Source of the DNA: Alphaproteobacteria bacterium
Lineage (GTDB): Bacteria > Pseudomonadota > Alphaproteobacteria > CBDDJK01
Length of the DNA: 64,000 bases
Reading direction: 5' to 3'
Assembly (NCBI GenBank): GCA_965229605.1
Contig: OZ245892.1
Span: 1,911,238 to 1,975,237, forward strand
Part shown: positions 1 through 64,000 of the stretch, one piece after another
How positions within the stretch are numbered: position 1 is the stretch's first letter
How the letters are laid out: the number at the start of each line of letters is the position of its first letter
Notes under the pieces: generated by a model
Database searches by the model: none
Told to the model about the DNA's origin: nothing
The model's input: only the letters and a program-made list of their open reading frames with translations
Made by a program: the position numbers and the translations under genes

Positions 1-235
1 CATGGCCTTTGCTGATCACAAAACGATCACGTTCCGGGTCAAGCGGCGTTTTAGGGTTATGGCGCAGCACGCCGCCGTAATAAAGGGCGACCATCAGTTC
101 AATCGGCGACAGGGACGATGCCACCCGGGTTTCCGGTGCCCGTTTATGGAGGGTTAAAAGCGCACGAAAGACTTCATCCGATTTTGCGCGCAACCGGGCT
201 TCAAGCCCCGGTTTTTTCCGTTGGTTTTGGTCCAT
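1..235 (-). CDS. Transketolase N-terminal-domain-like TPP-dependent enzyme (only the N-terminal ~78 aa fall in the window)
   Basis: Manual translation of the minus strand from the ATG at 235-233 gives MDQNQRKKPGLEARL...SLSPIELMVALYYGGVLRHNPKTPLDPERDRFVISKGH. This matches the split-transketolase N-terminal subunit motif (LYFGGV...DRDRFILSKGH). It runs off the window edge, so it is absent from the ORF track. Confidence 0.4.
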   Translation of the reverse strand, partial: MDQNQRKKPGLEARLRAKSDEVFRALLTLHKRAPETRVASSLSPIELMVALYYGGVLRHNPKTPLDPERDRFVISKGH

Positions 236-250
236 GGGGTCCGCCAGAGC

Positions 251-1189
251 TCAGGCGCGGGCGGCCTTTAGCCGAATAGCCTTTAGCCGAGCAAAGTCAT
301 CCCCCGCATGATGGCTGGAGCGCGTCAGTGGCGAGGCCGAGACCATGGTAAATCCTTTCCCGCGGGCGACCGAGGCCAGGTCTTCAAATTCTTCAGGGGT
401 GACAAAACGCTCAACCGGCGCATGGCGCGGACTTGGGGCCAGATATTGACCAATGGTTAAAAAATCAACCCCGGCCTGAATAAGGTCATCCATCACTTGC
501 AGGATTTCCAGCCGTTCTTCGCCAAGCCCGACCATCAGGCCTGATTTCGTGAAGATATCGGGTTGTTTCTCCCGCGCCTGGCGCAGCAGATAGAGCGAGG
601 TAAAATAGCGTGACCCGGGTTGGATAGTCGGATAAAGGCGCGGCACGGTTTCCAGATTATGATTGAAGACGTCCGGTCCGGCTTCCAGCACATCATCCAA
701 AGCTCCCGGCTTGTCACGAAAATCGGGGGTCAGGACTTCGATGGTTGTTGCCGGGGCGCGTTCGCGGATGGCTGTGATGGTCCTGGCAAAATGCCGCGCC
801 CCGCCGTCTTCCAGATCATCCCGGTCGACCGAGGTGATCACGGCATGAGACAGATTGAGCTTTGCAACAGCTTCCGCCACCCGTTCTGGTTCGTTTTCAT
901 CAAGCTGCCCCGGTTTGCCGGTTGCGACATTGCAAAAGGCGCAGGCCCGGGTGCAGATCGCGCCCAGAATCATAAAGGTCGCATGACGCTTTGCCCAGCA
1001 TTCGCCGATATTTGGACAGCCTGCTTCTTCGCAGACGGTTGATAGCCGATGCTGGCGCACAAGGTCGCGGGTTTTGGCATATTCTGGAGACAGCGGGGCC
1101 TTGACCCGAATCCATGATGGTTTGGTTTTTATTTCCTGAATCGGGCGATTGCGCTTTTCAGGATGCCGGAGCCGCCCGTCCATATCCAC
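251..1189 (-). CDS. lipA: Lipoyl synthase
   Basis: 312 aa with both cysteine clusters, [13 protein letters not shown] and the radical-SAM [10 protein letters not shown]. Typical length. Confidence 0.9.
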
Positions 1190-1242
1190 CTTTATTGAGT
1201 TAACATGACCAACTTTATGCGTGTTTTCTTTATAGAAAGCGG

Positions 1243-1443
1243 TTAGCGGCCGGTCAAGGTTTCTGGGGTCAAGGTTTCTGGGGTCAAGGTTTCTGGGGTC
1301 AAGGTTTCTGGGCTCAAGGTTTCTAACTGCTCAACGGTGCGCCGTCTGGCCCGTCTTTCGGCCCAGCAAAAGGCGATCAGGGCAAAGAGGGCGGCGAATG
1401 TGACCGCGTAGGCACCCCAGATATAAAACCCGTGGTCTGGCAT
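1243..1443 (-). CDS. ccmD: Heme exporter protein CcmD with a C-terminal (PETLT)n pentapeptide repeat tail
   Basis: 66 aa with a single TM helix ([20 protein letters not shown]), lying immediately downstream of ccmC. The C-terminus is [21 protein letters not shown]. Confidence 0.7.
1252..1324. repeat. 15-bp tandem repeat ggtcaaggtttctgg, four perfect copies plus one imperfect, inside the ccmD 3' coding region
   Basis: Read directly from the sequence: copies at 1252-1266, 1267-1281, 1282-1296 and 1297-1311, and a degenerate copy at 1312-1324. Confidence 0.9.
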
Positions 1444-1454
1444 GATGAGTCCTG

Positions 1455-2213
1455 TTAGGCCAGGCGTTGCAGGGTATAGACACGGGCGGCGAGCATCAAG
1501 CTGCGCACGCGGACGATGACCAGCACGAGGAATAGCAGCATATGGGCGGCGATCATGACCAGCAGCGGGGTCAGCATGGAGGCATCAAGCGAGGGTCCAT
1601 CCATACGGAACAGGCTGGCTGGCTGGTGGAGGGTTGCCCACCAATCGACGGAGAATTTGATGATTGGGAGGTTGATTGTGCCGATGATGGCGAGGATAGC
1701 GGCGGGTTTTGCGCCGCGTCCAGGTTCTTCGAATCCGTTTGCGAGTCCGATATAGCCGAGATAGAGGAAGAACAGGATGAGCATGGAGGTGAGGCGCGCA
1801 TCCCAGACCCAGAAGGTGCCCCACATTGGCTTGCCCCACAGGGCCCCGGTGATGAGGCAGATGAGGCAGAATGTTGCGCCGATGGGGGCGGCGGCCCGGG
1901 CGATGAGGTCGCCGAGGGGATGGCGAAAGACGAGAAATGAAATACTTCCGGCTGCCATGACGCCGTAGGCAAGCAGGGCCATATAGGCGGCTGGCACATG
2001 AATATACATGATGCGGACGGTTTCGCCTTGCTGGTAGTCGGGCGGGGAGAGGGAGAGGGAAATCACCAGCCCGGCAGCCCAGGATATGGCTGTTGCGATG
2101 ATCAACAGAGGCAAGAGCCGTTCGGCGACAGGCAGGAAGCGACCGGGCGCGGCGAGTGTTTGCCAATTACGACCAGATATATTGAGACCGGACAAGCTGA
2201 TGTTCATGATCAA
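1455..2213 (-). CDS. ccmC: Heme exporter protein CcmC
   Basis: 252 aa polytopic membrane protein with the WGKPMWGTFWVWDARLTS (WGxxWxWD) signature. Its start overlaps the tatC stop by 4 bp. Confidence 0.85.
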   Translation of the reverse strand: MIMNISLSGLNISGRNWQTLAAPGRFLPVAERLLPLLIIATAISWAAGLVISLSLSPPDYQQGETVRIMYIHVPAAYMALLAYGVMAAGSISFLVFRHPLGDLIARAAAPIGATFCLICLITGALWGKPMWGTFWVWDARLTSMLILFFLYLGYIGLANGFEEPGRGAKPAAILAIIGTINLPIIKFSVDWWATLHQPASLFRMDGPSLDASMLTPLLVMIAAHMLLFLVLVIVRVRSLMLAARVYTLQRLA

Positions 2214-3199
2214 TAGGCGTCTTTTGCGCGGGTTTTTTCGATCAGTTGCCCGGCCCAGATCGAGATTTCATAGAGAAGGATGATGGGCAAGGCGAGGCCA
2301 ATCTGGCTGAGCGGGTCGGGCGGGGTGAGGATAGCGGCAGCAACAAAGGCCAGCAGGATGGCATATTTGCGTTTGGCTTTCAGCCCGTCGGAGGAGGCAA
2401 TCCCGACCCGCACCAGCAGGGTTAAAAGGACTGGCAGTTCAAAACACAGGCCAAAGGCGAAGATCAGCTGCATGATCAGCGACAGATATTCGCTGACTTT
2501 GGCTTCGAGTTCGATGCGTGGTCCGTCGATAGACCCCAGCTGTTCAAAGCCAAGGAAAAATTCAATCGCGACCGGCATGACGATATAATAGACAAAGGCC
2601 CCGCCCAGAAAGAACAGGGCCGGGGTGGCGATTAAAAAGGGCAGGAAGGCCCGGCGTTCGTTGTTATAAAGGCCGGGGGCAACAAACATCCATATTTGCG
2701 CAGACAGGATGGGGAATCCCAGAAAGAGGGCCGAAAAGAAGGCGACTTTTACCTGGGTAAAAAATTGTTCGTGCAAGGCGGTAAAGATCATGCGCCGCCC
2801 GGTTTCGCCTTCCCAGGCGGTGGTCAGCGGTGCCGCCAGGAAGTCGTAAATCGGCTGGGCAAAGAAGAAGGAAACGATAAAGCCGACCAGAAGGGCGATC
2901 AGCGATTTGATCAGCCGCTGACGCAGTTCGGCCAGATGGCTGACCAGCGGCGCGCGGCTGGCTTCAACATTATCTTCATCGCGCGTATTTTCTTTTTTGT
3001 CTTGTTCGCTTTGATGTTCAGCTGGGTCCGGTTTTGCAGAATCGGCTTGCGTATCCGCTTCGGCGGCGTCTTTTTGTGTTGCTGGCTTTTGTGTTGCGGG
3101 AAGATCATGGCTGGCATCTTCGCCTGAATCCGGCAAAGATTCTTCAGGCGATTCTTCAGGCGTCTCTTCAGGAGGAGGGTCTTTGGGATCACTCATCAA
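2210..3199 (-). CDS. tatC: Twin-arginine translocase subunit TatC, with an ~85-aa acidic/Pro-rich N-terminal extension
   Basis: Core PLVSHLAELRQRLIKSLIALLVGF matches the TatC N-terminal motif and is followed by six TM segments. There is no internal Met before the core, so the true start may be a non-ATG codon further downstream. Confidence 0.8.
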   Translation of the reverse strand: MMSDPKDPPPEETPEESPEESLPDSGEDASHDLPATQKPATQKDAAEADTQADSAKPDPAEHQSEQDKKENTRDEDNVEASRAPLVSHLAELRQRLIKSLIALLVGFIVSFFFAQPIYDFLAAPLTTAWEGETGRRMIFTALHEQFFTQVKVAFFSALFLGFPILSAQIWMFVAPGLYNNERRAFLPFLIATPALFFLGGAFVYYIVMPVAIEFFLGFEQLGSIDGPRIELEAKVSEYLSLIMQLIFAFGLCFELPVLLTLLVRVGIASSDGLKAKRKYAILLAFVAAAILTPPDPLSQIGLALPIILLYEISIWAGQLIEKTRAKDAY

Positions 3200-3231
3200 A
3201 ATGATTCACTAAAATAGTTCACCAACATAGC

Positions 3232-3666
3232 TCACTTTGGCGGTTTTTTATCGTCTGATCTGGAATCAACTTTTGGCGTATTATCCAAGGGCTTATTATC
3301 CCGGGGCGTATTATCTAGCACAGTGGTATCAATCCGCGCCGATTCCTGCTTTAACGCCCCCGCAACCCGCTGCAAATCATCGCCCGTTTCTTCAATATCC
3401 TTCTTGATATCCTTGTCCAGACCAAACTGATCCAGGATTTTGTCCGGGTTGTCCTTGACCTCTTTTATTTCCTTGCGGATGTCAGCAAGATCAGACTCGC
3501 GGGCGATATCTTCCATCGAATTTTGAAAATCACCCGCCATCGTGCGGACTTTGCGAATAAGCCCAAACATATTGCGCATGGCACGGGGCAACTCATTGGG
3601 CCCGATCACTAAAAGCGCAATCACGCCCAAAACCAGTAATTCCCACCCGCCGATGTCCAGCATCAA
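3232..3666 (-). CDS. tatB: Twin-arginine translocase subunit TatB
   Basis: MMLDIGGWELLVLGVIALLVIGPNELP N-terminus with an amphipathic helix and a hydrophilic tail. Confidence 0.8.
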   Translation of the reverse strand: MMLDIGGWELLVLGVIALLVIGPNELPRAMRNMFGLIRKVRTMAGDFQNSMEDIARESDLADIRKEIKEVKDNPDKILDQFGLDKDIKKDIEETGDDLQRVAGALKQESARIDTTVLDNTPRDNKPLDNTPKVDSRSDDKKPPK

Positions 3667-3747
3667 TCAAACCTGAATTTCAATAAAGAACAAACTGCCA
3701 ATCAGGAAACGTGCTGGCCCAAAGATCAGCACCTCCCGGACAAGCAG

Positions 3748-3951
3748 CTAGTTCTTCTTGGAATCACCATTGTCGTCTTCAATTTTGGGGGGATCGCCCT
3801 CGCCATCCTTGTCGTCTTTCATGTTCCGCTTGAAATCACGAAGACCCTTGCCAAAATCGCCCATCAGACCCGCAATCTTGCCGCGCCCCCCAAAAAGAAC
3901 CAGCACAACCACAAGCACAATAACCCAATGCCATATTGAAAATGTTCCCAT
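3748..3951 (-). CDS. tatA: Twin-arginine translocase subunit TatA
   Basis: 67 aa, [44 protein letters not shown], the typical TatA/E fold. Confidence 0.85.
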
Positions 3952-4025
3952 TCGACTACCTTTCCTCTGATCCTGTCGTTAATTCTTGCAACCCGGCCTT
4001 TCAGCCCGCAATTCAGCCTTATAAA

Positions 4026-6479
4026 CTAGCTACTGCGCAATTCCGAATTATGCGCCTTCTTGACCGCAGCCGCAATATTTTGTGTGATCTCCGCCAGTTC
4101 CTGATCCGTCAGCGACCGGGCAACCGGTTGAAGCGTGATTTCCAGCGCAAGAGATTTTTTGCCTTGCAATTCCTCGCCCCTATACACATCAAAAAGATGG
4201 ACATGAGTCAAGTATGTCCCGCCAGCCTCGCGCACAGTCGTTAGCAGCGATTCAGCCAAAACATCCTGATCAGCCACAAAGGCCAGGTCCCGGCGCACCG
4301 GCTGTAAATTCAAAAGCGCTAACGGCGGGCGGGTGCTGCCCTCTGTGCCAGACAATGTTGCAGTGGCTTGATAGAGCACATCCAGAAAGATTTCAAAGCC
4401 AACGGTGGCCCGGCGGATATCATGCTGCTTTAGAATTGAAGGATGAATCACCCCGAAACGGGCCAAAGTCTGATCCTGAAACAGGATAGAACCCGACTGG
4501 CCCGGATGATACCAGTCCGGGGCCTGGCTGGACGTGCGCAACTCGGCAAGCGGCAGGCCAAGCTCTGTGATAACGGCCAGAACATCGGCCTTTGCAGTTT
4601 CCCAGCTGACCTCTTCGGCTTTATGGCTCCAGTGGCGGCCTGCCCCTTGCAAGCCGCTGCGCACGCCGCTTATTTCTATCGCCTGTTTATCAGAGGCCTC
4701 ATCATGATAAACAGGCCCGGCTTCAAAGAGAGCCCCGTCCAGATAGCCCCGCGCTGCATTGCGGCCTATCGCCTGCAACAGATTGGGCAGGATGGAGGGC
4801 CGCATCTGCACAAGCTCGCTGGAGATCGGATTATGCACCCGCAGATTTTGCTGACCACCGCCAAACCGCTCCGCATCTTGCGTGGAAAGAAATGACCAGG
4901 TGACGGTTTCCAGCATCCCGCGCCCGGCCAGCAAGCGGGTTGCCTGCATCCGCTGCTGACGCGCCGGATCAGGGCGTGGGCCCGCCATGGATTCTTCTTG
5001 CCCTGTCTGTTTTTGAGGCGGCAAAGAAACAGGCTGAATATTGTCATACCCGTGAATACGCAAAATTTCTTCAATCAGACAGGCATCACTGACAATATCA
5101 ACCCGGTAGGTCGGCGGAATAACGCTAAAATGCGTATCCCCGTCCCGGGTGACTTCAAAACCAAGCCCGGTCAATATCTCTTGCGCCTGATCCGGGGCGA
5201 CCCGGGCGCCGCCATGGCTTTCCAGCCGATGAAGATCAAGGGAAATCGGTTTCTGCCGGTCTGGCAAGGTCCCGGCTGTGACCGGATATGATGTCTCCCC
5301 GCCACAAAGATCAAGAATCAACCGTGCGGCGACATCCAGCCCCCAGATCGCAGATTGCGGGTCAAGCCCGCGTTCAAACCGGTAGCGGGCATCGCTTTGC
5401 AAATTGAGAATCCGCCCGGTGGCGGCAACCGCAATCGGGTCAAAAAGGGCGACTTCAAGAAAGACCTCTTGCGTGTCCAGGGTGCAGCCGCTTTGTTCGC
5501 CGCCCATAATACCAGCCAGCGACACCGGCCCGCTTGCATCGGCAATAACCGTCATATCGGGGGCCAGCGCATAGGTCTGACCATCCAGGGCTTCCAGCGA
5601 TTCCTTCTGATCGGCAAAACGCATGGTCAGGGTAGGACCGGCAAGTTTTTGTGCATCAAACACATGAAGCGGACGGCCCAGATCAAAGGTCACAAAATTG
5701 GTGATATCGACCAGGGCCGAAATCGGGCGCAAGCCGATTGAGCGCAGCCGTTGTTGCAGCCAGGGGGGGGAAGGCCGGTTGCGCACGCCTTTAAAATGAC
5801 GCCCTGCCACATAAAAGCAGGATTGGCGGCTGCCGTCCGGCAGTTTCTTCTGATCCAGCGTCCAGCTGATAGGCGATGTATAGCTGCCGGGAACAGCGGG
5901 CGGGTCCAAAGGCCGCAGGGTGCCGCCATCAGCAGCTGCCAGATCACGGGCCACCCCGTAAACACTCAAGGCATCGGCGCGATTGGGCGTGGCTTTCATA
6001 TCAAAGACATGATCACGCACCCCGCTCCACTCCACATAACAGGCCCCAAGCGGCGCATCGGCAGGCAGGTCAATAATCCCGTCTGCATCTGATCCAAGGC
6101 CAAGTTCATCTTCGGAACAAAGCATCCCCTGGCTGGCTTCCCCGATAAACAGAGTTTCCTTGATATGCAGGTCCTTGGACGGGATATAGGCCCCGATGGG
6201 GGCCAGCACAGAGCGCATCCCCTTATAGACATTCGGGGCCCCGCAGACAATCTGGCGAGTCTTTCCATCGCCAGCATCAACCTGACAGAGGCTCAGCTTT
6301 TTCGATCCCGGATGCGGGGCCACCTCAACCAGTTCAGCAATCACCAGCGGCGCAAGATCAGCAAAAATCTCTTCAACCGATTCAACCTCCAGCCCGATAG
6401 ACGTCAGCTTTTGCTGAACAGCCTTTGGCGATAAAGCCGTGTCAATATGGGTTTGCAGCCAGTGATGGGTGAATTTCAT
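4026..6479 (-). CDS. pheT: Phenylalanine--tRNA ligase beta subunit
   Basis: 817 aa. N-terminal MKFTHHWLQTHID, B3/B4 and anticodon-binding regions, located directly downstream of pheS. Confidence 0.9.
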   Translation of the reverse strand: MKFTHHWLQTHIDTALSPKAVQQKLTSIGLEVESVEEIFADLAPLVIAELVEVAPHPGSKKLSLCQVDAGDGKTRQIVCGAPNVYKGMRSVLAPIGAYIPSKDLHIKETLFIGEASQGMLCSEDELGLGSDADGIIDLPADAPLGACYVEWSGVRDHVFDMKATPNRADALSVYGVARDLAAADGGTLRPLDPPAVPGSYTSPISWTLDQKKLPDGSRQSCFYVAGRHFKGVRNRPSPPWLQQRLRSIGLRPISALVDITNFVTFDLGRPLHVFDAQKLAGPTLTMRFADQKESLEALDGQTYALAPDMTVIADASGPVSLAGIMGGEQSGCTLDTQEVFLEVALFDPIAVAATGRILNLQSDARYRFERGLDPQSAIWGLDVAARLILDLCGGETSYPVTAGTLPDRQKPISLDLHRLESHGGARVAPDQAQEILTGLGFEVTRDGDTHFSVIPPTYRVDIVSDACLIEEILRIHGYDNIQPVSLPPQKQTGQEESMAGPRPDPARQQRMQATRLLAGRGMLETVTWSFLSTQDAERFGGGQQNLRVHNPISSELVQMRPSILPNLLQAIGRNAARGYLDGALFEAGPVYHDEASDKQAIEISGVRSGLQGAGRHWSHKAEEVSWETAKADVLAVITELGLPLAELRTSSQAPDWYHPGQSGSILFQDQTLARFGVIHPSILKQHDIRRATVGFEIFLDVLYQATATLSGTEGSTRPPLALLNLQPVRRDLAFVADQDVLAESLLTTVREAGGTYLTHVHLFDVYRGEELQGKKSLALEITLQPVARSLTDQELAEITQNIAAAVKKAHNSELRSS

Positions 6480-6494
6480 AATCTTCAGCCCTGA

Positions 6495-7592
6495 CTAACC
6501 GGCTGTCGCAAAAGGAGAAAAACCGTAATGATGCAGCCAGCGCATATCGGAGTCAAAAAATGTCCGTAAATCCGGCATCCCGTATTTAAGCATCGCCAGC
6601 CGCTCGACCCCCATACCAAAGGCAAAGCCTTGATAGATTGTCGGATCAATCCCGGCCATTTCCAGCACCTTCGGATTGACCATGCCGCAGCCCAGAATTT
6701 CCAGCCAGTCATCGCCACCGCCAATCAATAGCCCGCCTTCTCGTCTGGCATAGCCGATATCAACTTCTGCCGAAGGTTCGGTAAACGGAAAATAGCTGGG
6801 TCTAAAGCGTAGCGGCGGATTATCGAGTTCAAAAAAAGCCGCGCAGAAATCACTCAGACAGCCTTTTAAATGACCAAAATGCGTGGTCCGGTCAATCACC
6901 AGCCCTTCAACCTGATGAAACATCGGGGTATGGGTGATATCCGAATCCGACCGATAGGTCCGCCCCGGCACCACCACCCGGATTGGTGGCTTGCTGGCCT
7001 CCATCGCCCGAATCTGACCCGGACTGGTATGCGTGCGCAACACCGTTTTCCAGTCCAGCGCCCCGTTCTCATCACATAAATAAAAGGTATCATGCATCTG
7101 CCGGGCCGGATGATCAGGCGGCATATTCAACGCCGTGAAATTATGATAATCATCCTCAATGTCCGGGCCCTCAATCGTGCTAAAACCCATTTCTGCAAAA
7201 ATCGCCAGAATATCCTCGCAGGTGCGGGTGATCGGATGCAAGGCCCCTTGCGCCGCAAGCACAGGCGGTAACGTCACATCCACCGTCTCGCGGACCAGCT
7301 TTTCCTGAAGTGCTTGCTCAGAAAGTGCCGATTCCCGCGCATCCAAAGCCTGACCCAGTTCCTTCTTGACGATATTCAGGCTTTGACCAATCACTTGTCG
7401 CTCGGTGTGCGGCAGTTTGCCTATCCCGCGCATGGCCTCGCTCAACGGGCCTTTGCGCCCCAGGGCTTCAATGCGGATCGCCTCCAAAGCTTCAAGATCA
7501 CTAGCCCCGGCAATCTGCTGGTGCCAACTCTTCGCAAGATCAGAAATCTGCTGACCTATGTCAGGCGGTGAATCTGGATTCGATGGGGCCAT
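6495..7592 (-). CDS. pheS: Phenylalanine--tRNA ligase alpha subunit
   Basis: 365 aa with class II aaRS motifs (FPFTEPSAEVD, GCGMVNPKV). Confidence 0.9.
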   Translation of the reverse strand: MAPSNPDSPPDIGQQISDLAKSWHQQIAGASDLEALEAIRIEALGRKGPLSEAMRGIGKLPHTERQVIGQSLNIVKKELGQALDARESALSEQALQEKLVRETVDVTLPPVLAAQGALHPITRTCEDILAIFAEMGFSTIEGPDIEDDYHNFTALNMPPDHPARQMHDTFYLCDENGALDWKTVLRTHTSPGQIRAMEASKPPIRVVVPGRTYRSDSDITHTPMFHQVEGLVIDRTTHFGHLKGCLSDFCAAFFELDNPPLRFRPSYFPFTEPSAEVDIGYARREGGLLIGGGDDWLEILGCGMVNPKVLEMAGIDPTIYQGFAFGMGVERLAMLKYGMPDLRTFFDSDMRWLHHYGFSPFATAG

Positions 7593-7628
7593 ATATCCCC
7601 CAGTGTAAGAATAGATGGTTAAATAATT

Positions 7629-7994
7629 CTAGGCGAGGGCCGTCTTTGCCCGCTCGACCAGGCTGGCAAAACCCGTGGCATCATGAATCGCCAGATCAGA
7701 CAGCACCTTGCGATCAATCTCGATCCCCGATTTATGCAAACCATTCATAAAAACCGCATAGGTCATGGTATGGCCGCTGGCCTCCCGCACCGCCGCATTG
7801 ATCCGCTGAATCCATAAAGCACGGAAATCGCGCTTGCGCACTCGACGGTCCCGATAGGCATATTGCGCCGCCCGCTCGACCGCAGGACGCGCCGTGCGAA
7901 TCGTATTCTTGCGCCGTCCGCGATAGCCTTTGGCGAGTTTCAGTATTTTCTTGTGCCGCTTATGAGCGACAACGCCGCGCTTGACCCGGGCCAT
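7629..7994 (-). CDS. rplT: 50S ribosomal protein L20
   Basis: [30 protein letters not shown], 121 aa. Confidence 0.95.
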
Positions 7995-8053
7995 GATAAT
8001 CCTCTTTATATAGCGTTAAGAAACGTAATCTGTGCTTATAGTGTGTTCTATTC

Positions 8054-8257
8054 TTACGCCTGACCGGGCAAGAAATTCCGCTTCACAATCACCGCATCGG
8101 AATCACATAAAACATGCGCCCCGCGATTCTGGCGCATCATCTGGCGCGGCCGCGTCGAGGTGTTATGGCGCAAATAAGCCCCATAATGTTTGACCTTGCC
8201 GGTTCCCGTGAAACGAAACCGCTTCTTGGCTGAACTTTTTGTCTTTAATTTTGGCAT
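8054..8257 (-). CDS. rpmI: 50S ribosomal protein L35
   Basis: The internal start [24 protein letters not shown] gives a 67-aa L35. The track ORF extends 19 codons further upstream, probably spuriously. Confidence 0.85.
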
Positions 8258-8443
8258 AATATATCCTGCATAATCTGTAATAGAACGCTGCCCGTAGCAG
8301 AACACTGCGCGCAACAGAACACTGGACGTTCGCGCTTATACCTTTGACATCTGCTGGATGCAAGCAGGAATCTGTCTATATTTACAGCCCATTTATCGTC
8401 CGGCTTGTCTTGTGAAGTTTTTTCAGGCAAAGCGTTTAAAGAC

Positions 8444-9292
8444 ATGACCAAGCGAAAATTACTTCTGATCATTCTGGACGGCGTGCCGTTGCGCAATGCA
8501 CGCCGCCTGTTCGGCAATCTGGAAGGCTGGGTTGAAAGCGGGGAAGCTCTGACCTTCACCATGCACGCGGTGCTGCCAAGCACATCGGCCTCTTGCTATG
8601 CGTCCATCCATACCGGCGTAACCCCGCAAATACACGGCTGCACCGGCAATAATCATGTCTCCCGCTTGTCACAACCTGATATTTTCTCCGAAGTCCGCAA
8701 TGCAGGCGGGGTTACCGGCGCGGTTGCGCATAGCTTCTGGTCAGAATTCTTTTGCCGGGCCCCGTTTGATCCAGTACGCGATCTTGAATATGACGAACCC
8801 GCAAATCCTGCCATCAACCATGGTCGCTTCTATACCATGAGTGGCTATTATGCTGATAACCAGATGCTGCCTTGCGATGCAGACCTCTTTGCCCTGCTCA
8901 CCCGGCTTTGCCAGACCCGTGATTTGGACTACGGGCTGTTCCACTCCTGCACCATGGACAGTATGGGCCATGTCTTTGGACAAGACGGCCCCAATATGGA
9001 CAAAGCCTGTTTTATCCAGGACGAAATGCTGGCCCCCTATATTCAGCAATGGCGGGAAATGGGCTACGAGATTATCGTGACCTCTGATCACGGGCAGGAC
9101 GGACGCGGGCATCACGGCGGCACCGATCCTCTACAACGCGAATTTGCCCTCTATTATTTCGGAACAGCCCGCCCGGTTGAGGCAGCCGTTGATCAACCCC
9201 TCTTGCAAGTGCAGCTGGCCCCAACCATTCTCTCTTTAATGGGAATCAAGCCTCCAGCCAGCATGACGGCTAAACCTTTCTTGGCAGGGTGA
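8444..9292 (+). CDS. Alkaline-phosphatase-superfamily enzyme of the nucleotide pyrophosphatase/phosphodiesterase (NPP) type
   Basis: KLLLIILDGV...TFTMHAVLPSTSASCYASIHTGVTPQIHG...IIVTSDHG motifs typical of PF01663 metalloenzymes. Start chosen as the ATG at 8444; the track ORF begins at a TTG at 8405. Confidence 0.6.
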   Translation: MTKRKLLLIILDGVPLRNARRLFGNLEGWVESGEALTFTMHAVLPSTSASCYASIHTGVTPQIHGCTGNNHVSRLSQPDIFSEVRNAGGVTGAVAHSFWSEFFCRAPFDPVRDLEYDEPANPAINHGRFYTMSGYYADNQMLPCDADLFALLTRLCQTRDLDYGLFHSCTMDSMGHVFGQDGPNMDKACFIQDEMLAPYIQQWREMGYEIIVTSDHGQDGRGHHGGTDPLQREFALYYFGTARPVEAAVDQPLLQVQLAPTILSLMGIKPPASMTAKPFLAG

Positions 9293-9305
9293 AGAAAGGG
9301 AGCGC

Positions 9306-10082
9306 ATGACCCGCCGTTACCTGATTGCCGGAAACTGGAAAATGAACGGGCAAGCGCAAAGTGCGCTTGCACTGGCACAGGCGATTGCTGATCATTCTGC
9401 CAGCTTTCCGACTGTTGATATTGCCCTTCATCCACCAGCCACCTTGCTTTCAAGGGTTTTTGAGACAACCAAAAACACATCAATCTTGCTTGGCGGGCAG
9501 GACTGCCATCCAATGGAATCCGGCGCACATACCGGAGACCTCAGCGCAGAAATGCTCTATGATGCCGGGGCGCGGCTGGTGATTGTCGGCCATTCGGAAC
9601 GGCGTAGCGATCATGGTGAAAGCGACCAGCTTGTCGCTGAAAAGGCTTTGGCAGCCCATCGGGCAGGGCTTCGCGCGATTGTCTGTATTGGCGAAACACT
9701 CGAAGAACGGGAAAGCAACCGCACGTTTGAGGTGTTGACCCGCCAACTCGTGCCAGTCCTTTCAGCCTTTGCCTCCATTCTTTCAGAGGGCAAAGAAGAA
9801 TCCCTGATCATTGCCTATGAGCCAGTCTGGGCCATTGGCACCGGACGCAGCGCAACTCCGGAGATGGCCGCAGAAGTGCATGGCTTTATCCGTCAATCTA
9901 TCGGTCAGAAGCTGGGGAAAGATTGCGCTGATACCTTGCGTATTCTCTATGGCGGGTCAATGAAACCCGCGAATGCCGAGGCTCTGTTAGCCGTCCCCGA
10001 TATTGATGGCGGCCTGATTGGCGGGGCCAGCCTAAAAGCCGATGACTTCATGGGGATTGTCAAAGCTGCTGCTGGACAATGA
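9306..10082 (+). CDS. tpiA: Triosephosphate isomerase
   Basis: AGNWKMNG N-terminus, 258 aa. Confidence 0.9.
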   Translation: MTRRYLIAGNWKMNGQAQSALALAQAIADHSASFPTVDIALHPPATLLSRVFETTKNTSILLGGQDCHPMESGAHTGDLSAEMLYDAGARLVIVGHSERRSDHGESDQLVAEKALAAHRAGLRAIVCIGETLEERESNRTFEVLTRQLVPVLSAFASILSEGKEESLIIAYEPVWAIGTGRSATPEMAAEVHGFIRQSIGQKLGKDCADTLRILYGGSMKPANAEALLAVPDIDGGLIGGASLKADDFMGIVKAAAGQ

Positions 10083-10723
10083 AAAGCAGACAACACTATC
10101 TTGCTGGTCTAGTGGTGGGTCTGGCTTTAACCCTCCTGCCCGCAAAAGCGCAAGACTTTGAAGCCGTTCAGCTGAGTGCGGCCCAATGGCGGCAAGCCAA
10201 GGAAGCTGAAAGTGCTTTGAACCGTCTGGACACCCTGGAATCGCGCTTTATTCAGGTAAATCCCGATGGAACCGGCTCTACAGGCCAGTTGACCATTCAA
10301 TGGCCCGGCAAAATGCGGGTTGACTATGACCCGCCCCAGCATATGCGGATTGTCGCCACACACGGAAAGCTGCAGGTCGTCAATTTGCGCTATAAGCAAG
10401 TCAATTTCCTTGATCTCGATGCAAGCCCGCTTGGCTTTTTGCTGGCTGATCGTATTCGTTTTGATCAAAGCGATATTATCCTTACCGATTTTGAATCGGC
10501 TGACGGCGTGCTGCGCCTGTCCTTTAGGAATAGCCGCGACCCGGAAGCCGGGGCATTGACTCTTGTTTTCTTGGAAAATCCGATGATGCTGCGGCAATGG
10601 GAAGTGCTTGATGCCACCGGGGCCCGCACCCGTGTTACCCTTGATTCGCCGACCAATGCGGGGGACATCCCCGCCCGATACTTTGATTTCCACCCCGGCT
10701 TTTTGAATGAGGAAAAGGATTAG
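10079..10723 (+). CDS. LolA-like periplasmic lipoprotein-carrier family protein
   Basis: 214 aa with an N-terminal signal peptide and beta-rich LolA-like sequence. Its start overlaps the tpiA stop. Confidence 0.45.
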   Translation: MKSRQHYLAGLVVGLALTLLPAKAQDFEAVQLSAAQWRQAKEAESALNRLDTLESRFIQVNPDGTGSTGQLTIQWPGKMRVDYDPPQHMRIVATHGKLQVVNLRYKQVNFLDLDASPLGFLLADRIRFDQSDIILTDFESADGVLRLSFRNSRDPEAGALTLVFLENPMMLRQWEVLDATGARTRVTLDSPTNAGDIPARYFDFHPGFLNEEKD

Positions 10724-10732
10724 GTCCGGCCT

Positions 10733-11530
10733 TTATGCTTTTTTCATAAAAAGGGCGGATAGCGGCATCATCACGACAAAGAGGGCCGCAGACACCCCTA
10801 CAATAGACGGGCCAGAAGGGGTGTCCAGATAGACCGAGGCGAAAATTCCGCCAAGCACGGCAGCCATGCCGAAGAGAGCAGCGATGACGGCCATGGATTC
10901 GGGGGTACGCGCAATTTGGCGGGCGGTTGCGGCTGGAATAATCAGCATGGAGGTAATCAGCAAAATCCCGACAATACGGATAGACACCGCGACCACCAGG
11001 GTGATCAGCAACATCAGCAGCAGTTGCATGAGGAAAGTATTGACGTTTTCGGCTTTGGCGAGGTCGTCGTGGATAGTCATCAACACCAGCGACGACCAGT
11101 TGAGCAGCAGCACGACCAGCACGAAGATTCCGCCGCCATAGATCCAGCCGAGTTCTTCTACGGTTGCGGTCAGGATATCGCCGAACAGGTAGGCATAGAG
11201 GTCGGTGCGCTGGTTGAGCAGAGCCATGGCGACCAGCCCGAGTGACAAGGCAGAGTGGGACAGGATTCCGAGTAATGTATCGGTTGCCAGAATTTTCCGG
11301 TTTTGCAGCCAGAGCAGGGAGAGGGCGAAAGTTGTGCAGACAATGATGGTGCCGAGGTTGACGCTGACCCCTGCGACCAGTCCGAAGACGATTCCGAGCA
11401 AAGCACTATGGGCGAGTGAATCGCCGAAATAGGCCATGCGTCGCCAGACAACGAAGCATCCGATAATCCCGGCGATGACGGCGACTCCGGTTCCGGCAGC
11501 GATGGCGCGTAGCAGGAAGGGTTCAAGCAT
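10733..11530 (-). CDS. znuB: Zinc ABC transporter permease ZnuB
   Basis: 265 aa ABC-3 family permease that overlaps znuC. Confidence 0.8.
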   Translation of the reverse strand: MLEPFLLRAIAAGTGVAVIAGIIGCFVVWRRMAYFGDSLAHSALLGIVFGLVAGVSVNLGTIIVCTTFALSLLWLQNRKILATDTLLGILSHSALSLGLVAMALLNQRTDLYAYLFGDILTATVEELGWIYGGGIFVLVVLLLNWSSLVLMTIHDDLAKAENVNTFLMQLLLMLLITLVVAVSIRIVGILLITSMLIIPAATARQIARTPESMAVIAALFGMAAVLGGIFASVYLDTPSGPSIVGVSAALFVVMMPLSALFMKKA

Positions 11531-12275
11531 GTTGGTGATTATGGCTGTGTTGATAGACGGCCATCATATTAGCCATATCGCGACCAAAGAGGGAGATAAA
11601 CTCGGGGTCACGGGTGACGGCATGGGGTTCGCCGGAGCAGCAGATATGGTGGAAGAGGCAGACCACCTGCCGGGTTGAGGCCATGACCATATGCAGGTCG
11701 TGCGAGACCATCAGGATACTGAGCTTGCGGGTACTATAGATATGATCAAGCAGTTTATAAAAACCGAGCTGCCCGGAAATATCAAGGTTTTGCGCCGGTT
11801 CATCAAGGACCAGCAGATCGGGCTGATCAAGCAGGCTGCGGGCCAGCACGACCCTTTGCAGTTCGCCGCTGGACAGGACGGCCAGCGGTTTATGGAGGAC
11901 GGGTGCGATTCCGGTTTCTTCGATGGTTTGATCAAGGCTTGCCGGGTCGGTTTTCTTGCGCAGAGACAGGAAACGGCTGGCGGTGATCGGCATGGAATGA
12001 TCGGGAGTCAGACGTTGTGGCACATAGCCAATTTTCAAGTCATTCTGGCGGGAGACTGTTCCTTTTTCAGGCTTGAACAGCCCCATCAGACATTTTAGGA
12101 GCGTTGATTTTCCAGCACCATTTGGGCCGATAATGGTCATAAAGTCCTGTTTGCCAACGCTGATGGAGACATCGTTGAGGATGGCTTTGCCCTGCCGGAT
12201 CACACTGACGTTTTGGGCCGAGATCAACGCGTTCATGAACCTGCTTTTTGAGGATGTTGCGAACATTGCTGGCAT
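11523..12275 (-). CDS. znuC: Zinc ABC transporter ATP-binding protein ZnuC
   Basis: Walker A GPNGAGKST and signature LSSGELQRV, with a His-rich C-terminus (HSHNHQHA). Confidence 0.8.
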   Translation of the reverse strand: MPAMFATSSKSRFMNALISAQNVSVIRQGKAILNDVSISVGKQDFMTIIGPNGAGKSTLLKCLMGLFKPEKGTVSRQNDLKIGYVPQRLTPDHSMPITASRFLSLRKKTDPASLDQTIEETGIAPVLHKPLAVLSSGELQRVVLARSLLDQPDLLVLDEPAQNLDISGQLGFYKLLDHIYSTRKLSILMVSHDLHMVMASTRQVVCLFHHICCSGEPHAVTRDPEFISLFGRDMANMMAVYQHSHNHQHA

Positions 12276-12712
12276 TGCCCCCCGATTTCAAGGGCAATGC
12301 CGCTTGGCGTAAATTTATTCTGGCTGGCGGTGCCTGTAATAGCCTGTGCCAATGTATGATTGCAACATTCCTTTATTTCGCCACAATCATGGCAGATCAG
12401 GAAATAGCATTCACTATGCTGCAACGGGTGGGAGCAGCCCACATAGGCATTAAGACTATGCAATTTATGGATCAAACCATGTTCCAGCAGAAAATCGAGC
12501 GTCCGGTAAACGGTTGGCGGCTTGGGGGTTTCGTTTTCTGATTTGAGCCGGTCAAGAATATCATAGGCCTTGGCTGGCGCGTGACTGGCCCAGATCATTT
12601 CCAGCACCCGTCGGCGTAAGTCGGTAAAGCGCACGCCTCTTTCCAGGCAGATATGATCCGCCTGCTGCAACGCACTTTCGATGCAAACAGTATGGTCCTG
12701 ACAGCTATGCAT
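12233..12712 (-). CDS. zur: Zinc uptake regulator, Fur family
   Basis: 159 aa with Fur-family HHDH and CxxC...CxxC metal sites (CHDCGEIKECC). Lies in an operon with znuCB and divergent from znuA. Confidence 0.75.
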   Translation of the reverse strand: MHSCQDHTVCIESALQQADHICLERGVRFTDLRRRVLEMIWASHAPAKAYDILDRLKSENETPKPPTVYRTLDFLLEHGLIHKLHSLNAYVGCSHPLQHSECYFLICHDCGEIKECCNHTLAQAITGTASQNKFTPSGIALEIGGQCQQCSQHPQKAGS

Positions 12713-12798
12713 GAGCTTGTTTTCTGTTCAGTCTGGTCTGCATTTTACGTTTAGCATTTCACGTTTTGCATTTGTGTCTGTTATTTTCTGTTTGACAG

Positions 12799-12821
12799 GT
12801 TATGTTATAGTATAACATAAC
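12799..12821. promoter_or_regulatory. Zur box, the perfect palindrome GTTATGTTATAGTATAACATAAC, overlapping a TTGACA -35 hexamer (12792-12797)
   Basis: An 11-bp arm, a centre G and the exact reverse-complement arm, seen directly in the sequence. It sits in the zur-znuCB / znuA divergent intergenic region and resembles the Zur operator consensus (TGTTATA..TATAACA). Confidence 0.6.
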
Positions 12822-12865
12822 ACTAAACAATATTAAAACCATCCCCTGTTTTTAAGGAGCCATTT

Positions 12866-14020
12866 ATGTTCACCACCCGATTTTTGCCTTTATCGCTGCC
12901 TGCAAGTCTTGTGGCGACCTTTTTAATGCCCGTCAATATTTTCGCACAGGATGTTATGGTTACGATCAAGCCGCTTCATTCATTGGTCAGTGGCGTGATG
13001 GGGTCAACCGGACAGGCAGGCCTGATTGTGGATGATGCTGTATCACCGCATGATTTTCAGCTTAAACCTTCGCAAGTCAAGGCTGTTCAGGATGCACGGG
13101 TGATTTTTTATATTGATAATGATTTTGAAACCTTTTTACGACGCGCTTTTGACATTACGTCCGAGGATGTTCGTAAAGTGGCGGTTGCCGGGCTGGATGG
13201 TCTGAAAACCTATTCCATTCGTGAAGGCGGTGGCTGGGAGGGCCATGCCCATGATCACCATGGACATGAGGATGAGCATGACGATCATGATGATCACGAC
13301 AAACATGGACATGATGATCATGATGATCACGACAAGCATGATCATGACAAACATGCGCACGATGACCATGATGATCATGGCAAACATGATCATGACAAAC
13401 ACGCGCATGAGGATCATGATGAGCACGACAAACATGATCATGACAAACACGCGCATGAGGATCATGATGAGCACGACAAACACGCGCATGAAGATCACGA
13501 GGATCATGAAACAGACCTGCACCTGTGGCTTGATCCTGCCAATGCCAAGGTTATGGTGGATCATATCGCGCAGGAGTTAAGCGCGATCTATCCTGAAAAT
13601 GCTTCTGTCTATACGGAAAATGCAAGCAGCTATACAAAAAGACTGGATGCGCTGCATACAGAACTTCAAAGCAGCCTGCGCAATGTGCAAGACAAACCCT
13701 ATGTGGTTTTTCATGATGCCTATCAGTATTTTGAAGCCGCCTATGGGTTGAATGCCGTTGGGTCCATTACCTTTCAGCCGGATGAATCTCCGTCTCCGGC
13801 CCGGCTTCAGGAAGTCAGCCAGCGCATCAAGGAGACCGGGGCGACCTGTGTGTTTAAGGAGCCACAATTTTCGGATCGGCTGGTTCGGGTTGTGGTTGAG
13901 GGCACCTCTGCCCGAAGCGGCACGCTTGATCCTTTAGGGGCGGGGCTTGAGAATGGTCCTGATCTTTATATCGCGTTGCTTGAAGATTTGGCGAGCAATC
14001 TTCGGAGTTGTTTGAATTAG
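12866..14020 (+). CDS. znuA: Zinc ABC transporter substrate-binding protein ZnuA with a ~95-aa His/Asp-rich repeat loop
   Basis: Cluster 9 solute-binding protein. The loop reads HAHDHHGHEDEHDDHDDHDKHGHDDHDDHDKHDHDKHAHDDHDDHGKHDHDKHAHEDHDEHDK... and is encoded by degenerate DNA repeats at about 13246-13513. Confidence 0.85.
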   Translation: MFTTRFLPLSLPASLVATFLMPVNIFAQDVMVTIKPLHSLVSGVMGSTGQAGLIVDDAVSPHDFQLKPSQVKAVQDARVIFYIDNDFETFLRRAFDITSEDVRKVAVAGLDGLKTYSIREGGGWEGHAHDHHGHEDEHDDHDDHDKHGHDDHDDHDKHDHDKHAHDDHDDHGKHDHDKHAHEDHDEHDKHDHDKHAHEDHDEHDKHAHEDHEDHETDLHLWLDPANAKVMVDHIAQELSAIYPENASVYTENASSYTKRLDALHTELQSSLRNVQDKPYVVFHDAYQYFEAAYGLNAVGSITFQPDESPSPARLQEVSQRIKETGATCVFKEPQFSDRLVRVVVEGTSARSGTLDPLGAGLENGPDLYIALLEDLASNLRSCLN

Positions 14021-14021
14021 G

Positions 14022-14768
14022 CTATATATGCTTGGCGTAGGGGACCAGTTGTTTTCCAATCCAGGCGGTGAGTGCATAGAGCGTTATTCCGAGGCTGATC
14101 AGCACGAAGAGGGCTGCGAACATCACGTCGGTTTGCATTCGGCCATTGGCGTGGAGCATGAGGTAGCCTAGTCCGGCGGAGGCCCCGACCCATTCGCCGA
14201 CGACGGCACCGATGGGGGCCGAGACGGCGGCGAGTTTAAAGCCCGAGACGAGTGCGGGGAGGGCTGCGGGGACCTGTATCCGCCATAGAAGGTCACTTCT
14301 GGAGGCCGACAGGCTGCGCCCCAGATCGAGATAGAGGGCGGGAGTGCGGCGCAATCCATCATAAAAGCACGAGACGACGGGGAAATAGATGATAAGGGTT
14401 GTCATGGCGACTTTTGCGGCAAATCCGTAGCCAAACCAGAGCGACAGCAGCGGGGCGAGGGCAAAAACCGGGATAGCCTGAGAGCCGATCAACAGCGGCA
14501 TGATCCATAAAGACACGCGGGGCAAGCGGCTGAGCAAAAGGGCGATAAGGATTCCAGACCCGCCACCAATGAGCATTCCGGCGGCGATTTCGCCCAGCGT
14601 GACCAGCGCATGGAAGGAAAGGCGCGGCGCCTGCGCCCAGAGAGTTGCCAGCACCTTCAGCGGTCCCGGCAGCAGAAAGACGGGGGGATTAGTTACAAAG
14701 ACGGCGGCTTGCCAAAGCACCAGCAGAATCAGGATACTCAGAAGCGGACGCAGCATTTTAGGAGTCAT
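14022..14768 (-). CDS. ABC transporter permease of the NitT/TauT (SsuC/TauC-like) family
   Basis: 248 aa with six TM segments and an EAA-like loop. No partner ATPase or binding-protein gene is adjacent. Confidence 0.6.
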   Translation of the reverse strand: MTPKMLRPLLSILILLVLWQAAVFVTNPPVFLLPGPLKVLATLWAQAPRLSFHALVTLGEIAAGMLIGGGSGILIALLLSRLPRVSLWIMPLLIGSQAIPVFALAPLLSLWFGYGFAAKVAMTTLIIYFPVVSCFYDGLRRTPALYLDLGRSLSASRSDLLWRIQVPAALPALVSGFKLAAVSAPIGAVVGEWVGASAGLGYLMLHANGRMQTDVMFAALFVLISLGITLYALTAWIGKQLVPYAKHI

Positions 14769-14801
14769 GGTTCTGGCTCCCGTAGCGGCGCCCCCGTTTG
14801 A

Positions 14802-15494
14802 TCAATGGTCTGATCGGTCAATCAGAAAGCTGACCACCGTGCGCGCATTGGCACTGTCCCAATCGGCCTCGCCAATCAAGCTGGCGACAATCTGGCCATT
14901 GCGGTCAACCAGCAGGCTTGTCGGGAAGGTATCGACGGCAAACCGCTCAATTCCGGTTGCGCCCAATGTGCCCACGTCCTGAAACATAGAGATATTGGAC
15001 ATCCGCAACCGTTGCCAGACCTGCAAGGCAGCGCGCTGGTCCTGGGGTAGGTCGAGCGACAAGGCAATCACCTGAAAATCCTCTTTGTCAAAATCCCCCT
15101 GGAGTTGATTCAGGCCGGGGAGTTCGGTCAGACAAGGCACACACCAGCTGGCCCAAAAGTTAATCAGAGTCACCCGGCCTTTGGTGATATCGGCCAGATC
15201 GCGGTTTTGCCAGCGACCATGGTGCAATTCTTCAACCTGATGCGAAAGGACGGGGAAGGGCTGATCACGCCAGACCAGCGGCTTATGCGTCCCTTCAAAG
15301 TCGGGCAGGCCATCGGGTCCAAACTGGCTGCTTCTTGAATCCAGATAAATCCAGCCGCCCAGTGCCAGCGCAAAGGTGACGATGACGAAAACGATTCCGG
15401 CAAACAGATTGGTATCGGACGCCGGTTTGGACTCGGACTCGGCTGTAGACTCGTTGGCTTGAGCATTTATTTTGGATTGTTGCACATCAAACAT
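14802..15494 (-). CDS. Thiol:disulfide interchange protein, TlpA/CcmG (DsbE) family
   Basis: Thioredoxin fold with WASWCVPC active site, preceded by a TM anchor. The start may be the ATG at 15494 (MFDVQQ) or the upstream ATG at 15569. Confidence 0.7.
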   Translation of the reverse strand: MFDVQQSKINAQANESTAESESKPASDTNLFAGIVFVIVTFALALGGWIYLDSRSSQFGPDGLPDFEGTHKPLVWRDQPFPVLSHQVEELHHGRWQNRDLADITKGRVTLINFWASWCVPCLTELPGLNQLQGDFDKEDFQVIALSLDLPQDQRAALQVWQRLRMSNISMFQDVGTLGATGIERFAVDTFPTSLLVDRNGQIVASLIGEADWDSANARTVVSFLIDRSDH

Positions 15495-15547
15495 TGTCTC
15501 TATTCTTACCGTTCTCTTGTGACTTATACTCTCTTGTGGCCTATGTT

Positions 15548-17251
15548 CTACGGCCTGGCAAGAGAACAAGCCCGGTTGAAGGCCGAGGTAATCGCCCGCA
15601 AGGCAGCTGCTGTGATATTTGGATCCATCCCTGCCCCGCCAACAATACGTTTATCCTTCAAGCTGGTTTCAATATAACAAAAGGCTTTCGCTTCTGATCC
15701 AAAGCCGATTGCATATTCCTCATAGTTCAAAAAAGACAAATGCAGATTGCTGTGATTTGTCAAGGCCTGAAAATAGGCGTCTATCGGCCCGTTTCCATAG
15801 CCGGTGATTTGCACGGCCTTGCCGTTGTCTTCTATGTTCGCCGTCACATGCCGTGCGCCTTTATGTTTATTTTCACCATCCGTCAGCACTGCCATATGGT
15901 CAATAAAGCGATAAGGGCTGGTCGCATCCAGATAGTTTTCGCAGAAAATCTGGTAAATAGCGGCGGCACTCAGCTCCTTGCCGGTCTGATCGGTGACATC
16001 CTGAACAATCTGGCTAAATTCAATTTGCAGATTGCGCGGCAGACGGATCCCATAATCGGTTTCAAGCAAGTAGGATATCCCGCCTTTGCCTGATTGCGAA
16101 TTGACCCGGATCACCGCTTCATAGGTCGCGCCGACATCCGCCGGATCAATCGGCAGATAAGGCACATCCCAGGTCTGGCTGTTGGATTCAGCCATCGCCT
16201 CCAGGCCTTTTTTAATCGCATCCTGATGGCTGCCGGAAAAGGCCGTAAAGACCAGATCACCCGCATAGGGATGGCGCGGATGCACCGGAATCTGGTTGCA
16301 ATATTCAACCAGCTTGCGCATGTCAGGGATATTGGAAAAATCAAGCATTGGGTCAACCCCGGTCGCCATCATATTCATCCCCAGCGTCACAATATCAACA
16401 TTGCCGGTGCGCTCGCCATTGCCAAAAAGCGTGCCTTCAACCCGCTCGGCCCCGGCCATCTGGGCAAATTCGGCTGCCGCAACCCCGGTGCCCCGGTCAT
16501 TATGTGGATGAACCGACAAGATCAACCGCTCCCGCTGGCTAAAATGCCGGTGCATCCATTCAATAGAATCAGCATAGACATTCGGGGTCGCTACCTCGAC
16601 CGTTGCCGGTAAATTGATAATACAGGGCTTTTCGGCGGTTGGCTGCCAGACATCCATCACCGCTTCACAGACCTCCAGCGCATAATCCAGCTCGGTCTGC
16701 GTGTAGGATTCAGGCGAATATTGAAACCGCCAGTCGGTTTCTGGCCGGGCAGCGGCCTGTTCTGCCACCCATTTTGCGCCATCGGTGGCAATTTTCATGA
16801 CACCTGCGCGGTCCTGTTTAAAGACAACCCGACGCTGGGTGGTCGAGGTTGAATTATACACATGGACAATCGCCTGTTTGGCCCCTTTCAAGGAGTCAAA
16901 AGTGCGTTCGATCAGTTCCGGGCGGGCCTGGGTCAGGACCTGCACGGTCACATCTTCCGGAATCAAATTTTCTTCAATCAGGGTGCGGGCAAAATCAAAA
17001 TCTGTCTGCGAGGCCGCCGGAAAGCCAATTTCTATTTCCTTAAAGCCCATGGCGACCAGAAACAGGAAAAACCGCCGTTTGCGTTCTGCCCCCATCGGTT
17101 CGATCAGGGCCTGATTGCCATCGCGCAAATCAACCGAGCAAAAAATCGGTGCTTTTTCAATAAGCTGCCCAGGCCAGGTCCGGTCTGGAAGGTTATGGCG
17201 GTCAAACATCCGGTATTTTGAACCGGATGATTTTGAAATGCGGTTATTCAT
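15548..17251 (-). CDS. leuA: 2-isopropylmalate synthase, long LeuA form
   Basis: 567 aa. SVDLRDGNQALIEPM and HPHNDRGTGVAAA motifs, and a C-terminal regulatory domain. Confidence 0.9.
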   Translation of the reverse strand: MNNRISKSSGSKYRMFDRHNLPDRTWPGQLIEKAPIFCSVDLRDGNQALIEPMGAERKRRFFLFLVAMGFKEIEIGFPAASQTDFDFARTLIEENLIPEDVTVQVLTQARPELIERTFDSLKGAKQAIVHVYNSTSTTQRRVVFKQDRAGVMKIATDGAKWVAEQAAARPETDWRFQYSPESYTQTELDYALEVCEAVMDVWQPTAEKPCIINLPATVEVATPNVYADSIEWMHRHFSQRERLILSVHPHNDRGTGVAAAEFAQMAGAERVEGTLFGNGERTGNVDIVTLGMNMMATGVDPMLDFSNIPDMRKLVEYCNQIPVHPRHPYAGDLVFTAFSGSHQDAIKKGLEAMAESNSQTWDVPYLPIDPADVGATYEAVIRVNSQSGKGGISYLLETDYGIRLPRNLQIEFSQIVQDVTDQTGKELSAAAIYQIFCENYLDATSPYRFIDHMAVLTDGENKHKGARHVTANIEDNGKAVQITGYGNGPIDAYFQALTNHSNLHLSFLNYEEYAIGFGSEAKAFCYIETSLKDKRIVGGAGMDPNITAAALRAITSAFNRACSLARP

Positions 17252-17320
17252 ATCAAGGCCTTATGTCTTCGCTTTCGCGATGTGAAATCTTTTGCTATTC
17301 CATAGCAATCGCCGTGCCGT

Positions 17321-18337
17321 ATGACAAATCAGCATTTTAAGCTCAAGAAACAAGACATGGTCACCTATAAAAAAGATACCCGTAGAAAAGATAGTGGGGA
17401 TCGTCAGGCCCCTGTGCAGCTGGTGGCGATTGGCGAGGTCATGGCCGAGCTTTCAGACATGCAGGAACGCCCCCGGCAAGCGGTGAGTCTTCGCGGGCAT
17501 TTTGGCGGTGATGTCTTTAATACAGCGGTCTATCTGGCCCGTATTCTTTTGGAAAATACAACGCACAAAAGCTATTCGGTCGCTTTGGCCTCCCGGATTG
17601 GCGAGGACCCTTTCAGCCTTAAACTGCGGGCGTTTTTGCAGGAAACCGGCATTGACCAGTCCTGTCTTGTCACCGAACCGGGCGGACGGACAGGGCTTTA
17701 TCTGATTGAAATTGATAAAAAGGGGGAGCGGCGGTTTCACTACTGGCGCGGACAAAGCCCGGCCCGTTCCATGTTTCAAAAAAACATCGCACCAGAGACC
17801 GATCATCTGGCAGATTTTGATGTCTATTATATCAGTGCCATCAGCCTGGCGGTCTGGTCGCCGTCTGCGCGGGACCATATTCTGTCTTTTCTGGACCGCC
17901 GCCGACAGGACGGGGCACTGGTGGCCTTTGATACCAACTACCGCCCCGCCTTATGGGAAAACCCGGCAGTTGCCCGCACAGTGATTGAACAGGCCATGCA
18001 GGTTGCCAGCCTGGTCCTGCCTTCTCACGAAGATTTGATGAAAATCTATGAAACAGAAGATGAACCGGAAAAGCTGATAAAAAACATGCGGCAAATGACC
18101 AAAGCAGATATTGTCCTGAAAACAGGCGGCGGCGCGATTTATACAGATATTGACAATATTCCGTTTACTTTTACGCCGGATCAAATCCCGCAGCCGGTTG
18201 ATACCACCGGGGCTGGCGATTCCTTTAATGCCGCGCTGATCGCTGCTCGGGTGATGGGAAAAAGCCTGAGCGAACAGCTGGAGGCCGGTCATCGTCTCGC
18301 CGCACAAGTGATTATGCACCCCGGCGCCATAATATAG
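17321..18337 (+). CDS. PfkB-family sugar kinase, 2-dehydro-3-deoxygluconokinase-like
   Basis: DTTGAGDSFNAALIAA (the PfkB anion-hole motif) and a GG dipeptide. Confidence 0.7.
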   Translation: MTNQHFKLKKQDMVTYKKDTRRKDSGDRQAPVQLVAIGEVMAELSDMQERPRQAVSLRGHFGGDVFNTAVYLARILLENTTHKSYSVALASRIGEDPFSLKLRAFLQETGIDQSCLVTEPGGRTGLYLIEIDKKGERRFHYWRGQSPARSMFQKNIAPETDHLADFDVYYISAISLAVWSPSARDHILSFLDRRRQDGALVAFDTNYRPALWENPAVARTVIEQAMQVASLVLPSHEDLMKIYETEDEPEKLIKNMRQMTKADIVLKTGGGAIYTDIDNIPFTFTPDQIPQPVDTTGAGDSFNAALIAARVMGKSLSEQLEAGHRLAAQVIMHPGAII

Positions 18338-18488
18338 GTGCTATAATATAAGCACAATTAGACAAATTTATTGACGTTTATCCCTCGTTCACCTAAAAAT
18401 TCATGCATGATTAATATAGAAAAATTTTTGATTTTGAAGAGTTGTTAAATGTAAGAATTTGGCAATGTAAAAATTTAATGGGCGGGCC

Positions 18489-19137
18489 ATGTCAGAACTG
18501 ACAATAGATATTTTTATGTGCCGAAGCAGGAGCCTTTAGCAAAATTGAAAGCCAACATGATGAGCATTCCCTCTTTGGCGTGACAGATGGCAAGGCCGTT
18601 GGCACCTATCTTGAACAAAAATTTCAGAAATTCCTTGCCAGAAAATACAGCTATATACCGTGAAGTTCTGCAAAAGGCATCGACTTTCCAGAATTGGGCG
18701 TTGACCTTAAAGTCACAAACATCAAACACCCTCAGTCTTCGTGCCCATATCGCTCGGCCAGACAGAAAATATACGGAATTGGCTACGGATTACTGGTTCT
18801 TTGCTATGAGAAAACTGATAATCTGGAAAATTCAACAACCAGGTTAAACATCATTCACACGATTTTCATCGATTCTGATCGCACAGCCGACTTTCAGACG
18901 ACATCAGGATTGCTCAGAATCCTTGAAAATGACGGAAATGAGGACGACCTTACAGGCTTCATGTTTGAGCGCAATTTTCCTATTGATGATATAGAGGCCG
19001 GGAATCTTGCGAAAGAACTTCTGCAAAATCCGCCTAAACTTGGATATTTGACTATTTCCAATGCTTTACAATGGCGTCTCCAGTACAAAAGAGTCCTCAC
19101 GGAAGCAGGGAATGTTTCTGGAATTAGAAGGTTGTAG
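18489..19137 (+). pseudogene. Decayed PD-(D/E)xK-like type II restriction endonuclease gene, cognate to the downstream methyltransferase
   Basis: One reading frame spans 18508-19137 with a single in-frame TGA at 18661-18663. It encodes ...FGVTDGKAVGTYLEQKFQKFL...GIDFPELGVDLKVT..., a plausible D...(D/E)xK nuclease core. This frame has no ATG; an ATG at 18489 lies in the -1 frame and would join after a one-base change in the T5 run at 18511-18515. The frame ends 3 bp before the methyltransferase start. Confidence 0.4.
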
Positions 19138-19139
19138 AG

Positions 19140-20597
19140 ATGATCCATCAAGTCGAGTTTGGGGACTTTCAAACATCCCGGGATTTGGCAGACCGTGTGT
19201 GTGAAAAGCTGAAAGAGGCAGGGCTTTATCCGACTTCTGTCATTGAGCCAACGTGCGGTCTTGGGAATTTCACTGAATCAGCACGAAAGTCCTTTTCCAC
19301 GGCTAGAGAATTTCGCGGGTTCGAGATTGATCCTGATTACGTTAACAGGGCCAGACAACGGTTTGCCGATGATAATTCGGTAGAGATCATCGAGTGCGAT
19401 GTCATGCAAGAGGGATTGTTTCCAACAAACAATATACCCAAAAACTGCTTAATACTTGGCAACCCGCCATGGACAACCAATTCAACGATGGGATGCATCA
19501 ATGGGGCCAATCTGCCTGAAAAAAGTAATATTTACGGATTGCAAGGGCTAGATGCTCTTACAGGCAAGAGTAATTTTGATATTTCTGAATGGATGCTGAT
19601 GCATTTTACAAAGCTGCTGATCGGAACCGATGGCTATCTGGCCATGCTGGTTAAAACTTCTGTGGCACGGAAAATCATCAACCACCTCTTCAAAAGCAAG
19701 ACAAGCCTTCGGCATATTTCGCTGCATAAAATTGATGCTATGATTGAGTTTAATGTGTCTGTAGATGCCTGTTTACTCATTGTTTGTTTTTCTGCAACAA
19801 AGGCGAGTGTGCTCAGAAGCTGCAAGATTTATAATAGCCTTGAACAAAAGGCCCCCGCTGCTGTGATTGGATGGCGGCATGGAAAACTTATTTCTAACCC
19901 GGATACGTTTGATCGACTTTCAGACAGGTATCTCGCCTGCTCAAAACCGGAAAACCCCTGGAGGTCGGGAATGAAGCACGATTGCTCCAGAGTCTTCGAG
20001 TTGAAAAGGCAGGGCAACAGTCTGGTTAATGGCTATGGGGAACCTGTGGATGTTGAAGAGAAATTTTTGTTCCCTCTCATGAAAGGCACCGATCTGGCCC
20101 TCACAAGAGATATTAGCAGATGGGTAATATGCCCGCAAAGAGAAGTCGGTGAAAATACAGAACGGCTTAAAATTCTTGCGCCAAAACTATGGGCATATCT
20201 TGAATCATATTCAAAAGAACTGGCGGCACGGCGAAGCAGGATTTATATGAACAAGCCGAATTTCTCAGTTTTTGGAATAGGCTTATATTCTTTTCAACCT
20301 TGGAAAATTGCCATTTCTGGACTCCATAAATCATACGGCTTCAGACTGGTGGAGCCATACGAAAACAAACCTGTCCTTTTTGATGACACCTGTTATCAGA
20401 TTTCTTTTGCAGACAAGGCAAAGGCAAAGCGTGTCTTTAAGAAAATTATGTCACAGCCCTGTATTGAGTTTCTGGAATCAATGACTTTCTGGGATAATAA
20501 AAGGCCTATTACAGCCGAAATATTAAATCTGCTCTGCATTGACGACTATTCGCAGCCGCATTTCAATTTGCCTATGGGTGAAAGCCAGAGTGTATAA
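19140..20597 (+). CDS. N6-adenine-specific DNA methyltransferase, gamma class (M.TaqI / Eco57I-like)
   Basis: Motif X (FQTSRDLADRVCE), motif I (VIEPTCGLGNF) and, about 60 aa later, motif IV (LILGNPPWTT), in the order seen in M.TaqI. The C-terminal half would be the target-recognition domain. A GAAGG ribosome-binding site precedes the ATG. Confidence 0.75.
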   Translation: MIHQVEFGDFQTSRDLADRVCEKLKEAGLYPTSVIEPTCGLGNFTESARKSFSTAREFRGFEIDPDYVNRARQRFADDNSVEIIECDVMQEGLFPTNNIPKNCLILGNPPWTTNSTMGCINGANLPEKSNIYGLQGLDALTGKSNFDISEWMLMHFTKLLIGTDGYLAMLVKTSVARKIINHLFKSKTSLRHISLHKIDAMIEFNVSVDACLLIVCFSATKASVLRSCKIYNSLEQKAPAAVIGWRHGKLISNPDTFDRLSDRYLACSKPENPWRSGMKHDCSRVFELKRQGNSLVNGYGEPVDVEEKFLFPLMKGTDLALTRDISRWVICPQREVGENTERLKILAPKLWAYLESYSKELAARRSRIYMNKPNFSVFGIGLYSFQPWKIAISGLHKSYGFRLVEPYENKPVLFDDTCYQISFADKAKAKRVFKKIMSQPCIEFLESMTFWDNKRPITAEILNLLCIDDYSQPHFNLPMGESQSV

Positions 20598-20638
20598 CCG
20601 TTCCATCCAAAAGATAAACGATGTATCAGCGCGATCAG

Positions 20639-21073
20639 CTATTGCCTGAGTTCACGCGGCTGTTTCACCCGGATCAGATAGCCTTCTTTAAGTTTGAAAG
20701 AAAACTCGGCACTGCCCCAGGGTGGATATCTCACATCAGAACATTCAAAGCCGCTATCCTTGATTTCGTCTCTGATATTGCCAAGGTCTGATACGCAGAT
20801 AATAATCTCAATCCCCTTACCGCCTTCACCCGGTTCTGGCAGTACCCAATGGCTCTCACTAGATTTATTCTTCGATGGAGAAAATAACATCAGGTCGAAG
20901 TGAGCCGGATGTCTCAACTGCCGCCAGCCAGGGTTTTCTTCAATCAATGAAAAGTTGAACAGCTTGCAGAACAAATGCGCATATTCGTCATAATGCTCCG
21001 TATAAAGTTCGATTTGCACCATTTCCCGCTCGTGCTTGTCCGCAAGCGTATGAATTGATGTTGTATTTGTCAT
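20639..21073 (-). CDS. VOC (glyoxalase / bleomycin-resistance) family protein
   Basis: 144 aa with ...GIEIIICVSDLGNIRDEIKDSG... and a C-terminal PWGSAEFSFKLKEGYLIRV, the pattern of a VOC beta-alpha-beta-beta-beta module. Low GC like the islet. Confidence 0.45.
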   Translation of the reverse strand: MTNTTSIHTLADKHEREMVQIELYTEHYDEYAHLFCKLFNFSLIEENPGWRQLRHPAHFDLMLFSPSKNKSSESHWVLPEPGEGGKGIEIIICVSDLGNIRDEIKDSGFECSDVRYPPWGSAEFSFKLKEGYLIRVKQPRELRQ

Positions 21074-21102
21074 GGCTGATTCTTCTCTTTAATCTGTGAA
21101 CG

Positions 21103-22503
21103 ATGTATCAATCCCCAGATAGTGACTCTATAAACATCAAGGCCCTGTTTTCCCGATCAATGACGGAAAACTGGCCTTGTACAACTGATGGAACGCCCCA
21201 AAACACCCCACATATCGGCCTTGCCTGTTCCGGTGGCGGCGATTCAATGGCACTGGTCTGTCTGGCGCAAAGCTGGTGTCAGGAACACCGCATACAGCTT
21301 CATGTGGCGGTTGTCGATCATCTGCTGCGCCCGGACTCAGGCAAAGATTCTCTGGCGACACAGCAATGGCTGGATGCACGCGGGATAAAAGCCGATATTC
21401 TGCGCGATTCATCCTCTGCCCCGAAAAACAGCAGATTGCAGGAAAAAGCCCGCTCCTATCGCTACAAGCTGCTTGGCGACTGGATGGAGCAAAAAAATCT
21501 GTCCATTCTGCTGGTTGGCCATAATTTTGATGATCAGGTTGAAACAATCCTGCTGCGCCTGTCTCGCGGCAGTCATTGGCGCGGGCTGAAAGGTATGGCC
21601 GGATCAAGCCTTCTGTCGCCTGATGGCCTGCTGTCCACTCCCCCCAAATATATTCTGCGCCCGCTGCTTTCCTGTCGCCGTGACCGCTTGCGCCAGTTCT
21701 TGAATGATCAGGATTGGCCCTTTTTGAACGACCCGGCAAATGACAATCCAACCTTTACCCGCATCTGGTGGCGGCAACATCTGCCGCACTTTGCAAAAAC
21801 CGACATCAATGAGGATTCATTGACAAGACTTTCAGACCTTGCAAAGCGAATGGATGCACTGCGCCAGACCCGGCTTCATTTACTCTGCAACCGGCGTCTA
21901 TGGATGCTGCCCGGCGGTGCCGTGCGTGCAGACCATGGGCTTTTTCACGATGCCGGACCTGATCTGGGCAGCGAGTTACTGCGTGGCCTGCTGACTTTTC
22001 TTGGCACAAGGACTCACGGTCCACGCCAAGACGCCGTTGACCGGCTTTACCATAAAATCTGCAGTGCGACCTCTTCCACAAAACCGGACGCAACTCTTCA
22101 CGGCGTACGCCTGATCACAGACCAACAGGGCTTGCTCTTTTTACGCGAAAATCCTGCCCCGCCCGTAAAATTACAAAAATTAAAATTACAAAAACTCCCC
22201 ATTATCTGGGATCAACGCTATCGCCTCTATGGAGAAGACTTCTCTACCCTCCACCAATGGACTTTGGGCGCAATCGGTCAAAACCCGCTTGATGAAAAGC
22301 TAAAAAAACAGGCTCAACTCCCCGCAAAAGTTCTGAAAACCCTCCCCTGCCTGCGCAACCCGCAAGGCGAAATCAGACATATTCCCGACCTCGACTATTA
22401 TCACCCAGACCAAACCAATAAAGAAAGAACCGCACTGGAAAATCTCTCGCTGGTTTTTTCGCGGTCTTCGCCCTTTTCTTTTCCACTCTCGCGGCTTATA
22501 TAA
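21103..22503 (+). CDS. tilS: tRNA(Ile)-lysidine synthetase
   Basis: PP-loop [13 protein letters not shown] (SGGxDS), with a conserved position upstream of ftsH. The start may be a downstream ATG. Confidence 0.8.
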
Positions 22504-22544
22504 CCTACAAGAAATCACCTCTATCCTTCAAAAAGACCGCGCAC

Positions 22545-24515
22545 ATGAATGTATCGAAAAAGAACCTGCTGACCTGGCTTGTCATCCTGGTGACCATCGC
22601 CTTCCTCTATAACATGTTCGACACCAATAATCAGCAAACCGGAAATGTCATCAGCTATTCAGAATTCCTTAATCAGGTCGAGCTCGGAAATGTCCGTAAC
22701 GTCACCATAGACGACGATACACTCGCCGGGACCTATGTCGGCGGCGGCACCTTTAATACCTATGCCCCCAGCGATCCCGACATGATCAGCAATCTGCGCG
22801 AACGCAACGTCTCTATCGAAGTCAGCCCGCCCGATAGCGGCATGCCTACCCTGCTGGCCATCCTGATCAACTGGTTCCCGATGCTGCTGTTGATCGGGGT
22901 ATGGATTTTCCTGTTTCGCCAGATGCAAGGCGGCGGACGCGGGGCCATGGGCTTTGGCAAATCACGCGCCCGGCTGCTGACCGAACAATCTGGCAAGGTC
23001 ACCTTTGAAGATGTTGCCGGGATTGATGAATCAAAACAGGAATTGCAGGAAGTCGTTGAATTTCTAAAAGACCCGCAGAAATTCTCGACACTTGGCGGCA
23101 AGATTCCAAAAGGGGTGCTGCTGATTGGCCCGCCCGGTACCGGGAAAACGTTGACGGCGCGCGCCGTTGCTGGCGAAGCCGATGTGCCTTTCTTCACCAT
23201 TTCCGGCTCTGATTTTGTTGAAATGTTTGTCGGGGTCGGGGCCAGCCGGGTGCGCGATATGTTTGAACAGGGCAAGAAAAGCGCGCCCTGCATCATCTTT
23301 ATTGATGAAATTGACGCGGTTGGACGGCATCGCGGGGCCGGGCTTGGTGGCGGCAATGACGAACGTGAACAAACGCTCAACCAGTTGCTGGTTGAAATGG
23401 ACGGCTTTGAATCCTCACAAGGCGTGATCATTATCGCCGCAACCAACCGGCCCGATGTGCTGGACCCGGCCTTGCTGCGGCCTGGTCGCTTTGACCGGCA
23501 GGTGGTTGTTCCCAACCCCGATATCAATGGCCGGGAAAAAATCCTGCTGGTTCATATGCGCGATACGCCCTTGGCGCCGGATGTCAGTGCCAAGGTGATT
23601 GCCCGTGGCACCCCCGGCTTTTCCGGGGCTGATCTGGCCAATCTGGTCAATGAAGCCGCTTTGCTGGCAGCCCGGCGCAACCGGCGTGTGGTCTCGATGC
23701 GGGAAATGGAAGATGCCAAGGATAAAGTCCTGATGGGGGCCGAACGCCGCTCGCTCGCCATGTCGGAAGAAGAAAAGAAACTCACTGCCTATCACGAAGC
23801 CGGTCATGCGCTGGTCGGCCTCAAAGTCCCGGGCAATGACCCACTTCATAAAGTGACGATCATCCCGCGCGGGCGGGCTTTGGGGGTCACCATGAACCTG
23901 CCGGAACGCGACCGGCTGGGCTATAAAAAATCGGAAATGACCGCCAAACTCGCCATGATTTACGGGGGACGCGAAGCTGAAGACATCATTTTTGGTGCAG
24001 AACAGGTCACGACCGGGGCTTCAAACGATATCATGCAGGCTACCCGCATGGCCCGGGCGATGGTCACTGAATACGGAATGTCCGATAAACTCGGGGCTTT
24101 GCGCTATAACGAAAATCAGGACGAGGTTTTTCTTGGCCATTCAGTTGCCAGGCAGCAAAATATCTCGGAACAGACCGCGCAGCTGATTGATGAAGAAGTG
24201 CGCCGCCTCTGCGAAACTGCCCGCAAAAAAGCCCGCGAAATTCTGGATGGCTGTCTCGATGAACTCCACCTGCTTTCAAAGGCTCTGCTGGAGCATGAAA
24301 CCTTGTCCGGGGAAGAAGTGGACCGCCTGCTGCGCGGCGAATCTATCCGGGAGGAAGATGAATCCGGCAGCACACCGGCTGCTCCCTCGACCTCGGCCTT
24401 TCCGCAATCGGGCGAAAAAAGCGGCAGCAAGACCAGAAAGAAATCCAGCCGGAAAAACCCTGCCGGATCAGAAGACGCCCCTGATCCCGATGATGCAAAG
24501 CCGACTCCGGCTTAA
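22545..24515 (+). CDS. ftsH: ATP-dependent zinc metalloprotease FtsH
   Basis: Two N-terminal TM segments, AAA Walker [16 protein letters not shown] zinc site, and an acidic C-terminal tail. 656 aa. Confidence 0.95.
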
Positions 24516-24544
24516 CTGCGTGATTCCACAAAAAGCCGGTTTCT

Positions 24545-25456
24545 ATGAACAGGAAAGACCTGCGCGATGACTGGCTGGCAAAAGCCGATGTCCTGACCGA
24601 GGCCCTGCCCTTTATGCGCCGCTATGCCGGAAAGCGCGTAGTGATCAAATATGGCGGACATGCCATGGGGGACCGGACTGTGGCCCGGCTTTTTGCCCAG
24701 GATATTGTCCTGTTGAAGCAGGTGGGCATTCACCCGATCATCGTCCATGGTGGCGGCCCGCAAATTGGTGATATGCTCAAGCGGCTGGAAATCAAAAGCG
24801 ATTTTGTGGACGGGCTGCGAGTCACCGATTCAGCCACGGTTGAGGTGGTTGAGATGGTGCTGGCCGGGCGCATCAATAAAGAGATCGTGGCCTTGATTCA
24901 AGGCGTTGGCGGGCGAGCCGTTGGTCTAAGCGGCAAAGACGGCGGGATGATTCAGGCCCGCAAGCTCACCCGCACCCGCCCGACAACCGATTCCAATATT
25001 GAAAAGAATATTGATCTTGGCTTTGTTGGCGAGCCTTCTTCGGTTGACCCGACCCTGCTGGAGGACCTTCTTCACACCGGCTTTATCCCGGTCATAGCCC
25101 CGCTTGGACTCGGAGAAGGAGAAGGAGACGAGGGCCAGACCTTTAACATCAACGCCGATACGGCGGCTGGCGCGATTGCCGGTGCCTTGCAGGCCGAACG
25201 GCTATTGATGCTGACAGATATTGAAGGCGTGCTTGACGGCGAGGGAGCTTTGCTGCGTAATCTATCACCAAAGACAGCCAGAAGCCTGATGGCTGATGGA
25301 ACCATCGCAGGTGGCATGATCCCCAAAGTCCAGACCTGCCTGGATGCGGTTGCTGCCGGAGCCAAAGCCGCCGTGATACTGGATGGTCGGGTGCCACACG
25401 CCCTCTTGCTTGAAATCTTTACGACTCTGGGGGCTGGCACCTATGTCGGGGACTAG
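24545..25456 (+). CDS. argB: Acetylglutamate kinase
   Basis: [10 protein letters not shown]...VHGGGPQI, 303 aa. Confidence 0.9.
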
Positions 25457-25643
25457 ACCCTGATTATCTGGTTGCCAAAGCCGCTCAAGCCCCCTATAGC
25501 AGCCTCACTGATCAAGCACAGACGTTTTATCAGAAATTCTCACAGGAAGCGGGCCGCCGAAAAAGCGGTTCCTCCGTTCCGGTGCCGGTTTGATCCGGCC
25601 ACGGGCTTCCTGGCGGCTTAACCGGAAACCAAACGAGGACAAA

Positions 25644-26531
25644 ATGTCAAATATTCCGACTTTTACCATGCGCCAGCTGCTTGAGGCCGGTGTGCATTAC
25701 GGCCATACCACCCGGCGCTGGAACCCCAAGATGAAGCCTTTTCTTTTTGGAGAGCGCAACCGCATTCATATCATTGATCTTGATCAGACTGTGCCGATGC
25801 TTGGCCAGGCCTTGCAAGCCCTTTACGAGGTCAGTGTCAGCGGCGGGCGGGTTTTATTTGTTGGCACCAAGCGGCAAGCTCAGGATATGATCAAGGAATA
25901 TGCGGTCAAATGCGGTCAATATTATGTGAATCACCGGTGGCTTGGCGGCACGATGACGAACTGGAAGACGGTTTCGGTTTCGATTCGCAAGTTGAAGGAG
26001 CTGGAAGAGCGTCTGTCCAATCAGGAAGAGGTCGAAGGTCTGACCAAGCGCGAGCGTCTTGGCCTGATGCGCCAAAAGGATAAATACGAGCGTGCGCTTG
26101 GCGGGATCAAGGACATGGGTGGCACGCCGGATATTTTATTTGTGATTGACACCAACAAGGACCAGATTGCGGTGCAGGAAGCGGTGACCATGGGGCTTCC
26201 TGTGGTTGCGATCATTGATTCCAATTCAACGCCAGAAGGGGTGACCTATCCGATTCCGGGCAATGATGATGCGCGCCGCGCGATTAAGCTTTATTGCGAG
26301 CTTGCGGCACAGGCTGTGCTGAATGGTCTTCAGGCTTCTTTGGGCAATGCCGGGATTGACATTGGCAGCGGTGAGGAAGCTCCGCAGATGGATGTTGATG
26401 AAGGTGCGGCTGACGAGGTTGCGGCTACCGAAGTTGCGGTTGCTGAAGAGGCACCGGAAGAAACAGCAGCAGAAGATACGCCTGTAGGTGATGCGGCAAC
26501 AGAAGAAAACGACCCGGCACCAGCAAGCTAA
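25644..26531 (+). CDS. rpsB: 30S ribosomal protein S2
   Basis: The internal ATG at 25644 ([21 protein letters not shown]) is preceded by a GAGGA ribosome-binding site. Acidic C-terminal extension. Confidence 0.9.
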
Positions 26532-26591
26532 TCATTGGCAAGCTAATATTTCCAGCGGGAATGATCAGATAAATCAGTGAAAGGATTATAA

Positions 26592-27578
26592 ATGAGTGTA
26601 TCAGCATCAGATGTCAAAGCATTGCGGGAGAAAACCGGTGCCGGGATGATGGACTGCAAAAAGGCTTTGAGCGAAAGCAACGGCGACTTTGAGGCTGCCA
26701 CTGACTGGCTGCGCAAGAAGGGTCTTTCGGCAGCCGCAAAGAAGTCTGATCGGGTTGCGGCGGAAGGTCTGGTTGCTCTTGCGCTTGGCGATATGTCGCA
26801 GGCGGGGCAGTCCGGTGTGCTGGTTGAGTTGAATGCGGAAACGGATTTTGTGGCCCGCAACGCCCAGTTTCAGGGGCTGGTTGGCGGCATAGCCAAAGCC
26901 GCACTCGGACAAGAAACAAAATCCGGCCCGGGTGATCTTGAGGCCTTGAAAGGGCTGAATTTCCCGGGGTCAGAGCGCAGTGTTGCCGATGAAATCACCC
27001 ATCAGATTGCAACCATCGGCGAAAATATGTCTTTGCGGCGGGTTGAGCATCTTGCGGCAGAAAACGGGGTTGTGTCGGGCTATATCCACGGGCCGGCTGA
27101 CCCTTCAACGCCGGAAGGCCAGCGGCTTGGCCGGATAGCCGTGCTGGTTTCGCTTGAGTCTGCCGGAGATTTGAGCGCAGATGGCAAACAGTCTTTAAGT
27201 GATCTGGCCCGCAAGATTGCCATGCATGTGGCGGCGGCCCGCCCGCGCGCGCTGGACCGGGAGTCGCTGGATGCGGCAGAGGTTGAGCGGGAGCGCACGA
27301 TTTTAAAGGATCAGGCCTTGCAGGAAGGCCGTCCGCCAGAGATTGTTGAGAAGATGGTTGATGGGAGGATGCGCAAGTTTTTTGCTGAATCGGTTTTGCT
27401 TGAGCAAATCTATGTGATGGATAACGAGCGCACGATTGCCAAAGTCATTGAGGATACCGGCAAAGAGCTTGGCAGTGACGTCAAGCTGTCGGGCTATCTG
27501 CGTTTTGAGCTTGGCGAGGGCATTGCCCGCAAGGAGGATAATTTTGCTGCAGAGGTTGCTGCGGCTGTTCAAAGCTAG
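26592..27578 (+). CDS. tsf: Elongation factor Ts
   Basis: ALREKTGAGMMDCKKAL, 328 aa. Confidence 0.9.
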   Translation: MSVSASDVKALREKTGAGMMDCKKALSESNGDFEAATDWLRKKGLSAAAKKSDRVAAEGLVALALGDMSQAGQSGVLVELNAETDFVARNAQFQGLVGGIAKAALGQETKSGPGDLEALKGLNFPGSERSVADEITHQIATIGENMSLRRVEHLAAENGVVSGYIHGPADPSTPEGQRLGRIAVLVSLESAGDLSADGKQSLSDLARKIAMHVAAARPRALDRESLDAAEVERERTILKDQALQEGRPPEIVEKMVDGRMRKFFAESVLLEQIYVMDNERTIAKVIEDTGKELGSDVKLSGYLRFELGEGIARKEDNFAAEVAAAVQS

Positions 27579-27605
27579 GGTCAGGACCCTGGAAGGAAGC
27601 GACCG

Positions 27606-28313
27606 ATGTCCCCGCATTATCACCGCGTTTTGTTGAAATTATCCGGTGAGGTTCTTGGCGGACCGGCAGGCACAGGCTTTGACCCGGCGGTTTTGAACCG
27701 GCTGGCAGAGGAGATTCGGGCGGTTCGGGCGCAAGGTGTGCAGCTTTGTCTGGTGATTGGTGGCGGCAATATTTTTCGGGGCATGGCCGGTTTTGCAGGG
27801 ATTGAGCGCACCACGGGTGATCATATAGGCATGTTGGCGACGGTAATGAATGCGCTGGCGATGCAGGCGGTTTTGGAGAATATGGATGTGCCGACCCGGG
27901 TTTTGTCTGCGATTCCGATTCAAACGGTGTGCGAGCCTTATATCCGGCGGCGTGCGATTCGCCATCTGGAGAAGGACCGGATTGTGATTTTTGCGGCGGG
28001 GACGGGCAATCCTTATTTTACGACGGATTCTGCGGCGGCTTTGCGGGCATCCGAGATGGATTGCCAGGTTTTGTTAAAAGGAACGAAGGTTGATGGAGTC
28101 TATGATCGCGACCCGGCTAAATTCCCGGATGCCAAGCGTTTTCAGACGATTTCGCATCAAGAGGTTTTGGAGCGCGATTTGAGGGTTATGGACGGGTCGG
28201 CTATTTCTTTAAGCCGTGAGAAGGGGATTCCGGTTCTGGTTTTTTCGATAGAGGAGCCGGGTGCGATGAACGAGATTATTTTGGGTCGGGGACGTTATAC
28301 GAAGATCACCTGA
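27606..28313 (+). CDS. pyrH: Uridylate kinase
   Basis: [11 protein letters not shown], 235 aa. Confidence 0.9.
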
Positions 28314-28345
28314 TTTGTTATGAGGCACTGACTGGAGGAAATCTG

Positions 28346-28903
28346 ATGTCACAATTATCTGAGAAGGAGTTGAAGAAGCGCATGGAGAGTGCGCTGGAGG
28401 CTTTGACCCGGGAGTTTGCGGGTTTGCGCAGTGGTCGGGCTAATCCTGCGTTGCTGGAGCCGGTTCAGGTTGAGGCTTATGGTGGTCATATGCCGTTGAA
28501 GGAGGTTGCGGGGATTTCTGCGCCGGAGCCCCGGATGCTTTCGGTGAGTGTCTGGGATCAGGGGCTGGTGAAGTCGGTTGAGCGGGGAATTAGCGAGGCC
28601 AATCTTGGTTTGAATCCGAGCAGTGACGGCAATATTGTTCGGGTTTACCTGCCGGAATTGAGTGAAGAGAGTCGGCGTGATCTGGTCAAGGTTGCGCATA
28701 AATATGCGGAGCAGGCACGGATTGCGGTGCGCAATGTTCGCCGGGACGGGATTGACGGGTTGCGCAAGGCGCAAAAGGCCAAGGAGATTGGGGAGGATGT
28801 TTTGCGTCGTGGCGAGACTGACATTCAGAAGCTGACGGATGATTATACGGGCAAGGTCAATAGCATGTTGAAGGCCAAAGAGACCGAGATCATGCAGATT
28901 TAA
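28346..28903 (+). CDS. frr: Ribosome recycling factor
   Basis: 185 aa, with a conserved position after pyrH. Confidence 0.9.
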   Translation: MSQLSEKELKKRMESALEALTREFAGLRSGRANPALLEPVQVEAYGGHMPLKEVAGISAPEPRMLSVSVWDQGLVKSVERGISEANLGLNPSSDGNIVRVYLPELSEESRRDLVKVAHKYAEQARIAVRNVRRDGIDGLRKAQKAKEIGEDVLRRGETDIQKLTDDYTGKVNSMLKAKETEIMQI

Positions 28904-28944
28904 TGTCGATCATCAACCGACATTAACCACCGTTCTCTTTTTTA
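28901..28944 (+). terminator. Possible intrinsic terminator after frr: a 9-bp stem (ttaatgtcg ... cgacattaa) and a downstream T-run
   Basis: Inverted repeat 28901-28927 overlapping the frr stop, with tcttttttat at 28935-28944. Confidence 0.3.
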
Positions 28945-28978
28945 TGCCAGAAAGCCGTTATGCAAGAAGAATCCTGCT

Positions 28979-29923
28979 ATGACAGAAATACGTCATTTTC
29001 TTGATCTTGACCGGGTTGATGCAGAATCGTTGCGGGCGATTCTGGATGCCAGCCATGCGGGAAAGACCGGCAACGAAGACGCACCCCCCTCAAAGCGTCC
29101 TTTGGACGGAAAAGTTATTGTCTGTATTTTTGAAAAACCGTCAACCCGCACCCGCCTGAGTATCGAGATTGCGATCCGCAAGCTGGGAGGGGAAGCGGTC
29201 ATGCTCAATCCGGCAGACAGCCAGCTAAAACGCGGCGAAACCCTGGCTGATCTTGGCCGTTTGCTTTCGCGCTATGCCGATGCGGTTTTCATGCGCACCT
29301 ATGATGCGGCACGCCAGGAAGAACTGGCCAAATATGCAACCATTCCGGTGATTAACGGGCTGACCGACAAAGGCCATCCCTGTCAGCTGATGGCTGATGT
29401 GATGACGCTTGAACAACATAAAGGCGATCTGAAAACCAGAAAAGTCGCCTGGTCGGGGGCCTGGAACAATATGACGATCAGCTGGGTCCATGCGGCGGCC
29501 CGCTTTGGCTTTGAATTATCAATCGCCTGCCCGGATGAAACCCCGCCGGAGGATGAAATTTTGGCCTGGGCAAAGGCACAAGGTGCGACAATTACCGTGA
29601 CCCGCGATCCGGTGGAAGCGGTTGCCGGGGCCGATTGTGTGGTGACTGATGTCTGGGTGTCGATGAATGAGGAAGGCGGGCCGGATAGCGCGGAAACAGA
29701 ACCCAAAAGCCCGCATAATATTTTTGCGCCCTATCAGGTGAACGAACAATTGATGGCGGCCGCCAAAGCGGATGCGGTTTTCATGCATTGTCTGCCTGCC
29801 CATCGCGGGGAAGAAGTCAGCGCGGCTGTTATAGACGGTCCGCAATCCATCGTCTGGGACGAGGCTGAAAATCGCATTCATGCGCAAAAAGGCGTTTTGC
29901 TCTGGTGCCTCAACGCGATTTGA
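28979..29923 (+). CDS. argF: Ornithine carbamoyltransferase
   Basis: STRTR carbamoyl-phosphate motif, HPCQ, and the OTCase-specific FMHCLP. 314 aa. Confidence 0.8.
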   Translation: MTEIRHFLDLDRVDAESLRAILDASHAGKTGNEDAPPSKRPLDGKVIVCIFEKPSTRTRLSIEIAIRKLGGEAVMLNPADSQLKRGETLADLGRLLSRYADAVFMRTYDAARQEELAKYATIPVINGLTDKGHPCQLMADVMTLEQHKGDLKTRKVAWSGAWNNMTISWVHAAARFGFELSIACPDETPPEDEILAWAKAQGATITVTRDPVEAVAGADCVVTDVWVSMNEEGGPDSAETEPKSPHNIFAPYQVNEQLMAAAKADAVFMHCLPAHRGEEVSAAVIDGPQSIVWDEAENRIHAQKGVLLWCLNAI

Positions 29924-30879
29924 TGGCGTCGCCCATGTCAGAAAAAAAAGGGTCAGAAAAAACAGGGCCTGAAGAATCCTCACTTTCCGCTAAAGAATCT
30001 GAATGGATTGATATCGCCCTGCCCTTTGCCATCGGGGCGGAGGAGAATAATCCCGCCGATCTATACGGGCAGCTTGTGCGCCTGGGCCCGGCGCTTTCGT
30101 CTATTCTGCACCGCCAAAGCAGCCAGTTTGAAGACGCGCAGATGAGCAATGATCTCAAAAGAGAACTCGGCGAAATGATCGTGATGGGCGCGGCTCTGGC
30201 CCTGGAGCAAAAACGCCCCGGCATTTTAAGCATTGGCGCGCAACCTGCTTCTGGCGCAGGCCTGGTCGCCGATGCCCGTTTCAGCGATGATCCTTCACTG
30301 CCGATTGATCTGCGCGGACGTATCCAGAAACTGCCCGATAATGACAAAAAAACCGATACACAAAAAAATCCGGCTGGCGGGCTGATGACCCTCACGGTTG
30401 ATCTGGAACAATCCCCGCGAATTCAGGGCATTGTCGAACTCGGACCTTCGCTTGACCAGTCAATTTCAACCTATTTCACCCAGTCCGTCCAACGCCGATT
30501 CTGGTGCAAAACCGTCTGTGATCCATTGACAGGACGCGGCGCGGCACTGGTTTTGCAACAATGGCCCGGAAAGGAAACCCGCGAGCGTGAACAGGGATGG
30601 GATGACCACCATGCTTGCGCCGCAACCGTCACACCTGAAGAATTGCTTGATATGAAATTCGATAGCTTGCTTTTAAATCTTTTCCATACCGTGCGGACCT
30701 TTCCCACCCGCTCCTATGCCGATAAATGCCGGTGCTCCAGACAACGGATGATTGATGCTTTGAAATCAATCGCTCCGGCACAGCGGCAGGACTTGCGCCT
30801 TGCAGACGGAAGCTATAGCGTAACTTGTGAGTTTTGCGTCACAACGCATTCAATTATTGAAGAGGATTTACGGCCATGA
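29923..30879 (+). CDS. hslO: Redox-regulated chaperone Hsp33
   Basis: C-terminal zinc centre CRCS...CEFC (CxC...CxxC). Its ATG overlaps the argF stop (tgATG). argF-hslO linkage is conserved in alphaproteobacteria. Confidence 0.75.
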   Translation: MASPMSEKKGSEKTGPEESSLSAKESEWIDIALPFAIGAEENNPADLYGQLVRLGPALSSILHRQSSQFEDAQMSNDLKRELGEMIVMGAALALEQKRPGILSIGAQPASGAGLVADARFSDDPSLPIDLRGRIQKLPDNDKKTDTQKNPAGGLMTLTVDLEQSPRIQGIVELGPSLDQSISTYFTQSVQRRFWCKTVCDPLTGRGAALVLQQWPGKETREREQGWDDHHACAATVTPEELLDMKFDSLLLNLFHTVRTFPTRSYADKCRCSRQRMIDALKSIAPAQRQDLRLADGSYSVTCEFCVTTHSIIEEDLRP

Positions 30880-31484
30880 TGCGCATAAATATATCTCGCT
30901 TTTCAATCGCTGCTGTTCTACTCGCCCTGATGGCAGGGCTGGCTGGCTGCGCACAAGTAAAGTCTCCGCCCAGCTTTGCCGAGATTTCTTTCACCCATTT
31001 GCCGCTTTTCCATATCCAGGTCGATGAAGTCATTATCGACCGGCAATATCGATCTCCGATGATTGAACCCCATATTGACCATCTGGCGCCGATCTCCTTG
31101 CGCGAAACCGCAAGCAACTGGGGGGTGCAACGTTTGCGCTCTGCCGGGACCGAAGGGGAATTCCGCTTTATTGTCAAAACCGCCTCCATCATCGAAGAAG
31201 AACTGCCGGTTGAAGAAGGGCTGGCCGGAGCTTTGAAAGATGAACAAAGCAGCCGCTATGTCGGGCATTTGTTGATTATCATGGAAGCAAAAAAGCCGGA
31301 TAATGCCTTGCTGATTACCTCCCGGACCGAGGTCAAACGCGCAACCACCCTGCCCGAAAGCGCAACCCTGCATGACCGCAGCCTCGCCATCTATAAACTG
31401 ATTGATGATATGCTGCAGGAGTTGAACCGCCAGCTTGAATCAGACTTGCCGACCTATTTCGGGCCGATTTTGCACGCGCAATAA
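30876..31484 (+). CDS. Hypothetical lipoprotein (lipobox LAGC)
   Basis: The signal peptide ends ...LMAGLAGC. No recognisable family. Translationally coupled to hslO. Confidence 0.5.
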   Translation: MMRINISRFSIAAVLLALMAGLAGCAQVKSPPSFAEISFTHLPLFHIQVDEVIIDRQYRSPMIEPHIDHLAPISLRETASNWGVQRLRSAGTEGEFRFIVKTASIIEEELPVEEGLAGALKDEQSSRYVGHLLIIMEAKKPDNALLITSRTEVKRATTLPESATLHDRSLAIYKLIDDMLQELNRQLESDLPTYFGPILHAQ

Positions 31485-31514
31485 ACCTGCTTTTTAGCTG
31501 ATCAAAGCGGACCA

Positions 31515-32102
31515 ATGGCATTTTTCCGCTTCCTGCTGGTTGCTTTATGTTTTGGTCTGTCGCCTGTCCATTTATCAACGGTTTTGGCAGAGGAAAACCC
31601 GCAAACCAGCCTTGAAACCCAGCTCCAGGCGATTGGGGCCAATGTCGTTTTTATGCGCCATGCGCTGGCCCCTGGAACCGGCGATCCCGGGCATTTTGAC
31701 ATCAGTGATTGCTCAACCCAGCGCAACCTTGATCAAAGAGGCCGCAAACAGGCCCGGGACATCGGACAATATCTGAAAGCACAAAATATCGCTTTTAGCG
31801 AAATTTTATCCAGCCAATGGTGTCGCTGCATTGATACCGTCAAGGAAATGGATATCGGGGGCTGGCAGGAATTTTTTGGCCTCAATTCCTTTTTTAACGG
31901 CCATGTCGATAAAACCGACGTTCTGCGCAGGCTGAACGATAAACTCGCAACCCTTAAAGAGACCGATCTGGCCTTGATGGTTACTCATCAGGTTGTGATC
32001 ACCGCAACAACCGGGATTTTTCCAGCCAGTGGCGAAATGATCGCCTATAACACACGCACCGGCCAATTCAGCAGAATACCGCTTATTTCTTATGGGTCCT
32101 GA
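31515..32102 (+). CDS. Secreted histidine-phosphatase (phosphoglycerate-mutase-like) family protein
   Basis: Signal peptide followed by FMRHALAPGTGDP (RHA catalytic motif, branch 1 histidine phosphatase). Confidence 0.55.
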   Translation: MAFFRFLLVALCFGLSPVHLSTVLAEENPQTSLETQLQAIGANVVFMRHALAPGTGDPGHFDISDCSTQRNLDQRGRKQARDIGQYLKAQNIAFSEILSSQWCRCIDTVKEMDIGGWQEFFGLNSFFNGHVDKTDVLRRLNDKLATLKETDLALMVTHQVVITATTGIFPASGEMIAYNTRTGQFSRIPLISYGS

Positions 32103-32104
32103 CC

Positions 32105-35100
32105 CTAAGTAGCGGGAGCGGTGTCTTCTTCCAATGTATCCGGGCTTTCCTCAGCCAGCTTTTTGGCTTCGCGTTTCTTTTGCCGGGCTTCGCGCTTCTT
32201 TTGACGATTTGCCCGACCCCGCGCCAGAAAGCCCGATACCTGTTCGCGCAGCATCAATAAAGACGGGGTGACAATCAGGGTCAGGATGGTGGCAAATCCC
32301 AGCCCGAAGACAATGGCGGTTGAAAGCTGCTGCCACCATTGGGTTGAAGGGGCGCCCTGGCTGATCTCGCGGGTGGCAAAATCAATATTCAATTTCATCA
32401 CCATCGGAATCAAACCAAGAATGGTGGTGGTGGTGGTCAATAAAACAGGCCGCAGCCTCTGCGCGCCGGTCAAGAGAATCGCTGTCCGGCCATTTTCAGC
32501 GGTTTTGCGTAATTGATCGAATGTATCAATCAGCACGATATTATTATTGACCACAATTCCCGCAAGCGCGATCACGCCGATCCCGCTCATCACAATACTG
32601 AACGGCTGATTGATCACCAGCAGCCCGATCATCACCCCGATGGTTGACATGATCACCGCCGTCAGAATCAAAAGGGCCGAATAGAAACTGTTAAACTGCG
32701 TGATCAGAATCACCGCAATCAGGAACAGGGCGATTGAAAAGGCTTTCATCAGGAAAGACTGCGATTTCTTCTGTTCCTCATCCTCGCCTTTAAAACTGAC
32801 CTGCACGGCTTCGGGGATCTCCAGCGTTTCCATAAACGCCGCAAGCTCATTGACCGCATCATTGGCCAAAGCCCCCGGCATCATATCTGCCGCAACAAAC
32901 ATAATCCGTTGCCCGTCAATCCGTTGCAAGGTCCCGGTTTTTGGCGTTGGCTCCCGGGTCAGAAAATTGCCAACCGGAATAGAACCACTGCCCCCGGTCA
33001 CCCGCAACCGGTCAAGCTGATCAATGGTCCGGTATTCCTTGGGCATCCGCAAGAGAATATCAATTTCTTCATCCGCATCATTCGGGCGATAGGAATCCAG
33101 CTTGAAACCGCGTGTCACCATCTGGACAAAGCCGCCCAATGTTGAAATATCAACATCAAATTTGGTGGCCTGGGCACGGTCCACCGCCAGCCGCCATTCA
33201 ATCCCGGGAATAGGCCGTGAATCCTCGATATTGGTCAAATTCGGCATATTATCCATGCGGGTGCGGATTTGTGCAATTAGCGGGTCCATCAGGGCCGGAT
33301 TCACCGATGAAAGCTGAATTTTTACCGCTTTGCCAACCGGAGGACCAGCTTCGGGCTGGCGCACCTCGACCACAATGCCGCTGATCTGGGCGGTGCGCCG
33401 CCGCATCTCGGTCTTAAGTTCCTCTGCCGGGGGCCGCTTGTCCCAATCTTCAAGCTCCAGCTGCAATTTGCCGATAATATCCTCGGCATCCTCGTTCCGG
33501 CTGCGCAAAATTCCGCTTTGCGCATAAACAGATTTAAACACCGCCTGTTCGGCCTGAATGGCCAGCACCTGTTCTTCAACCCGCCGCACCAGCTGATCCT
33601 GCTCCAGAATCGACAGATTGCCACGCGCATAGATGTTGACCAGTAATTGTTCCGGCTCGACCTTGGGGAAGAACTCGACCCCGCGCCCGTATTTTCCATA
33701 GGTCATCCAGGAGCCGACAAGAACCATCAAAGCCAGGATCAGAATGACTATCGGCACCCGCAAGGCCACCCCCAGCACCCGGACATAGAGACCGGTAAAG
33801 CCGCTGATTTTCAGTACATCGGCTTCGCTTTGAATGTGACTGGCAGAAAGTTTGGACAATTCCTTATTAACCAGCAGAGGCGGCATCCGGCCTTCGTTAA
33901 AGCGTCGAATGGCAATGAAAACGCCAAACCCGAACAGCCCGCCAAGAAAGAGGGAAAGCGGCGGCAGGATACCGACCAGCGACCCCGCTTGATCGGCAGA
34001 AGCAGGCACCAGGGCTTGTGATCCGAAAAAGAACAACCCGGCCCCGCAGGCGGTCAGCAAAATGCCGGAGAGAAGAATACCAAGGGAGTTAAGGGCTGTG
34101 CCCAGGGTCGGCAGGAAAATCAGAGCCATGGCCAGCGAGGCCGACAGGGTTGCAATCAGGGTGATAGGCAGGAATTTCATAAATTCGCCGACCACACCGG
34201 GCCAGAACATCAGCGGCAGGAAGGCAGCCAGCGTGGTCAGGGTAGAGGCGATGATCGGCAAGGACATGCGCTTTGCCGCCAGCGCATAGGCTTCGGTTTT
34301 ATCAAGCCCTTCGGACAGTTTTCGGTCTGCAAATTCGGAAACAACAATCGCCCCGTCCACCAGCATTCCGACCGCGAGGATTAAAGAGAATAACACCACG
34401 ATATTAACAGTCAGCCCGGCGGTAAAGAGGATAAGGATTCCGGTCAGGAATGAACCCGGAATCGCCATCCCGACCAGAATACCGCCGCGCACACCAAGGG
34501 CAGCAATCACGACAATCATCACCAGCAGAATGGCGGCAATCACGTTATTCTGCAAATCGGTGAGCATATTGCGGATGTCGCTGGATTTATCCTGCGAAAA
34601 GGTAATATTAATCGAATCGGGCCAATTTTTTGATTCTTTGGCAACGACAGCGCGGACCTGTTCAATGGTTTCAATGATATTCACGCCGACCCGCTTTGAA
34701 ACATCAATCCCTAAAGCGGCGTCTCCATTGAGGCGGGCAAAGGAATCGGAGTCTTTAAAGCTGCGCCGGACTTCGGCAATATCACGAATGCGGACAATGC
34801 CCTCGCCATTGCTGAAAAGCGGCATATTCAGGATATCAACCACCGATTCAAAAATACCCGGCACTTTAATCGTAAAGCGCCCGGCCCCTGAATCCAGCGC
34901 ACCAGCCGCCACCAGCTGATTATCGGCCCGCAATTTATTGATCAGCTGAGTTGGCTCCAGCTGATAGCTTTCCAGCTGTGCAGGATTGACGATCAGTTCA
35001 ACAATTTCATCGCGATCCCCGGTCATCGTGGCTTCCAGCACATTTGGAATTTCTTCAATCCGGTCTTGTAAAAGCCGGGCATATTTCAACAATGTCCGTT

Positions 35101-35545
35101 CCGGGGCCGGGCCGGAAAGCGTCACCACAAGCACCGGGAAAAGCGATAAATTGACCTCATACACGGTCGGATCATCGGTGCCATCCGGCAAATCGGGCGT
35201 GACATTGTCCACCGCTTCGCGGACATCAGCCAGTGCCGTGTCGACATCAAATCCGGCCTCAAACTCCAGAAGAACATTGCCGCCGCCTTCATAGGCACTG
35301 GAGCGCATTTCAACCGCCCCTTCAACCGAGGACAATTCTTTCTCCAGCGGCCGGACCAATAGCCGTTCTGAATCCTCTGGCGAAATACCTTCAAAAGAAA
35401 GCGTCACATAAAGGATCGGGATATTGATATCAGGATCAGCCTCTTTCGGGATGGTCACATACGAATAGGCTCCGGCAATCAGCACAAAGATCAGGACCGA
35501 CACAACCATGCGGGAGCGGCTGATCGCCGCGTCAATCAACGTCAT
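32105..35545 (-). CDS. RND efflux transporter permease, AcrB/HAE1 family
   Basis: 1146 aa with 12 TM segments, two large periplasmic loops and a C-terminal Lys/Arg-rich tail. Confidence 0.85.
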   Translation of the reverse strand: MTLIDAAISRSRMVVSVLIFVLIAGAYSYVTIPKEADPDINIPILYVTLSFEGISPEDSERLLVRPLEKELSSVEGAVEMRSSAYEGGGNVLLEFEAGFDVDTALADVREAVDNVTPDLPDGTDDPTVYEVNLSLFPVLVVTLSGPAPERTLLKYARLLQDRIEEIPNVLEATMTGDRDEIVELIVNPAQLESYQLEPTQLINKLRADNQLVAAGALDSGAGRFTIKVPGIFESVVDILNMPLFSNGEGIVRIRDIAEVRRSFKDSDSFARLNGDAALGIDVSKRVGVNIIETIEQVRAVVAKESKNWPDSINITFSQDKSSDIRNMLTDLQNNVIAAILLVMIVVIAALGVRGGILVGMAIPGSFLTGILILFTAGLTVNIVVLFSLILAVGMLVDGAIVVSEFADRKLSEGLDKTEAYALAAKRMSLPIIASTLTTLAAFLPLMFWPGVVGEFMKFLPITLIATLSASLAMALIFLPTLGTALNSLGILLSGILLTACGAGLFFFGSQALVPASADQAGSLVGILPPLSLFLGGLFGFGVFIAIRRFNEGRMPPLLVNKELSKLSASHIQSEADVLKISGFTGLYVRVLGVALRVPIVILILALMVLVGSWMTYGKYGRGVEFFPKVEPEQLLVNIYARGNLSILEQDQLVRRVEEQVLAIQAEQAVFKSVYAQSGILRSRNEDAEDIIGKLQLELEDWDKRPPAEELKTEMRRRTAQISGIVVEVRQPEAGPPVGKAVKIQLSSVNPALMDPLIAQIRTRMDNMPNLTNIEDSRPIPGIEWRLAVDRAQATKFDVDISTLGGFVQMVTRGFKLDSYRPNDADEEIDILLRMPKEYRTIDQLDRLRVTGGSGSIPVGNFLTREPTPKTGTLQRIDGQRIMFVAADMMPGALANDAVNELAAFMETLEIPEAVQVSFKGEDEEQKKSQSFLMKAFSIALFLIAVILITQFNSFYSALLILTAVIMSTIGVMIGLLVINQPFSIVMSGIGVIALAGIVVNNNIVLIDTFDQLRKTAENGRTAILLTGAQRLRPVLLTTTTTILGLIPMVMKLNIDFATREISQGAPSTQWWQQLSTAIVFGLGFATILTLIVTPSLLMLREQVSGFLARGRANRQKKREARQKKREAKKLAEESPDTLEEDTAPAT

Positions 35546-35577
35546 CTTTTTATCTCCTGCATCCTGTTATCAGATAA

Positions 35578-36807
35578 TCAGCCACCTTGCTCGTCAAGAG
35601 CCCCGCCAAAAACATTCAGGCTGGCGGTGGGTAGCACCCGGGTGCCGGTGCCGGCAAATTCCTGGCCCACGCTGATCACATCCAGAGTTTCAGGCAGCGG
35701 AGCCTCAAGGCCAGTCACCCACATGCCTTCAGCCCGGTCCGATAAAATACTGACCGGATGGAAAAGCACAATATCATCGGGGCCAACCGATTTTATCCCG
35801 ACCTGACCAAGATTATTAAGGGTCAGCCAGGCCGGACTGATCTTGTGGGCCTGGCTGGAAGTCAAGGACACATCAAGGCCAACCGTCATACCGGCTGCCA
35901 GCTTTATATCGGGATTCGGGGTTTCAATTTCAATACGGAAGCTGCGGGTGCGCTGGTCACTGACCGGCGATATCCGGGTCACACGGGCATCAATCAGGGG
36001 CTGGCCAATAAATTTTAATTGCACCGGGGCCTGGTTCTGTATGCGTCCATAATCACGCTCGGGGATTTGGGCGCTCACCAGAACCGGATCAAGATCAGCC
36101 AGTTCAATCGTCGTATCACCACTGGTCAGATAATCACCAATTTCAACATGCCGTGCCGATATAATCGCATCAAAAGGCGCGGTGATCGCGGTTTTTTGCA
36201 TATCGCGCTCAATCGCATCCAGCTCTGCCCTGGCGCGTGCAAGCGTGGCCTCGGCCTCCAGCCGCCGGACGTCGCTTTGAAAACCCTTGCTGGCCAGTTT
36301 GCCCGCCGCTTCGCTTTCAATCTCGGCCTGTTTCAAAAAGGCCTGCGCTTGCGCCAGTTTCGCCGGGCGTCCATCCAGATCAAGTGCAACCAGCACGGTA
36401 CCTGCCCGCACAAGATCACCAATATTGCCCTTTACCCGCGCAACGCGCCCATTGGTTTCCGCCCGCAAGGCAACCGTGCGCGAAGGTGCGCTTTCGCCAG
36501 TTAACCTTATCTGGGCCAGATAATTCCGGGTCATGCTGGTGACGGTTTGAACACGCTGTATGTCTTGGGCGACATCCTGGTTCGCATCTGCTTGGTCCGT
36601 ATCGGTCGCTTCTTGTGTCGGCTCTTGAACCGGTTTTTGGGCCAGTGTTGCTCCGGCTGCTGATTGTGTCGGGGAGGGAGAAGCCTCCGGCAGCTCAATC
36701 CCGGTTTTGGCACCGACCCAGCTGATAAACCAGGGCTGGCCCGACAGAATCCATCCGCCGCTCACAACAGCAACCAGAAAAGCAATGAGAAGAGACATTT
36801 TGCGCAT
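35578..36807 (-). CDS. RND efflux periplasmic adaptor (membrane fusion protein)
   Basis: HlyD/MFP-like barrel-sandwich and lipoyl motifs. Start chosen as the ATG at 36807 (MRKMSLLIAF...), preceded by an AAGGA ribosome-binding site. The track ORF extends 27 codons further. Confidence 0.8.
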   Translation of the reverse strand: MRKMSLLIAFLVAVVSGGWILSGQPWFISWVGAKTGIELPEASPSPTQSAAGATLAQKPVQEPTQEATDTDQADANQDVAQDIQRVQTVTSMTRNYLAQIRLTGESAPSRTVALRAETNGRVARVKGNIGDLVRAGTVLVALDLDGRPAKLAQAQAFLKQAEIESEAAGKLASKGFQSDVRRLEAEATLARARAELDAIERDMQKTAITAPFDAIISARHVEIGDYLTSGDTTIELADLDPVLVSAQIPERDYGRIQNQAPVQLKFIGQPLIDARVTRISPVSDQRTRSFRIEIETPNPDIKLAAGMTVGLDVSLTSSQAHKISPAWLTLNNLGQVGIKSVGPDDIVLFHPVSILSDRAEGMWVTGLEAPLPETLDVISVGQEFAGTGTRVLPTASLNVFGGALDEQGG

Positions 36808-36953
36808 GTAAAAAATCCTTAAAGTCGGCCCTTGAAACAATGTATGCGAGACGTAGCTGTTATACTTGTTTAACGGGCCTGATGTCACGATGATTATTCA
36901 TTTATTGCCTCTCCAAGCAAGGCGGTCTATAGAGAATTCACTCACATGCACAA

Positions 36954-37306
36954 GCGGACGTGGTGGAATGGTAGACACAAGAGACTTGGCAACCATGTTG
37001 AGTGCCTTTTGGGAAACCTTGAGGGTAGAACTGCTCAAATTCGGGGAAACCTTAACAGGTGAGGCTGATGGCAATCCCGAGCGAAGCCCGCAAGTAGCTG
37101 TTATATATAGCCGTTATGCGTGTAACAGTTATGGGGAACGTGTAGAGACTAGACGGGCAGCACCTACGGCACAAGCCAGGGTGAAGGGATAGTCCAGACT
37201 ACAAACGCGGCAGGTTGATGACTTGTGGCGGCAGTGAAAGCTGTGGTGGTATGAAAATCTCTCGATCGATATGATCGTGCGGGTTCGAGTCCCGCCGTCC
37301 GCACCA
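36954..37306 (+). tRNA. tRNA-Leu(UAA) gene interrupted by a group I intron. Exon 1 is 36954-36987, exon 2 is 37254-37306, and the CCA is encoded.
   Basis: Acceptor GCGGACG/CGUCCGC, D-arm UGGUGGAAUGGUAGACAC, anticodon stem AGAGA/UCUCU, loop C-U-U | A-A-A-A, a long variable arm CGAUCGAUAUGAUCG, and T-arm GCGGGUUCGAGUCCCGC. It is near-identical in layout to bacterial tRNA-Leu(UAA). Confidence 0.8.
36988..37253 (+). ncRNA. Group I self-splicing intron (266 nt) in the anticodon loop of tRNA-Leu(UAA), between U34 and A35
   Basis: The exon ACUU can pair with intron GAGU (about 37000-37006), giving a U.G at the 5' splice site. Core P7-like elements are present: GAGACUAGACGGGCAGC and GGAUAGUCCAGACUACA. 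The terminal nucleotide is G (37253). No ORF lies inside. Confidence 0.7.
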
Positions 37307-37564
37307 CCAGACTAACCGACTGATAATAAAGAGTTATACCAAGGAAATTCGTGCTTGCAAAGCCGCGCGGTCTTTTGCTTGACAAGTCCCGGTCATTAGG
37401 CCAAGTTATACGCTCAGGAGCAGGAGAGAGGATTTTAGCCTGAAGATTTTCATAAAAAATTTTTAAAAATTGAAATGAGAAGCTGAACAGGTAAATATGG
37501 GGGGCATCAAAATCGTTGAAAAAACAGATATAGTGCGCGTGAACAAATCGCAAAGGAATAAACC

Positions 37565-38497
37565 ATGCTAAAACTCATCTTGAAGCGTTTCGGCTCGATG
37601 GTTTTGATCATGCTGACGGTGACAGTCCTGCTGTTTTTAATCAACGAAGGAGACCCAACACTGGTTGCCCGTTCAGTCCTCGGGCCCTATGCGCAACCCG
37701 AACAGCTGAATTTATGGGTTGAGAATAACGGCTATAATCGCCCGATGTATGTGCGTTATTTTGATTGGCTGTTCCGCATGATGCAAGGCGATCTGGGCGA
37801 TTCCATTATCTATAAACGCCCGGTTAATGAAATTTTCTGGGACCGGCTGGGTCAGACAGGTATTCTGGCGGGTGTCACCTTTGTTTTCATGGTGATCGTG
37901 GCCTTGGTGATGGGGGTTCTGGCAGGAATGCGCGAAGGCTCAACCCTTGACCGGTCAATCTCCGTCTTTTCGATTTTCACCACCTCCATCCCCGAATATG
38001 CCAGTGCCGTCTTCCTTGCCTTTATCTTTGTGTTTACCTTGCAGTGGTTGCCGGGAACAAGTTCAATGTCCGAAGGATTTAATGTCCTGGAGCTGGTCTT
38101 GCCGGTCATGGTGCTGACATTATACGGCTTTGGCTATATTGCCCGCATGGTGCGCGCTTCAATGGCCGAGGTTATGACCACACAATATATTCGCACCGCG
38201 ATTTTAAAGGGCTTGCCCTATCGCAAGGTTATTCTGAAACATGCCTTGCGCAATGCGCTGATTGCCCCGTTTACGGTTATTCTTTTGCAGATTAACTGGT
38301 TATTATCCGGCGTTGTCGTCACAGAATATGCTTTTGCCTATAAAGGGTTTGGCGCCCTTTTGCTTGAAGCAGCCTTGCGCCGGGATATTTTTGTGATTGA
38401 AGCCTGCGGGCTGGCGGCAGTGTTTGTGGCGGTGATGACACAAACAATCGGGGATATCGGCTATGCCTATCTCAACCCGCGTATCCGATTGAAATAA
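37565..38497 (+). CDS. Peptide/nickel-type ABC transporter permease (DppB/OppB/YejB-like)
   Basis: 310 aa, six TM segments, EAA motif region. Confidence 0.75.
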   Translation: MLKLILKRFGSMVLIMLTVTVLLFLINEGDPTLVARSVLGPYAQPEQLNLWVENNGYNRPMYVRYFDWLFRMMQGDLGDSIIYKRPVNEIFWDRLGQTGILAGVTFVFMVIVALVMGVLAGMREGSTLDRSISVFSIFTTSIPEYASAVFLAFIFVFTLQWLPGTSSMSEGFNVLELVLPVMVLTLYGFGYIARMVRASMAEVMTTQYIRTAILKGLPYRKVILKHALRNALIAPFTVILLQINWLLSGVVVTEYAFAYKGFGALLLEAALRRDIFVIEACGLAAVFVAVMTQTIGDIGYAYLNPRIRLK

Positions 38498-38507
38498 GTG
38501 GAGAAGT

Positions 38508-39497
38508 ATGATGAGCGCAACAAAATCTGTCGACGCCAGTTCTTCTTCCCAAACTCAAGAAGCAGGAAAAAACCTTGGTGATCCGATGACAGAAGCAGCA
38601 AATCCGCCTTCTGTATCCAGGCCAGGGGGCTCGCCGCCGCGACCCTCCACCATTAAGCTGACGTTCTCACGGCTTTTGCTGCTGCGCGAAAGCTGGCCCG
38701 GAATGATCGGCGCAGGCTTGGTCGGGATGTTCGTCCTTTTAGCCGTTTTTGCGCCGCTTGTTGCGCCTTATGCCCCGAATGAATCAATGTTGCCTTTTGC
38801 CTATCCCGGCACTGAAGCGCCGGATGGGGGGACCCTCTGGCTTGGCACCGATCATACCGGACGCGACATTCTCTCCCGCATTATCTGGGGCGGACAACGC
38901 GTTCTCTTCTATGCAACCGCCGCAACATTCTGCGCCTATGTGGTTGGTATTTTTATGGGACTGGCAGCCGGATATTTCCGGGGCTGGATCGATGAAGTCC
39001 TGTCTTTTGTTGCCAACGTCATTTTATCCTTCCCGATCATGGTTCTCTATGTCCTGATTATCGCCAAACTCGGGGCTTCCGGGGCCAATATCATCTTTGC
39101 CGTTGTCTTTGCCTCCTCGCCCGGCATCATGCGTATTGTGCGCGGGCTGACCATGGATATTGCAACACGCGACTATATTGCAGCCTCGCAGACACGCGGC
39201 GAAGGACCATGGTATATCATGCTGGTTGAAATTCTCCCCAATGCCAAAGGCCCGCTGATTGTCGATTTCTGCTTGCGTATGGGCTATACGACCATCACCA
39301 TCGGGGCCTTGGGCTTTTTGGGCCTTGGCTTGCCGCCACCTGACCCGGACTGGGGCGGCATGATTGCCGAAACACGGGCTTTCGTCACGGGTGGCTTCCC
39401 GCATATGTCGCTTATGCCTGCAATGGCGGTGTCGCTGCTGGTTCTGGGATTCAATCTGCTTGCCGATGGTATTCGTGAAGTCTCCCTGAAAGATTAA
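38508..39497 (+). CDS. Peptide/nickel-type ABC transporter permease (DppC/OppC/YejE-like)
   Basis: 329 aa with a hydrophilic N-terminal extension and then the permease core. The start may be a downstream ATG. Confidence 0.7.
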   Translation: MMSATKSVDASSSSQTQEAGKNLGDPMTEAANPPSVSRPGGSPPRPSTIKLTFSRLLLLRESWPGMIGAGLVGMFVLLAVFAPLVAPYAPNESMLPFAYPGTEAPDGGTLWLGTDHTGRDILSRIIWGGQRVLFYATAATFCAYVVGIFMGLAAGYFRGWIDEVLSFVANVILSFPIMVLYVLIIAKLGASGANIIFAVVFASSPGIMRIVRGLTMDIATRDYIAASQTRGEGPWYIMLVEILPNAKGPLIVDFCLRMGYTTITIGALGFLGLGLPPPDPDWGGMIAETRAFVTGGFPHMSLMPAMAVSLLVLGFNLLADGIREVSLKD

Positions 39498-39530
39498 AAA
39501 CGAAAGATTAGAAACGAAGGATGTAACATC

Positions 39531-41624
39531 ATGGCATCTTCTGCAAAAGAAGCCCCGCTGCTGGAATGTAATGGATTATGTATTTCCTATTTCACCCGGG
39601 CGGGCGAAATACCGGCGGTCAAGGACTTTAACCTGACCCTCTATCCCGGCGAAGCGGTTGGGATCGTTGGCGAATCTGGCTGCGGAAAGTCAACTGTCGC
39701 CATGGCGATCATGCAGTATATGGGCAAAAACGGTGGAGTCACCGGCGGCGAAATTCGCTTCAAAGGCCGGGATATGACGGAAATGACCGAAGGCGAATTG
39801 CGCCATCTGCGCGGCTCCGACATTGCCATGATTTATCAAGAACCGATGTCAGCCCTTAACCCGTCCATGCCGATTGGACGGCAGCTGGCTGAAGTACTGA
39901 TCACCCATGAAAATCTGCAAGAAGAAGAAGCCCTTGAACGGGCCAAAAATATGCTGGCCAAGGTCAAACTTCCCGACCCGGCCCGGGTGCTAACCGCCTA
40001 TCCGCATGAAATATCTGGTGGTCAGCAACAACGGGTTGTGATTGCCATGGCCCTTTTGTCTAATCCTTCGCTGCTTTTGCTGGATGAACCCACCACCGCC
40101 CTTGATGTCACGGTGGAGGCTGGCATTGTCAAACTGATTAAAGAAATCAGTGCTGAAAGCGGGGCCTCGATGATCTATATTTCCCATAATATGGGGCTGA
40201 TCAAGGAAACCTGTGACCGGATTTGTGTTATGTATTCCGGGGTTGCCGTGGAAATGGGAAGCGTGGCCGAAGTCTTTGATGATATGAAACATCCCTATAC
40301 GCGCGGATTGTTTGGCTCGATCCCGCTGCCGACCGCCGATAAATATTCCGCCCCGCTGAAACCTATTCGCGGGCAACTGCCCTTGCCGCACCAACGGCCG
40401 CCGGGATGCTATTTTGGCCCACGCTGCGACTTTTTCATCGAAGGCCAATGCGACAATCCGGATAAAGTCTATTGGGAAGTCTGCGACGATGATTCCGGTC
40501 ATGCCGTTCGCTGTGCGCGTTGGCAAAACATCGACTGGGGAGAGCTGGACCAGACCTATGAAACCCGCGAAGAGATCGAAGTCGGCGAACCGGTTCTGGC
40601 CATTGAGGACATGCAGAAATATTATGAAGTCCGCGATAATACATTGGCCGCCATGCTCAGCGGGGAAACGTCTAAATTCGTAAAGGCCAACCAGCAGATC
40701 AATTTGGAAGCAAGGCGCAGCGAAACCGTTGCCATCGTCGGGGAATCCGGCTGCGGCAAATCAACACTGGCCAAAGTCCTGATGGGGCTGGAAACAGCCA
40801 CGGGCGGGAGCATTTCTTTCCTTGATAAAGATATCGGGCAGATCAAGGTTACCGACCGCACCAAGGATGAAATCGGGGCCTTGCAGATGGTCTTTCAAAA
40901 CCCGAACGAGACCTTGAATCCCAGCCACTCTGTTGGCAGCCAGATTGCCCGCGTGGTGCGAAAATTCGGCACTGCCCAATCCGAAACCGAGGTTCAGGAC
41001 CGGGTTGATGAACTGCTTGATCTGGTCAAATTGCCGCGCATTTTCAAATACCGCAAACCGCGCCAGCTTTCCGGTGGGCAAAAGCAGCGCATCGGCATTG
41101 CCCGCGCCTTTGCCGGCACGCCAAAAGTGGTGATTGCCGATGAACCGGTCTCGGCCCTTGATGTGTCGGTGCAAGCGGCGGTTACCGGGCTCTTGATGGA
41201 TATCCAGCGGCAATATGAAACAACCCTGCTGTTTATCAGTCATGATTTGTCGGTTGTCCGCTATCTGGCTGACCGGGTTGTCGTTATGTATCTGGGGCAT
41301 ATTGTTGAACAAGGCACAGTTGATCAGGTCTTCGCCCCGCCCTATCATCCGTATACCGAAGCCCTTTTGTCAGCCGTGCCGATTGCCGACACCAGTATCG
41401 AAAAGCGCGAAATTGTGCTTGAAGGGAATTTGCCCTCTGTTATTGACCCGCCAAAAGGCTGCCCGTTCTCAACCCGCTGCCCGCGCAAAATTGACGGGCT
41501 GTGCGATGATACTCCGGCGCCGGTTCAAAAGGCAGATGATCAGCATGACATCGCCTGTCATATTCCGATGGAAGAATTAAAGAAAGTCGAGCCCGTTATT
41601 GTCCAGGCAAAATCCGCCGCGTAA
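39531..41624 (+). CDS. ABC transporter ATP-binding protein with two fused ATPase cassettes (DppD+DppF / YejF-like)
   Basis: Two Walker A motifs (GESGCGKST twice), two LSGGQ signatures and oligopeptide-type C-terminal extensions. 697 aa. Confidence 0.8.
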   Translation: MASSAKEAPLLECNGLCISYFTRAGEIPAVKDFNLTLYPGEAVGIVGESGCGKSTVAMAIMQYMGKNGGVTGGEIRFKGRDMTEMTEGELRHLRGSDIAMIYQEPMSALNPSMPIGRQLAEVLITHENLQEEEALERAKNMLAKVKLPDPARVLTAYPHEISGGQQQRVVIAMALLSNPSLLLLDEPTTALDVTVEAGIVKLIKEISAESGASMIYISHNMGLIKETCDRICVMYSGVAVEMGSVAEVFDDMKHPYTRGLFGSIPLPTADKYSAPLKPIRGQLPLPHQRPPGCYFGPRCDFFIEGQCDNPDKVYWEVCDDDSGHAVRCARWQNIDWGELDQTYETREEIEVGEPVLAIEDMQKYYEVRDNTLAAMLSGETSKFVKANQQINLEARRSETVAIVGESGCGKSTLAKVLMGLETATGGSISFLDKDIGQIKVTDRTKDEIGALQMVFQNPNETLNPSHSVGSQIARVVRKFGTAQSETEVQDRVDELLDLVKLPRIFKYRKPRQLSGGQKQRIGIARAFAGTPKVVIADEPVSALDVSVQAAVTGLLMDIQRQYETTLLFISHDLSVVRYLADRVVVMYLGHIVEQGTVDQVFAPPYHPYTEALLSAVPIADTSIEKREIVLEGNLPSVIDPPKGCPFSTRCPRKIDGLCDDTPAPVQKADDQHDIACHIPMEELKKVEPVIVQAKSAA

Positions 41625-41660
41625 CTAATCTGCCCGTAACGCGGGCCATCGCGTAAGTGG

Positions 41661-41966
41661 TTAAAGAAATTTATCTGACATTGCCAGAAAGGCAACGGCC
41701 ACCGCAATCATGCCGCCGATGCGTATTGTTATACGCAACTCCGTCCCCGCTATTTCCTCACTTAAATCACGCCTAAGTAGTTCAATATCACGCTTGAGCA
41801 ATCTAGTATCATGCTTGGTGGCAAGTTCATCCGTTACCGCTTGAACAAAAACTTCGGCCTGTTCAGCCGTAAAGCCGCCAACTTTAAGCCTGCGTGTAAA
41901 TTTCAGAGTATCAAAAGCAATAGCATTCATGATTAATAATTGTAAACTCTTGCCCGTATAAATCAA
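41661..41966 (-). CDS. DUF1640-family small coiled-coil membrane protein
   Basis: 101 aa with AFDTLKFTRRLKVGGFTAEQAEVFVQAV..., a coiled coil and a C-terminal TM segment. Pattern of DUF1640 proteins. Confidence 0.5.
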   Translation of the reverse strand: MIYTGKSLQLLIMNAIAFDTLKFTRRLKVGGFTAEQAEVFVQAVTDELATKHDTRLLKRDIELLRRDLSEEIAGTELRITIRIGGMIAVAVAFLAMSDKFL

Positions 41967-41976
41967 GGTAAATTGG

Positions 41977-43248
41977 TCAAAGCCGGTCTAGGAGCCGGTA
42001 ATAGAGCATGGCCATGGATAAAAGGGCATGGCGGAAGCGGCCACCGGGAAAGACGGGATGTTTAAAGCGGGCCATCAGGTCCAGTCGCGTAGCCTGCCCG
42101 GAGACCGCTTCAGCAAGAATGCGCCCGGCAACCTGAGTTGCGGCGACTCCGTGCCCGCAAAATCCCTGCGCAAAATAACATTTTGTGCCCAATCGGCCAA
42201 AATGCGGCATCCGGTCAACCGTGATCCCGATTGACCCGCCCCAGGCATAGTCCGGTTTGATATCCTTTAATTGAGGGAAAACCCGGACCATCCGTTTGTG
42301 AACAAACTGACCAAGATCGCGGGGCTCAATCCCCGAATAGGTGGCACGTCCGCCAAAAACCAGGCGATTATCGTCATCAATCCGGTAATAATCCAGCACC
42401 CAGTCAGTCCCGGCGACCGTGTCCCGATTGGGAATCAGGTCAGCCACTTGTTCATCGCTTAAAGGCGGCGTAGCCAGAATATAGCTGGAGACCGGGGCCA
42501 AACGGCGAAAAAGCCGTGGTTCTACCCTTCCAAGATAGGCATTGCCACAAAGCACCAGAAAATCGGCTTCAATCTGGCCTTTTTCGGTGACAAGAGCTGG
42601 TTTGTTTTGGTCAGCTTTTATCTGGATCACCGGAGACTGTTCATAAATCCGCACCCCGTCAGCCAGTGCTGCGCGCGCCAACCCGCGACAGAATTTTAAG
42701 GGATGAAGCTGCCCCGCGTCCCCTTCCCATAATCCACCAAAATAGATCGGACTCTTGAGATGGCTGGCAAGTTCTGCCTGGTCATACAGACGGTGGTTGC
42801 TATAGCCATAACGCTGCCAGTCGTCTTGTGCGTGTTTGAGTTCTTCAAAATGGCGGGGCCGATTGGCCGCACTGATATAGCCCCAGCGCAAGCCACAGTC
42901 TATATCATAGGACTGAACACGGGTCTTGACCATGTCAACGGCTTCGCGGGCAAAGTCCCAGCATAGTTTGGCATCCTCGGCCCCGATACGCTTTTCCATT
43001 TTGGCAATATCATTGCTCCAGCCAGAGCAGACATGGCCGCCATTGCGCCCGGAGGCCCCATAGCCGACATCTTCGGCCTCAATGATTGCCACATCAAAGC
43101 CGCGTGCGCGCAGTTCCAATGCGCAGGAAAGGCCGGTATATCCCGCGCCCAGAACGGCAACATCGGCTTTTTGCGTGCCTTCCAGCATGGGTTGCGAAGC
43201 CAGAGGCGGGGCGGAGGCCCGGTAGTAGTTTTGATAGGATGGAGGCAT
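41977..43248 (-). CDS. FAD-dependent oxidoreductase (DadA/PuuB-like amine oxidoreductase)
   Basis: Dinucleotide-binding VAVLGAGYTGLSCALEL...GASGRNGG. The start may be an internal ATG (MLEGTQ...). Confidence 0.7.
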   Translation of the reverse strand: MPPSYQNYYRASAPPLASQPMLEGTQKADVAVLGAGYTGLSCALELRARGFDVAIIEAEDVGYGASGRNGGHVCSGWSNDIAKMEKRIGAEDAKLCWDFAREAVDMVKTRVQSYDIDCGLRWGYISAANRPRHFEELKHAQDDWQRYGYSNHRLYDQAELASHLKSPIYFGGLWEGDAGQLHPLKFCRGLARAALADGVRIYEQSPVIQIKADQNKPALVTEKGQIEADFLVLCGNAYLGRVEPRLFRRLAPVSSYILATPPLSDEQVADLIPNRDTVAGTDWVLDYYRIDDDNRLVFGGRATYSGIEPRDLGQFVHKRMVRVFPQLKDIKPDYAWGGSIGITVDRMPHFGRLGTKCYFAQGFCGHGVAATQVAGRILAEAVSGQATRLDLMARFKHPVFPGGRFRHALLSMAMLYYRLLDRL

Positions 43249-43251
43249 GAT

Positions 43252-44265
43252 TTATCCTTTTGCAGAGCCCGAAACGGCTGGATGTGCGCGCATATAATCA
43301 GCCAGCAGACTGTCGGTTTCAACCTCGGTATAACGCTGAGTGGTTGTCAGGGACTGATGGCCCAATAATTCTTGTATTGTGCGCAAGTCGCCGCCACCGG
43401 CCAGCAAATGGGTGGCAAAACTATGGCGCAGGGCGTGCGGGCTGGCCGTTTCGGGCAAATTCAGCTGACGGCGCAGGTCCTGAACCCGGCGGCGCACCAG
43501 ACGATCATTCAGCCGCCCCCCGCGCAATCCCAGAAAAAGCGGGCTGGCACGTTCGGTGCTTTTCAAAATAGAATGCGGGCAAAGCGATAAATAGTCCTGC
43601 ACGGCCTGTTCAATAATAGGCAAAACTGGCAGTAAACGCGCTTTGCCGCCTTTTCCCATCACCCGCAGGGAATTGCCGGGGGTGGGCCAATCAGAACGGT
43701 TGAGCGAAATCGCTTCGGATACCCGCAAGCCGCAGCCATAGAGAACCAGCAAAATCGCGATATCGCGTGCGATGATCCAGGGGGCAGTGTCGCTATCGCT
43801 TTTAACGGCTTCTGTAAGACTGCGGGCATCTGTTTCGCTGAGTGGGCGCGGGGCCGGTCGCGGGGCTTTCGGGGTTGCAATCAGCCCGATAGAGCGGTTG
43901 TCGCCCAGGCCCTTACGAGCCATATAGCGAAAAAACCCGCGAATAGCCGCCAGCTTGCGGCCCAGACTGGCTGCGCCCAACCCATCACGGCGTTGGGCGG
44001 CCATAAAGGCGCGAAAGCCGGTGATCGGGAAAGCCGTCAGCCCGGACAGGCTTGGCACTTCTCCTTGATATTCATTGAAAAAAAGCAGGAAGTCACGAAT
44101 TTCCCGGCGATAGGCGGTCAGCGTATGCACACTATAGCGTCGTTCACTGGAAAGCCAGCGATCATAAGAGAGATAAGTCTGGCGCACATCCTTATCACCT
44201 GGAAAGCCGGGAGGCAGAAGAGTTTCCTCATCTGCTTGCGGATCAAGATCAGAGGCGTTTGTCAT
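43252..44265 (-). CDS. Tyrosine recombinase XerC/XerD
   Basis: C-terminal HALRHSFATHLL...LLGHQSLTTTQRYTEV with catalytic R-H-R-Y. Located next to ligA. Confidence 0.75.
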   Translation of the reverse strand: MTNASDLDPQADEETLLPPGFPGDKDVRQTYLSYDRWLSSERRYSVHTLTAYRREIRDFLLFFNEYQGEVPSLSGLTAFPITGFRAFMAAQRRDGLGAASLGRKLAAIRGFFRYMARKGLGDNRSIGLIATPKAPRPAPRPLSETDARSLTEAVKSDSDTAPWIIARDIAILLVLYGCGLRVSEAISLNRSDWPTPGNSLRVMGKGGKARLLPVLPIIEQAVQDYLSLCPHSILKSTERASPLFLGLRGGRLNDRLVRRRVQDLRRQLNLPETASPHALRHSFATHLLAGGGDLRTIQELLGHQSLTTTQRYTEVETDSLLADYMRAHPAVSGSAKG

Positions 44266-47045
<2,780 letters not shown>

Positions 47046-47062
<17 letters not shown>

Positions 47063-48065
47063 CTCCCAGCCCATAAGATTCCAATGTTGCACCAAAATGA
47101 TCGGGCGGAGGCGTGCTAATCCATTGACCCGCCCCGGCAATTCCATCTGGAATATAAAGCGCACGCGCATATAAATGAAGCCCTGATTCGCTCATCATTG
47201 CGCTTTCAGGGTTACCATAGCGGCTATCGCCGACAATCGGGGTGCCAATCGCCTGTAGATGTGCACGAATCTGGTGGGTGCGTCCGGTATGCGGGCGCAG
47301 TTCCACCAAAGCCAGTGATGTCCCGACCTGATCCAACACCCGGTAATCGGTACGGGCTGGCGGGCCAGAGTCGGTTGGATACATATCCGGCCCGCCCGTA
47401 TCTTTAGCACGGGCGTTTTTCTTCAAGGCCAGCCGGATGGTCCCTTCCAGCGGATTTGGCACCCCTTCCGTCACCGCCCAATAGATTTTGACCATGCGGC
47501 GTTGGGAAAAAGCGGCAGTTAGCCGGGTTGCGGCTTGACGGGTGCGGGCCAGCAGCAGCACACCGCCGGTGGCGAGATCGAGCCGATGCACCAAACGCAA
47601 AGTATCGTCGGACGGACGGTCCGAAGATTCTTCGTTAATCATCGCTGTTAAAGCCGGAAGCGCAGAGGTCAGGGGCAGTTTTTGCCCGCTTCCGCCCTGA
47701 ACGGCGAGGCCAGGCGGTTTATCAAGGGCGACAAGATCCTCATTCACCAGCAAGATACGGTTTTTGAGTTGCTGCACCAGCGGATGGGATAGCGAAAGTT
47801 GTTTTTGAACACGGGCTTCTGATGAAGATTTAGGGGAATTGGCAAAAGGCGGCAGGCGGATTGTCTGGCCCTCTTCAAGGCGAGTAGCGGCTTTGGTGCG
47901 CCGACCATCCACCCGTACTTCACCCTGGCGGATAGCCTTATGCAGGCGGGTACGCGGGACATCCGGGCATTTTGCCCCGATAAAACGATCAAGGCGCATC
48001 CCGGCTTCTTGTGATTGAACAGGAATCTGCTGCACTTTATTTTGTGCCGGGGATTGGTTATCCAT
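47046..48065 (-). CDS. RluA-family 23S rRNA pseudouridine synthase (RluC/RluD-like)
   Basis: S4 domain followed by the catalytic LVHRLDLATGG. Confidence 0.75.
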
Positions 48066-48076
48066 CAGGCCACCAG

Positions 48077-48460
48077 TTACCTGGCCAGAAAAAAGCCTGC
48101 GATCAGGGCGACGAGTCCCAGAACGACTGATGAAAGCAGATAGCCTACTGCCAGCCCGCTCTGCCCGCGTTCATAGAGATTATAGGCATCCAGCGCAAAG
48201 GTCGAAAAGGTTGTGAATCCACCAAGCAGCCCGCTCATTAAAAAGGGCTGCCAGGAGGATAAAGCAGGGTGACGAGCCAGCAACCCGGCGACCAGACCGA
48301 TTAGCAGACAGCCCGCTATATTGATCAGCAGAATCATCATCGGTGCGCCGCCGCCCAAAAAGCGGGTCCAGAAAAGCACCAGCCCGTAGCGAGCGGCGGC
48401 CCCGATGGCCCCGCCAAGGGCTACCGAAAAGACAGGGAGAATCCATCCAGTTGCGGTCAT
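48077..48460 (-). CDS. crcB: Fluoride ion channel CrcB/FluC
   Basis: 127 aa, four TM segments, GGFTTFSTF motif. Confidence 0.8.
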   Translation of the reverse strand: MTATGWILPVFSVALGGAIGAAARYGLVLFWTRFLGGGAPMMILLINIAGCLLIGLVAGLLARHPALSSWQPFLMSGLLGGFTTFSTFALDAYNLYERGQSGLAVGYLLSSVVLGLVALIAGFFLAR

Positions 48461-48623
48461 TTTATTGCTCGTGTTATGCTCTGGTGACGAAAAATGATCA
48501 GGTGGTCCTGACCCTCGTATATTTTGCTTCCCTCTTATCCATAGAATCGCTAGACAGGAAAAGCCAGATAATTAGAGACAAACAAATCTGTCTCGAAAGC
48601 AAGATGCAGAAAAGAGATAAAAT

Positions 48624-50018
48624 ATGGACATGACATCCTCTCACACGCTGCGTAATCATGATGCCGATTTACTGCTTGAGCAGGATCAGGCGCATCACTT
48701 CCATCCCTTTACCGATCATAAAGACCTGCATGACAGCGGCAAGACCCGGCTGATCACCAATGCCAAAGGAACCTGGCTGACCGACAGTAAAGGCAACCAT
48801 ATCCTTGATGGCATGGCCGGACTCTGGTGCGTCAATGTTGGCTATGGGCGGACCGAACTGGCGAAAGCGGCCTATGATCAAATGTGCGCCCTGCCCTATT
48901 ATAATACTTTTTTCAAAACCACGACCCCGCCCGCAGCAGCTTTGGCCGCACGGGTTTCTGACCTTCTGCCAGAGGATATGAATCATGTGTTCTTTGGCCT
49001 TGGCGGGTCCGATGCAGTGGACAGTGCCTTGCGCATGGTTCGCCATTTCTGGGGGCTGGAAGGCAAGCCCTATAAGCGCCATATTATTTCACGGCTGAAC
49101 GGCTATCACGGGTCGTCGCTGGCCGGGGCGGCAACCAGCGGAATGCGCACCATGCACCGCCAAGCCGGACAAGAGATCAAGGACATTCACCATATCTGCC
49201 AGCCCTATTGGTATCGCGAAGGCGGCAAGCATAGTCCGAAAGCCTTTGGCAAGCTGGCGGCCCGTGCGCTTGAAGACAAAATTCTGGAGCTTGGGCCGCA
49301 GAATGTTGCCGCCTTTATTGCTGAACCGATTCAAGGGGCAGGCGGGGTGATTATTCCGCCGGAAACCTATTGGCCCGCCGTGCAGCGTATTTGTCGCAAA
49401 TATGATGTGCTGCTGATTTGTGACGAGGTCATCTGCGGTTTTGGTCGTACCGGTCACTGGTTTGGTCATAATGCTTTTTCAATCAAGCCTGATCTGGTGA
49501 CCATGGCGAAAGGATTGTCGTCGGGCTATATCCCGATTTCTGCGGTCGGGGTTAATGAACGGATGCACCGGACTTTTTATGACAAGGGCGGGGAGTTTTA
49601 TCACGGTTTTACCTATTCCGGGCACCCGGCGGCGGCGGCGGTGGCTTTGGCCAATATTGATATCATCGAAGAAGAAGACCTGGTCACCCGCACTCATGAT
49701 GTGACCGGACCGCATCTTGCGCTTGCGCTGGCCCGGCTTTCTGATCATCCGTTGGTCGGGGAAGTCCGCTCAAGGGGATTGATTGGGGCGATTGAACTGG
49801 TGGCCGACAAGAAAAAACGCCACGGCTTTGATCCTGAAAAGCACATCGGCAGCCGGTGTCGCGATCATATCTTTGCGCGAAATGCCGTGATCCGGGCCTG
49901 CGGAGATACTCTGGTGGTCTCTCCCCCTCTGATTATCACGCCCGATGAAATTGACCAACTGGTTGATATCGCCCGTGAAGGACTTGACGCACTCTTTCAG
50001 GAAATCGCAAAAAGTTAA
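48624..50018 (+). CDS. Class III (omega) aminotransferase, aspartate aminotransferase superfamily
   Basis: 464 aa. The N-terminus HPFTDHKDL...GMAGLWCVNVGYGR is typical of omega-amino acid / putrescine-pyruvate transaminases. Confidence 0.75.
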   Translation: MDMTSSHTLRNHDADLLLEQDQAHHFHPFTDHKDLHDSGKTRLITNAKGTWLTDSKGNHILDGMAGLWCVNVGYGRTELAKAAYDQMCALPYYNTFFKTTTPPAAALAARVSDLLPEDMNHVFFGLGGSDAVDSALRMVRHFWGLEGKPYKRHIISRLNGYHGSSLAGAATSGMRTMHRQAGQEIKDIHHICQPYWYREGGKHSPKAFGKLAARALEDKILELGPQNVAAFIAEPIQGAGGVIIPPETYWPAVQRICRKYDVLLICDEVICGFGRTGHWFGHNAFSIKPDLVTMAKGLSSGYIPISAVGVNERMHRTFYDKGGEFYHGFTYSGHPAAAAVALANIDIIEEEDLVTRTHDVTGPHLALALARLSDHPLVGEVRSRGLIGAIELVADKKKRHGFDPEKHIGSRCRDHIFARNAVIRACGDTLVVSPPLIITPDEIDQLVDIAREGLDALFQEIAKS

Positions 50019-51274
50019 GCTATTTGGCGTTTGTCATCAATCACCTTGGCCTCTGAAGACAGGTCAGGGGCGGGCAGCGGTGTGATGGAAACCCGGCAGA
50101 AATCGCGTAATTTCTGGGCAAGATGCGTGGATAGTGAATCATCAAAAGCCGCTCCATCGCGCATTTTTATGTGCAAAACCGCGTGATCATGCCCGTCCTT
50201 TTCAGTAACAACCAGCGAATATTGCTGAATATCCGCGCTGTCGGCAAGGGCGCGCTGCACCTGGCTTGGATGAACAAACATGCCCCGGATTTTGGTAATC
50301 ATATCCACCCGGCCCAGCCAGCCTTTCAGCATCCGGTTGGTCCGCCCGCAGGCCGATGACCCCGGAAGATAAGCCGATAAATCGCCGGTGGCATAACGAA
50401 TAAGCGGAAAATCCTGATGAAAAACTGTGATCGTGACTTCGCCAACCGCGCTTTCTCTGGTTGAATCCGGGGCAATCACGCTGCCATCATTCGGGTCAAG
50501 CAGTTCGACAATACAATCTTCAGCAATAATCAGGCCCGGAGACGGGGTGTTATCCGGCAAAAGGCTTTCAAAAGCAATCAGCCCGCAATCGGCGGCGGCA
50601 TAGGCTTGCAGGGTGATGATTCCGCGTTCGTGATACCAGTTGCGCAAGGCCGGGAACAGCGGCCCGCCCGAGACCACTGCGCGTTTGAGCGAAGGCACAG
50701 CAAGCCCGGTTTCATCGGCCTTCTCAAGGATAAGCTTCAAAAAATCGGGTGTGCCGGTATAGGCTGTGGCCTGATAATGGGCGGCGACTTCAGCTTGAAG
50801 CGCACTATTGCCGACCCCGCCAGGAATAACGGCGGCACCAAGCGCAAAGGCCCCGCCTTCAGCCATAAAGCCTGCCGGGGTCAGATGATAGGAAAAACAG
50901 TTAAGCAGAATATCCGCTGCACCAATCCCGGCGGCAGAAAGGGCCTGGGCCATCCGCCACCAGTCGCCGGGGCCTCCGGGTTCATAGATGGGACCCGGTG
51001 AAGCAAAAAGACGCTGAAACTGTGCGGGTTTCTGTCCATTCAGCCCGCCAAATGGCGCAGCTGCAGCCTGTATAGAAGTCAGATCGGCTTTACGGGTAAC
51101 CGGCAGGGAAAGCAAAAGATCTTCGCCCGCAAGATCAGCTGCAACATCTGCAAAATGCGCCCGGTAATAGGATGAAGACTGCCGCGCAGCCGCAACAGTT
51201 TCAACCAGTCGTGCATAATTTTTCGCCGCGCGCTGGTCGGGGCTCTGTCCTTCACTACTTTGGGAAAAAGCCAT
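50015..51274 (-). CDS. Phenylacetate-CoA ligase (PaaK)-like adenylate-forming enzyme family protein
   Basis: 419 aa with a PaaK/F390-synthetase-like N-terminus and an AMP-binding core. Its stop overlaps the aminotransferase stop in convergent orientation. Confidence 0.5.
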   Translation of the reverse strand: MAFSQSSEGQSPDQRAAKNYARLVETVAAARQSSSYYRAHFADVAADLAGEDLLLSLPVTRKADLTSIQAAAAPFGGLNGQKPAQFQRLFASPGPIYEPGGPGDWWRMAQALSAAGIGAADILLNCFSYHLTPAGFMAEGGAFALGAAVIPGGVGNSALQAEVAAHYQATAYTGTPDFLKLILEKADETGLAVPSLKRAVVSGGPLFPALRNWYHERGIITLQAYAAADCGLIAFESLLPDNTPSPGLIIAEDCIVELLDPNDGSVIAPDSTRESAVGEVTITVFHQDFPLIRYATGDLSAYLPGSSACGRTNRMLKGWLGRVDMITKIRGMFVHPSQVQRALADSADIQQYSLVVTEKDGHDHAVLHIKMRDGAAFDDSLSTHLAQKLRDFCRVSITPLPAPDLSSEAKVIDDKRQIA

Positions 51275-51292
51275 ATCTTTTGTCCCGAAAGA

Positions 51293-51769
51293 TCAGGCCG
51301 CGTGGATATGGACCTGCGGGGCGGCGTTGGTAATCAGGCCGCAGACCTGCGGCGCGGTCAGGCCTTCAGCCCGCAACTGACCGTTCAGCTCCTTATTGCG
51401 GAACAGCCGGGAAACCGCCGCCAGAGCCTGCAAATGGTCCGATCCCGATGACTCCGGAGTCAAAATAAGAAAAATCAGATCAACCGGACAATCATCCAGC
51501 GCATCAAAATCAATCGGCTTGTCCAGCTTGGCAAATATGCCAATCAACTGATCCAGCTCGGCAAAACGACCATGCGGAATGGCAATGCCGCCGCCTATGC
51601 CCGTGCTGCCCAACCGCTCGCGCTCCAGAAGCCGGTCAAAAACAGTGCGCTGATCAATCTTCGTCAAAGATTGAACATGACCAGACAATTCCTGAAGAAG
51701 GGCCTTCTTTGATCGTACCTTTATATCAACCAATATGCCCGATTCATCAAGAAACTCGGATATCTGCAT
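51293..51769 (-). CDS. ptsN: PTS IIA-like nitrogen regulatory protein EIIA-Ntr
   Basis: GGGIAIPHGR active-site histidine region. Positioned downstream of hpf. Confidence 0.8.
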   Translation of the reverse strand: MQISEFLDESGILVDIKVRSKKALLQELSGHVQSLTKIDQRTVFDRLLERERLGSTGIGGGIAIPHGRFAELDQLIGIFAKLDKPIDFDALDDCPVDLIFLILTPESSGSDHLQALAAVSRLFRNKELNGQLRAEGLTAPQVCGLITNAAPQVHIHAA

Positions 51770-51947
51770 AGTTTGTCTCCTAAAACCGTTATACGCTGTA
51801 TCACTCTGGACGGGTGGCTCAGCACACCTGCCCTGATTTTTCTGTTAAGAAAATCGTGATGTGTCTGCCCCACATCGCTTTGCGTTTTTCAAGCGCTCAA
51901 TCCGTCATCGCCCTTTATTACGATGTTAATCTGGTAAGCTCCCAGAA

Positions 51948-52538
51948 CTAGTCCGCCAGACTCTCGGCAGGCCCAACCGGGTCAACCCACGCAATATTCC
52001 CATCCGACCGGACATAAACCATATTCATACGACCCGACTTCGAATCCCGAAACATAAGAGCAGGAACCTGCGCCAAATCCATGCGCATCACCGCTTCTCC
52101 TACGCTCAGGCTTTCAACCGTGCCCTTGGTCTCAGCCACAATAACCGGCGCATTCTGATCTGGAAGCTCCTCAGCCTCCTCGTCTGGCTCCTTTTGCAAA
52201 ACATAATGAGCCGAAGGCCAAATCTCTTTATCCGCAAGCGCCTGCTTGTGATCCCGAAGCCGACGCTTGTAACGACGCAAACGCTTCAGCACATGCTCTT
52301 CAGACTCAGCCAGGGCCATATAGGCATCCCGCCCCTCCCCATGGCCTTGAACCATCACACGACGCGAAACATGAATCTGGATGTCCGCAACAAAAAGATG
52401 ACCACGCTTTGAAAAAGTGACCGTCGTATCCGTCACATCATCAAAATATTTGCCAATCAGATCAGGAAGACGGCCTTCAACATGCCGCTGCAAGGCTTCA
52501 CCAATATCAACCTGTTTACCCTGAACCGTTAATCCCAT
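51948..52538 (-). CDS. hpf: Ribosome hibernation promoting factor, long form
   Basis: N-terminal sigma-54 modulation / RaiA domain MGLTVQGKQVDIGEALQ plus a C-terminal dimerisation domain. Confidence 0.8.
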   Translation of the reverse strand: MGLTVQGKQVDIGEALQRHVEGRLPDLIGKYFDDVTDTTVTFSKRGHLFVADIQIHVSRRVMVQGHGEGRDAYMALAESEEHVLKRLRRYKRRLRDHKQALADKEIWPSAHYVLQKEPDEEAEELPDQNAPVIVAETKGTVESLSVGEAVMRMDLAQVPALMFRDSKSGRMNMVYVRSDGNIAWVDPVGPAESLAD

Positions 52539-52859
52539 TCGTGCGTATCCCTATTGCGTATCTATAGGCTTTAGTCTGTGTATCGGTTTTGAAGATATGG
52601 CTTATCAGCAGTTTTCAGCGACAACTTGTGGCGAATAACATTTATTATCATTCACCTTTCAGGCGTGTTTGTCGAGTCATTTCAACAGGAATGGGTCAGA
52701 TATTTATCTTGATCAATTTTATCCTGTTATTCTTATGTTGTTTTATTTATTGGAGGCTCACATTATCGGGGCTCAATAGCCAAGCCTGGCAATAGCGTCA
52801 AGGCCTGTTTCGCTTTTCCACAGTTTCCACTTTTTCCCAAATTTCAGTTTTCACCGCTA

Positions 52860-53372
52860 TTAGACAGCAGAGCCTTTGGACAGTAGAGCTTGGGCAGTTG
52901 GGGTAAATTCGCGGACCAGCCCCTGGTAGAGGTCTTTTTTAAACGGCACGATCAAATCAGGAATCTGCGCCAGCGGCACCCATTTCCAGGCTTTAAATTC
53001 GGGCTGTTCCGTGTCCAGATTGATGTCACTATCGGTGCCTTCAAAGGCCATGGCGAACCATTTTTGCCGTTGTCCGCAATATTTCCCGTCCCAGATTTTT
53101 CCAATCAGATGGTCAGGCAAATCATAGGTATGCCAGTCCTGGCTTTCTGCAAGAAGGCGGGCTTTGCGGGTGCCGGTTTCTTCTTCAAGTTCCCGCCAGG
53201 CAGCGGCAAGCGGGTCTTCGCCCGGGTCAATGCCGCCTTGCGGCATTTGCCAATAGTCATCTTCGTTGGCGGAAATTTCCCCGTCCAGGCGGGAGCCGAC
53301 AAAAACCTCGGCCTGCTGATTAAAAAGCATGATCCCGGCGCAAGGCCGATAGGGGAGATGGGGTCGTTTCAT
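52860..53372 (-). CDS. rppH: RNA pyrophosphohydrolase (Nudix)
   Basis: Nudix box GGIDPGEDPLAAAWRELEEETG. Confidence 0.8.
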   Translation of the reverse strand: MKRPHLPYRPCAGIMLFNQQAEVFVGSRLDGEISANEDDYWQMPQGGIDPGEDPLAAAWRELEEETGTRKARLLAESQDWHTYDLPDHLIGKIWDGKYCGQRQKWFAMAFEGTDSDINLDTEQPEFKAWKWVPLAQIPDLIVPFKKDLYQGLVREFTPTAQALLSKGSAV

Positions 53373-53385
53373 TAAACCATCTTGA

Positions 53386-55032
53386 TTATGAATTGGCCAC
53401 GCCGCCGACTTTTATGTCATTATCGGGGACAAAGGCCGGGCGACCTTTGGCATGGCGGCGCAGGATCACCGCGCTTAATGGCGCAAGAGCCAGCTGTCTT
53501 TCTGGCAAATAGCGCGACCATTCGCGGATTCGGGCCACATTATTAGGCAGCGCTTCGACAAATAAGATGAAGTCGCCTTGTGTCTGTGCGGCGACTTCGG
53601 CTTCGGCAAGGCGTTGGATGAAATTGGCCCGGCTCAAGGCGGTGCGGATATACATATCGGCATCGGATACAGGAATATCGGCTTCCCAGGCCATGGCGAG
53701 GATTCCCTGCGCGCGTTGAGGCTCAATCCCGACCAGGCCAACGCCACGTTTGCTGAGATCGGAAATAATCGGGTCCAGCTGCTGGCGCGAGCGATAGAAA
53801 ACGCCGTCATTTTGAATAAGCAAGGCCGTATAGCCTGCCATTTTTCCCAGCACACTGTGCAGGCGTTGCAAATTCTCTTCACGCCCGATGTTGCGATTAA
53901 GGGCAAAGGGCCCGGCATCGCTTTCAGGATATTGGCGGGGCTGGATAGGCAGTTTTAAAAGGACTTCATGGCCGCCAGCCCGGGCTTCTGCCATCCAGCG
54001 TCCAAGCTGCTGGGCATGAGGCACAAAGCCAAGACTGACTGCCCCGGGCAAGCGCAAGGCCAGTTCCATCATATTGCTGGATTGACCCAGATTGACCATG
54101 ACCACAGCGATTGGGTTATGACCGGGAGGGGTGGTTGCCGGGCGGGCATATTGCTCCAGAGGCCGCTTTCCATCCTGCCCGATGGTGGGCAAGGTGCCAC
54201 GCGGTGTGACCTCGATAAGGGTCTGGGCCGGAACCGGAGACAATTTGTTTTTATAGGGGTCTTCGACATCAAGGCTGGCTTCAAAGCCGGGTTCCTGTTC
54301 AAGCCCGCTGATGCTGGTGGTCCCGCGCTCTGGCTCCAGAGCCGGTTGTGGTTCGGGCTGAATATCAGATTGCTGAGCAGCTTGCTCTCCATCTGTTCCC
54401 AAAGACGCTTGGGCTACGGTTGTTTCAGGAGACGGTATTTCAGACTCAAGCAGTTCGGAAGAAGGTTGTTGCGCGGTATCCTGATTATCAGGTGCCTGAT
54501 CTTCAGGATTAGGCTGATTGTTGCGGACAATTTTGATCTGGCTGGGATCAATCTGAATGGCCGGAGGCGCTTCTTCATCGACCCCGCCAAACAGAGCCAA
54601 TGCGCCGATTGAAAGAACAGAGAGTGTGAATGTGCTATAGGCCAGAATTAGTCCGATCCCGATCTTGTCAATAAAACGGGCGGCACCTGATTTATTGGCC
54701 TCGGCATGTTCAGCAAGTTTGTCGGGATCAAACAGGATATCCGGCTGGATAAGCGGATTTTCGCGCGTGGCATCGCCTCCGCCTGCTGCATTCAAAAAAG
54801 GCGAAATATCGTTAGGATCGTCAGCATCCGGCGGTGCCCCACCTTCTATATTCCCCATACTTTCAGGCGCATTTTCAGGGACAGGTTGATCGGGGGTAGT
54901 TTGCGGACCTGCCCCAGCTTCTCCAGTAACAGGTTCTTCGGTAAGAGGTTGGCCGGTAAGAGGCTCTACGGCTGGCGGTGAACGCTGAATATCCCCGGAC
55001 GCACCCGCATCAAATGGAGACGGCATCTTCAT
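53386..55032 (-). CDS. Divergent polysaccharide deacetylase (YibQ-like) family protein with a long Pro/acidic N-terminal region and a TM anchor
   Basis: C-terminal YibQ-like domain (VNLGQSSNMMELALRLPGAVSLGFVPHA...). Conserved position after ctpA. Confidence 0.55.
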   Translation of the reverse strand: MKMPSPFDAGASGDIQRSPPAVEPLTGQPLTEEPVTGEAGAGPQTTPDQPVPENAPESMGNIEGGAPPDADDPNDISPFLNAAGGGDATRENPLIQPDILFDPDKLAEHAEANKSGAARFIDKIGIGLILAYSTFTLSVLSIGALALFGGVDEEAPPAIQIDPSQIKIVRNNQPNPEDQAPDNQDTAQQPSSELLESEIPSPETTVAQASLGTDGEQAAQQSDIQPEPQPALEPERGTTSISGLEQEPGFEASLDVEDPYKNKLSPVPAQTLIEVTPRGTLPTIGQDGKRPLEQYARPATTPPGHNPIAVVMVNLGQSSNMMELALRLPGAVSLGFVPHAQQLGRWMAEARAGGHEVLLKLPIQPRQYPESDAGPFALNRNIGREENLQRLHSVLGKMAGYTALLIQNDGVFYRSRQQLDPIISDLSKRGVGLVGIEPQRAQGILAMAWEADIPVSDADMYIRTALSRANFIQRLAEAEVAAQTQGDFILFVEALPNNVARIREWSRYLPERQLALAPLSAVILRRHAKGRPAFVPDNDIKVGGVANS

Positions 55033-56414
55033 TTTGCGGTTCCGCCCTCTTTTCCTTGAATCAGTAAATCAGCCGCCCGGATCGCATCTATCGCCCGTTG
55101 AAGCTGATAATCCTCAACCGGGCGATCATCAGCTGACCGGTTATCAGCCTCTTCCCCGGATTCATCCTCTTCGCCTTGCGGGTTTTCAATGGCATTGGGA
55201 TTGCGGCTGGAATGAATCCTGTTCTGGCTCAGAATATTGACCTCAGCACGCGGCACAAAAATATCCGGCACAATGCCCCGCCCCTGTATCGATTCGCCAC
55301 TAGGCGTATAATAAAGCTGCGTGGTCAGTTTCAAGGCTTCCCGGCGCATGGGATCAGCGGAATCTCCAAAATAAAAGAGCGTCTGGACCGAGCCTTTGCC
55401 AAAAGAAGTTTCCCCCATAATCACGCCGCGCCGGTGATCCTGAATGGCCCCGGCCACAACCTCAGAAGCCGACGCCGACCCGCCATTGATCAAAATGACC
55501 AAAGGCTTTCCATCTGCCAGATCGCCTTTGGTGGCCTGGCTTCTGGCAATGGTGGAAACATCGCGCCCGCGCACCGACACAATTTCTCCAGCTTCAAGGA
55601 AGATATCAACAATCTCGATAGCCTGATCAAGAAGACCGCCCGGATTGCTGCGTAAATCAAGGATATAACCGGCAATTTCATCTTCGCCGATTTCGTCTTT
55701 TAATTCTTCAATCGCCGATTTGATCCCGGGGGCGGCTTGCCCGTTAAATTGAGCCAGACGAATATAGCCAACATTTCCTTCAGCCCGGGCATAGGTTGAA
55801 CGAATCTTGATGCGTTTGCGCACCAGTTCAACATCAAAGATTTCTTCCCCGCGTTTGATGGTCAGCACAATGCTGGTATCAACCGGGCCGCGCATTTTTT
55901 CAACGGCCTCATCCAGCGTTTGCGGCACCAGTTCGCCATCAATTTCAATAATCAGATCATTGGGTTGCAGCCCGGCCCGGCTGGCTGGCGTATCGTCTAT
56001 GGGGGAGACAATCCGCACCGCCCCGCTTGCCGGGTCGCTGGTGACTTCAATGCCAAGCCCGCCAAATTCTCCGCGCATCTGGATTTGCTGGCGGTTGAAA
56101 TCATCCGGCCCCTGATAGGATGAATGCGGGTCCAACCGTTCCAGCATCCCGCGAATAGCGGCATCAATCAGCTCTTCATCCGATACATCGCGGTAATATT
56201 GTGTGCGCACATAGGACATGATCTGGCTGAACCGGTCAATCAGACGGTAAATTTCGGCCGAGCCTTGCAGATTTGTGATATCTTCTGTGTTCTCTTGCGT
56301 ATTTTCAGACTCCTGCGCCTGAACAGGGGTCAAAGCCGCCATCAAGCCAAGGGTTGCAGCAAAAAACAGGGAGGCAATCAGCAAAGGCGAAAACCGGTGC
56401 AAATTATATAACAT
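55029..56414 (-). CDS. ctpA: Carboxy-terminal processing protease (S41)
   Basis: PDZ domain plus the S41 core ...ILINGGSASASE...GETSFGKGSVQ. Confidence 0.85.
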   Translation of the reverse strand: MLYNLHRFSPLLIASLFFAATLGLMAALTPVQAQESENTQENTEDITNLQGSAEIYRLIDRFSQIMSYVRTQYYRDVSDEELIDAAIRGMLERLDPHSSYQGPDDFNRQQIQMRGEFGGLGIEVTSDPASGAVRIVSPIDDTPASRAGLQPNDLIIEIDGELVPQTLDEAVEKMRGPVDTSIVLTIKRGEEIFDVELVRKRIKIRSTYARAEGNVGYIRLAQFNGQAAPGIKSAIEELKDEIGEDEIAGYILDLRSNPGGLLDQAIEIVDIFLEAGEIVSVRGRDVSTIARSQATKGDLADGKPLVILINGGSASASEVVAGAIQDHRRGVIMGETSFGKGSVQTLFYFGDSADPMRREALKLTTQLYYTPSGESIQGRGIVPDIFVPRAEVNILSQNRIHSSRNPNAIENPQGEEDESGEEADNRSADDRPVEDYQLQRAIDAIRAADLLIQGKEGGTAK

Positions 56415-56429
56415 GGAATTCCTTGGTTC

Positions 56430-57863
56430 TCAGCTGTGAATAGCCCGCCCGTCAGCAGCAAGCGCGGCTTCCTTGATCGCTTCTGAATAGGTCGGATGGG
56501 CATGACAGAGCCTTGCCATATCCTCGGCAGAGCCGCCAAAGGCCATCAGGGCGGCGGCTTCATGGATCATATCGCCAGCTGCCGGGGCAATAATATGACA
56601 GCCCAGCAAGCGGTCGGTCTGTGCATCGGCCAGGACTTTGACCATGCCCTGCGTGAAGCCCATAGCTTTGCCGCGCGAATTTGCAGTCATCGAGAATTTG
56701 CCGGTTTTAAAGTCACGGCCTGCTTCTTTGAGTTCTTCGCTGTGCGCCCCGACGCTTGCCAGTTCCGGGAAGCAGTAGACCACGCCTGGAATAAGATGAT
56801 GGTCAAGCGACGGGCGCAGCCCGGCCATCCGTTCAACGGCGACAACGCCTTCTTCTTCGGCTTTATGGGCCAGCATCGGGCCTGGCACGCAGTCGCCAAT
56901 CGCATAAATCCCGTCAACCGAGGTCTTGAAATCTTCATCAACCGGGATAAAGCCGCGCGAGTCGGTGGTAATGCCGAGCTGGTCCAGTCCCAGCCCGTCC
57001 GCATAGGGTCGCCGCCCAACCGCAACCAGGACTTTATCGGCTTTCAGTTCTTTTGGTTCGCCTTCGCTATTTGCCGGGGCATAAAGAGCTTTCACCGATT
57101 TTCCAGATTTTTCGAGTGAGATAATCTTGTGACCAAGCTGAAATTCAAGCCCTTGTTTTTGCAAAATGCGGTGATAGTTCTTGGCAATTTCTGCATCCAT
57201 CCCGGGCAGGATCCGGTCCAGGAATTCGACGACGGTGACTTTGGCCCCCAGCCGGTTCCAGACCGATCCGAGTTCCAGACCGATGACTCCGGCACCAACC
57301 ACCACGATATGTTTAGGCACGCTGGAAAAGGAGAGCGCCCCGGTTGAGGACACAATCGAGTCTTCATCTATTGTAATGCCGGGAAGGCTGGTTGGTTCGG
57401 AGCCCGTGGCAACAAGAATACGTTGTGTGTTGAGGCTTTTGCCGCCATCTGGCCCGTCATGCAGGTCAATTTGGGTTGGCGAAGTAATTTGCGCGCGGGC
57501 GGTAAAGCGGTCGATTTTATTTTTCTTGCAGAGGAAGTCGATGCCTTTGGTTAAATCATCAACGATGCCGTTTTTGCGGCCCATCATGGCAGAGAGGTCA
57601 AGTTTCGGAGTTGTGACAACGCCGTGACTGGCCAGATCATGTCCGGCCATATGAAAATATTCAGAGGACTGGAGCAGGGCCTTTGACGGGATACAGCCGA
57701 CATTGAGACAGGTGCCGCCAAGCCGGTCTCTTTTATCAATCAGGGCTGTTTTAAATCCCAGTTGAGCGGCACGGATAGCGGCGACATAGCCACCCGGGCC
57801 GCCGCCGATAACGCAGAGATCATAGGGAGAGGATTGTTCGGGAGTTGAGGCCGGGTCGGACAT
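56430..57863 (-). CDS. lpdA: Dihydrolipoyl dehydrogenase
   Basis: GGTCLNVGCIPSK redox disulfide, FAD and NAD folds, 477 aa. Confidence 0.9.
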   Translation of the reverse strand: MSDPASTPEQSSPYDLCVIGGGPGGYVAAIRAAQLGFKTALIDKRDRLGGTCLNVGCIPSKALLQSSEYFHMAGHDLASHGVVTTPKLDLSAMMGRKNGIVDDLTKGIDFLCKKNKIDRFTARAQITSPTQIDLHDGPDGGKSLNTQRILVATGSEPTSLPGITIDEDSIVSSTGALSFSSVPKHIVVVGAGVIGLELGSVWNRLGAKVTVVEFLDRILPGMDAEIAKNYHRILQKQGLEFQLGHKIISLEKSGKSVKALYAPANSEGEPKELKADKVLVAVGRRPYADGLGLDQLGITTDSRGFIPVDEDFKTSVDGIYAIGDCVPGPMLAHKAEEEGVVAVERMAGLRPSLDHHLIPGVVYCFPELASVGAHSEELKEAGRDFKTGKFSMTANSRGKAMGFTQGMVKVLADAQTDRLLGCHIIAPAAGDMIHEAAALMAFGGSAEDMARLCHAHPTYSEAIKEAALAADGRAIHS

Positions 57864-58001
57864 AGTTTTTCCTGATTTTTTCGTGATGTATGAGGGCGGG
57901 CGTGAGTATGACCCATGAACAGGACAAGCCGTATCATATTCGCATCACAAAAACCAGTGTCAAAAATGCGCAAGAAAAACCGGCTGCAAAAGCCTGTGCA
58001 T

Positions 58002-58050
58002 AAAAGCCTATATAGGGGCTTTTACCTCTATAGCGGCGTTTGCCGCTATA
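58002..58050 (-). terminator. Two adjacent hairpins (AAAAGCC..GGCTTTT and TATAGCGGC gttt GCCGCTATA) downstream of the FlaG-like gene, possibly a terminator
   Basis: Perfect inverted repeats read from the sequence. The T/A runs are part of the stems, so the strength as an intrinsic terminator is uncertain. Confidence 0.3.
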
Positions 58051-58097
58051 AAACTATCTGGCTAAAATCACCCGTATAAAATAACCGGGTGAAATAA

Positions 58098-58562
58098 TCA
58101 GGCTTCGGAATCAATCGGCCTATAGGCAGGGGCCAGCGTATTTGCGGCAAAGTCTGACCGGCCTGCGGCATTGCCCGGCTCGTTGGCGGTGATTGATGCG
58201 CCTTCTGATTCCATCCATTCGCTTAAGGCATCAGAGGGAAAACGGCTGATCACATCGCCTTGCGAGGTCCGCATTTCGATATAGATTTCATTGGCATCGC
58301 TGTTAAATCCCATAACAGCCGTGACTCCGCGCGATTGAATATCTGCAACCGTTTGCAGCGCACGATCACGCCGTTCATTCGGATATTCGCGGCTGGCATC
58401 ATCATCCCGCACATTGGGGTCGGTTGATTCAGAGGTTGCGGTGACAACATGATCGGCCAGATTGCCGATAGCTGCAAGTGCAGGGGTATGCGATGCCTGG
58501 ACACTGCCAGCGGTCCCGCCAGGGGCCACAGTTGGCACGTTGACTGGGGCTAAAACTTCCAT
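58098..58562 (-). CDS. FlaG-like protein (PF03646-like C-terminus), orphan
   Basis: The C-terminal ...NEIYIEMRTSQGDVISRFPSDALSEWM resembles the FlaG signature (...TGEVIRQIPxEExL). No flagellar genes are nearby. Confidence 0.35.
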   Translation of the reverse strand: MEVLAPVNVPTVAPGGTAGSVQASHTPALAAIGNLADHVVTATSESTDPNVRDDDASREYPNERRDRALQTVADIQSRGVTAVMGFNSDANEIYIEMRTSQGDVISRFPSDALSEWMESEGASITANEPGNAAGRSDFAANTLAPAYRPIDSEA

Positions 58563-58892
58563 TGTTCTTCTCCTCTGGGGTTCTTCCCGTCTGGGGTTTT
58601 TTCCCTGGATGATTGATGTTCTTCTGACATCATTTATGCAAGTGCTTATATATGTAAATGCTTGAAATGACTTTCTATCATAAATTCAGGCATTTAGCAC
58701 AACAAGACAAAGCGCAAATCAAGGCCATCGGTGATTTGATTTCACAATACAGACCTTTCGTGCAAGTTTAGTATAGTAAAAATCCATAAAAAGTCAAGCG
58801 AATATAAGAATTTTTTTGTATTTCAAGTGTGCGTCAAGTATTGATTTCTGGTGAATCCATAAAATAACATTTGTATTTATATATTGGCCAGC

Positions 58893-60596
58893 ATGAAATT
58901 TTTACTATTTCTGCTTTATAGCATCACCTTTTTGCCGATTATCGCCGGGAGTATCGGGCTGGGCCTGCCGCTTATCGGGATCATGCCCGGTCAGAATGTC
59001 ATTTCGCAAGGCGTCGCGGACCAGATCACAGAAAATTTTCAGCAGTTTTTCACCTATCCCGGCGTCTTTGCCGCCTTGATCCGCACAGTGCTGATCGGCG
59101 TGACTGCCACCAGCCTGTCAGTCCTGTTTGCGGTGCTGGTGCTGGCTGTTGTCCCGCGCCGCCTATACGGGCTTTGGTCCGGGGCTCTTGTCCTGCCTCT
59201 GGCCGCCCCGCCGCTGGCACTCGGGCTGGGGGTGCTGATGCTGTTCAGCTCCTCTGGCTGGGCCGTGCGTGCACTCGATATGGTCCTCAATCTCGGGCTT
59301 TCAACCCCGCCAGACTGGCCGCTGGCCCCCGATCCGTACGGGATTTTTGCAATCCTTGCCCTGGCCATGAAAGAAACACCTTTTTTGATCATGGCCGGAA
59401 TGGCCGCGATGATGCAAATGCCAGCACTCCGGCAAGCGCGGGTGCTCGCCGGACTCGGCTATCAGCCAGCCAGCGGCTTTCTGCGCTTTCAAATGCCACT
59501 CGTCTATGGGCGTATTCGCCGTGCCGTGATCATCGCGCTGGTCTTCTCCCTGTCCTCTACCGATGTGCCAGGACTGCTGCTGCCCGGAAATACCCCGACC
59601 CTGCCCCTGCTTATCCTGCGCTTTAATCTGGAAGCCAACCTCAATTTTCAAGCCGTGACCGCCGTCGCCGCGCTGGTGCAGGCCGGACTTGTCGGACTTT
59701 GTCTGGCCGGATTATTCTTGCTGGAACGCCTGATCGCAAAGCTCTTTTCTCCACGCCGCCATACCGGTAAACGATCCGGCCTTGCTGATCACCTCAACCA
59801 GGGACTGGCCATCCCGGGCGGGGCCCTATGGGGGCTGGTCGTGCTGGGACTGCTGGTCGCCTTCATCTGGTCGCTGGCCTGGCGCATGGGCTGGCCCGAC
59901 CTCTTGCCAGACCGCGCCAGTTTCTATGGCTGGCGTAGCCTCTGGTCGCAAGTCAATGGGGCTTTCGTGCCAAGCTTTGCCGTTGCTCTGGCCGCAGCAA
60001 TGCTGTCTCTACCGCTCGTCCTCGCCGGACTCGAACAACGCAGACAACAAAACTGGAAACCCGCCCCCTTGCGCGAATGGCTGATTCTACTGCCTCTGGT
60101 CATCCCCGAACCCAGCCTGATGAGCGGACTACAGGTCAATTTCCTGCTTTTTCGGTTTGAAGGAACCGGGGGGGCTCTTCTATATGCGCATATGATCTAT
60201 GTGCTGCCCTATCTTTACCTCATGCTGCATGGCCCCTACCGGCGCCTCGATTCGCGCTATATCCGCCAGGCCCACACCCTGCGCATGGGGCCCACCCGGA
60301 CCATGATCAAAATCATCCTGCCAATCCTGCTGCGCCCGCTGCTGCTGGCTCTCGCCGTCGGATTTGCCGTCGGACTAGGCCTGTTCCTGCCAACCATCGT
60401 CGCAGGAGCCGGACGCATCGAAACTCTGACAACCGCCAGCTTTGCTCTGGCCTCCAACGGCGATTTGCGGGTTGTCGGCGCCGCCGCCTTGCTGCTGATG
60501 GGATTGCCGCTGGCCGGATTCCTGCTGTCCGCGCTGCTCTCCGGCCTGCAAGCACGCAATCGTCAAGGACTCAAGGGAGCCGGAAAACATGCCTGA
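58893..60596 (+). CDS. Two-domain ABC transporter permease, ThiP/FbpB-like fused permease
   Basis: About 568 aa with 12 TM segments and two permease halves. Start chosen as the ATG at 58893; the track uses a TTG at 58884. Confidence 0.65.
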   Translation: MKFLLFLLYSITFLPIIAGSIGLGLPLIGIMPGQNVISQGVADQITENFQQFFTYPGVFAALIRTVLIGVTATSLSVLFAVLVLAVVPRRLYGLWSGALVLPLAAPPLALGLGVLMLFSSSGWAVRALDMVLNLGLSTPPDWPLAPDPYGIFAILALAMKETPFLIMAGMAAMMQMPALRQARVLAGLGYQPASGFLRFQMPLVYGRIRRAVIIALVFSLSSTDVPGLLLPGNTPTLPLLILRFNLEANLNFQAVTAVAALVQAGLVGLCLAGLFLLERLIAKLFSPRRHTGKRSGLADHLNQGLAIPGGALWGLVVLGLLVAFIWSLAWRMGWPDLLPDRASFYGWRSLWSQVNGAFVPSFAVALAAAMLSLPLVLAGLEQRRQQNWKPAPLREWLILLPLVIPEPSLMSGLQVNFLLFRFEGTGGALLYAHMIYVLPYLYLMLHGPYRRLDSRYIRQAHTLRMGPTRTMIKIILPILLRPLLLALAVGFAVGLGLFLPTIVAGAGRIETLTTASFALASNGDLRVVGAAALLLMGLPLAGFLLSALLSGLQARNRQGLKGAGKHA

Positions 60597-61248
60597 AAAT
60601 GGTCTCGTTCTCGAAGATATAATCATCACCCTCTATGGCAAGCCGATGATCAGCCTTGAAGGCCAGCGACAGGTGAGGCCGGGCGAGTGGCTCTGCATCA
60701 TGGGATCAAGCGGGGTCGGCAAGTCAACATTGATCAATTATATATGCGCCGACCTTCATCCGCCCTTTCAAGGAAGCGGAAAAGTGCTGCTGAATGGCCG
60801 CGACCTCAAAGACTTTCCGCCCTGGCAGCGGCGGCTAGGTGTGATCTATCAGGATGATCTTCTGTTTCCGCATTTATCGGTGGGGGAGAATATTATGCTG
60901 GCCCTTCCCCCCGGTTCAAAGCGTGCCGGTGCGATAGAAGACGCACAGGCAGATTTTGTGCGGGCAGGGCTTGAAGGTCTATGGGATAAGGACCCGGCGA
61001 CCTTGTCAGGCGGTCAGCGGGCACGGGTGGCAATTTTGCGGACATTATGGGCTGGCCCGGAGGCCCTTTTGATGGACGAGCCTTTTACCGGGCTGGACCA
61101 GGCCCGCAAGGATGATTTTTATGGTTTTATTGTTGAGCGCATCCGGCATCTGGAGGCCCCGCCGCCAGTTTTGCTGGTTAGTCATGATCCGGGAGATGCC
61201 GAGCTTTCGGGTGCCCCGGTTCTGGAGTTGCGCCGGGCAAGCGGATAA
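60589..61248 (+). CDS. ABC transporter ATP-binding protein, short ThiQ-like
   Basis: Walker A GSSGVGKST and signature LSGGQRARV. 219 aa without a C-terminal regulatory domain. Overlaps the permease stop. Confidence 0.7.
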   Translation: MPENGLVLEDIIITLYGKPMISLEGQRQVRPGEWLCIMGSSGVGKSTLINYICADLHPPFQGSGKVLLNGRDLKDFPPWQRRLGVIYQDDLLFPHLSVGENIMLALPPGSKRAGAIEDAQADFVRAGLEGLWDKDPATLSGGQRARVAILRTLWAGPEALLMDEPFTGLDQARKDDFYGFIVERIRHLEAPPPVLLVSHDPGDAELSGAPVLELRRASG

Positions 61249-61253
61249 ATGAA

Positions 61254-61598
61254 TTATTGAGAAGGCTTACAATAGAGCTGATGCAGCAGGTGGATCAAGG
61301 CTTGGGCTTTCGGGCTTGAAATCCGGTAATAGATGGCTTTCCCGCATCGGCGTGTCTGGACGAGATCGGCCTGGCGCAGTTTGGCCAGCTGTTGAGAGAC
61401 GGTTGGCTGTCGCAGGCCGGTTAGCTCTTCAAGCTCGGAGACAGTTTTTTCCTGATCAGCCAGCAAGCAGAGCAAGAGCAATCGTCCTTCATTAGCGATG
61501 GCGGATAGCAGCCGGGTTGCTTCTGCGACTTGTTCGATCATATCTGCGCTGACGGCAGAGGCTTCTTTTTCAAGCACGGGGAGCGGGGAGCCAGTCAT
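61254..61598 (-). CDS. ArsR/SmtB-family transcriptional regulator
   Basis: 114 aa. Winged HTH LLLCLLADQEKTVSELEELTGLRQPTVSQQLAKLRQADLV. Confidence 0.75.
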   Translation of the reverse strand: MTGSPLPVLEKEASAVSADMIEQVAEATRLLSAIANEGRLLLLCLLADQEKTVSELEELTGLRQPTVSQQLAKLRQADLVQTRRCGKAIYYRISSPKAQALIHLLHQLYCKPSQ

Positions 61599-61818
61599 AA
61601 CCGAGCAAGTTTCAGCAGGTAAGAATAGAACAAGCGGCTTGCATAAAGGATAGTCCCTGCTTATTTACATTTTACGGATAATGCTTTTTAGGATTACCGT
61701 TGTGTTTTTTCATTTAACGCGCGTGTCTGAATTGTAGCAATTTTCATATATGCTTGCAATATTTGCTGTATCTTGCGGGAGAATAGCGGTTTCTGCTGGT
61801 TTTAATAAGGAGAGGACT

Positions 61819-62529
61819 ATGGTGATGAAGCTTTACGAACTTTGCGGCAAGGATGAGGCTCGCCGTTTCAGCCCCTTTGTCTGGCGGACGAGGTTGGCTC
61901 TGGCGCATAAGGGTTTGGCTTTTGAGGGCATTCCCTGGCGTTTTACGGATAAAGAGGCGATAGCTTTTACTGGACAAGGCAAAGTGCCGGTGCTGATTGA
62001 TGGGGACAATTCTGTTTTTGATTCGTGGGAGATTGCGCTTTATCTGGACAGGGCCTATGCGGATCGCCCGCGCCTGATCCCGGAGGGGGCTGAAGGGCTG
62101 ATGCGAACTTTCAACACCTGGGCAGATACCCAGTATCATTCGCATGTTCGCCCGCTGGTTCTGATGGCGATTATGGATGCGCTGGACGAGAAGGATGCGA
62201 CTTATTTCCGGGAAACCCGGGAGGCTCTTTTTAAAGTCCCTCTTGAGGAGGTTGCTGGCCCGGACCCGCTTGCGCATCTTCCGGCTTTTCGGAATTGCTT
62301 GCAGCCGGTGCGTACGACCTTGAGTCAGTCGGCTTTTATGGGAGGTGAGGCTCCGAATTATGCCGATCATATTGTTATGGCGAGTATTATGTGGATCAAG
62401 ACGGTGACGCCTCTGGCTTTATTTACGGCGGATGACCCGCTTTTTGACTGGGGCAACCGGATGCTGGCGCAGTATGATGGAGAGGCTGGCAAAGCTCCCG
62501 GCTTTCCCTTTAAAGCCGCCACCAGTTAA
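61819..62529 (+). CDS. Glutathione S-transferase family protein
   Basis: GST N-terminal thioredoxin-like fold MKLYELCG...VPVLIDG. The ATG at 61819 follows a GGAGAGG ribosome-binding site. Confidence 0.7.
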   Translation: MVMKLYELCGKDEARRFSPFVWRTRLALAHKGLAFEGIPWRFTDKEAIAFTGQGKVPVLIDGDNSVFDSWEIALYLDRAYADRPRLIPEGAEGLMRTFNTWADTQYHSHVRPLVLMAIMDALDEKDATYFRETREALFKVPLEEVAGPDPLAHLPAFRNCLQPVRTTLSQSAFMGGEAPNYADHIVMASIMWIKTVTPLALFTADDPLFDWGNRMLAQYDGEAGKAPGFPFKAATS

Positions 62530-62559
62530 ACCGCCACCAGTTCAAAAGGAGTTCGCCGC

Positions 62560-63252
62560 ATGATTGACCTCTATTACTGGACCACGCCGAATGGTCACAA
62601 GATCACCATCTTTCTTGAAGAGGCCGGGCTTGAGTATAACCTCCATCCGGTCAATATCGGCAAAGGGGAGCAGTTTGAGCCAGATTTCTTAAAAATCTCG
62701 CCAAATAACCGGATTCCAGCTCTGGTTGACAGTGAATCACCAGCAGGCGGCGAACAAGTACTCTTTGAATCAGGCGCAATCCTGCTCTATCTTGCTGAAA
62801 AAACCGGGCAGTTCGGCGGCACCAGTTCTTCTGAAAAATACGACGTGCTGCAATGGCTGATGTGGCAAATGGGCGGGCTTGGCCCAATGCTCGGACAAAA
62901 TCACCATTTCAGCACCTATGCACCCGAAAAAATTCCCTATGCAATCAATCGCTATCAAAAAGAAGCCGAACGTCTCTATGCTGTCCTGGACAAGCAGCTT
63001 GCCGGACGCGACTTCATCACCGGGGCCTATTCAATCGCCGATATGGCTTGCTATCCGTGGATTGTGCCCTATGAACGCCAGGGCATCACCATTGAAGAAT
63101 TCCCAAATCTCCAACGCTGGTTCCTGTCGATCAAAGCCCGCCCGGCTGTCGAACGGGCCTATGCGCTGGTCGATAAAATCAGCCCGCCCAAAGGCTTTGA
63201 CGATCAGGCAAAGTCCATCCTGTTCGGGCAAGGCCGAGACCGGGTTTCTTGA
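62560..63252 (+). CDS. Glutathione S-transferase family protein
   Basis: MIDLYYWTTPNGHKITIFLEEAGL...RIPALVD, with a GST N-terminal domain and an alpha-helical C-terminal domain. Confidence 0.7.
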   Translation: MIDLYYWTTPNGHKITIFLEEAGLEYNLHPVNIGKGEQFEPDFLKISPNNRIPALVDSESPAGGEQVLFESGAILLYLAEKTGQFGGTSSSEKYDVLQWLMWQMGGLGPMLGQNHHFSTYAPEKIPYAINRYQKEAERLYAVLDKQLAGRDFITGAYSIADMACYPWIVPYERQGITIEEFPNLQRWFLSIKARPAVERAYALVDKISPPKGFDDQAKSILFGQGRDRVS

Positions 63253-63270
63253 AGCGTATAAAAGTGGGTG

Positions 63271-64000
63271 ATGACAATGGATGAGCTAAAGCCGGAAACC
63301 GCCGCGATCTTTGGGTTGCAAGGGCTTGCCCTTAGCGATGAAGAACGGGATTTTTTCCAGCAGGTGCAACCGATTGGCTATATCCTGTTTGCCCGCAATA
63401 TTGACACCCCCGATCAGGTCAAGGCCCTGACCCGTGATTTGCGGGCGATTTCCCCTGATATAAAAAACCTGCCGATCCTGATTGATCAGGAAGGCGGGCG
63501 GGTGCAGCGGCTGCGCCCGCCGCACTGGCAAGATTTGCCCCCGGCGGCCTCTTATGGGGACCTCTTTGCCCGTCATCCGAACCAGGCGAAAAAAGCCTGT
63601 GCGCTTGGGCATCGGCTGATAGGCCGCGCCCTGCATGATCTGGGGATCACCGTGAATTGTGCGCCGGTTGCAGATGTCGCGGACCCGCAGGGTCATCCGG
63701 TAATTGGTGATCGCGCCTTTTCAAGCGATCCGATGATTGCGACCGAGCTGGCAGCGATTGCAGCTTCGGCCTTTCTGAGTGAAGGGGTTCTTCCCGTGGT
63801 TAAACATGTCCCCGGGCATGGACGGGCAAATTCTGACAGCCATGAAAGCCTGCCGGTGATTGAGACCAGCCTGGAGGATTTATCCAAAAGAGACTTTATC
63901 CCCTTTTCAAACCTTGCCAGTCTGCCGCTTATGATGATGGCGCATGTGCTTTATACGGAACTTGATCCTGATCATCCGGCCAGCCAGTCGTCTGAAATCA
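63271..64000 (+). CDS. nagZ: Beta-N-acetylhexosaminidase (GH3), partial with the 3' end outside the window
   Basis: Manual translation from the ATG at 63271 gives MTMDELKPETAAIFGLQGLALSDEERDFF...KHVPGHGRANSDSHESLPV (the KH(F/V)PGHG motif of NagZ). It is not in the ORF track because it runs off the edge. Confidence 0.7.
   Translation, partial: MTMDELKPETAAIFGLQGLALSDEERDFFQQVQPIGYILFARNIDTPDQVKALTRDLRAISPDIKNLPILIDQEGGRVQRLRPPHWQDLPPAASYGDLFARHPNQAKKACALGHRLIGRALHDLGITVNCAPVADVADPQGHPVIGDRAFSSDPMIATELAAIAASAFLSEGVLPVVKHVPGHGRANSDSHESLPVIETSLEDLSKRDFIPFSNLASLPLMMMAHVLYTELDPDHPASQSSEI

What the first reader, a model, noticed from the sequence alone, without database searches (positions are those of the whole stretch)
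18338..21100. Low-GC islet with a relic restriction-modification pair: a decayed nuclease gene and an intact TaqI-like N6-adenine methyltransferase
A roughly 2.7 kb segment at about 40% GC is wedged between a PfkB kinase gene and tilS. The flanks are otherwise conserved high-GC housekeeping context. The islet carries a gamma-class N6-adenine methyltransferase (motifs X, I and IV in M.TaqI order). It is immediately preceded, with a 3-bp gap in the same orientation, by a reading frame with a PD-(D/E)xK-like core that is no longer intact. It also carries a convergent VOC-family gene. No integrase, transposase or tRNA flank is present. This suggests either an old acquisition or a composition-deviant native locus.
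Basis: partly seen in the sequence, partly recalled or inferred. Interest (0 to 1): 0.6.

Follow-up and report, generated by a model that had tools for sequence, protein, structure and literature searches.

The report
Restriction-modification cassette with dead nuclease
A 2.3-kb acquired gene pair for a restriction enzyme and its protective DNA methylase sits between two housekeeping genes; here the restriction gene has recently been knocked out while the methylase survives, which is an ordinary, well-understood way for such systems to decay.

Summary
Window 18358-20634 is the lowest-GC 2.3-kb stretch of the window (0.425 against 0.534). It carries an NspV-family (TTCGAA) type II restriction gene followed 2 nt later by an intact M.TaqI-like N6-adenine methyltransferase gene.

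The restriction gene is dead. It has a GGA>TGA nonsense at codon 58, upstream of the catalytic D65/D72/K74, and an extra T at codon 9.

Eleven related contigs (about 95% identical; ten from one metagenome, plus the window's source) show every state at the same pfkB|tilS junction:
- seven have an intact R-M pair;
- three have a broken R with an intact M, from two independent events. The window's nonsense is shared with an independent assembly, so it is real;
- one has no R-M at all.

The convergent VOC-family gene is present at that empty site and is strongly constrained. It is resident, not cargo.

R has dN/dS 0.04 against intact alleles, so its inactivation is recent rather than an old relic. 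The null allele lies in a 930-bp tract nearly identical between genomes that are otherwise 4-6% diverged, which points to spread by recombination.

This is a new member of a known kind, with a tidy population snapshot of R-first decay. Interest is low to moderate.

The parts
17321..18337 (+). pfkB-family sugar kinase gene. This is the conserved left flank.
   Evidence: Pfam PF00294 E 1.9e-43. It is present next to the junction in all related contigs.
18323..18357 (.). Left junction. The 3' end of pfkB (GGCGCCATAATATA) is repeated in tandem (GGTGCTATAATATA). Put another way, 10 bp (TATAATATAA) sit inside the small palindrome GTGC|GCAC that directly follows pfkB at the empty site. Homology to the empty site ends at about 18357.
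   Evidence: Direct repeat D15. Alignment to the empty-site contig L088.
18358..20634 (+). The R-M cassette, a 2277-bp segment that is present or absent among related genomes. It has GC 0.425, no mobility gene, and no convincing terminal repeats or target duplication.
   Evidence: At L088 the whole segment is replaced by about 3-4 bp between pfkB and the VOC gene. GC statistics. Repeat scan.
18358..18488 (+). AT-rich non-coding leader of the cassette, with one weak sigma-70-like site at 18371-18400.
   Evidence: Promoter scan found sites no more often than in shuffles. The leader is 100% identical among five metagenome contigs. It is not conserved in the cassettes of unrelated contexts.
18489..19137 (+). 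Pseudogene of an NspV-family type II restriction endonuclease (215 codons when intact). Lesion 1 is one extra T in the run 18511-18515 (T4>T5), a frameshift at codon 9. Lesion 2 is GGA>TGA at 18661-18663, which changes the invariant G58 to a stop, upstream of the catalytic D65...D72-x-K74.
   Evidence: Translations. NCBIfam NF052465 E 1.1e-95. A 98%-identical intact orthologue, P0001, was found. DNA alignments. Invariant residues. Predicted fold.
19140..20597 (+). Intact gamma-class N6-adenine DNA methyltransferase (485 aa), M.TaqI-like, the cognate partner of the dead nuclease. It is now a solitary methylase.
   Evidence: PADLOC MTase_II E 1.8e-156. Profile match to M.BseCI E 2.2e-08. AF2 pLDDT 85.6. 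Foldseek top hits are M.TaqI at E 3.6e-12. dN/dS is 0.25-0.30. It shows no window-specific deviation at highly conserved columns.
20639..21073 (-). 144-aa VOC (glyoxalase/bleomycin-resistance) superfamily gene. It is resident and is not part of the R-M cassette.
   Evidence: It is present next to pfkB at the empty site. dN/dS is 0-0.08. The family profile hits VOC structures at E 4.2e-07. 7 of 14 family members hit PF00903. It is absent beside the cassette in other contexts.
21103..22503 (+). tilS, the conserved right flank, followed by ftsH at 22545-24515.

Best explanation
A two-gene type II restriction-modification cassette of the NspV family was acquired horizontally by this alphaproteobacterial lineage. 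It sits between pfkB and a resident VOC gene, upstream of tilS. The order is R then M, on the same strand, with a 2-nt spacer.

In intact relatives the system would work as follows. The 215-aa PD-(D/E)XK nuclease cuts unmethylated TTCGAA. The 485-aa M.TaqI-like enzyme uses SAM to put N6-methyl on an adenine of that site and so protects the host.

In the window the nuclease gene has been inactivated by a nonsense codon at position 58, upstream of the catalytic residues, and by a +1 frameshift at codon 9. The methylase gene is intact. The locus now encodes only a solitary methylase.

Losing R first is the only safe order of loss for such an addictive pair. The null allele appears to have moved between strains by homologous recombination.

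Shown here: gene identities, folds, the lesions, the presence/absence/null polymorphism, and recent purifying selection on R.

Inferred: TTCGAA specificity, continued M activity, co-transcription, and the recombinational spread.
For: R identity:
- NCBIfam NF052465 E 1.1e-95, above its curated cut-off.
- The precomputed Pfam family is PF27258 'NspV'.
- PADLOC REase_II E 1e-98.
- D65, D72 and K74 are invariant in 22 homologues.
- NspV recognises TTCGAA (PMC2779907).

M identity.

Lesions. The same TGA occurs in the independent 70x contig L089. There are 2 lesions in 648 bp of R against 0 in 7986 bp of six neighbouring genes (Fisher p 0.0056).

Recent decay: 26-27 synonymous against 4 non-synonymous differences from intact alleles, dN/dS 0.04.

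Polymorphism at the same junction:
- intact pair in 7 contigs;
- an independent frameshift at codon 60 in L087;
- no R-M at all in L088.

Foreign origin:
- GC 0.425 against 0.534.
- The nearest other pairs (78% R, 66% M) lie in unrelated contexts.
- The family is widespread in cyanobacteria and occurs on small plasmids.

Recombination: a 930-bp tract (18296-19227) differs by 1 substitution and 1 indel between the window and L089, while the adjacent pfkB is 5.7% diverged.

TTCGAA is depleted: 2 sites against about 22 expected from dinucleotides, or 6-8 from higher-order Markov models.
Against: - Specificity is inferred only from the family name and from high family conservation. No methylome or enzymology was available.
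- TTCGAA depletion is not specific. A dozen other palindromic hexamers are equally or more depleted.
- M has a higher dN/dS (0.25-0.30) than housekeeping neighbours (0.01-0.05). It could therefore be under relaxed constraint, although values among R-intact strains are similar (0.13-0.25).
- The nonsense codon could reduce M expression through polarity. No promoter is supported above chance.
- The extra T lies in a homopolymer and is unique to the window, so it could be a sequencing error. This does not matter for the conclusion, given the shared TGA.
- There is no outgroup, so the direction of the L088 indel (ancestral empty site or later deletion) is unresolved. The next TilS homologue is 32% identical and the next LeuA 69%.
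Confidence: 0.88

Rival explanations
1. The R-M system is intact and active in the organism, and the two lesions are assembly or sequencing errors.
For: The extra T lies in a T-run and is seen only in the window. The related contigs appear to come from a long-read metagenome assembly, where 1-bp indels are common; this is an inference from the contig names.
Against: The TGA is a substitution. It is shared with an independently assembled 70x contig whose flanks are 4-6% diverged from the window. Six neighbouring genes (7986 bp) have no disruption.
Confidence: 0.03
2. The segment is a native locus with deviant composition that was never transferred horizontally.
For: It occupies the same position in 10 of 11 related contigs. 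The window allele is about as diverged from the other alleles (about 5%) as the flanks are. No mobility genes or clear terminal repeats were found.
Against: One related contig lacks exactly these two genes, with clean boundaries. The closest homologues outside the clade sit in unrelated gene neighbourhoods and in other phyla, and on plasmids. The segment has the lowest GC in the window, and GC3 is 0.37-0.45 against 0.53-0.63 in the neighbours.
Confidence: 0.05
3. The whole cassette is functionally dead. M is no longer expressed or active and is simply waiting to be deleted, as has happened in L088.
For: M dN/dS is 0.25-0.30, five to ten times that of neighbouring housekeeping genes. A nonsense codon early in the upstream gene may cause transcriptional polarity (inference). 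No separate M promoter stands out. With only about 2 TTCGAA sites per 64 kb, methylation has little to act on.
Against: The 1458-bp M ORF is intact in all 10 contigs that carry it, including the three with a broken R. dN/dS is well below 1. The window protein does not deviate from its R-intact relatives at any of 123 highly conserved columns. The catalytic NPPW and SAM-binding motifs are intact.
Confidence: 0.2
4. Loss of R is positively selected, and M is being domesticated as an orphan epigenetic methylase.
For: There are two independent R-null events in 10 cassette-bearing contigs, and the lesions lie 7 bp apart. The null allele is embedded in a near-identical 930-bp tract shared by diverged genomes. 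M is retained intact.
Against: Neutral decay plus ordinary recombination in a highly mosaic population explains the same data. Intact alleles show the same low-divergence pattern. Seven of ten copies are still intact. There are too few TTCGAA sites for broad regulation.
Confidence: 0.12

Closest known systems
NspV / BstBI / AsuII-type type II R-M systems (TTCGAA); Pfam PF27258 'NspV', NCBIfam NF052465
   Same: The R frame matches the family profile over its full length and above the curated cut-off. It shares the invariant D65/D72/K74. It is 62-78% identical to thousands of family members, and the adjacent partner is a about 480-aa methylase found next to them.
   Different: The window copy is a pseudogene (nonsense plus frameshift). 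The host is an isolated alphaproteobacterial lineage rather than the cyanobacteria in which the named examples occur. Specificity was not measured.
M.TaqI (TCGA, gamma-class N6-adenine methyltransferase; PDB 2adm, 1g38)
   Same: The motif order is the same (X, I, IV = NPPW against NPPY). The best structural match covers both the catalytic and the DNA-recognition domain (Foldseek E 3.6e-12, TM 0.51/0.62). The presumed target TTCGAA contains the TCGA core.
   Different: Sequence identity is only 12-14%. The protein is about 65 residues longer than M.TaqI. Residues 113-144, after motif IV, are modelled with low confidence. Sequence-only searches barely detect M.TaqI (E 0.1-0.4).
M.BseCI (ATCGAT, PDB 7qw5)
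   Same: It is the best sequence-profile match among solved structures (E 2.2e-08). The match covers motifs X to IV plus a short C-terminal stretch. Its target also has a TCGA core and is also methylated at N6 of adenine.
   Different: M.BseCI is 585 aa, and only the N-terminal about 140 residues align with confidence.
Solitary methyltransferases produced by decay of the restriction gene (discussed in Oliveira et al. 2014, PMC4176335)
   Same: An intact M sits next to a pseudogenised cognate R, with intact pairs in sister genomes.
   Different: That survey concluded that in-situ degradation is the minority route: only 9-13% of pan-genome families contain both states. This locus is therefore a clear example of the less common path.
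Mobile R-M units without mobility genes (Furuta et al. 2010, PMC2853133)
   Same: A compact R-M pair is inserted between conserved genes, an empty site exists in a relative, and there is no integrase or transposase.
   Different: The long target duplications or flanking repeats described there are not evident. There is only a 14-bp tandem repeat of the pfkB end at the left junction.

Membership tests
NspV-family type II restriction endonuclease | Full-length match to the family profile above the curated cut-off | tested here: met
   The reconstructed frame scores 318.8 bits against NF052465 (cut-off 290), E 1.1e-95, covering profile positions 5-209 of 209. The intact orthologue hits PADLOC REase_II at 1e-98. 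The precomputed Pfam family is PF27258. The local Pfam copy lacks this model, so the fragments gave no hit.
NspV-family type II restriction endonuclease | PD-(D/E)XK fold with a catalytic D...(D/E)-x-K | tested here: met
NspV-family type II restriction endonuclease | Uninterrupted reading frame able to give an active enzyme | tested here: not met
   An extra T at 18511-18515 and TGA at 18661-18663. The longest downstream ORF (18694-19137) starts after D65.
NspV-family type II restriction endonuclease | Cleavage of TTCGAA | not testable with these tools
   The specificity comes from the family name and from PMC2779907. The site is depleted (2 observed against 6-22 expected), but so are many other palindromes.
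Type II R-M operon | Cognate R and M genes adjacent, a pairing that recurs in unrelated genomes | tested here: met
   R is followed by M with a 2-nt spacer here. The same pair occurs in L001-L004, L085 (4-bp overlap) and L086.
Gamma-class N6-adenine DNA methyltransferase (M.TaqI-like) | Motif order X - I - IV with (N/D)PP(Y/F/W) | tested here: met
   FGDFQT(S/P)..LA, then EPTCGxGNF, then GNPPW. These residues are invariant or nearly invariant in 24 homologues.
Gamma-class N6-adenine DNA methyltransferase (M.TaqI-like) | Two-domain M.TaqI fold | tested here: met
   Foldseek ranks 1-5 and 7 are M.TaqI chains, E 3.6e-12 to 4e-10, with 484-498 aligned columns.
Gamma-class N6-adenine DNA methyltransferase (M.TaqI-like) | Match to a curated DNA-methylase family model | tested here: inconclusive
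   PADLOC MTase_II PDLC03310 matches over the full length, E 1.8e-156. Pfam and NCBIfam give only sub-threshold hits to generic or rRNA methylase models. PF02384 is on record for only a few homologues.
Gamma-class N6-adenine DNA methyltransferase (M.TaqI-like) | m6A formed at the cognate site in vivo | not testable with these tools
   Needs a SMRT or nanopore methylome, or a protection assay.
VOC (glyoxalase / bleomycin resistance / dioxygenase) superfamily, for the 144-aa gene | Match to PF00903 or to solved VOC structures | tested here: inconclusive
   The window protein alone scores 16.6 bits, below the 20.6-bit cut-off. A 14-member family profile hits more than 20 VOC structures, with best E 4.2e-07. 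7 of 14 members pass as PF00903 hits. No structure was predicted for it.
Integrase- or tRNA-associated genomic island | Integrase or transposase gene, tRNA target, flanking direct repeats | tested here: not met
   Gene and Pfam tables for about 10 kb either side show none. ARAGORN finds nothing nearby. The repeat scan shows no terminal repeats.

The most novel reading that the evidence does not exclude
Loss of the nuclease is not neutral decay but a recurrent, favoured event in this population. On this reading, null alleles of R arise repeatedly (two events, 7 bp apart) and are passed between strains by short recombination tracts. This offers a safe exit from an addictive R-M pair and leaves a methylase that is kept for a host function.
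Probability: 0.12. Interest if true: 0.45.

Novelty: new member of a known kind. Interest (0 to 1): 0.25.

Why it matters
Taken alone, this is a routine annotation result: an NspV-type R-M pair whose nuclease gene is a pseudogene. The modest added value lies in the population context. One set of about 95%-identical genomes holds the intact pair, two independent nuclease knock-outs with the methylase retained, and a site with no cassette. The null allele also sits in a short, near-identical recombination tract. This is a clean natural illustration of the 'nuclease first' route by which addictive R-M systems are lost and solitary methylases arise. A large survey judged that route to be the minority one (PMC4176335). 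It also warns annotators that the 485-aa methylase family is sometimes labelled 'restriction enzyme NspV homolog' in public records.

Tried and rejected
1. Pfam scan of the two R fragments gave nothing. The local Pfam copy lacks PF27258. This was resolved with NCBIfam and PADLOC on the reconstructed or intact protein.
2. Exact look-up of the window's M found no contig, although the identical protein P0320 is in the cluster table from a 2.73-Mb NCBI/ENA contig. The source record could therefore not be read.
3. A genome-contig scan with TilS found no relatives. The scan with LeuA returned 80 loci, but the best was only 69% identical, and none carried pfkB, tilS, ftsH, R, M or the VOC gene within 10 kb. 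No outgroup is available, so the direction of the indel could not be polarised.
4. The TilS homologue search drops from 91-92% to 32% identity, which confirms how isolated the lineage is.
5. A search for terminal inverted or direct repeats, or a target-site duplication, at the cassette ends found only chance-level short matches. The exception is a 14-bp tandem repeat at the left junction. A possible 4-6-bp GCGCA-like duplication was judged too weak to claim.
6. TTCGAA avoidance as specific evidence for this system was rejected, because many other palindromes are equally depleted.
7. The promoter and terminator scan was not above shuffles.
8. The non-coding leader and trailer of the cassette are not conserved with the nearest foreign cassettes, so no mobile-unit ends could be defined.
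9. A literature search for the metagenome accession found nothing.
Full report
**Observation**

The region 18338-21100 is compositionally distinct. In 400-bp windows its GC is 0.40-0.47, against 0.50-0.60 on either side. ORF listing and profile searches give this order:
- pfkB, 17321-18337, + strand;
- a broken frame;
- a 485-aa ORF, 19140-20597, + strand;
- a convergent 144-aa ORF, 20639-21073, - strand;
- tilS, 21103-22503;
- ftsH.

Three-frame translation of 18338-19139 shows one frame that reads through from about 18517 to TAG 19135-19137, apart from a single TGA. Its natural ATG (18489) lies in another frame. The spacer to the ATG of the next gene is 2 nt.

**The broken frame is a restriction endonuclease gene**

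- A reconstruction of the frame scores 318.8 bits (E 1.1e-95) against NCBIfam NF052465, 'type II restriction-modification system restriction endonuclease'. This is above the curated 290-bit cut-off and covers essentially the whole profile.
- A homology search returned thousands of about 216-aa proteins at 62-78% identity, all carrying the precomputed Pfam family PF27258, named NspV. It also returned one 215-aa protein, P0001, at 98% identity.
- P0001 hits PADLOC's REase_II model at 1e-98.
- In 22 diverse homologues D65, D72 and K74 (the GIDFPELGVDxKV segment) are invariant, as are G58 and D33.
- NspV recognises TTCGAA (PMC2779907).

**The lesions**

DNA alignment with four intact orthologous genes shows exactly two disabling differences in the window:
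- one extra T in a T-run (T4>T5, 18511-18515), which shifts the frame at codon 9;
- GGA>TGA at 18661-18663, which turns the invariant G58 into a stop, upstream of all three catalytic residues.

Six neighbouring genes (7986 bp) have no disruption relative to the same relatives (Fisher p 0.0056). The cluster table revealed a 57-aa product, P0309. Its contig, L089 (70x coverage), has the same TGA but not the extra T. The nonsense mutation is therefore real and older. The frameshift is a later second hit, or possibly an error. In either case the gene is dead.

**The decay is recent**

After removing the extra T and skipping the stop, the window's R differs from intact alleles by 26-27 synonymous and only 4 non-synonymous changes (dN/dS 0.04, dS 0.21). 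The gene was therefore under strong purifying selection for almost all of that divergence.

**The methyltransferase**

- The 485-aa protein has motif X (FGDFQTSRDLA), motif I (IEPTCGLGNF) and motif IV (GNPPW), in gamma-class order. These residues are invariant or nearly so in 24 homologues.
- Pfam and NCBIfam give only sub-threshold generic hits.
- PADLOC's REBASE-derived MTase_II model PDLC03310 matches over the full length at E 1.8e-156.
- A family profile finds M.BseCI (ATCGAT) at E 2.2e-08 among solved structures.
- An AlphaFold model (pLDDT 85.6) has M.TaqI as its top Foldseek matches across both domains (E 3.6e-12, TM 0.51/0.62).
- The window protein deviates from the wider family at 5 of 123 highly conserved columns. 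All five deviations are shared with the R-intact sister alleles, where M must work.
- M dN/dS is 0.25-0.30 for the window against relatives, and 0.13-0.25 among R-intact strains.

M is therefore most likely functional. That step is inferred, not shown.

**Related genomes**

P0001 is encoded on four contigs of one ENA metagenome assembly, in exactly the window's context: leuA - pfkB - R - M - 144-aa gene - tilS - ftsH. These contigs are 94-96% identical to the window over 14-20 kb.

Looking up TilS homologues gave two more contigs:
- L087 has an independent 1-bp deletion in codon 60 of R, plus D33H, and an intact M.
- L088 lacks both R and M. There, pfkB is followed after 17 bp by the 144-aa gene.

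Counting the cluster members, the eleven contigs are ten from the metagenome plus the window's source. They split as follows:
- seven have an intact R;
- three have a broken R, from two independent events;
- one has no cassette.

Junction alignments place the indel at window 18358-20634, which is 2277 bp. This is the lowest-GC stretch of that length in the window. No terminal repeats, target duplication or mobility genes were found. The only feature is a 14-bp tandem repeat of the pfkB 3' end at the left junction.

**Origin**

- The nearest R-M pairs outside the clade (R 78%, M 66% identical) lie in unrelated neighbourhoods and without the VOC gene.
- The M family is common in cyanobacteria. 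It also occurs on Nostoc, Aeromonas, Klebsiella and Lactobacillus plasmids and in one phage-like contig.
- The non-coding leader and trailer of the cassette are not conserved with the foreign copies.
- Together with the empty site and the GC deficit, this supports horizontal acquisition.
- The acquisition is not recent. The window's allele is about 5% diverged from the others, like the flanks.
- There is no outgroup, because the next TilS is 32% and the next LeuA 69% identical. I therefore cannot say whether L088 is an ancestral empty site or a later deletion.

**The VOC gene**

- It is present at the empty site.
- It is under strong purifying selection, with dN/dS 0-0.08.
- It is absent next to foreign copies of the cassette.
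- It belongs to a rare family: 28 representatives among 1.84 billion.
- The family's profile matches many VOC structures, with best E 4.2e-07, and 7 of 14 members hit PF00903.

It is a resident gene with somewhat low GC (0.455). It is not part of the R-M unit.

**Population pattern**

Among five cassette-bearing metagenome contigs, R plus its 130-bp leader are 0-0.3% diverged, while the flanks are 3-8% diverged. Divergence rises through M, from 1.0% in its 5' half to 1.9% in its 3' half.

The window and L089 share the null allele in a 930-bp tract (18296-19227) that holds one substitution and the T indel. The adjacent pfkB is 5.7% diverged and M is 2.3-3.5% diverged. The flank distance matrices are mosaic.

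The simplest reading is frequent homologous recombination, which moves short tracts, null R alleles included, between co-occurring strains. This is an inference.

**Site statistics**

TTCGAA occurs twice in 64 kb. About 22 sites are expected from dinucleotide composition, 7.7 from a third-order Markov model and 5.8 from a fourth-order model. This fits long exposure to such a system. It is not specific, however: GCATGC, CAATTG, CCGCGG, GCCGGC, CGATCG, CTCGAG and others are equally or more depleted.

**Mechanism (committed view)**

In intact relatives the nuclease cuts unmethylated TTCGAA, and the methylase protects host sites by N6-adenine methylation. In the window only the methylase remains. 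Loss of R before M is the order expected for an addictive pair, because the reverse order would be lethal wherever sites exist.

Confidence is about 0.88 for the overall identification. It is about 0.7 each for TTCGAA specificity and for continued M activity.

**Comparison and novelty**

This is a new member of the NspV-type R-M family, in a decayed state. Origin of a solitary methylase by in-situ decay of R is a known route, although a large survey found it to be the minority one (PMC4176335). R-M units that insert without mobility genes are also known (PMC2853133). Nothing here is new in kind. The value is a clean three-state snapshot. Interest is 0.25.

Noticed in passing
window 36954-37306 (+); intron 36988-37253: This is a tRNA-Leu(UAA) gene interrupted by a 266-nt group I intron in the anticodon loop, at the classical cyanobacterial/plastid position. 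Here it sits in what looks like an alphaproteobacterial genome. The Rfam RF00028 hit is exactly at the gathering score (50 bits, E 9.9e-10). Standard ARAGORN misses the gene. It is found when introns are allowed or after in-silico splicing.
   Followed up: partly
whole window: Palindromic hexamers are pervasively avoided: GCATGC 1 against 45 expected, CAATTG 1 against 37, CCGCGG 1 against 32, GCCGGC 3 against 41, CGATCG 1 against 22, CTCGAG 0 against 11.5. This suggests a long history with many R-M systems. In contrast, TGATCA is about 4-fold over-represented (81 against 21) and is absent from 15263-21530.
   Followed up: partly
window 13252-13440: Eight TGATCA sites lie within 190 bp, in a stretch that aligns to two places in relatives. 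It is inside the ZnuA-like gene, whose length varies from 371 to 387 aa among strains. It is probably a His/Asp-rich repeat of variable length.
   Followed up: no
window 18661-18663 and L087 about 3507: The two independent R-inactivating lesions lie 7 bp apart: the nonsense at codon 58 in the window and L089, and the 1-bp deletion in codon 60 in L087. There is no homopolymer at that position. The chance of this is roughly 2%. Whether it is a hotspot or a coincidence is unexplained.
   Followed up: no
window 21103-22503 and L001 12614-13945: tilS evolves unusually fast here. It is 6-14% diverged at the nucleotide level among strains whose ftsH is 3-6% diverged, and the L001 allele is an outlier at 12-14%. 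Called start sites differ (415-447 aa, against a 466-aa ORF in the window). The next homologue in 5.8 billion proteins is only 32% identical.
   Followed up: no
L086 1094-3141: In an unrelated Logan contig the pattern is reversed. The NspV-like R is intact (207 aa), but the methylase is split into 58-, 62- and 322-aa pieces. This is either assembly error or an R kept without its M.
   Followed up: no
whole window / source organism: The lineage is very isolated. The best LeuA match among 185,579 GTDB species representatives is 69% (Pacificispira spongiicola), with no shared synteny. All close relatives come from a single ENA metagenome assembly (ERZ25074195), which holds at least ten co-occurring contigs at about 95% identity. 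The window's M is identical to P0320, from a 2,727,875-bp NCBI/ENA contig.
   Followed up: partly
public annotations of M homologues (P0158, P0235; plasmid AP018319.1): Several database records label the 480-aa methyltransferase homologue as 'type II restriction enzyme NspV(-like/homolog)'. This looks like a swapped R/M annotation that has been propagated.
   Followed up: no

Follow-up and report, generated by a model that had tools for sequence, protein, structure and literature searches.

The isoschizomers of the type II restriction endonuclease NspV include AsuII, BstBI, SfuI and Csp45I. NspV recognises TTCGAA (PMC2779907), and sequence analysis has placed the NspV subfamily in the PD-(D/E)XK superfamily (PMC2441816). 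Among methyltransferases, M.TaqI (TCGA) and M.BseCI (ATCGAT) are gamma-class enzymes, in which motif I is followed by an NPPW motif IV. Concerning the decay of restriction–modification (R–M) systems, solitary methyltransferases that arise in this way consist of an intact methyltransferase beside a disabled endonuclease; to our knowledge, an R–M system can be left without killing the cell only if restriction is lost ahead of modification (post-segregational killing). According to a pan-genome survey, solitary methyltransferases rarely arise by such in-place decay (PMC4176335).

We analysed a stretch of 64,000 nucleotides of alphaproteobacterial DNA, which is referred to as the window. It contains a two-gene R–M module (18338–20634, + strand; boundaries good to a few bases), whose endonuclease is 59–61% identical to the homologues of Stigonema and Nostoc. 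With the R.NspV family (Pfam: PF27258, NCBIfam: NF052465) it has in common a full-length match to the family profile, a length of ~215 aa and a methyltransferase gene directly downstream. The window copy differs from R.NspV in having a nonsense codon and a frameshift, and in its host, an alphaproteobacterium and not a cyanobacterium. Very probably, this is an NspV-family module whose endonuclease was killed recently (GGA to TGA, then the addition of one T) and whose methyltransferase is intact and now solitary.

The endonuclease pseudogene covers 18489–19137 (+). The ORF check of the window finds one long frame on the + strand (18508–19137), which is bounded upstream by a TAG (18505–18507), closed by a TAG (19135–19137) and interrupted only by a TGA at 18661–18663. 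The ATG at 18489 is in a neighbouring frame, which reaches a stop after 16 codons (16 aa). A run of five T is located at 18511–18515; with one T removed, the ATG at 18489 is joined to the long frame and the gene comprises 215 codons. The initial annotation had given this frame, the TGA, the T run, the upstream ATG and a fusion product of about 215 aa, and every one of these coordinates is correct. The ATG of the methyltransferase (19140) is found two bases past the endonuclease stop. The GC content is 0.40–0.47 over about 18200–21000 and 0.51–0.59 in the flanks; the low-GC segment also covers orf144, the gene beyond the methyltransferase. In a functional type II R–M system the endonuclease frame is uninterrupted; here it is broken twice.

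The repaired 215-aa translation matches NF052465 (type II restriction-modification system restriction endonuclease; curated cutoff 290 bits) over its full length, with 323 bits and an E-value of 5e-97 (residues 4–212 on model positions 1–209 of 209), so the earlier proposal of a restriction endonuclease holds. A score of this size is far beyond chance. The aligned region already starts before the T run, so that the reading with a frameshift is supported by the profile itself. The closest homologue is P0001, an intact protein of 215 aa with 98% identity to the repaired one, which is matched by PADLOC REase_II (E 1e-98); a single ENA metagenome assembly (ERZ25074195) is the source of P0001 and of the other members of its 90% cluster. 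There are more than 8000 homologues, and those listed carry the Pfam domain PF27258 ‘NspV’. Membership of the NspV family of type II restriction endonucleases is demonstrated by these profile matches and by DNA alignments to nine syntenic strains. A Pfam search with a model set without NspV returned only a weak MutH match, a PDB sequence search with the endonuclease gave nothing meaningful, and a search of the GTDB species representatives gave nothing closer to the endonuclease gene than 69% identity, so that the species, with this gene, is absent from that set.

The structure predicted for the repaired protein, a check that had been proposed for the fused product, has a PD-(D/E)XK nuclease fold. 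The best structural neighbour is R.NlaIV (PDB: 6qm2), which shares 13% identity and no detectable sequence relationship with the window protein and has another recognition sequence. The profiles of MutH and Sau3AI give weak local matches over residues 46–83 of the repaired endonuclease (12.8 bits vs a cutoff of 23 for Pfam MutH, 14 bits vs 300 for Sau3AI); at the sequence level the protein is not a member of these types of PD-(D/E)XK nucleases, and its recognition site and role differ from theirs. Residues D65, D72 and K74, within GIDFPELGVDLK (window 18682–18711), are invariant in 39 homologues. Since their spacing equals that of the MutH active site, D65-x6-D72-x-K74 is likely to be the catalytic motif. 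The PD-(D/E)xK arrangement suggested at first is kept, with a slightly different composition: TDG (residues 32–34) had been paired with DLK, and D65...D72-x-K74 is the likelier set. The codons of this motif are still intact and are located downstream of both lesions. Gly58 is also invariant in the 39 homologues.

For the comparison of the lesions we used nine syntenic module-bearing contigs of the same uncultured alphaproteobacterial species; these come from strain-rich metagenome assemblies, in which consensus mosaics are possible. The syntenic order is fur, znuA, leuA, pfkB, R, M, orf144, tilS, ftsH. The LeuA protein P0254 is identical to that of the window; exact look-ups of this protein and of the window methyltransferase gave no record. 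LeuA is only about 70% identical to that of named genera such as Pacificispira, which makes the host an uncultured alphaproteobacterium. In the DNA alignments the T run has four T in all nine relatives and five in the window alone, at codons 9–10. Codon 58, an invariant glycine, is GGA in eight of the nine relatives and TGA in the window and in contig L085. The latter has the TGA and no frameshift (T4), and its gene call (P0256, 57 aa) is identical to the N-terminus of the window protein. Contig L087 carries the local haplotype of the window, yet it has GGA at codon 58. From the TGA with T4 in L085 and the GGA on the shared haplotype in L087 it follows that GGA changed to TGA first and that the T was added later. 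As judged from these alignments, both lesions and their order (TGA before +T) are demonstrated, and the initial proposal of inactivation by an in-frame TGA and a frameshift in the T run agrees with the GGA and T4 of the relatives. Also, a scan of JGI metagenomes with a pattern over the T run that allows T4 or T5 gave no match.

A third strain, L086, has a separate knockout: a GAT to CAT change at an invariant residue (D33H) and a one-base deletion after codon 59 (contig positions 6001–6192, aligned to window 18586 and 18666), which leave a product of 63 aa (P0259). Its methyltransferase is intact, with a dN/dS of 0.63–0.9 vs its closest relatives, a value based on very few changes.

It had been left open that both lesions are errors of sequencing or assembly and that the organism has a live R–M system. 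Homopolymers are the commonest error class of long-read assemblies, and the extra T is indeed a homopolymer change private to the window. The TGA, by contrast, is found also in the independent contig L085 (coverage label 70x), and because the flanks of the two contigs differ by 3–6% it cannot be put down to a sequencing error. Errors do not typically turn an invariant glycine codon into a stop by substitution. The neighbouring genes in 12 kb are intact, and the one single-base indel private to the window is in a gene that was already dead. Across these 12 kb in the ten strains, private one-base indels are the +T of the window and the −1 of L086, both in the endonuclease gene, and one in L088 (position 15509), which is apparently intergenic. 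This concentration in the endonuclease gene argues for real mutations over random assembly error. It also speaks for a gene that has lost its protection or against which selection acts. For the lesions as a pair, an artefact is extremely unlikely. The extra T is either a later lesion or an assembly error; in both cases the TGA would suffice to inactivate the gene. The only other private indel of the window in the 12 kb is a deletion of 10 nt at 14021/14022, in the spacer of two convergent genes.

Reversible on/off switching by slippage in the T run was the other reading mentioned at the outset. Changes in homopolymer length near the 5′ end, of the kind seen here in a restriction gene, are usual in phase-variable type I and type III R–M genes. 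Such switching goes with a long variable tract; the present one has only four or five T, and none of the nine relatives departs from T4. The TGA is separate from the tract and cannot be reverted by slippage, and L086 was hit at a non-repeat site. Phase variation thus retains hardly any probability.

The homologues have glycine exactly at the position of the TGA, which would suit a recoding of this codon as Gly, Trp or Sec together with a programmed +1 frameshift at the T run. TGA is the leakiest stop codon, and genetic code 25 reads it as glycine. In the window, TGA ends 20 of 50 long ORFs; as a common stop it indicates the standard code, which excludes code 25 and recoding. In relatives from the same species these positions read GGA and T4, and two recoding events in one gene of 650 bp, in one strain only, are implausible. 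We therefore give recoding practically no chance.

The preferred explanation is thus decay of the endonuclease gene by two mutations. In a first step, a G-to-T change turned the invariant Gly58 codon GGA into TGA, and later one T was added to the T4 run at codons 9–10. With either lesion, no product with the whole D65/D72/K74 active site is left. The longest remaining ORF encodes 147 aa from a TTG at 18694 (18694–19137) and starts after D65. The methyltransferase would keep methylating the recognition site, and unmethylated DNA would no longer be restricted. With an intact methyltransferase and a dead endonuclease, the cell is expected to be modification-positive and restriction-negative. This combination fits the idea that restriction is lost first. 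The loss may have relieved the cell from self-restriction, or have lowered a barrier to the exchange of DNA with co-existing module-less strains, which would supply unmethylated DNA; neutral decay is also possible.

Concerning the age of the null allele, 26 of the about 30 codon differences from the intact allele of L001–L004 are synonymous (dN/dS 0.04), including all 19 downstream of the TGA. The two null copies (window and L085) differ at only two positions. As these differences are ones between functional haplotypes, the null allele as such is young, and on these substitution patterns the knockout of the endonuclease is recent. The synonymous pattern downstream of the TGA (19 of 19) could also be expected if the C-terminal ORF had been kept for a function of its own, e.g. 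in binding DNA or in regulating the methyltransferase. The pattern is, however, fully explained by a young null allele, as the 19 changes separate two functional haplotypes; in addition, no gene is called there in L085, and the TTG start is inside the active-site motif, with D65 missing. A retained function of this ORF is very unlikely.

The partner methyltransferase (19140–20597, +) is an intact ORF of 485 aa, which matches PADLOC MTase_II PDLC03310 with 520 bits (E 2e-156, model positions 8–470 of 475). In the Pfam/NCBIfam search of the methyltransferase no model reached its cutoff. Motif I (EPTCGLGNF, residues 36–44, 19245–19271) is located upstream of motif IV (NPPW, residues 108–111, 19461–19472), the order that characterises gamma-class N6-adenine methyltransferases and that is shared with M.TaqI and M.BseCI. 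These two are its only PDB sequence matches; the matches are weak (E 0.036 and 0.4) and concern the catalytic domain, while the C-terminal target-recognition part is unrelated.

The assumption that the endonuclease is cognate to this methyltransferase is borne out by distant genomes. In 79 of 80 distant loci (L005–L084), which represent many phyla, a methyltransferase homologue is found directly downstream on the same strand; in the single exception the contig ends 87 nt past the endonuclease gene. The same gene pair is present on Nostoc and Aeromonas plasmids. Based on this pairing and on the plasmid pairs, the endonuclease and the methyltransferase are cognate. Across the 80 loci the identity to the window proteins is 50–69% for the endonuclease and 33–44% for the methyltransferase; the endonuclease is therefore better conserved across phyla than the methyltransferase, the reverse of the usual type II pattern.

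The methyltransferase ORF has 485 aa in all ten strains. Its window-specific substitutions are found in variable columns only: of the 92 columns conserved to at least 90%, the consensus is kept in 85, and the seven departures are common to strains with an intact endonuclease. Relaxed selection on the window methyltransferase was considered and rejected, as its dN/dS is 0.18–0.30 vs 0.13–0.28 among strains with an intact endonuclease. With its ORF intact and its partner disabled, the methyltransferase is, by its sequence, functionally solitary (‘orphan’), and the picture of decay towards an orphan methyltransferase drawn in the initial annotation corresponds to what is found, an intact 485-aa methyltransferase that adjoins a disrupted endonuclease. 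Its expression and activity presumably continue, and early termination upstream could lower the expression. A promoter and terminator scan of the module found nothing above the shuffled expectation.

By analogy with NspV, we infer that the system of the window is specific for TTCGAA. In 609 kb of carrier loci, none of the 64 palindromic hexamers is as depleted as TTCGAA (64 occurrences vs 188–212 expected), a depletion that fits this specificity. With the R–M genes masked it is still first (52 vs 135–145 expected), by a small margin (0.36–0.38 vs 0.37–0.46 for the next hexamers). The depletion of TTCGAA in the window itself was rejected as evidence: there are two sites, the maximal-order expectation is only 5.9, and many palindromes are avoided. 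These include GCCGGC (3 vs ~52 expected, maximal-order), CCGCGG (1 vs 24), GCATGC (1 vs 18), CAATTG (1 vs 12) and CGGCCG (6 vs 27), which suggests pressure from several other restriction systems. Regarding the methyltransferase genes themselves, TTCGAA is present within those of five strains with an intact endonuclease (L001–L004 and L088, position 7403 in each) and of the null strain L086 (position 7402), and those of the window, L085, L087 and L089 are without it.

All three states of the module are present in the population. Counting the contigs examined and the window, the endonuclease is intact in seven and null in three (two independent origins), and the module is absent from four (L090, L091, L093 and L094). 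At these empty sites pfkB is followed by 14–17 nt and then by orf144, with no R–M genes; what is absent is the whole of ~2.3 kb, which elsewhere separates the stop codon of pfkB/kdgK (+) from that of orf144 (−). Four empty sites in the same species mean that the module is an insertion/deletion polymorphism. At the junctions (window 18338 and ~20634) no integrase, transposase or clear target duplication was found. A short direct repeat, ATAATATA(G/A), is present at the left junction of the window and is not found in the other occupied strains. The gene orf144 (20639–21073, −; 144 aa) was considered as a part of the module and rejected, as it is present at the empty sites. It has a sub-threshold glyoxalase/VOC match (16.6 vs 20.6 bits), shares the low GC of the module, is found in all strains and is under strong purifying selection (dN/dS 0–0.08).

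The two TGA alleles are located in a tract that is nearly identical in the window and L085 (18296–19227); over its 932 bp they differ by one substitution and one indel. The tract takes in the upstream spacer, the null endonuclease gene and 88 nt at the start of the methyltransferase gene: there are no differences between 18295 and 18511, the next is at 18525 and the following one at 19228. Outside it, leuA, pfkB, tilS and ftsH differ by 3–6% between the two contigs; for contrast, 58 differences are counted in the 1017 bp of pfkB and 39 in the 1458 bp of the methyltransferase gene. Mosaicism is also seen among the intact alleles of different strains; for example, L087 matches the window haplotype in the 5′ half only. 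These patterns point to frequent recombination at the locus, or to mosaics of the assemblies.

The shared null tract of 0.9 kb, the independent loss in L086 and the four module-less strains together raise the tentative idea, which we consider rather unlikely, that the TGA allele is selectively favoured and moves by homologous recombination between diverged co-living strains. If this were true, a single natural population would display all the steps by which an R–M system is gained, spreads, is disarmed and is lost, and restriction would be costly where unmethylated close relatives are the main DNA donors.

Overall, the locus represents a known enzyme family in a decayed state and follows a known evolutionary pattern, and as such it is unsurprising to the specialist. 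It differs from the surveyed solitary methyltransferases in that one chromosomal site in one species shows the module intact, absent and, in two independent cases, decayed, and it provides a within-species example of a solitary methyltransferase that arises in place by the loss of restriction, seen twice. The co-existing absent, intact and null strains could serve to measure the cost and turnover of R–M systems. For annotation, 18489–19137 corresponds to an NspV-family endonuclease pseudogene and the 485-aa protein to a functionally solitary methyltransferase.

Two further regions of the window are described for completeness. A segment of 2.1 kb (51274–53386) has no ORF of at least 200 aa and no Rfam or tRNA match. 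At 36954–37306 (+) there is a tRNA-Leu(UAA) whose anticodon loop is interrupted by a group I intron of 266 nt (about 36978–37209), which matches Rfam RF00028 with 50 bits, exactly the gathering score (E 1e-9). ARAGORN finds this tRNA with the intron option only, and its default run gives no tRNA in the window. The combination of tRNA-Leu(UAA) and a group I intron is classically cyanobacterial or plastid, and finding it in an apparent alphaproteobacterium may merit attention.

Follow-up and report, generated by a model that had tools for sequence, protein, structure and literature searches.

The interrupted tRNA gene at 36954-37306 raises two questions: what kind of element separates its halves, and is the gene likely to give rise to a functional tRNA? 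The window under study is a 64,000-nt stretch of OZ245892.1; all coordinates are window positions, and all features of the gene lie on the + strand. An earlier note on this DNA had proposed that the halves form a complete type II tRNA-Leu(UAA), and that a 266-nt insert is placed exactly between anticodon nucleotides 34 and 35. Exon 1 (36954-36987, 34 nt, tRNA nucleotides 1-34) contains the acceptor 5' strand, the D arm, the anticodon stem 5' strand AGAGA, and C32, U33 and U34, and its 3' end reads ...AGAGACUU. Exon 2 (37254-37306, 53 nt, tRNA nucleotides 35-87) begins with AAAAUCUCU and provides A35 and A36, the UCUCU strand of the anticodon stem (3' side), the long variable arm, the T arm and the acceptor 3' strand. 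Once joined, the 87 nt were called tRNA-Leu(taa), type II, by ARAGORN, with stems of 7 bp in the acceptor, 3 bp in the D arm and 5 bp in the variable arm, besides the AGAGA/UCUCU anticodon stem and a T arm; the 3' end of the spliced sequence carries discriminator A73 followed by an encoded CCA. Applied to the genomic sequence in intron mode, ARAGORN recovered tRNA-Leu(taa) i(35,266), that is, a 266-nt intron (36988-37253) after U34. Both proposals were thereby borne out. With default settings, ARAGORN reported 0 tRNAs in the whole 64-kb window.

UUA codons are in use in this genome (25 long ORFs contain 75 of them among 12,424 codons), so a tRNA-Leu with a UAA anticodon is needed; the gene may be essential. 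The tRNA helices are paired in 96-100% of cases among 30 homologues, with compensatory changes. On the + strand, no ORF is contained in the intron, which was correctly described as short, ORF-less and devoid of a homing endonuclease: an endonuclease ORF (LAGLIDADG, GIY-YIG, HNH or similar), expected of a mobile intron, was not found on this strand of the 266 nt. Frames of 40 aa or more that overlap the intron are limited to one of 108 aa, which opens with TTG before the tRNA, one of 40 aa, and portions of two longer ones on the - strand.

To which family does the insert belong? The Rfam model RF00028 (Intron_gpI), recommended in the note as a check, gave a significant match at 36978-37209, covering the full model (1-253), with E 9.9e-10 and 50.0 bits, a score that sits exactly on the gathering score of 50. 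This match was the sole Rfam match in the 64 kb. For plasmid copies of the gene and two sibling genomes, RF00028 falls below threshold, and a threshold-level Rfam score is a characteristic of the class 'Leu.3Ug'. This class is one of four classical bacterial tRNA intron classes, and the Rfam group I model has no bacterial seeds (Williams 2020, bioRxiv 10.1101/2020.01.27.920355). A profile made from 106 bacterial tRNA-Leu introns, a family gathered with an 18-mer taken from the window intron itself, yielded a single match in the window (nhmmer, E 1.5e-47), with an envelope of 36989-37253 that covers model positions 7-226 of 227 and reaches the terminal guanosine (omega G). Covariation was assessed on 30 homologues. 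Standard pairs occupied 95.3% of 2506 pair cells, compared to 34-44% when partners were moved by 1-3 columns as a control; 46 of the 85 pairs vary on both sides, and none of 500 shuffles matched any of the observed measures. We conclude with high confidence that an ORF-less, IC3-like group I intron of class 'Leu.3Ug' splits the tRNA-Leu(UAA) between U34 and A35, and that it would be removed by the mechanism proposed below.

All core helices from P1 to P9 can be drawn in the window intron. In P1 (36984-37003), exon ACUU and intron GG (36984-36989) pair with the guide UUGAGU (36998-37003), and the helix contains three G.U pairs. The ACUU/GAGU pairing, anticipated by the note, places the wobble U36987.G37000 (U34.G) at the 5' splice site; this pair is U.G in 29 of the 30 homologues and C-G in one. 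A short P10 might form between U36998-U36999 and A37254-A37255. The hairpin P2 (37005-37024) is capped by the GAAA tetraloop L2 (37013-37016). Its stem has a tandem U.U/U.U internal loop and a deletion of 3 nt relative to siblings, and seven of its eight pairs are changed on both sides across homologues. The two strands of P3, CUGCUC (37031-37036) and GGGCAG (37155-37160), are paired in 100% of cells in the 30 homologues. P4 (37041-37080) joins UCGGGG (37041-37046) to UCCCGA (37075-37080) and encloses J4/5, P5 (CC 37050-37051 with GG 37070-37071) and P5a (37056-37058 with 37065-37067); at the outer pair of P5, the 30 homologues divide evenly between C-G (15) and G-C (15). The P6 region (37081-37141) is made up of P6 (GCG 37081-37083 with CGU 37139-37141), P6a (CCC 37087-37089 with GGG 37134-37136) and the long hairpin P6b (37095-37103 with 37123-37131).

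The motifs GACUA and UAGUC, singled out in the note as P7-like, are the P7 strands. On the 5' side (37145-37151), G37145 and a bulged A37146 precede GACUA (37147-37151); the 3' side (37190-37195) reads UAGUCC, of which UAGUC is 37190-37194. The six pairs, namely G37145-C37195, G37147-C37194 and then ACUA/UAGU, are all invariant in the 30 homologues. By analogy, the guanosine-binding pair would be G37147-C37194, beside the bulged A37146, an arrangement that presumably parallels the A263 bulge and G264-C311 of Tetrahymena. The P3/P7 pseudoknot and the bulge next to a G-C pair are both present. P8 (37161-37183) is a CACC/GGUG hairpin with an inner GGC/GCC stem. The internal loops of P5 and P8 are located at the expected places, with sequences unlike the canonical 11-nt GAAA receptor. 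The P9 domain (37198-37250) is a three-way junction, in which ACUAC (37198-37202) pairs with GUGGU (37246-37250) and from which P9a (37206-37215 with 37221-37230) and P9b (37231-37244, with a GAAA tetraloop at 37236-37239) emerge; both of these covary across homologues. The last nucleotide before the 3' splice site, G37253, is omega G, the terminal G that the note had recognized, and all 106 family members end alike.

From this structure and its conservation, the tRNA-Leu(UAA) precursor is predicted to be spliced, probably by the intron RNA itself. The gene would be transcribed from a conserved TTGCCT-17-TATAGA element, and the intron RNA would form the helices P1 to P9. Docked in the P7 pocket (G37147-C37194, beside A37146), a free guanosine would attack the phosphodiester after U36987, which is presented by the U.G wobble of P1. 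The terminal G37253 would next occupy the same pocket, and the 3'-OH of U34 would attack after G37253, with the anticodon stem and the short P10 assisting. Joining of the exons would create the anticodon loop CUUAAAA, and RNase P together with the usual end processing would deliver the 87-nt tRNA.

The element invoked for transcription is a promoter-like one at 36905-36933 (+ strand), with TTGCCT (36905-36910), a 17-nt spacer and TATAGA (36928-36933). A strict consensus scan called neither a promoter nor an intrinsic terminator at the tRNA gene. However, 6 of 6 sibling loci, including those with a different upstream gene, retain the block ...TTGCCTCTC.A.GC.AGGCGGT.TATAGAG..., whereas the sequence farther upstream diverges among siblings. 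Such conservation suggests that TTGCCT-17-TATAGA acts as a promoter. Two repeats were also observed. The 12-mer GTAGCTGTTATA occurs twice, upstream of the gene (36853) and in P6b (37094), for 0.04 occurrences expected by chance. It was considered as a possible binding site or small repeat element. The siblings retain the upstream CTGTTATACTTG... block without the preceding GTAG, and their P6b differs. The pair is most likely a coincidence or a local templated insertion. The 11-mer GTGGTGGAATG / GTGGTGGTATG, with copies in exon 1 and at the 3' end of the intron, was attributed to chance.

The sibling genomes provided a measure of the constraint on the gene. At 6 of 6 sibling loci, from two ENA assemblies, the intron is found at the identical site. 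Its core is identical to that of the siblings at 154-156 of 161 positions (96-97%), and the exons at 85 of 87, both differences being located in the variable-arm loop; exon 1 is unchanged in all six genomes. By comparison, identity is approximately 65% at third codon positions in the neighboring permease gene and 50-70% in the intergenic flanks. Since the core is so much better conserved than neighboring synonymous sites, it is under selection. The third P6 pair is G-C in the window and the six siblings, compared to C-G in 29 of 29 other homologues of the alignment, and by its distribution this is a lineage-specific compensatory double change. Peripheral elements behave differently. The window has a P6b sequence of its own, while the six siblings share another, shorter one; four siblings have a hairpin extension of 29-30 nt in P8, in two sequence variants; and the siblings' P9 is ACCAC/GUGGU, with C-G where the window has U.G. 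These peripheral insertions all fold as hairpin extensions. Judging from these alignments, P2, P6b, P8 and P9a can vary freely and the core is under purifying selection.

As for the surroundings, four siblings have the flanking genes of the window on both sides, and three have another upstream gene with the same downstream genes; one of them (L259) belongs to both groups, its called genes resembling the first and its upstream DNA the second. Because the site and flanks are shared despite a synonymous divergence of approximately 35%, the intron is, by this comparison, a permanent component of the gene and inherited vertically within the lineage.

Where the gene came from is a separate matter. 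The tRNA-Leu(UAA) gene with its intron, or the intron alone, might be a fairly recent import from another lineage by way of plasmids, phages or recombination, a mobile cassette instead of a long-standing vertical resident. Rhodobacteraceae, Hoeflea, Hyphomicrobiales, Pacificimonas and one unclassified alphaproteobacterial MAG have mature tRNAs 97-99% identical to that of the window, and the gammaproteobacteria Microbulbifer and Carnimonas have ones that are 94-97% identical to it. The window intron, on the other hand, is only about 70% identical to the introns of these near-identical tRNAs, which are 74-91% identical to one another and differ from it in the type of the P5 pair. Candidate vehicles exist as well: enterobacterial resistance plasmids carry intact intron-bearing tRNA-Leu(UAA) genes, and the core 18-mer is present on IMG/VR contigs, including phage-size ones with tRNA arrays. 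However, exon near-identity across classes is weak evidence, as tRNA exons are short and highly constrained. Furthermore, the presence of the intron in the same gene of all six siblings, with shared flanks and at such synonymous divergence, argues against import, and neither a homing endonuclease, an integrase nor a repeat boundary adjoins the gene, whose neighbors are housekeeping genes. A recent import thus seems rather unlikely; it concerns origin and is compatible with the splicing mechanism.

Support for the view, put forward in the note, that the genome is of alphaproteobacterial type is only indirect: a Hoeflea sp. and a Hyphomicrobiales MAG have mature tRNAs 97-98% identical to that of the window, and among plasmid-borne proteins, two flanking proteins have their best homologues in the alphaproteobacteria Neorhizobium (61.8%) and Niveispirillum (53.5%).

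A further proposal, which we hold to be doubtful, is that in this uncultured lineage exons and intron have different histories and that peripheral loops turn over quickly among close genomes, several of which share a sample. Regarding the first part, the exons are near-identical to those of a group of alpha- and gammaproteobacteria, mostly of marine genera, and the intron would come from another sub-lineage. Regarding the second, P8 is either short or provided with one of two unrelated 29-30-nt inserts, and the P6b of the window is unlike the version common to the siblings. If true, different histories would imply that recombination or reverse splicing replaces introns among tRNA-Leu genes without an endonuclease, and fast-changing loops could distinguish strains, as P6b does in Nostoc.

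Could the gene instead be a decaying pseudogene, whose intron no longer splices, with another tRNA decoding UUA? The borderline Rfam score, the mismatches in P2, the wobble-rich P1 and the blank default tRNA scan could be read in this way, and a second tRNA-Leu(UAA) copy is possible beyond the 64 kb, in the remainder of a genome of approximately 2.7 Mb. Decay would nevertheless not be expected to leave a core conserved at 96-97% against approximately 65% at neutral sites, exons perfectly conserved apart from the variable-arm loop, a compensatory change in P6, or a promoter-like block kept in siblings; moreover, no pair of the catalytic core is broken, and the locus has both U-1 and omega G. 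This reading is disfavored, and we consider it very improbable. Finally, a chance juxtaposition of tRNA-like halves around an unrelated sequence has nothing in its favor except the borderline Rfam score and deserves practically no credence, as it is refuted by the family profile (E 1.5e-47), by the exon context common to 106 homologues and by the covariation that backs the fold.

We return to the preferred interpretation, a Leu.3Ug group I intron, and to its distribution. The note had held that introns at this tRNA and site are rarely reported in proteobacteria. This did not hold: a scan of species-level genomes for exact matches to one 18-mer from the intron core detected it in at least 120 genomes, with approximately 60 named alphaproteobacteria among the matches listed. 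All 106 evaluable matches listed were tRNA-Leu introns at the same insertion site. The context was CUU/AAAA, with U-1, in 103 of them; the remaining three were CUC/AAAA in tRNA-Leu(CAA). Raw ARAGORN mislabelled 31 homologues as Ser(aga), Phe(aaa/gaa), Ala and others, with the splice site 1-3 bases off, and re-anchoring on ACUU/...G/AAAAU restored tRNA-Leu in 106 of 106. The hosts of these 106 listed members are Alphaproteobacteria, Acidobacteriota, Gammaproteobacteria, Binatia and one Limnocylindria MAG. Intron length in the family is 200-279 nt (median 234), and at 266 nt the window intron is at the long end because of its lineage-specific P6b hairpin. The window locus is a divergent member, 64-80% identical to the 106 genome copies over aligned columns of exons and intron, and about 70% over intron columns alone. 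A metagenome scan with the lineage-specific 14-mer ATCCCGAGCGAAGC found the intron core nearby in 0 of 120 loci listed; the pattern is too short, and its matches were discarded as chance ones. A gamma-proteobacterial tRNA-Leu(UAA) intron was reportedly described by Vepritskiy et al. in J Bacteriol in 2002. Overall, the class is common in alphaproteobacteria and acidobacteria and also present on E. coli plasmids, and the window case is an ordinary one.

The locus thus brings little biological news, and its value is practical. Routine annotation misses the intron-split tRNA-Leu(UAA), given that default finders report 0 tRNAs and that the Rfam group I model scores at or below threshold across the class; as a result, affected genomes seem to be without their sole UUA-reading tRNA. 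The lineage also offers a clean in-silico case of a constrained core next to freely varying P2, P6b, P8 and P9a. An observation made outside the window is of more interest than the window locus, of which it is a by-product: the aac(3)-IId gentamicin-resistance module is accompanied by a tRNA-Leu(UAA) gene that is intact, has escaped annotation and contains an intron of the same family; this gene is present in approximately 12% of complete E. coli genomes.

How does the window intron compare with known ones? The Leu.3Ug class (Williams 2020) has the same tRNA, the CUU/...g/AAAA context, and the same helices, among them the three-way P9 and its GAAA hairpin. Its seed Ncf2.Leu.3Ug (Williams 2020), whose nearest relatives among the fetched loci are Sphingomonas introns, is 74% identical to the window intron overall, and the two share the 23-mer GUAGAGACUAGACGGGCAGCACC and the motif AAGGGAUAGUCCAGAC without a change. 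Other features set the window intron apart: it starts with GG, which makes two G.U pairs in P1, where other family members usually have AA, and its P6 pair is G-C instead of C-G. With the cyanobacterial and plastid trnL(UAA) intron (Anabaena/Nostoc; Sel1.Leu.3Ug), it shares the U34/A35 site, identical in position as the note had stated, as well as the U.G, omega G, the lack of an ORF and the IC3-type fold. P6b is a hypervariable peripheral element in Nostoc (PMC4476775), and it is hypervariable in the window lineage too. Pairwise identity to Sel1 from Synechococcus elongatus is nevertheless 63%, and introns of other tRNAs are as close or closer (Arg.5Ug, 66%; fMet.2Ug, 67%); the P3 strand is GGGAGC in Sel1 and GGGCAG in the window.

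The Azoarcus tRNA-Ile(CAU) intron is an IC3 intron of known crystal structure, and a tRNA-Arg(CCU) intron was reportedly found in Agrobacterium by Reinhold-Hurek and Shub in 1992. Both have the same compact architecture as the window intron, an identical P7/J6-7 core (GUAGAGACUAGACGG...AUAGUCC), and GAAA tetraloops in L2 and the P9 domain. They differ in residing in another tRNA, at another anticodon-loop position (5Ug, after position 36), and in being 58% identical to the window intron. The P5/P8 receptors of Azoarcus are canonical (CCUAAG...UAUGG), compared to CCUUAAC...GAUGG and CCUACGG...CCAGGG in the window, and P9, which is simple in Azoarcus, is a three-way junction in the window.

In silico splicing and a reading of positions 36700-37600 bore out to the base the split gene described in an earlier note. 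On the + strand, exon 1 occupies 36954-36987 (34 nt) and exon 2 occupies 37254-37306 (53 nt, with the CCA encoded at its end), on either side of a 266-nt insert (36988-37253) whose last base is G. The joined exons form an 87-mer called as tRNA-Leu(taa) by ARAGORN, with an acceptor stem of 7 bp, a D stem of 3 bp, an anticodon stem AGAGA/UCUCU with the loop CUUAAAA, a variable arm of 5 bp and a T arm. Two checks had been suggested, an intron-aware tRNA search and a scan with the Rfam group I model RF00028 (Intron_gpI). In intron mode on genomic DNA, ARAGORN returned tRNA-Leu(taa) i(35,266); the default scan returned 0 tRNAs across the whole 64-kb window. Intron_gpI was the sole Rfam match on the window, at 36978-37209, with 50.0 bits (E 9.9e-10) for a gathering score of 50; the score is borderline because none of the seeds of this model is bacterial (Williams 2020, bioRxiv 10.1101/2020.01.27.920355). 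No ORF is contained within the intron on the + strand, in agreement with its earlier description as ORF-less. UUA, which is decoded only by a tRNA-Leu with U34, makes up 75 of the 12,424 codons in 25 long ORFs of the window.

With the Williams 2020 seed alignment as a guide, the canonical elements were drawn by hand and then mapped onto the window sequence (+ strand). P1 pairs ACUU|GG (36984-36989) with UUGAGU (36998-37003) and places U36987.G37000 at the splice site. It is followed by P2 (37005-37024, with a GAAA loop), P3 (CUGCUC 37031-37036 with GGGCAG 37155-37160), P4 (UCGGGG with UCCCGA), P5 and P5a (inside 37041-37080), P6 (GCG with CGU), P6a, and P6b, a 9-bp stem (37095-37103 with 37123-37131). 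P8 lies at 37161-37183, the P9 domain (37198-37250) is a three-way junction with a second GAAA loop on the P9b hairpin, and the terminal omega G is 37253. An unconstrained minimum-free-energy fold gives P2, P4, P5, P5a, P6, P6a, P6b, P8, P9a and P9b. In P7, a G, the bulged A37146 and GACUA (37145-37151) face UAGUCC (37190-37195); a bulged A, then G-C and A-U pairs, is also how the guanosine-binding site of Tetrahymena is arranged, and this part of P7 is a putative guanosine-binding site.

A sequence profile built from 106 related introns, the window being left out, gave a single match on the 64 kb, with an envelope of 36989-37253 (E 1.5e-47, 156.6 bits) spanning model positions 7-226 of 227; all 106 introns contain the 18-mer that retrieved them. 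Covariation was analysed on a 30-sequence alignment for the hand-drawn structure, which has 19 helices and 85 pairs. Standard pairs made up 95.3% of 2506 cells; shuffles gave 84.7%, and sliding the 3' partners by 1-3 columns gave 34-44%. Both sides had changed in 46 pairs (26 in shuffles), the covariation score was 0.324 (0.127 in shuffles), and in 500 shuffles none of the five observed measures was reached. P7 was invariant, P3 and P4 were paired at 100%, and compensatory changes were found in P2, P5, P6a, P8, P9a, P9b and all tRNA stems. At the third pair of P6, the window has G-C and the 29 other aligned sequences all have C-G; this swap is a lineage-specific double compensatory substitution. 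Together with the comparison of sibling genomes, the anatomy, family profile and covariation uphold the central reading of the earlier note. What interrupts this tRNA-Leu(UAA) gene is a group I intron that lacks an ORF, is structurally intact and is maintained by selection. The intron most likely self-splices, and would do so by the standard two-step mechanism initiated by guanosine.

Six sibling loci (L255-L260) from two ENA assemblies, on contigs of up to 2.73 Mb, were reached via the 90% protein cluster of the neighbouring ABC ATPase. In all six, a tRNA-Leu(UAA) is interrupted where the window gene is, by an intron of 252, 281 or 282 nt, and P6 has the G-C variant seen in the window. Compared to the window, their exons are identical at 85 of 87 positions and the intron core, that is, outside P2, P6b, the P8 loop and P9a, at 154-156 of 161 (96-97%). 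Identity is 65-67% at third codon positions of the adjacent permease gene, 52-70% in upstream intergenic DNA and about 50% downstream. Differences within the intron are limited to peripheral elements, all of which fold as hairpin extensions: a 3-nt indel in P2 (37005-37024), a P6b region (37090-37133) unlike the version common to all six siblings, an insert of 29-30 nt in the P8 loop (37165-37180) of four siblings, in two unrelated versions, the loop being otherwise short, and compensated changes in P9, P9a and P9b (P9a region 37206-37230). A conserved core with a variable periphery is characteristic of purifying selection on a functional core, with the intron inherited vertically within the lineage. 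Hypervariability of P6b is familiar in the Nostoc trnL intron (PMC4476775). Five of the six siblings come from the same ENA assembly. These closely related genomes differ by whole peripheral hairpins, which could be used as a strain-level marker.

The tRNA gene is flanked on one side by a divergent RND efflux pair (32105-36888, - strand) and on the other by an Opp/Nik-type ABC transporter (37565-41624), and around these lie the housekeeping genes argF, hslO, xerC, ligA, pheST, leuA and ftsH. The GC fraction near the tRNA gene is about 0.51-0.54, and no integrase or island boundary adjoins it. A promoter-like block on the + strand (36905-36933; TTGCCT, 17 nt, TATAGA), not called by a consensus scan, is kept in the siblings even with a different upstream gene. 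The exact 12-mer GTAGCTGTTATA occurs both upstream of the tRNA gene (36853-36864) and in the P6b stem (37094-37105), where chance would give 0.04; in the siblings, the upstream CTGTTATACTTG... block is retained and the 12-mer is in neither place. The repeat is probably a coincidence or a local templated insertion.

The mature tRNA is 97-98% identical to those of Hoeflea sp. and a Hyphomicrobiales MAG, and two flanking proteins have alphaproteobacterial best matches (Neorhizobium 61.8%, Niveispirillum 53.5%) in a plasmid database dominated by Enterobacterales. This suggests an alphaproteobacterial affinity of the host. The exons share 97-99% identity with those of five alphaproteobacterial loci (L036, L006, L061, L004, L034) and 94-97% with those of two gammaproteobacteria (L046, L035), seven loci of mostly marine genera with the AGAGA anticodon stem and introns of 241-244 nt. 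Between the window intron and these introns, however, identity is only about 70%; theirs are 74-91% identical among themselves, and the window intron has the other P5 pair type. This discord could reflect intron replacement, gene transfer, or merely strong constraint on short exons.

Relatives were searched with the exact 18-mer AGAGACUAGACGGGCAGC (J6/7-P7-P3') in one genome per bacterial species, and at least 120 loci were found. Leaving out 12 with the match at the locus edge and 2 unclear cases, 106 among the matches listed were evaluable; in 31 loci the ARAGORN splice site was 1-3 bases off, giving impossible anticodons, and was corrected before counting. In all 106, a tRNA-Leu is split at the same position as in the window and the intron ends in omega G; the anticodon is UAA, with U-1, in 103 and CAA, with C-1, in 3, and intron lengths are 200-279 nt (median 234). 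By record titles, the matches listed include about 60 named Alphaproteobacteria (Bradyrhizobium, Rhizobium, Hoeflea, Sphingomonas, Sphingobium, Rhodobacter, Roseovarius, Azospirillum, Reyranella, Methylocella, Asticcacaulis and Phenylobacterium among them), about 36 Acidobacteriota, 3 Binatia, 1 Limnocylindria, and a few Gammaproteobacteria (Halioglobus, Carnimonas, Microbulbifer). At L016 (Pacificispira spongiicola) and L118 (a second locus of Bradyrhizobium sp. LMTR 3), neither a split tRNA-Leu nor an Rfam group I match at the gathering score was found around the core; either locus may hold a fragment of an intron, or an intron placed in a different context. The core was also present on 13 IMG/VR contigs (L242-L254; for example L245, L250 and L253, from contigs of 143-281 kb). 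Some are phage-size with tRNA arrays that hold two or three separate Intron_gpI matches; such contigs are possible vehicles for the spread of tRNA introns.

Introns of this family also occur on enterobacterial plasmids, in pCTX-M3 (NC_004464.2 61823-62121; L262 2363-2661) and an E. coli plasmid (LR890263.1; L261 2501-2797). There, an apparently intact tRNA-Leu(UAA) is split after U34 by an intron of 211-213 nt (E about 4e-46 against the family profile), and in silico splicing yields an 86-nt tRNA-Leu (ARAGORN). The gene lies between ISCfr1 and IS26 and adjoins aac(3)-IId and the tmrB-like ATPase. In the literature searched, no report was found that connects tmrB with a tRNA or a group I intron. 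The window pre-tRNA matched 1270 PLSDB plasmids, mostly of Escherichia, Klebsiella and Salmonella, and 655 of 5426 complete E. coli genomes matched the pCTX-M3 copy, nearly all with a copy at least 99% identical. Among the fetched loci, the nearest relatives come from Alphaproteobacteria (82.8% and 80.5%). RefSeq annotates nothing at the plasmid gene, and the Rfam gathering threshold misses the intron: L261 and L262 score below it, as do the siblings L255 and L256. With default ARAGORN, or RF00028 at its gathering threshold, genomes with an intron-split tRNA-Leu(UAA) will thus seem to lack that tRNA.

Among the seed sequences of Williams 2020, pairwise identity to the window intron was highest for Ncf2.Leu.3Ug (74%), followed by fMet.2Ug (67%), Arg.5Ug (66%), the cyanobacterial Sel1.Leu.3Ug (63%), Leu.3Cg (61%) and Azoarcus Ile2.5Ug (58%). 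Ncf2 itself was nearest, among the fetched loci, to Sphingomonas introns (87%). A vertical origin shared by the proteobacterial and cyanobacterial introns is beyond what such pairwise identities settle. The three tRNA-Leu(CAA) genes split after C (CUC/AAAA), L078 (Acidobacteriota), L102 (Binatia) and L113 (Limnocylindria), place the Leu.3Cg type, which Williams 2020 (bioRxiv 10.1101/2020.01.27.920355) reported from Proteobacteria only, in three phyla beyond them. Leu.3Ug is one of four classical classes, all of subgroup IC3 (bioRxiv 10.1101/2020.01.27.920355). The class to which the window intron belongs is large and already catalogued, and the window provides an additional, somewhat divergent member of it.
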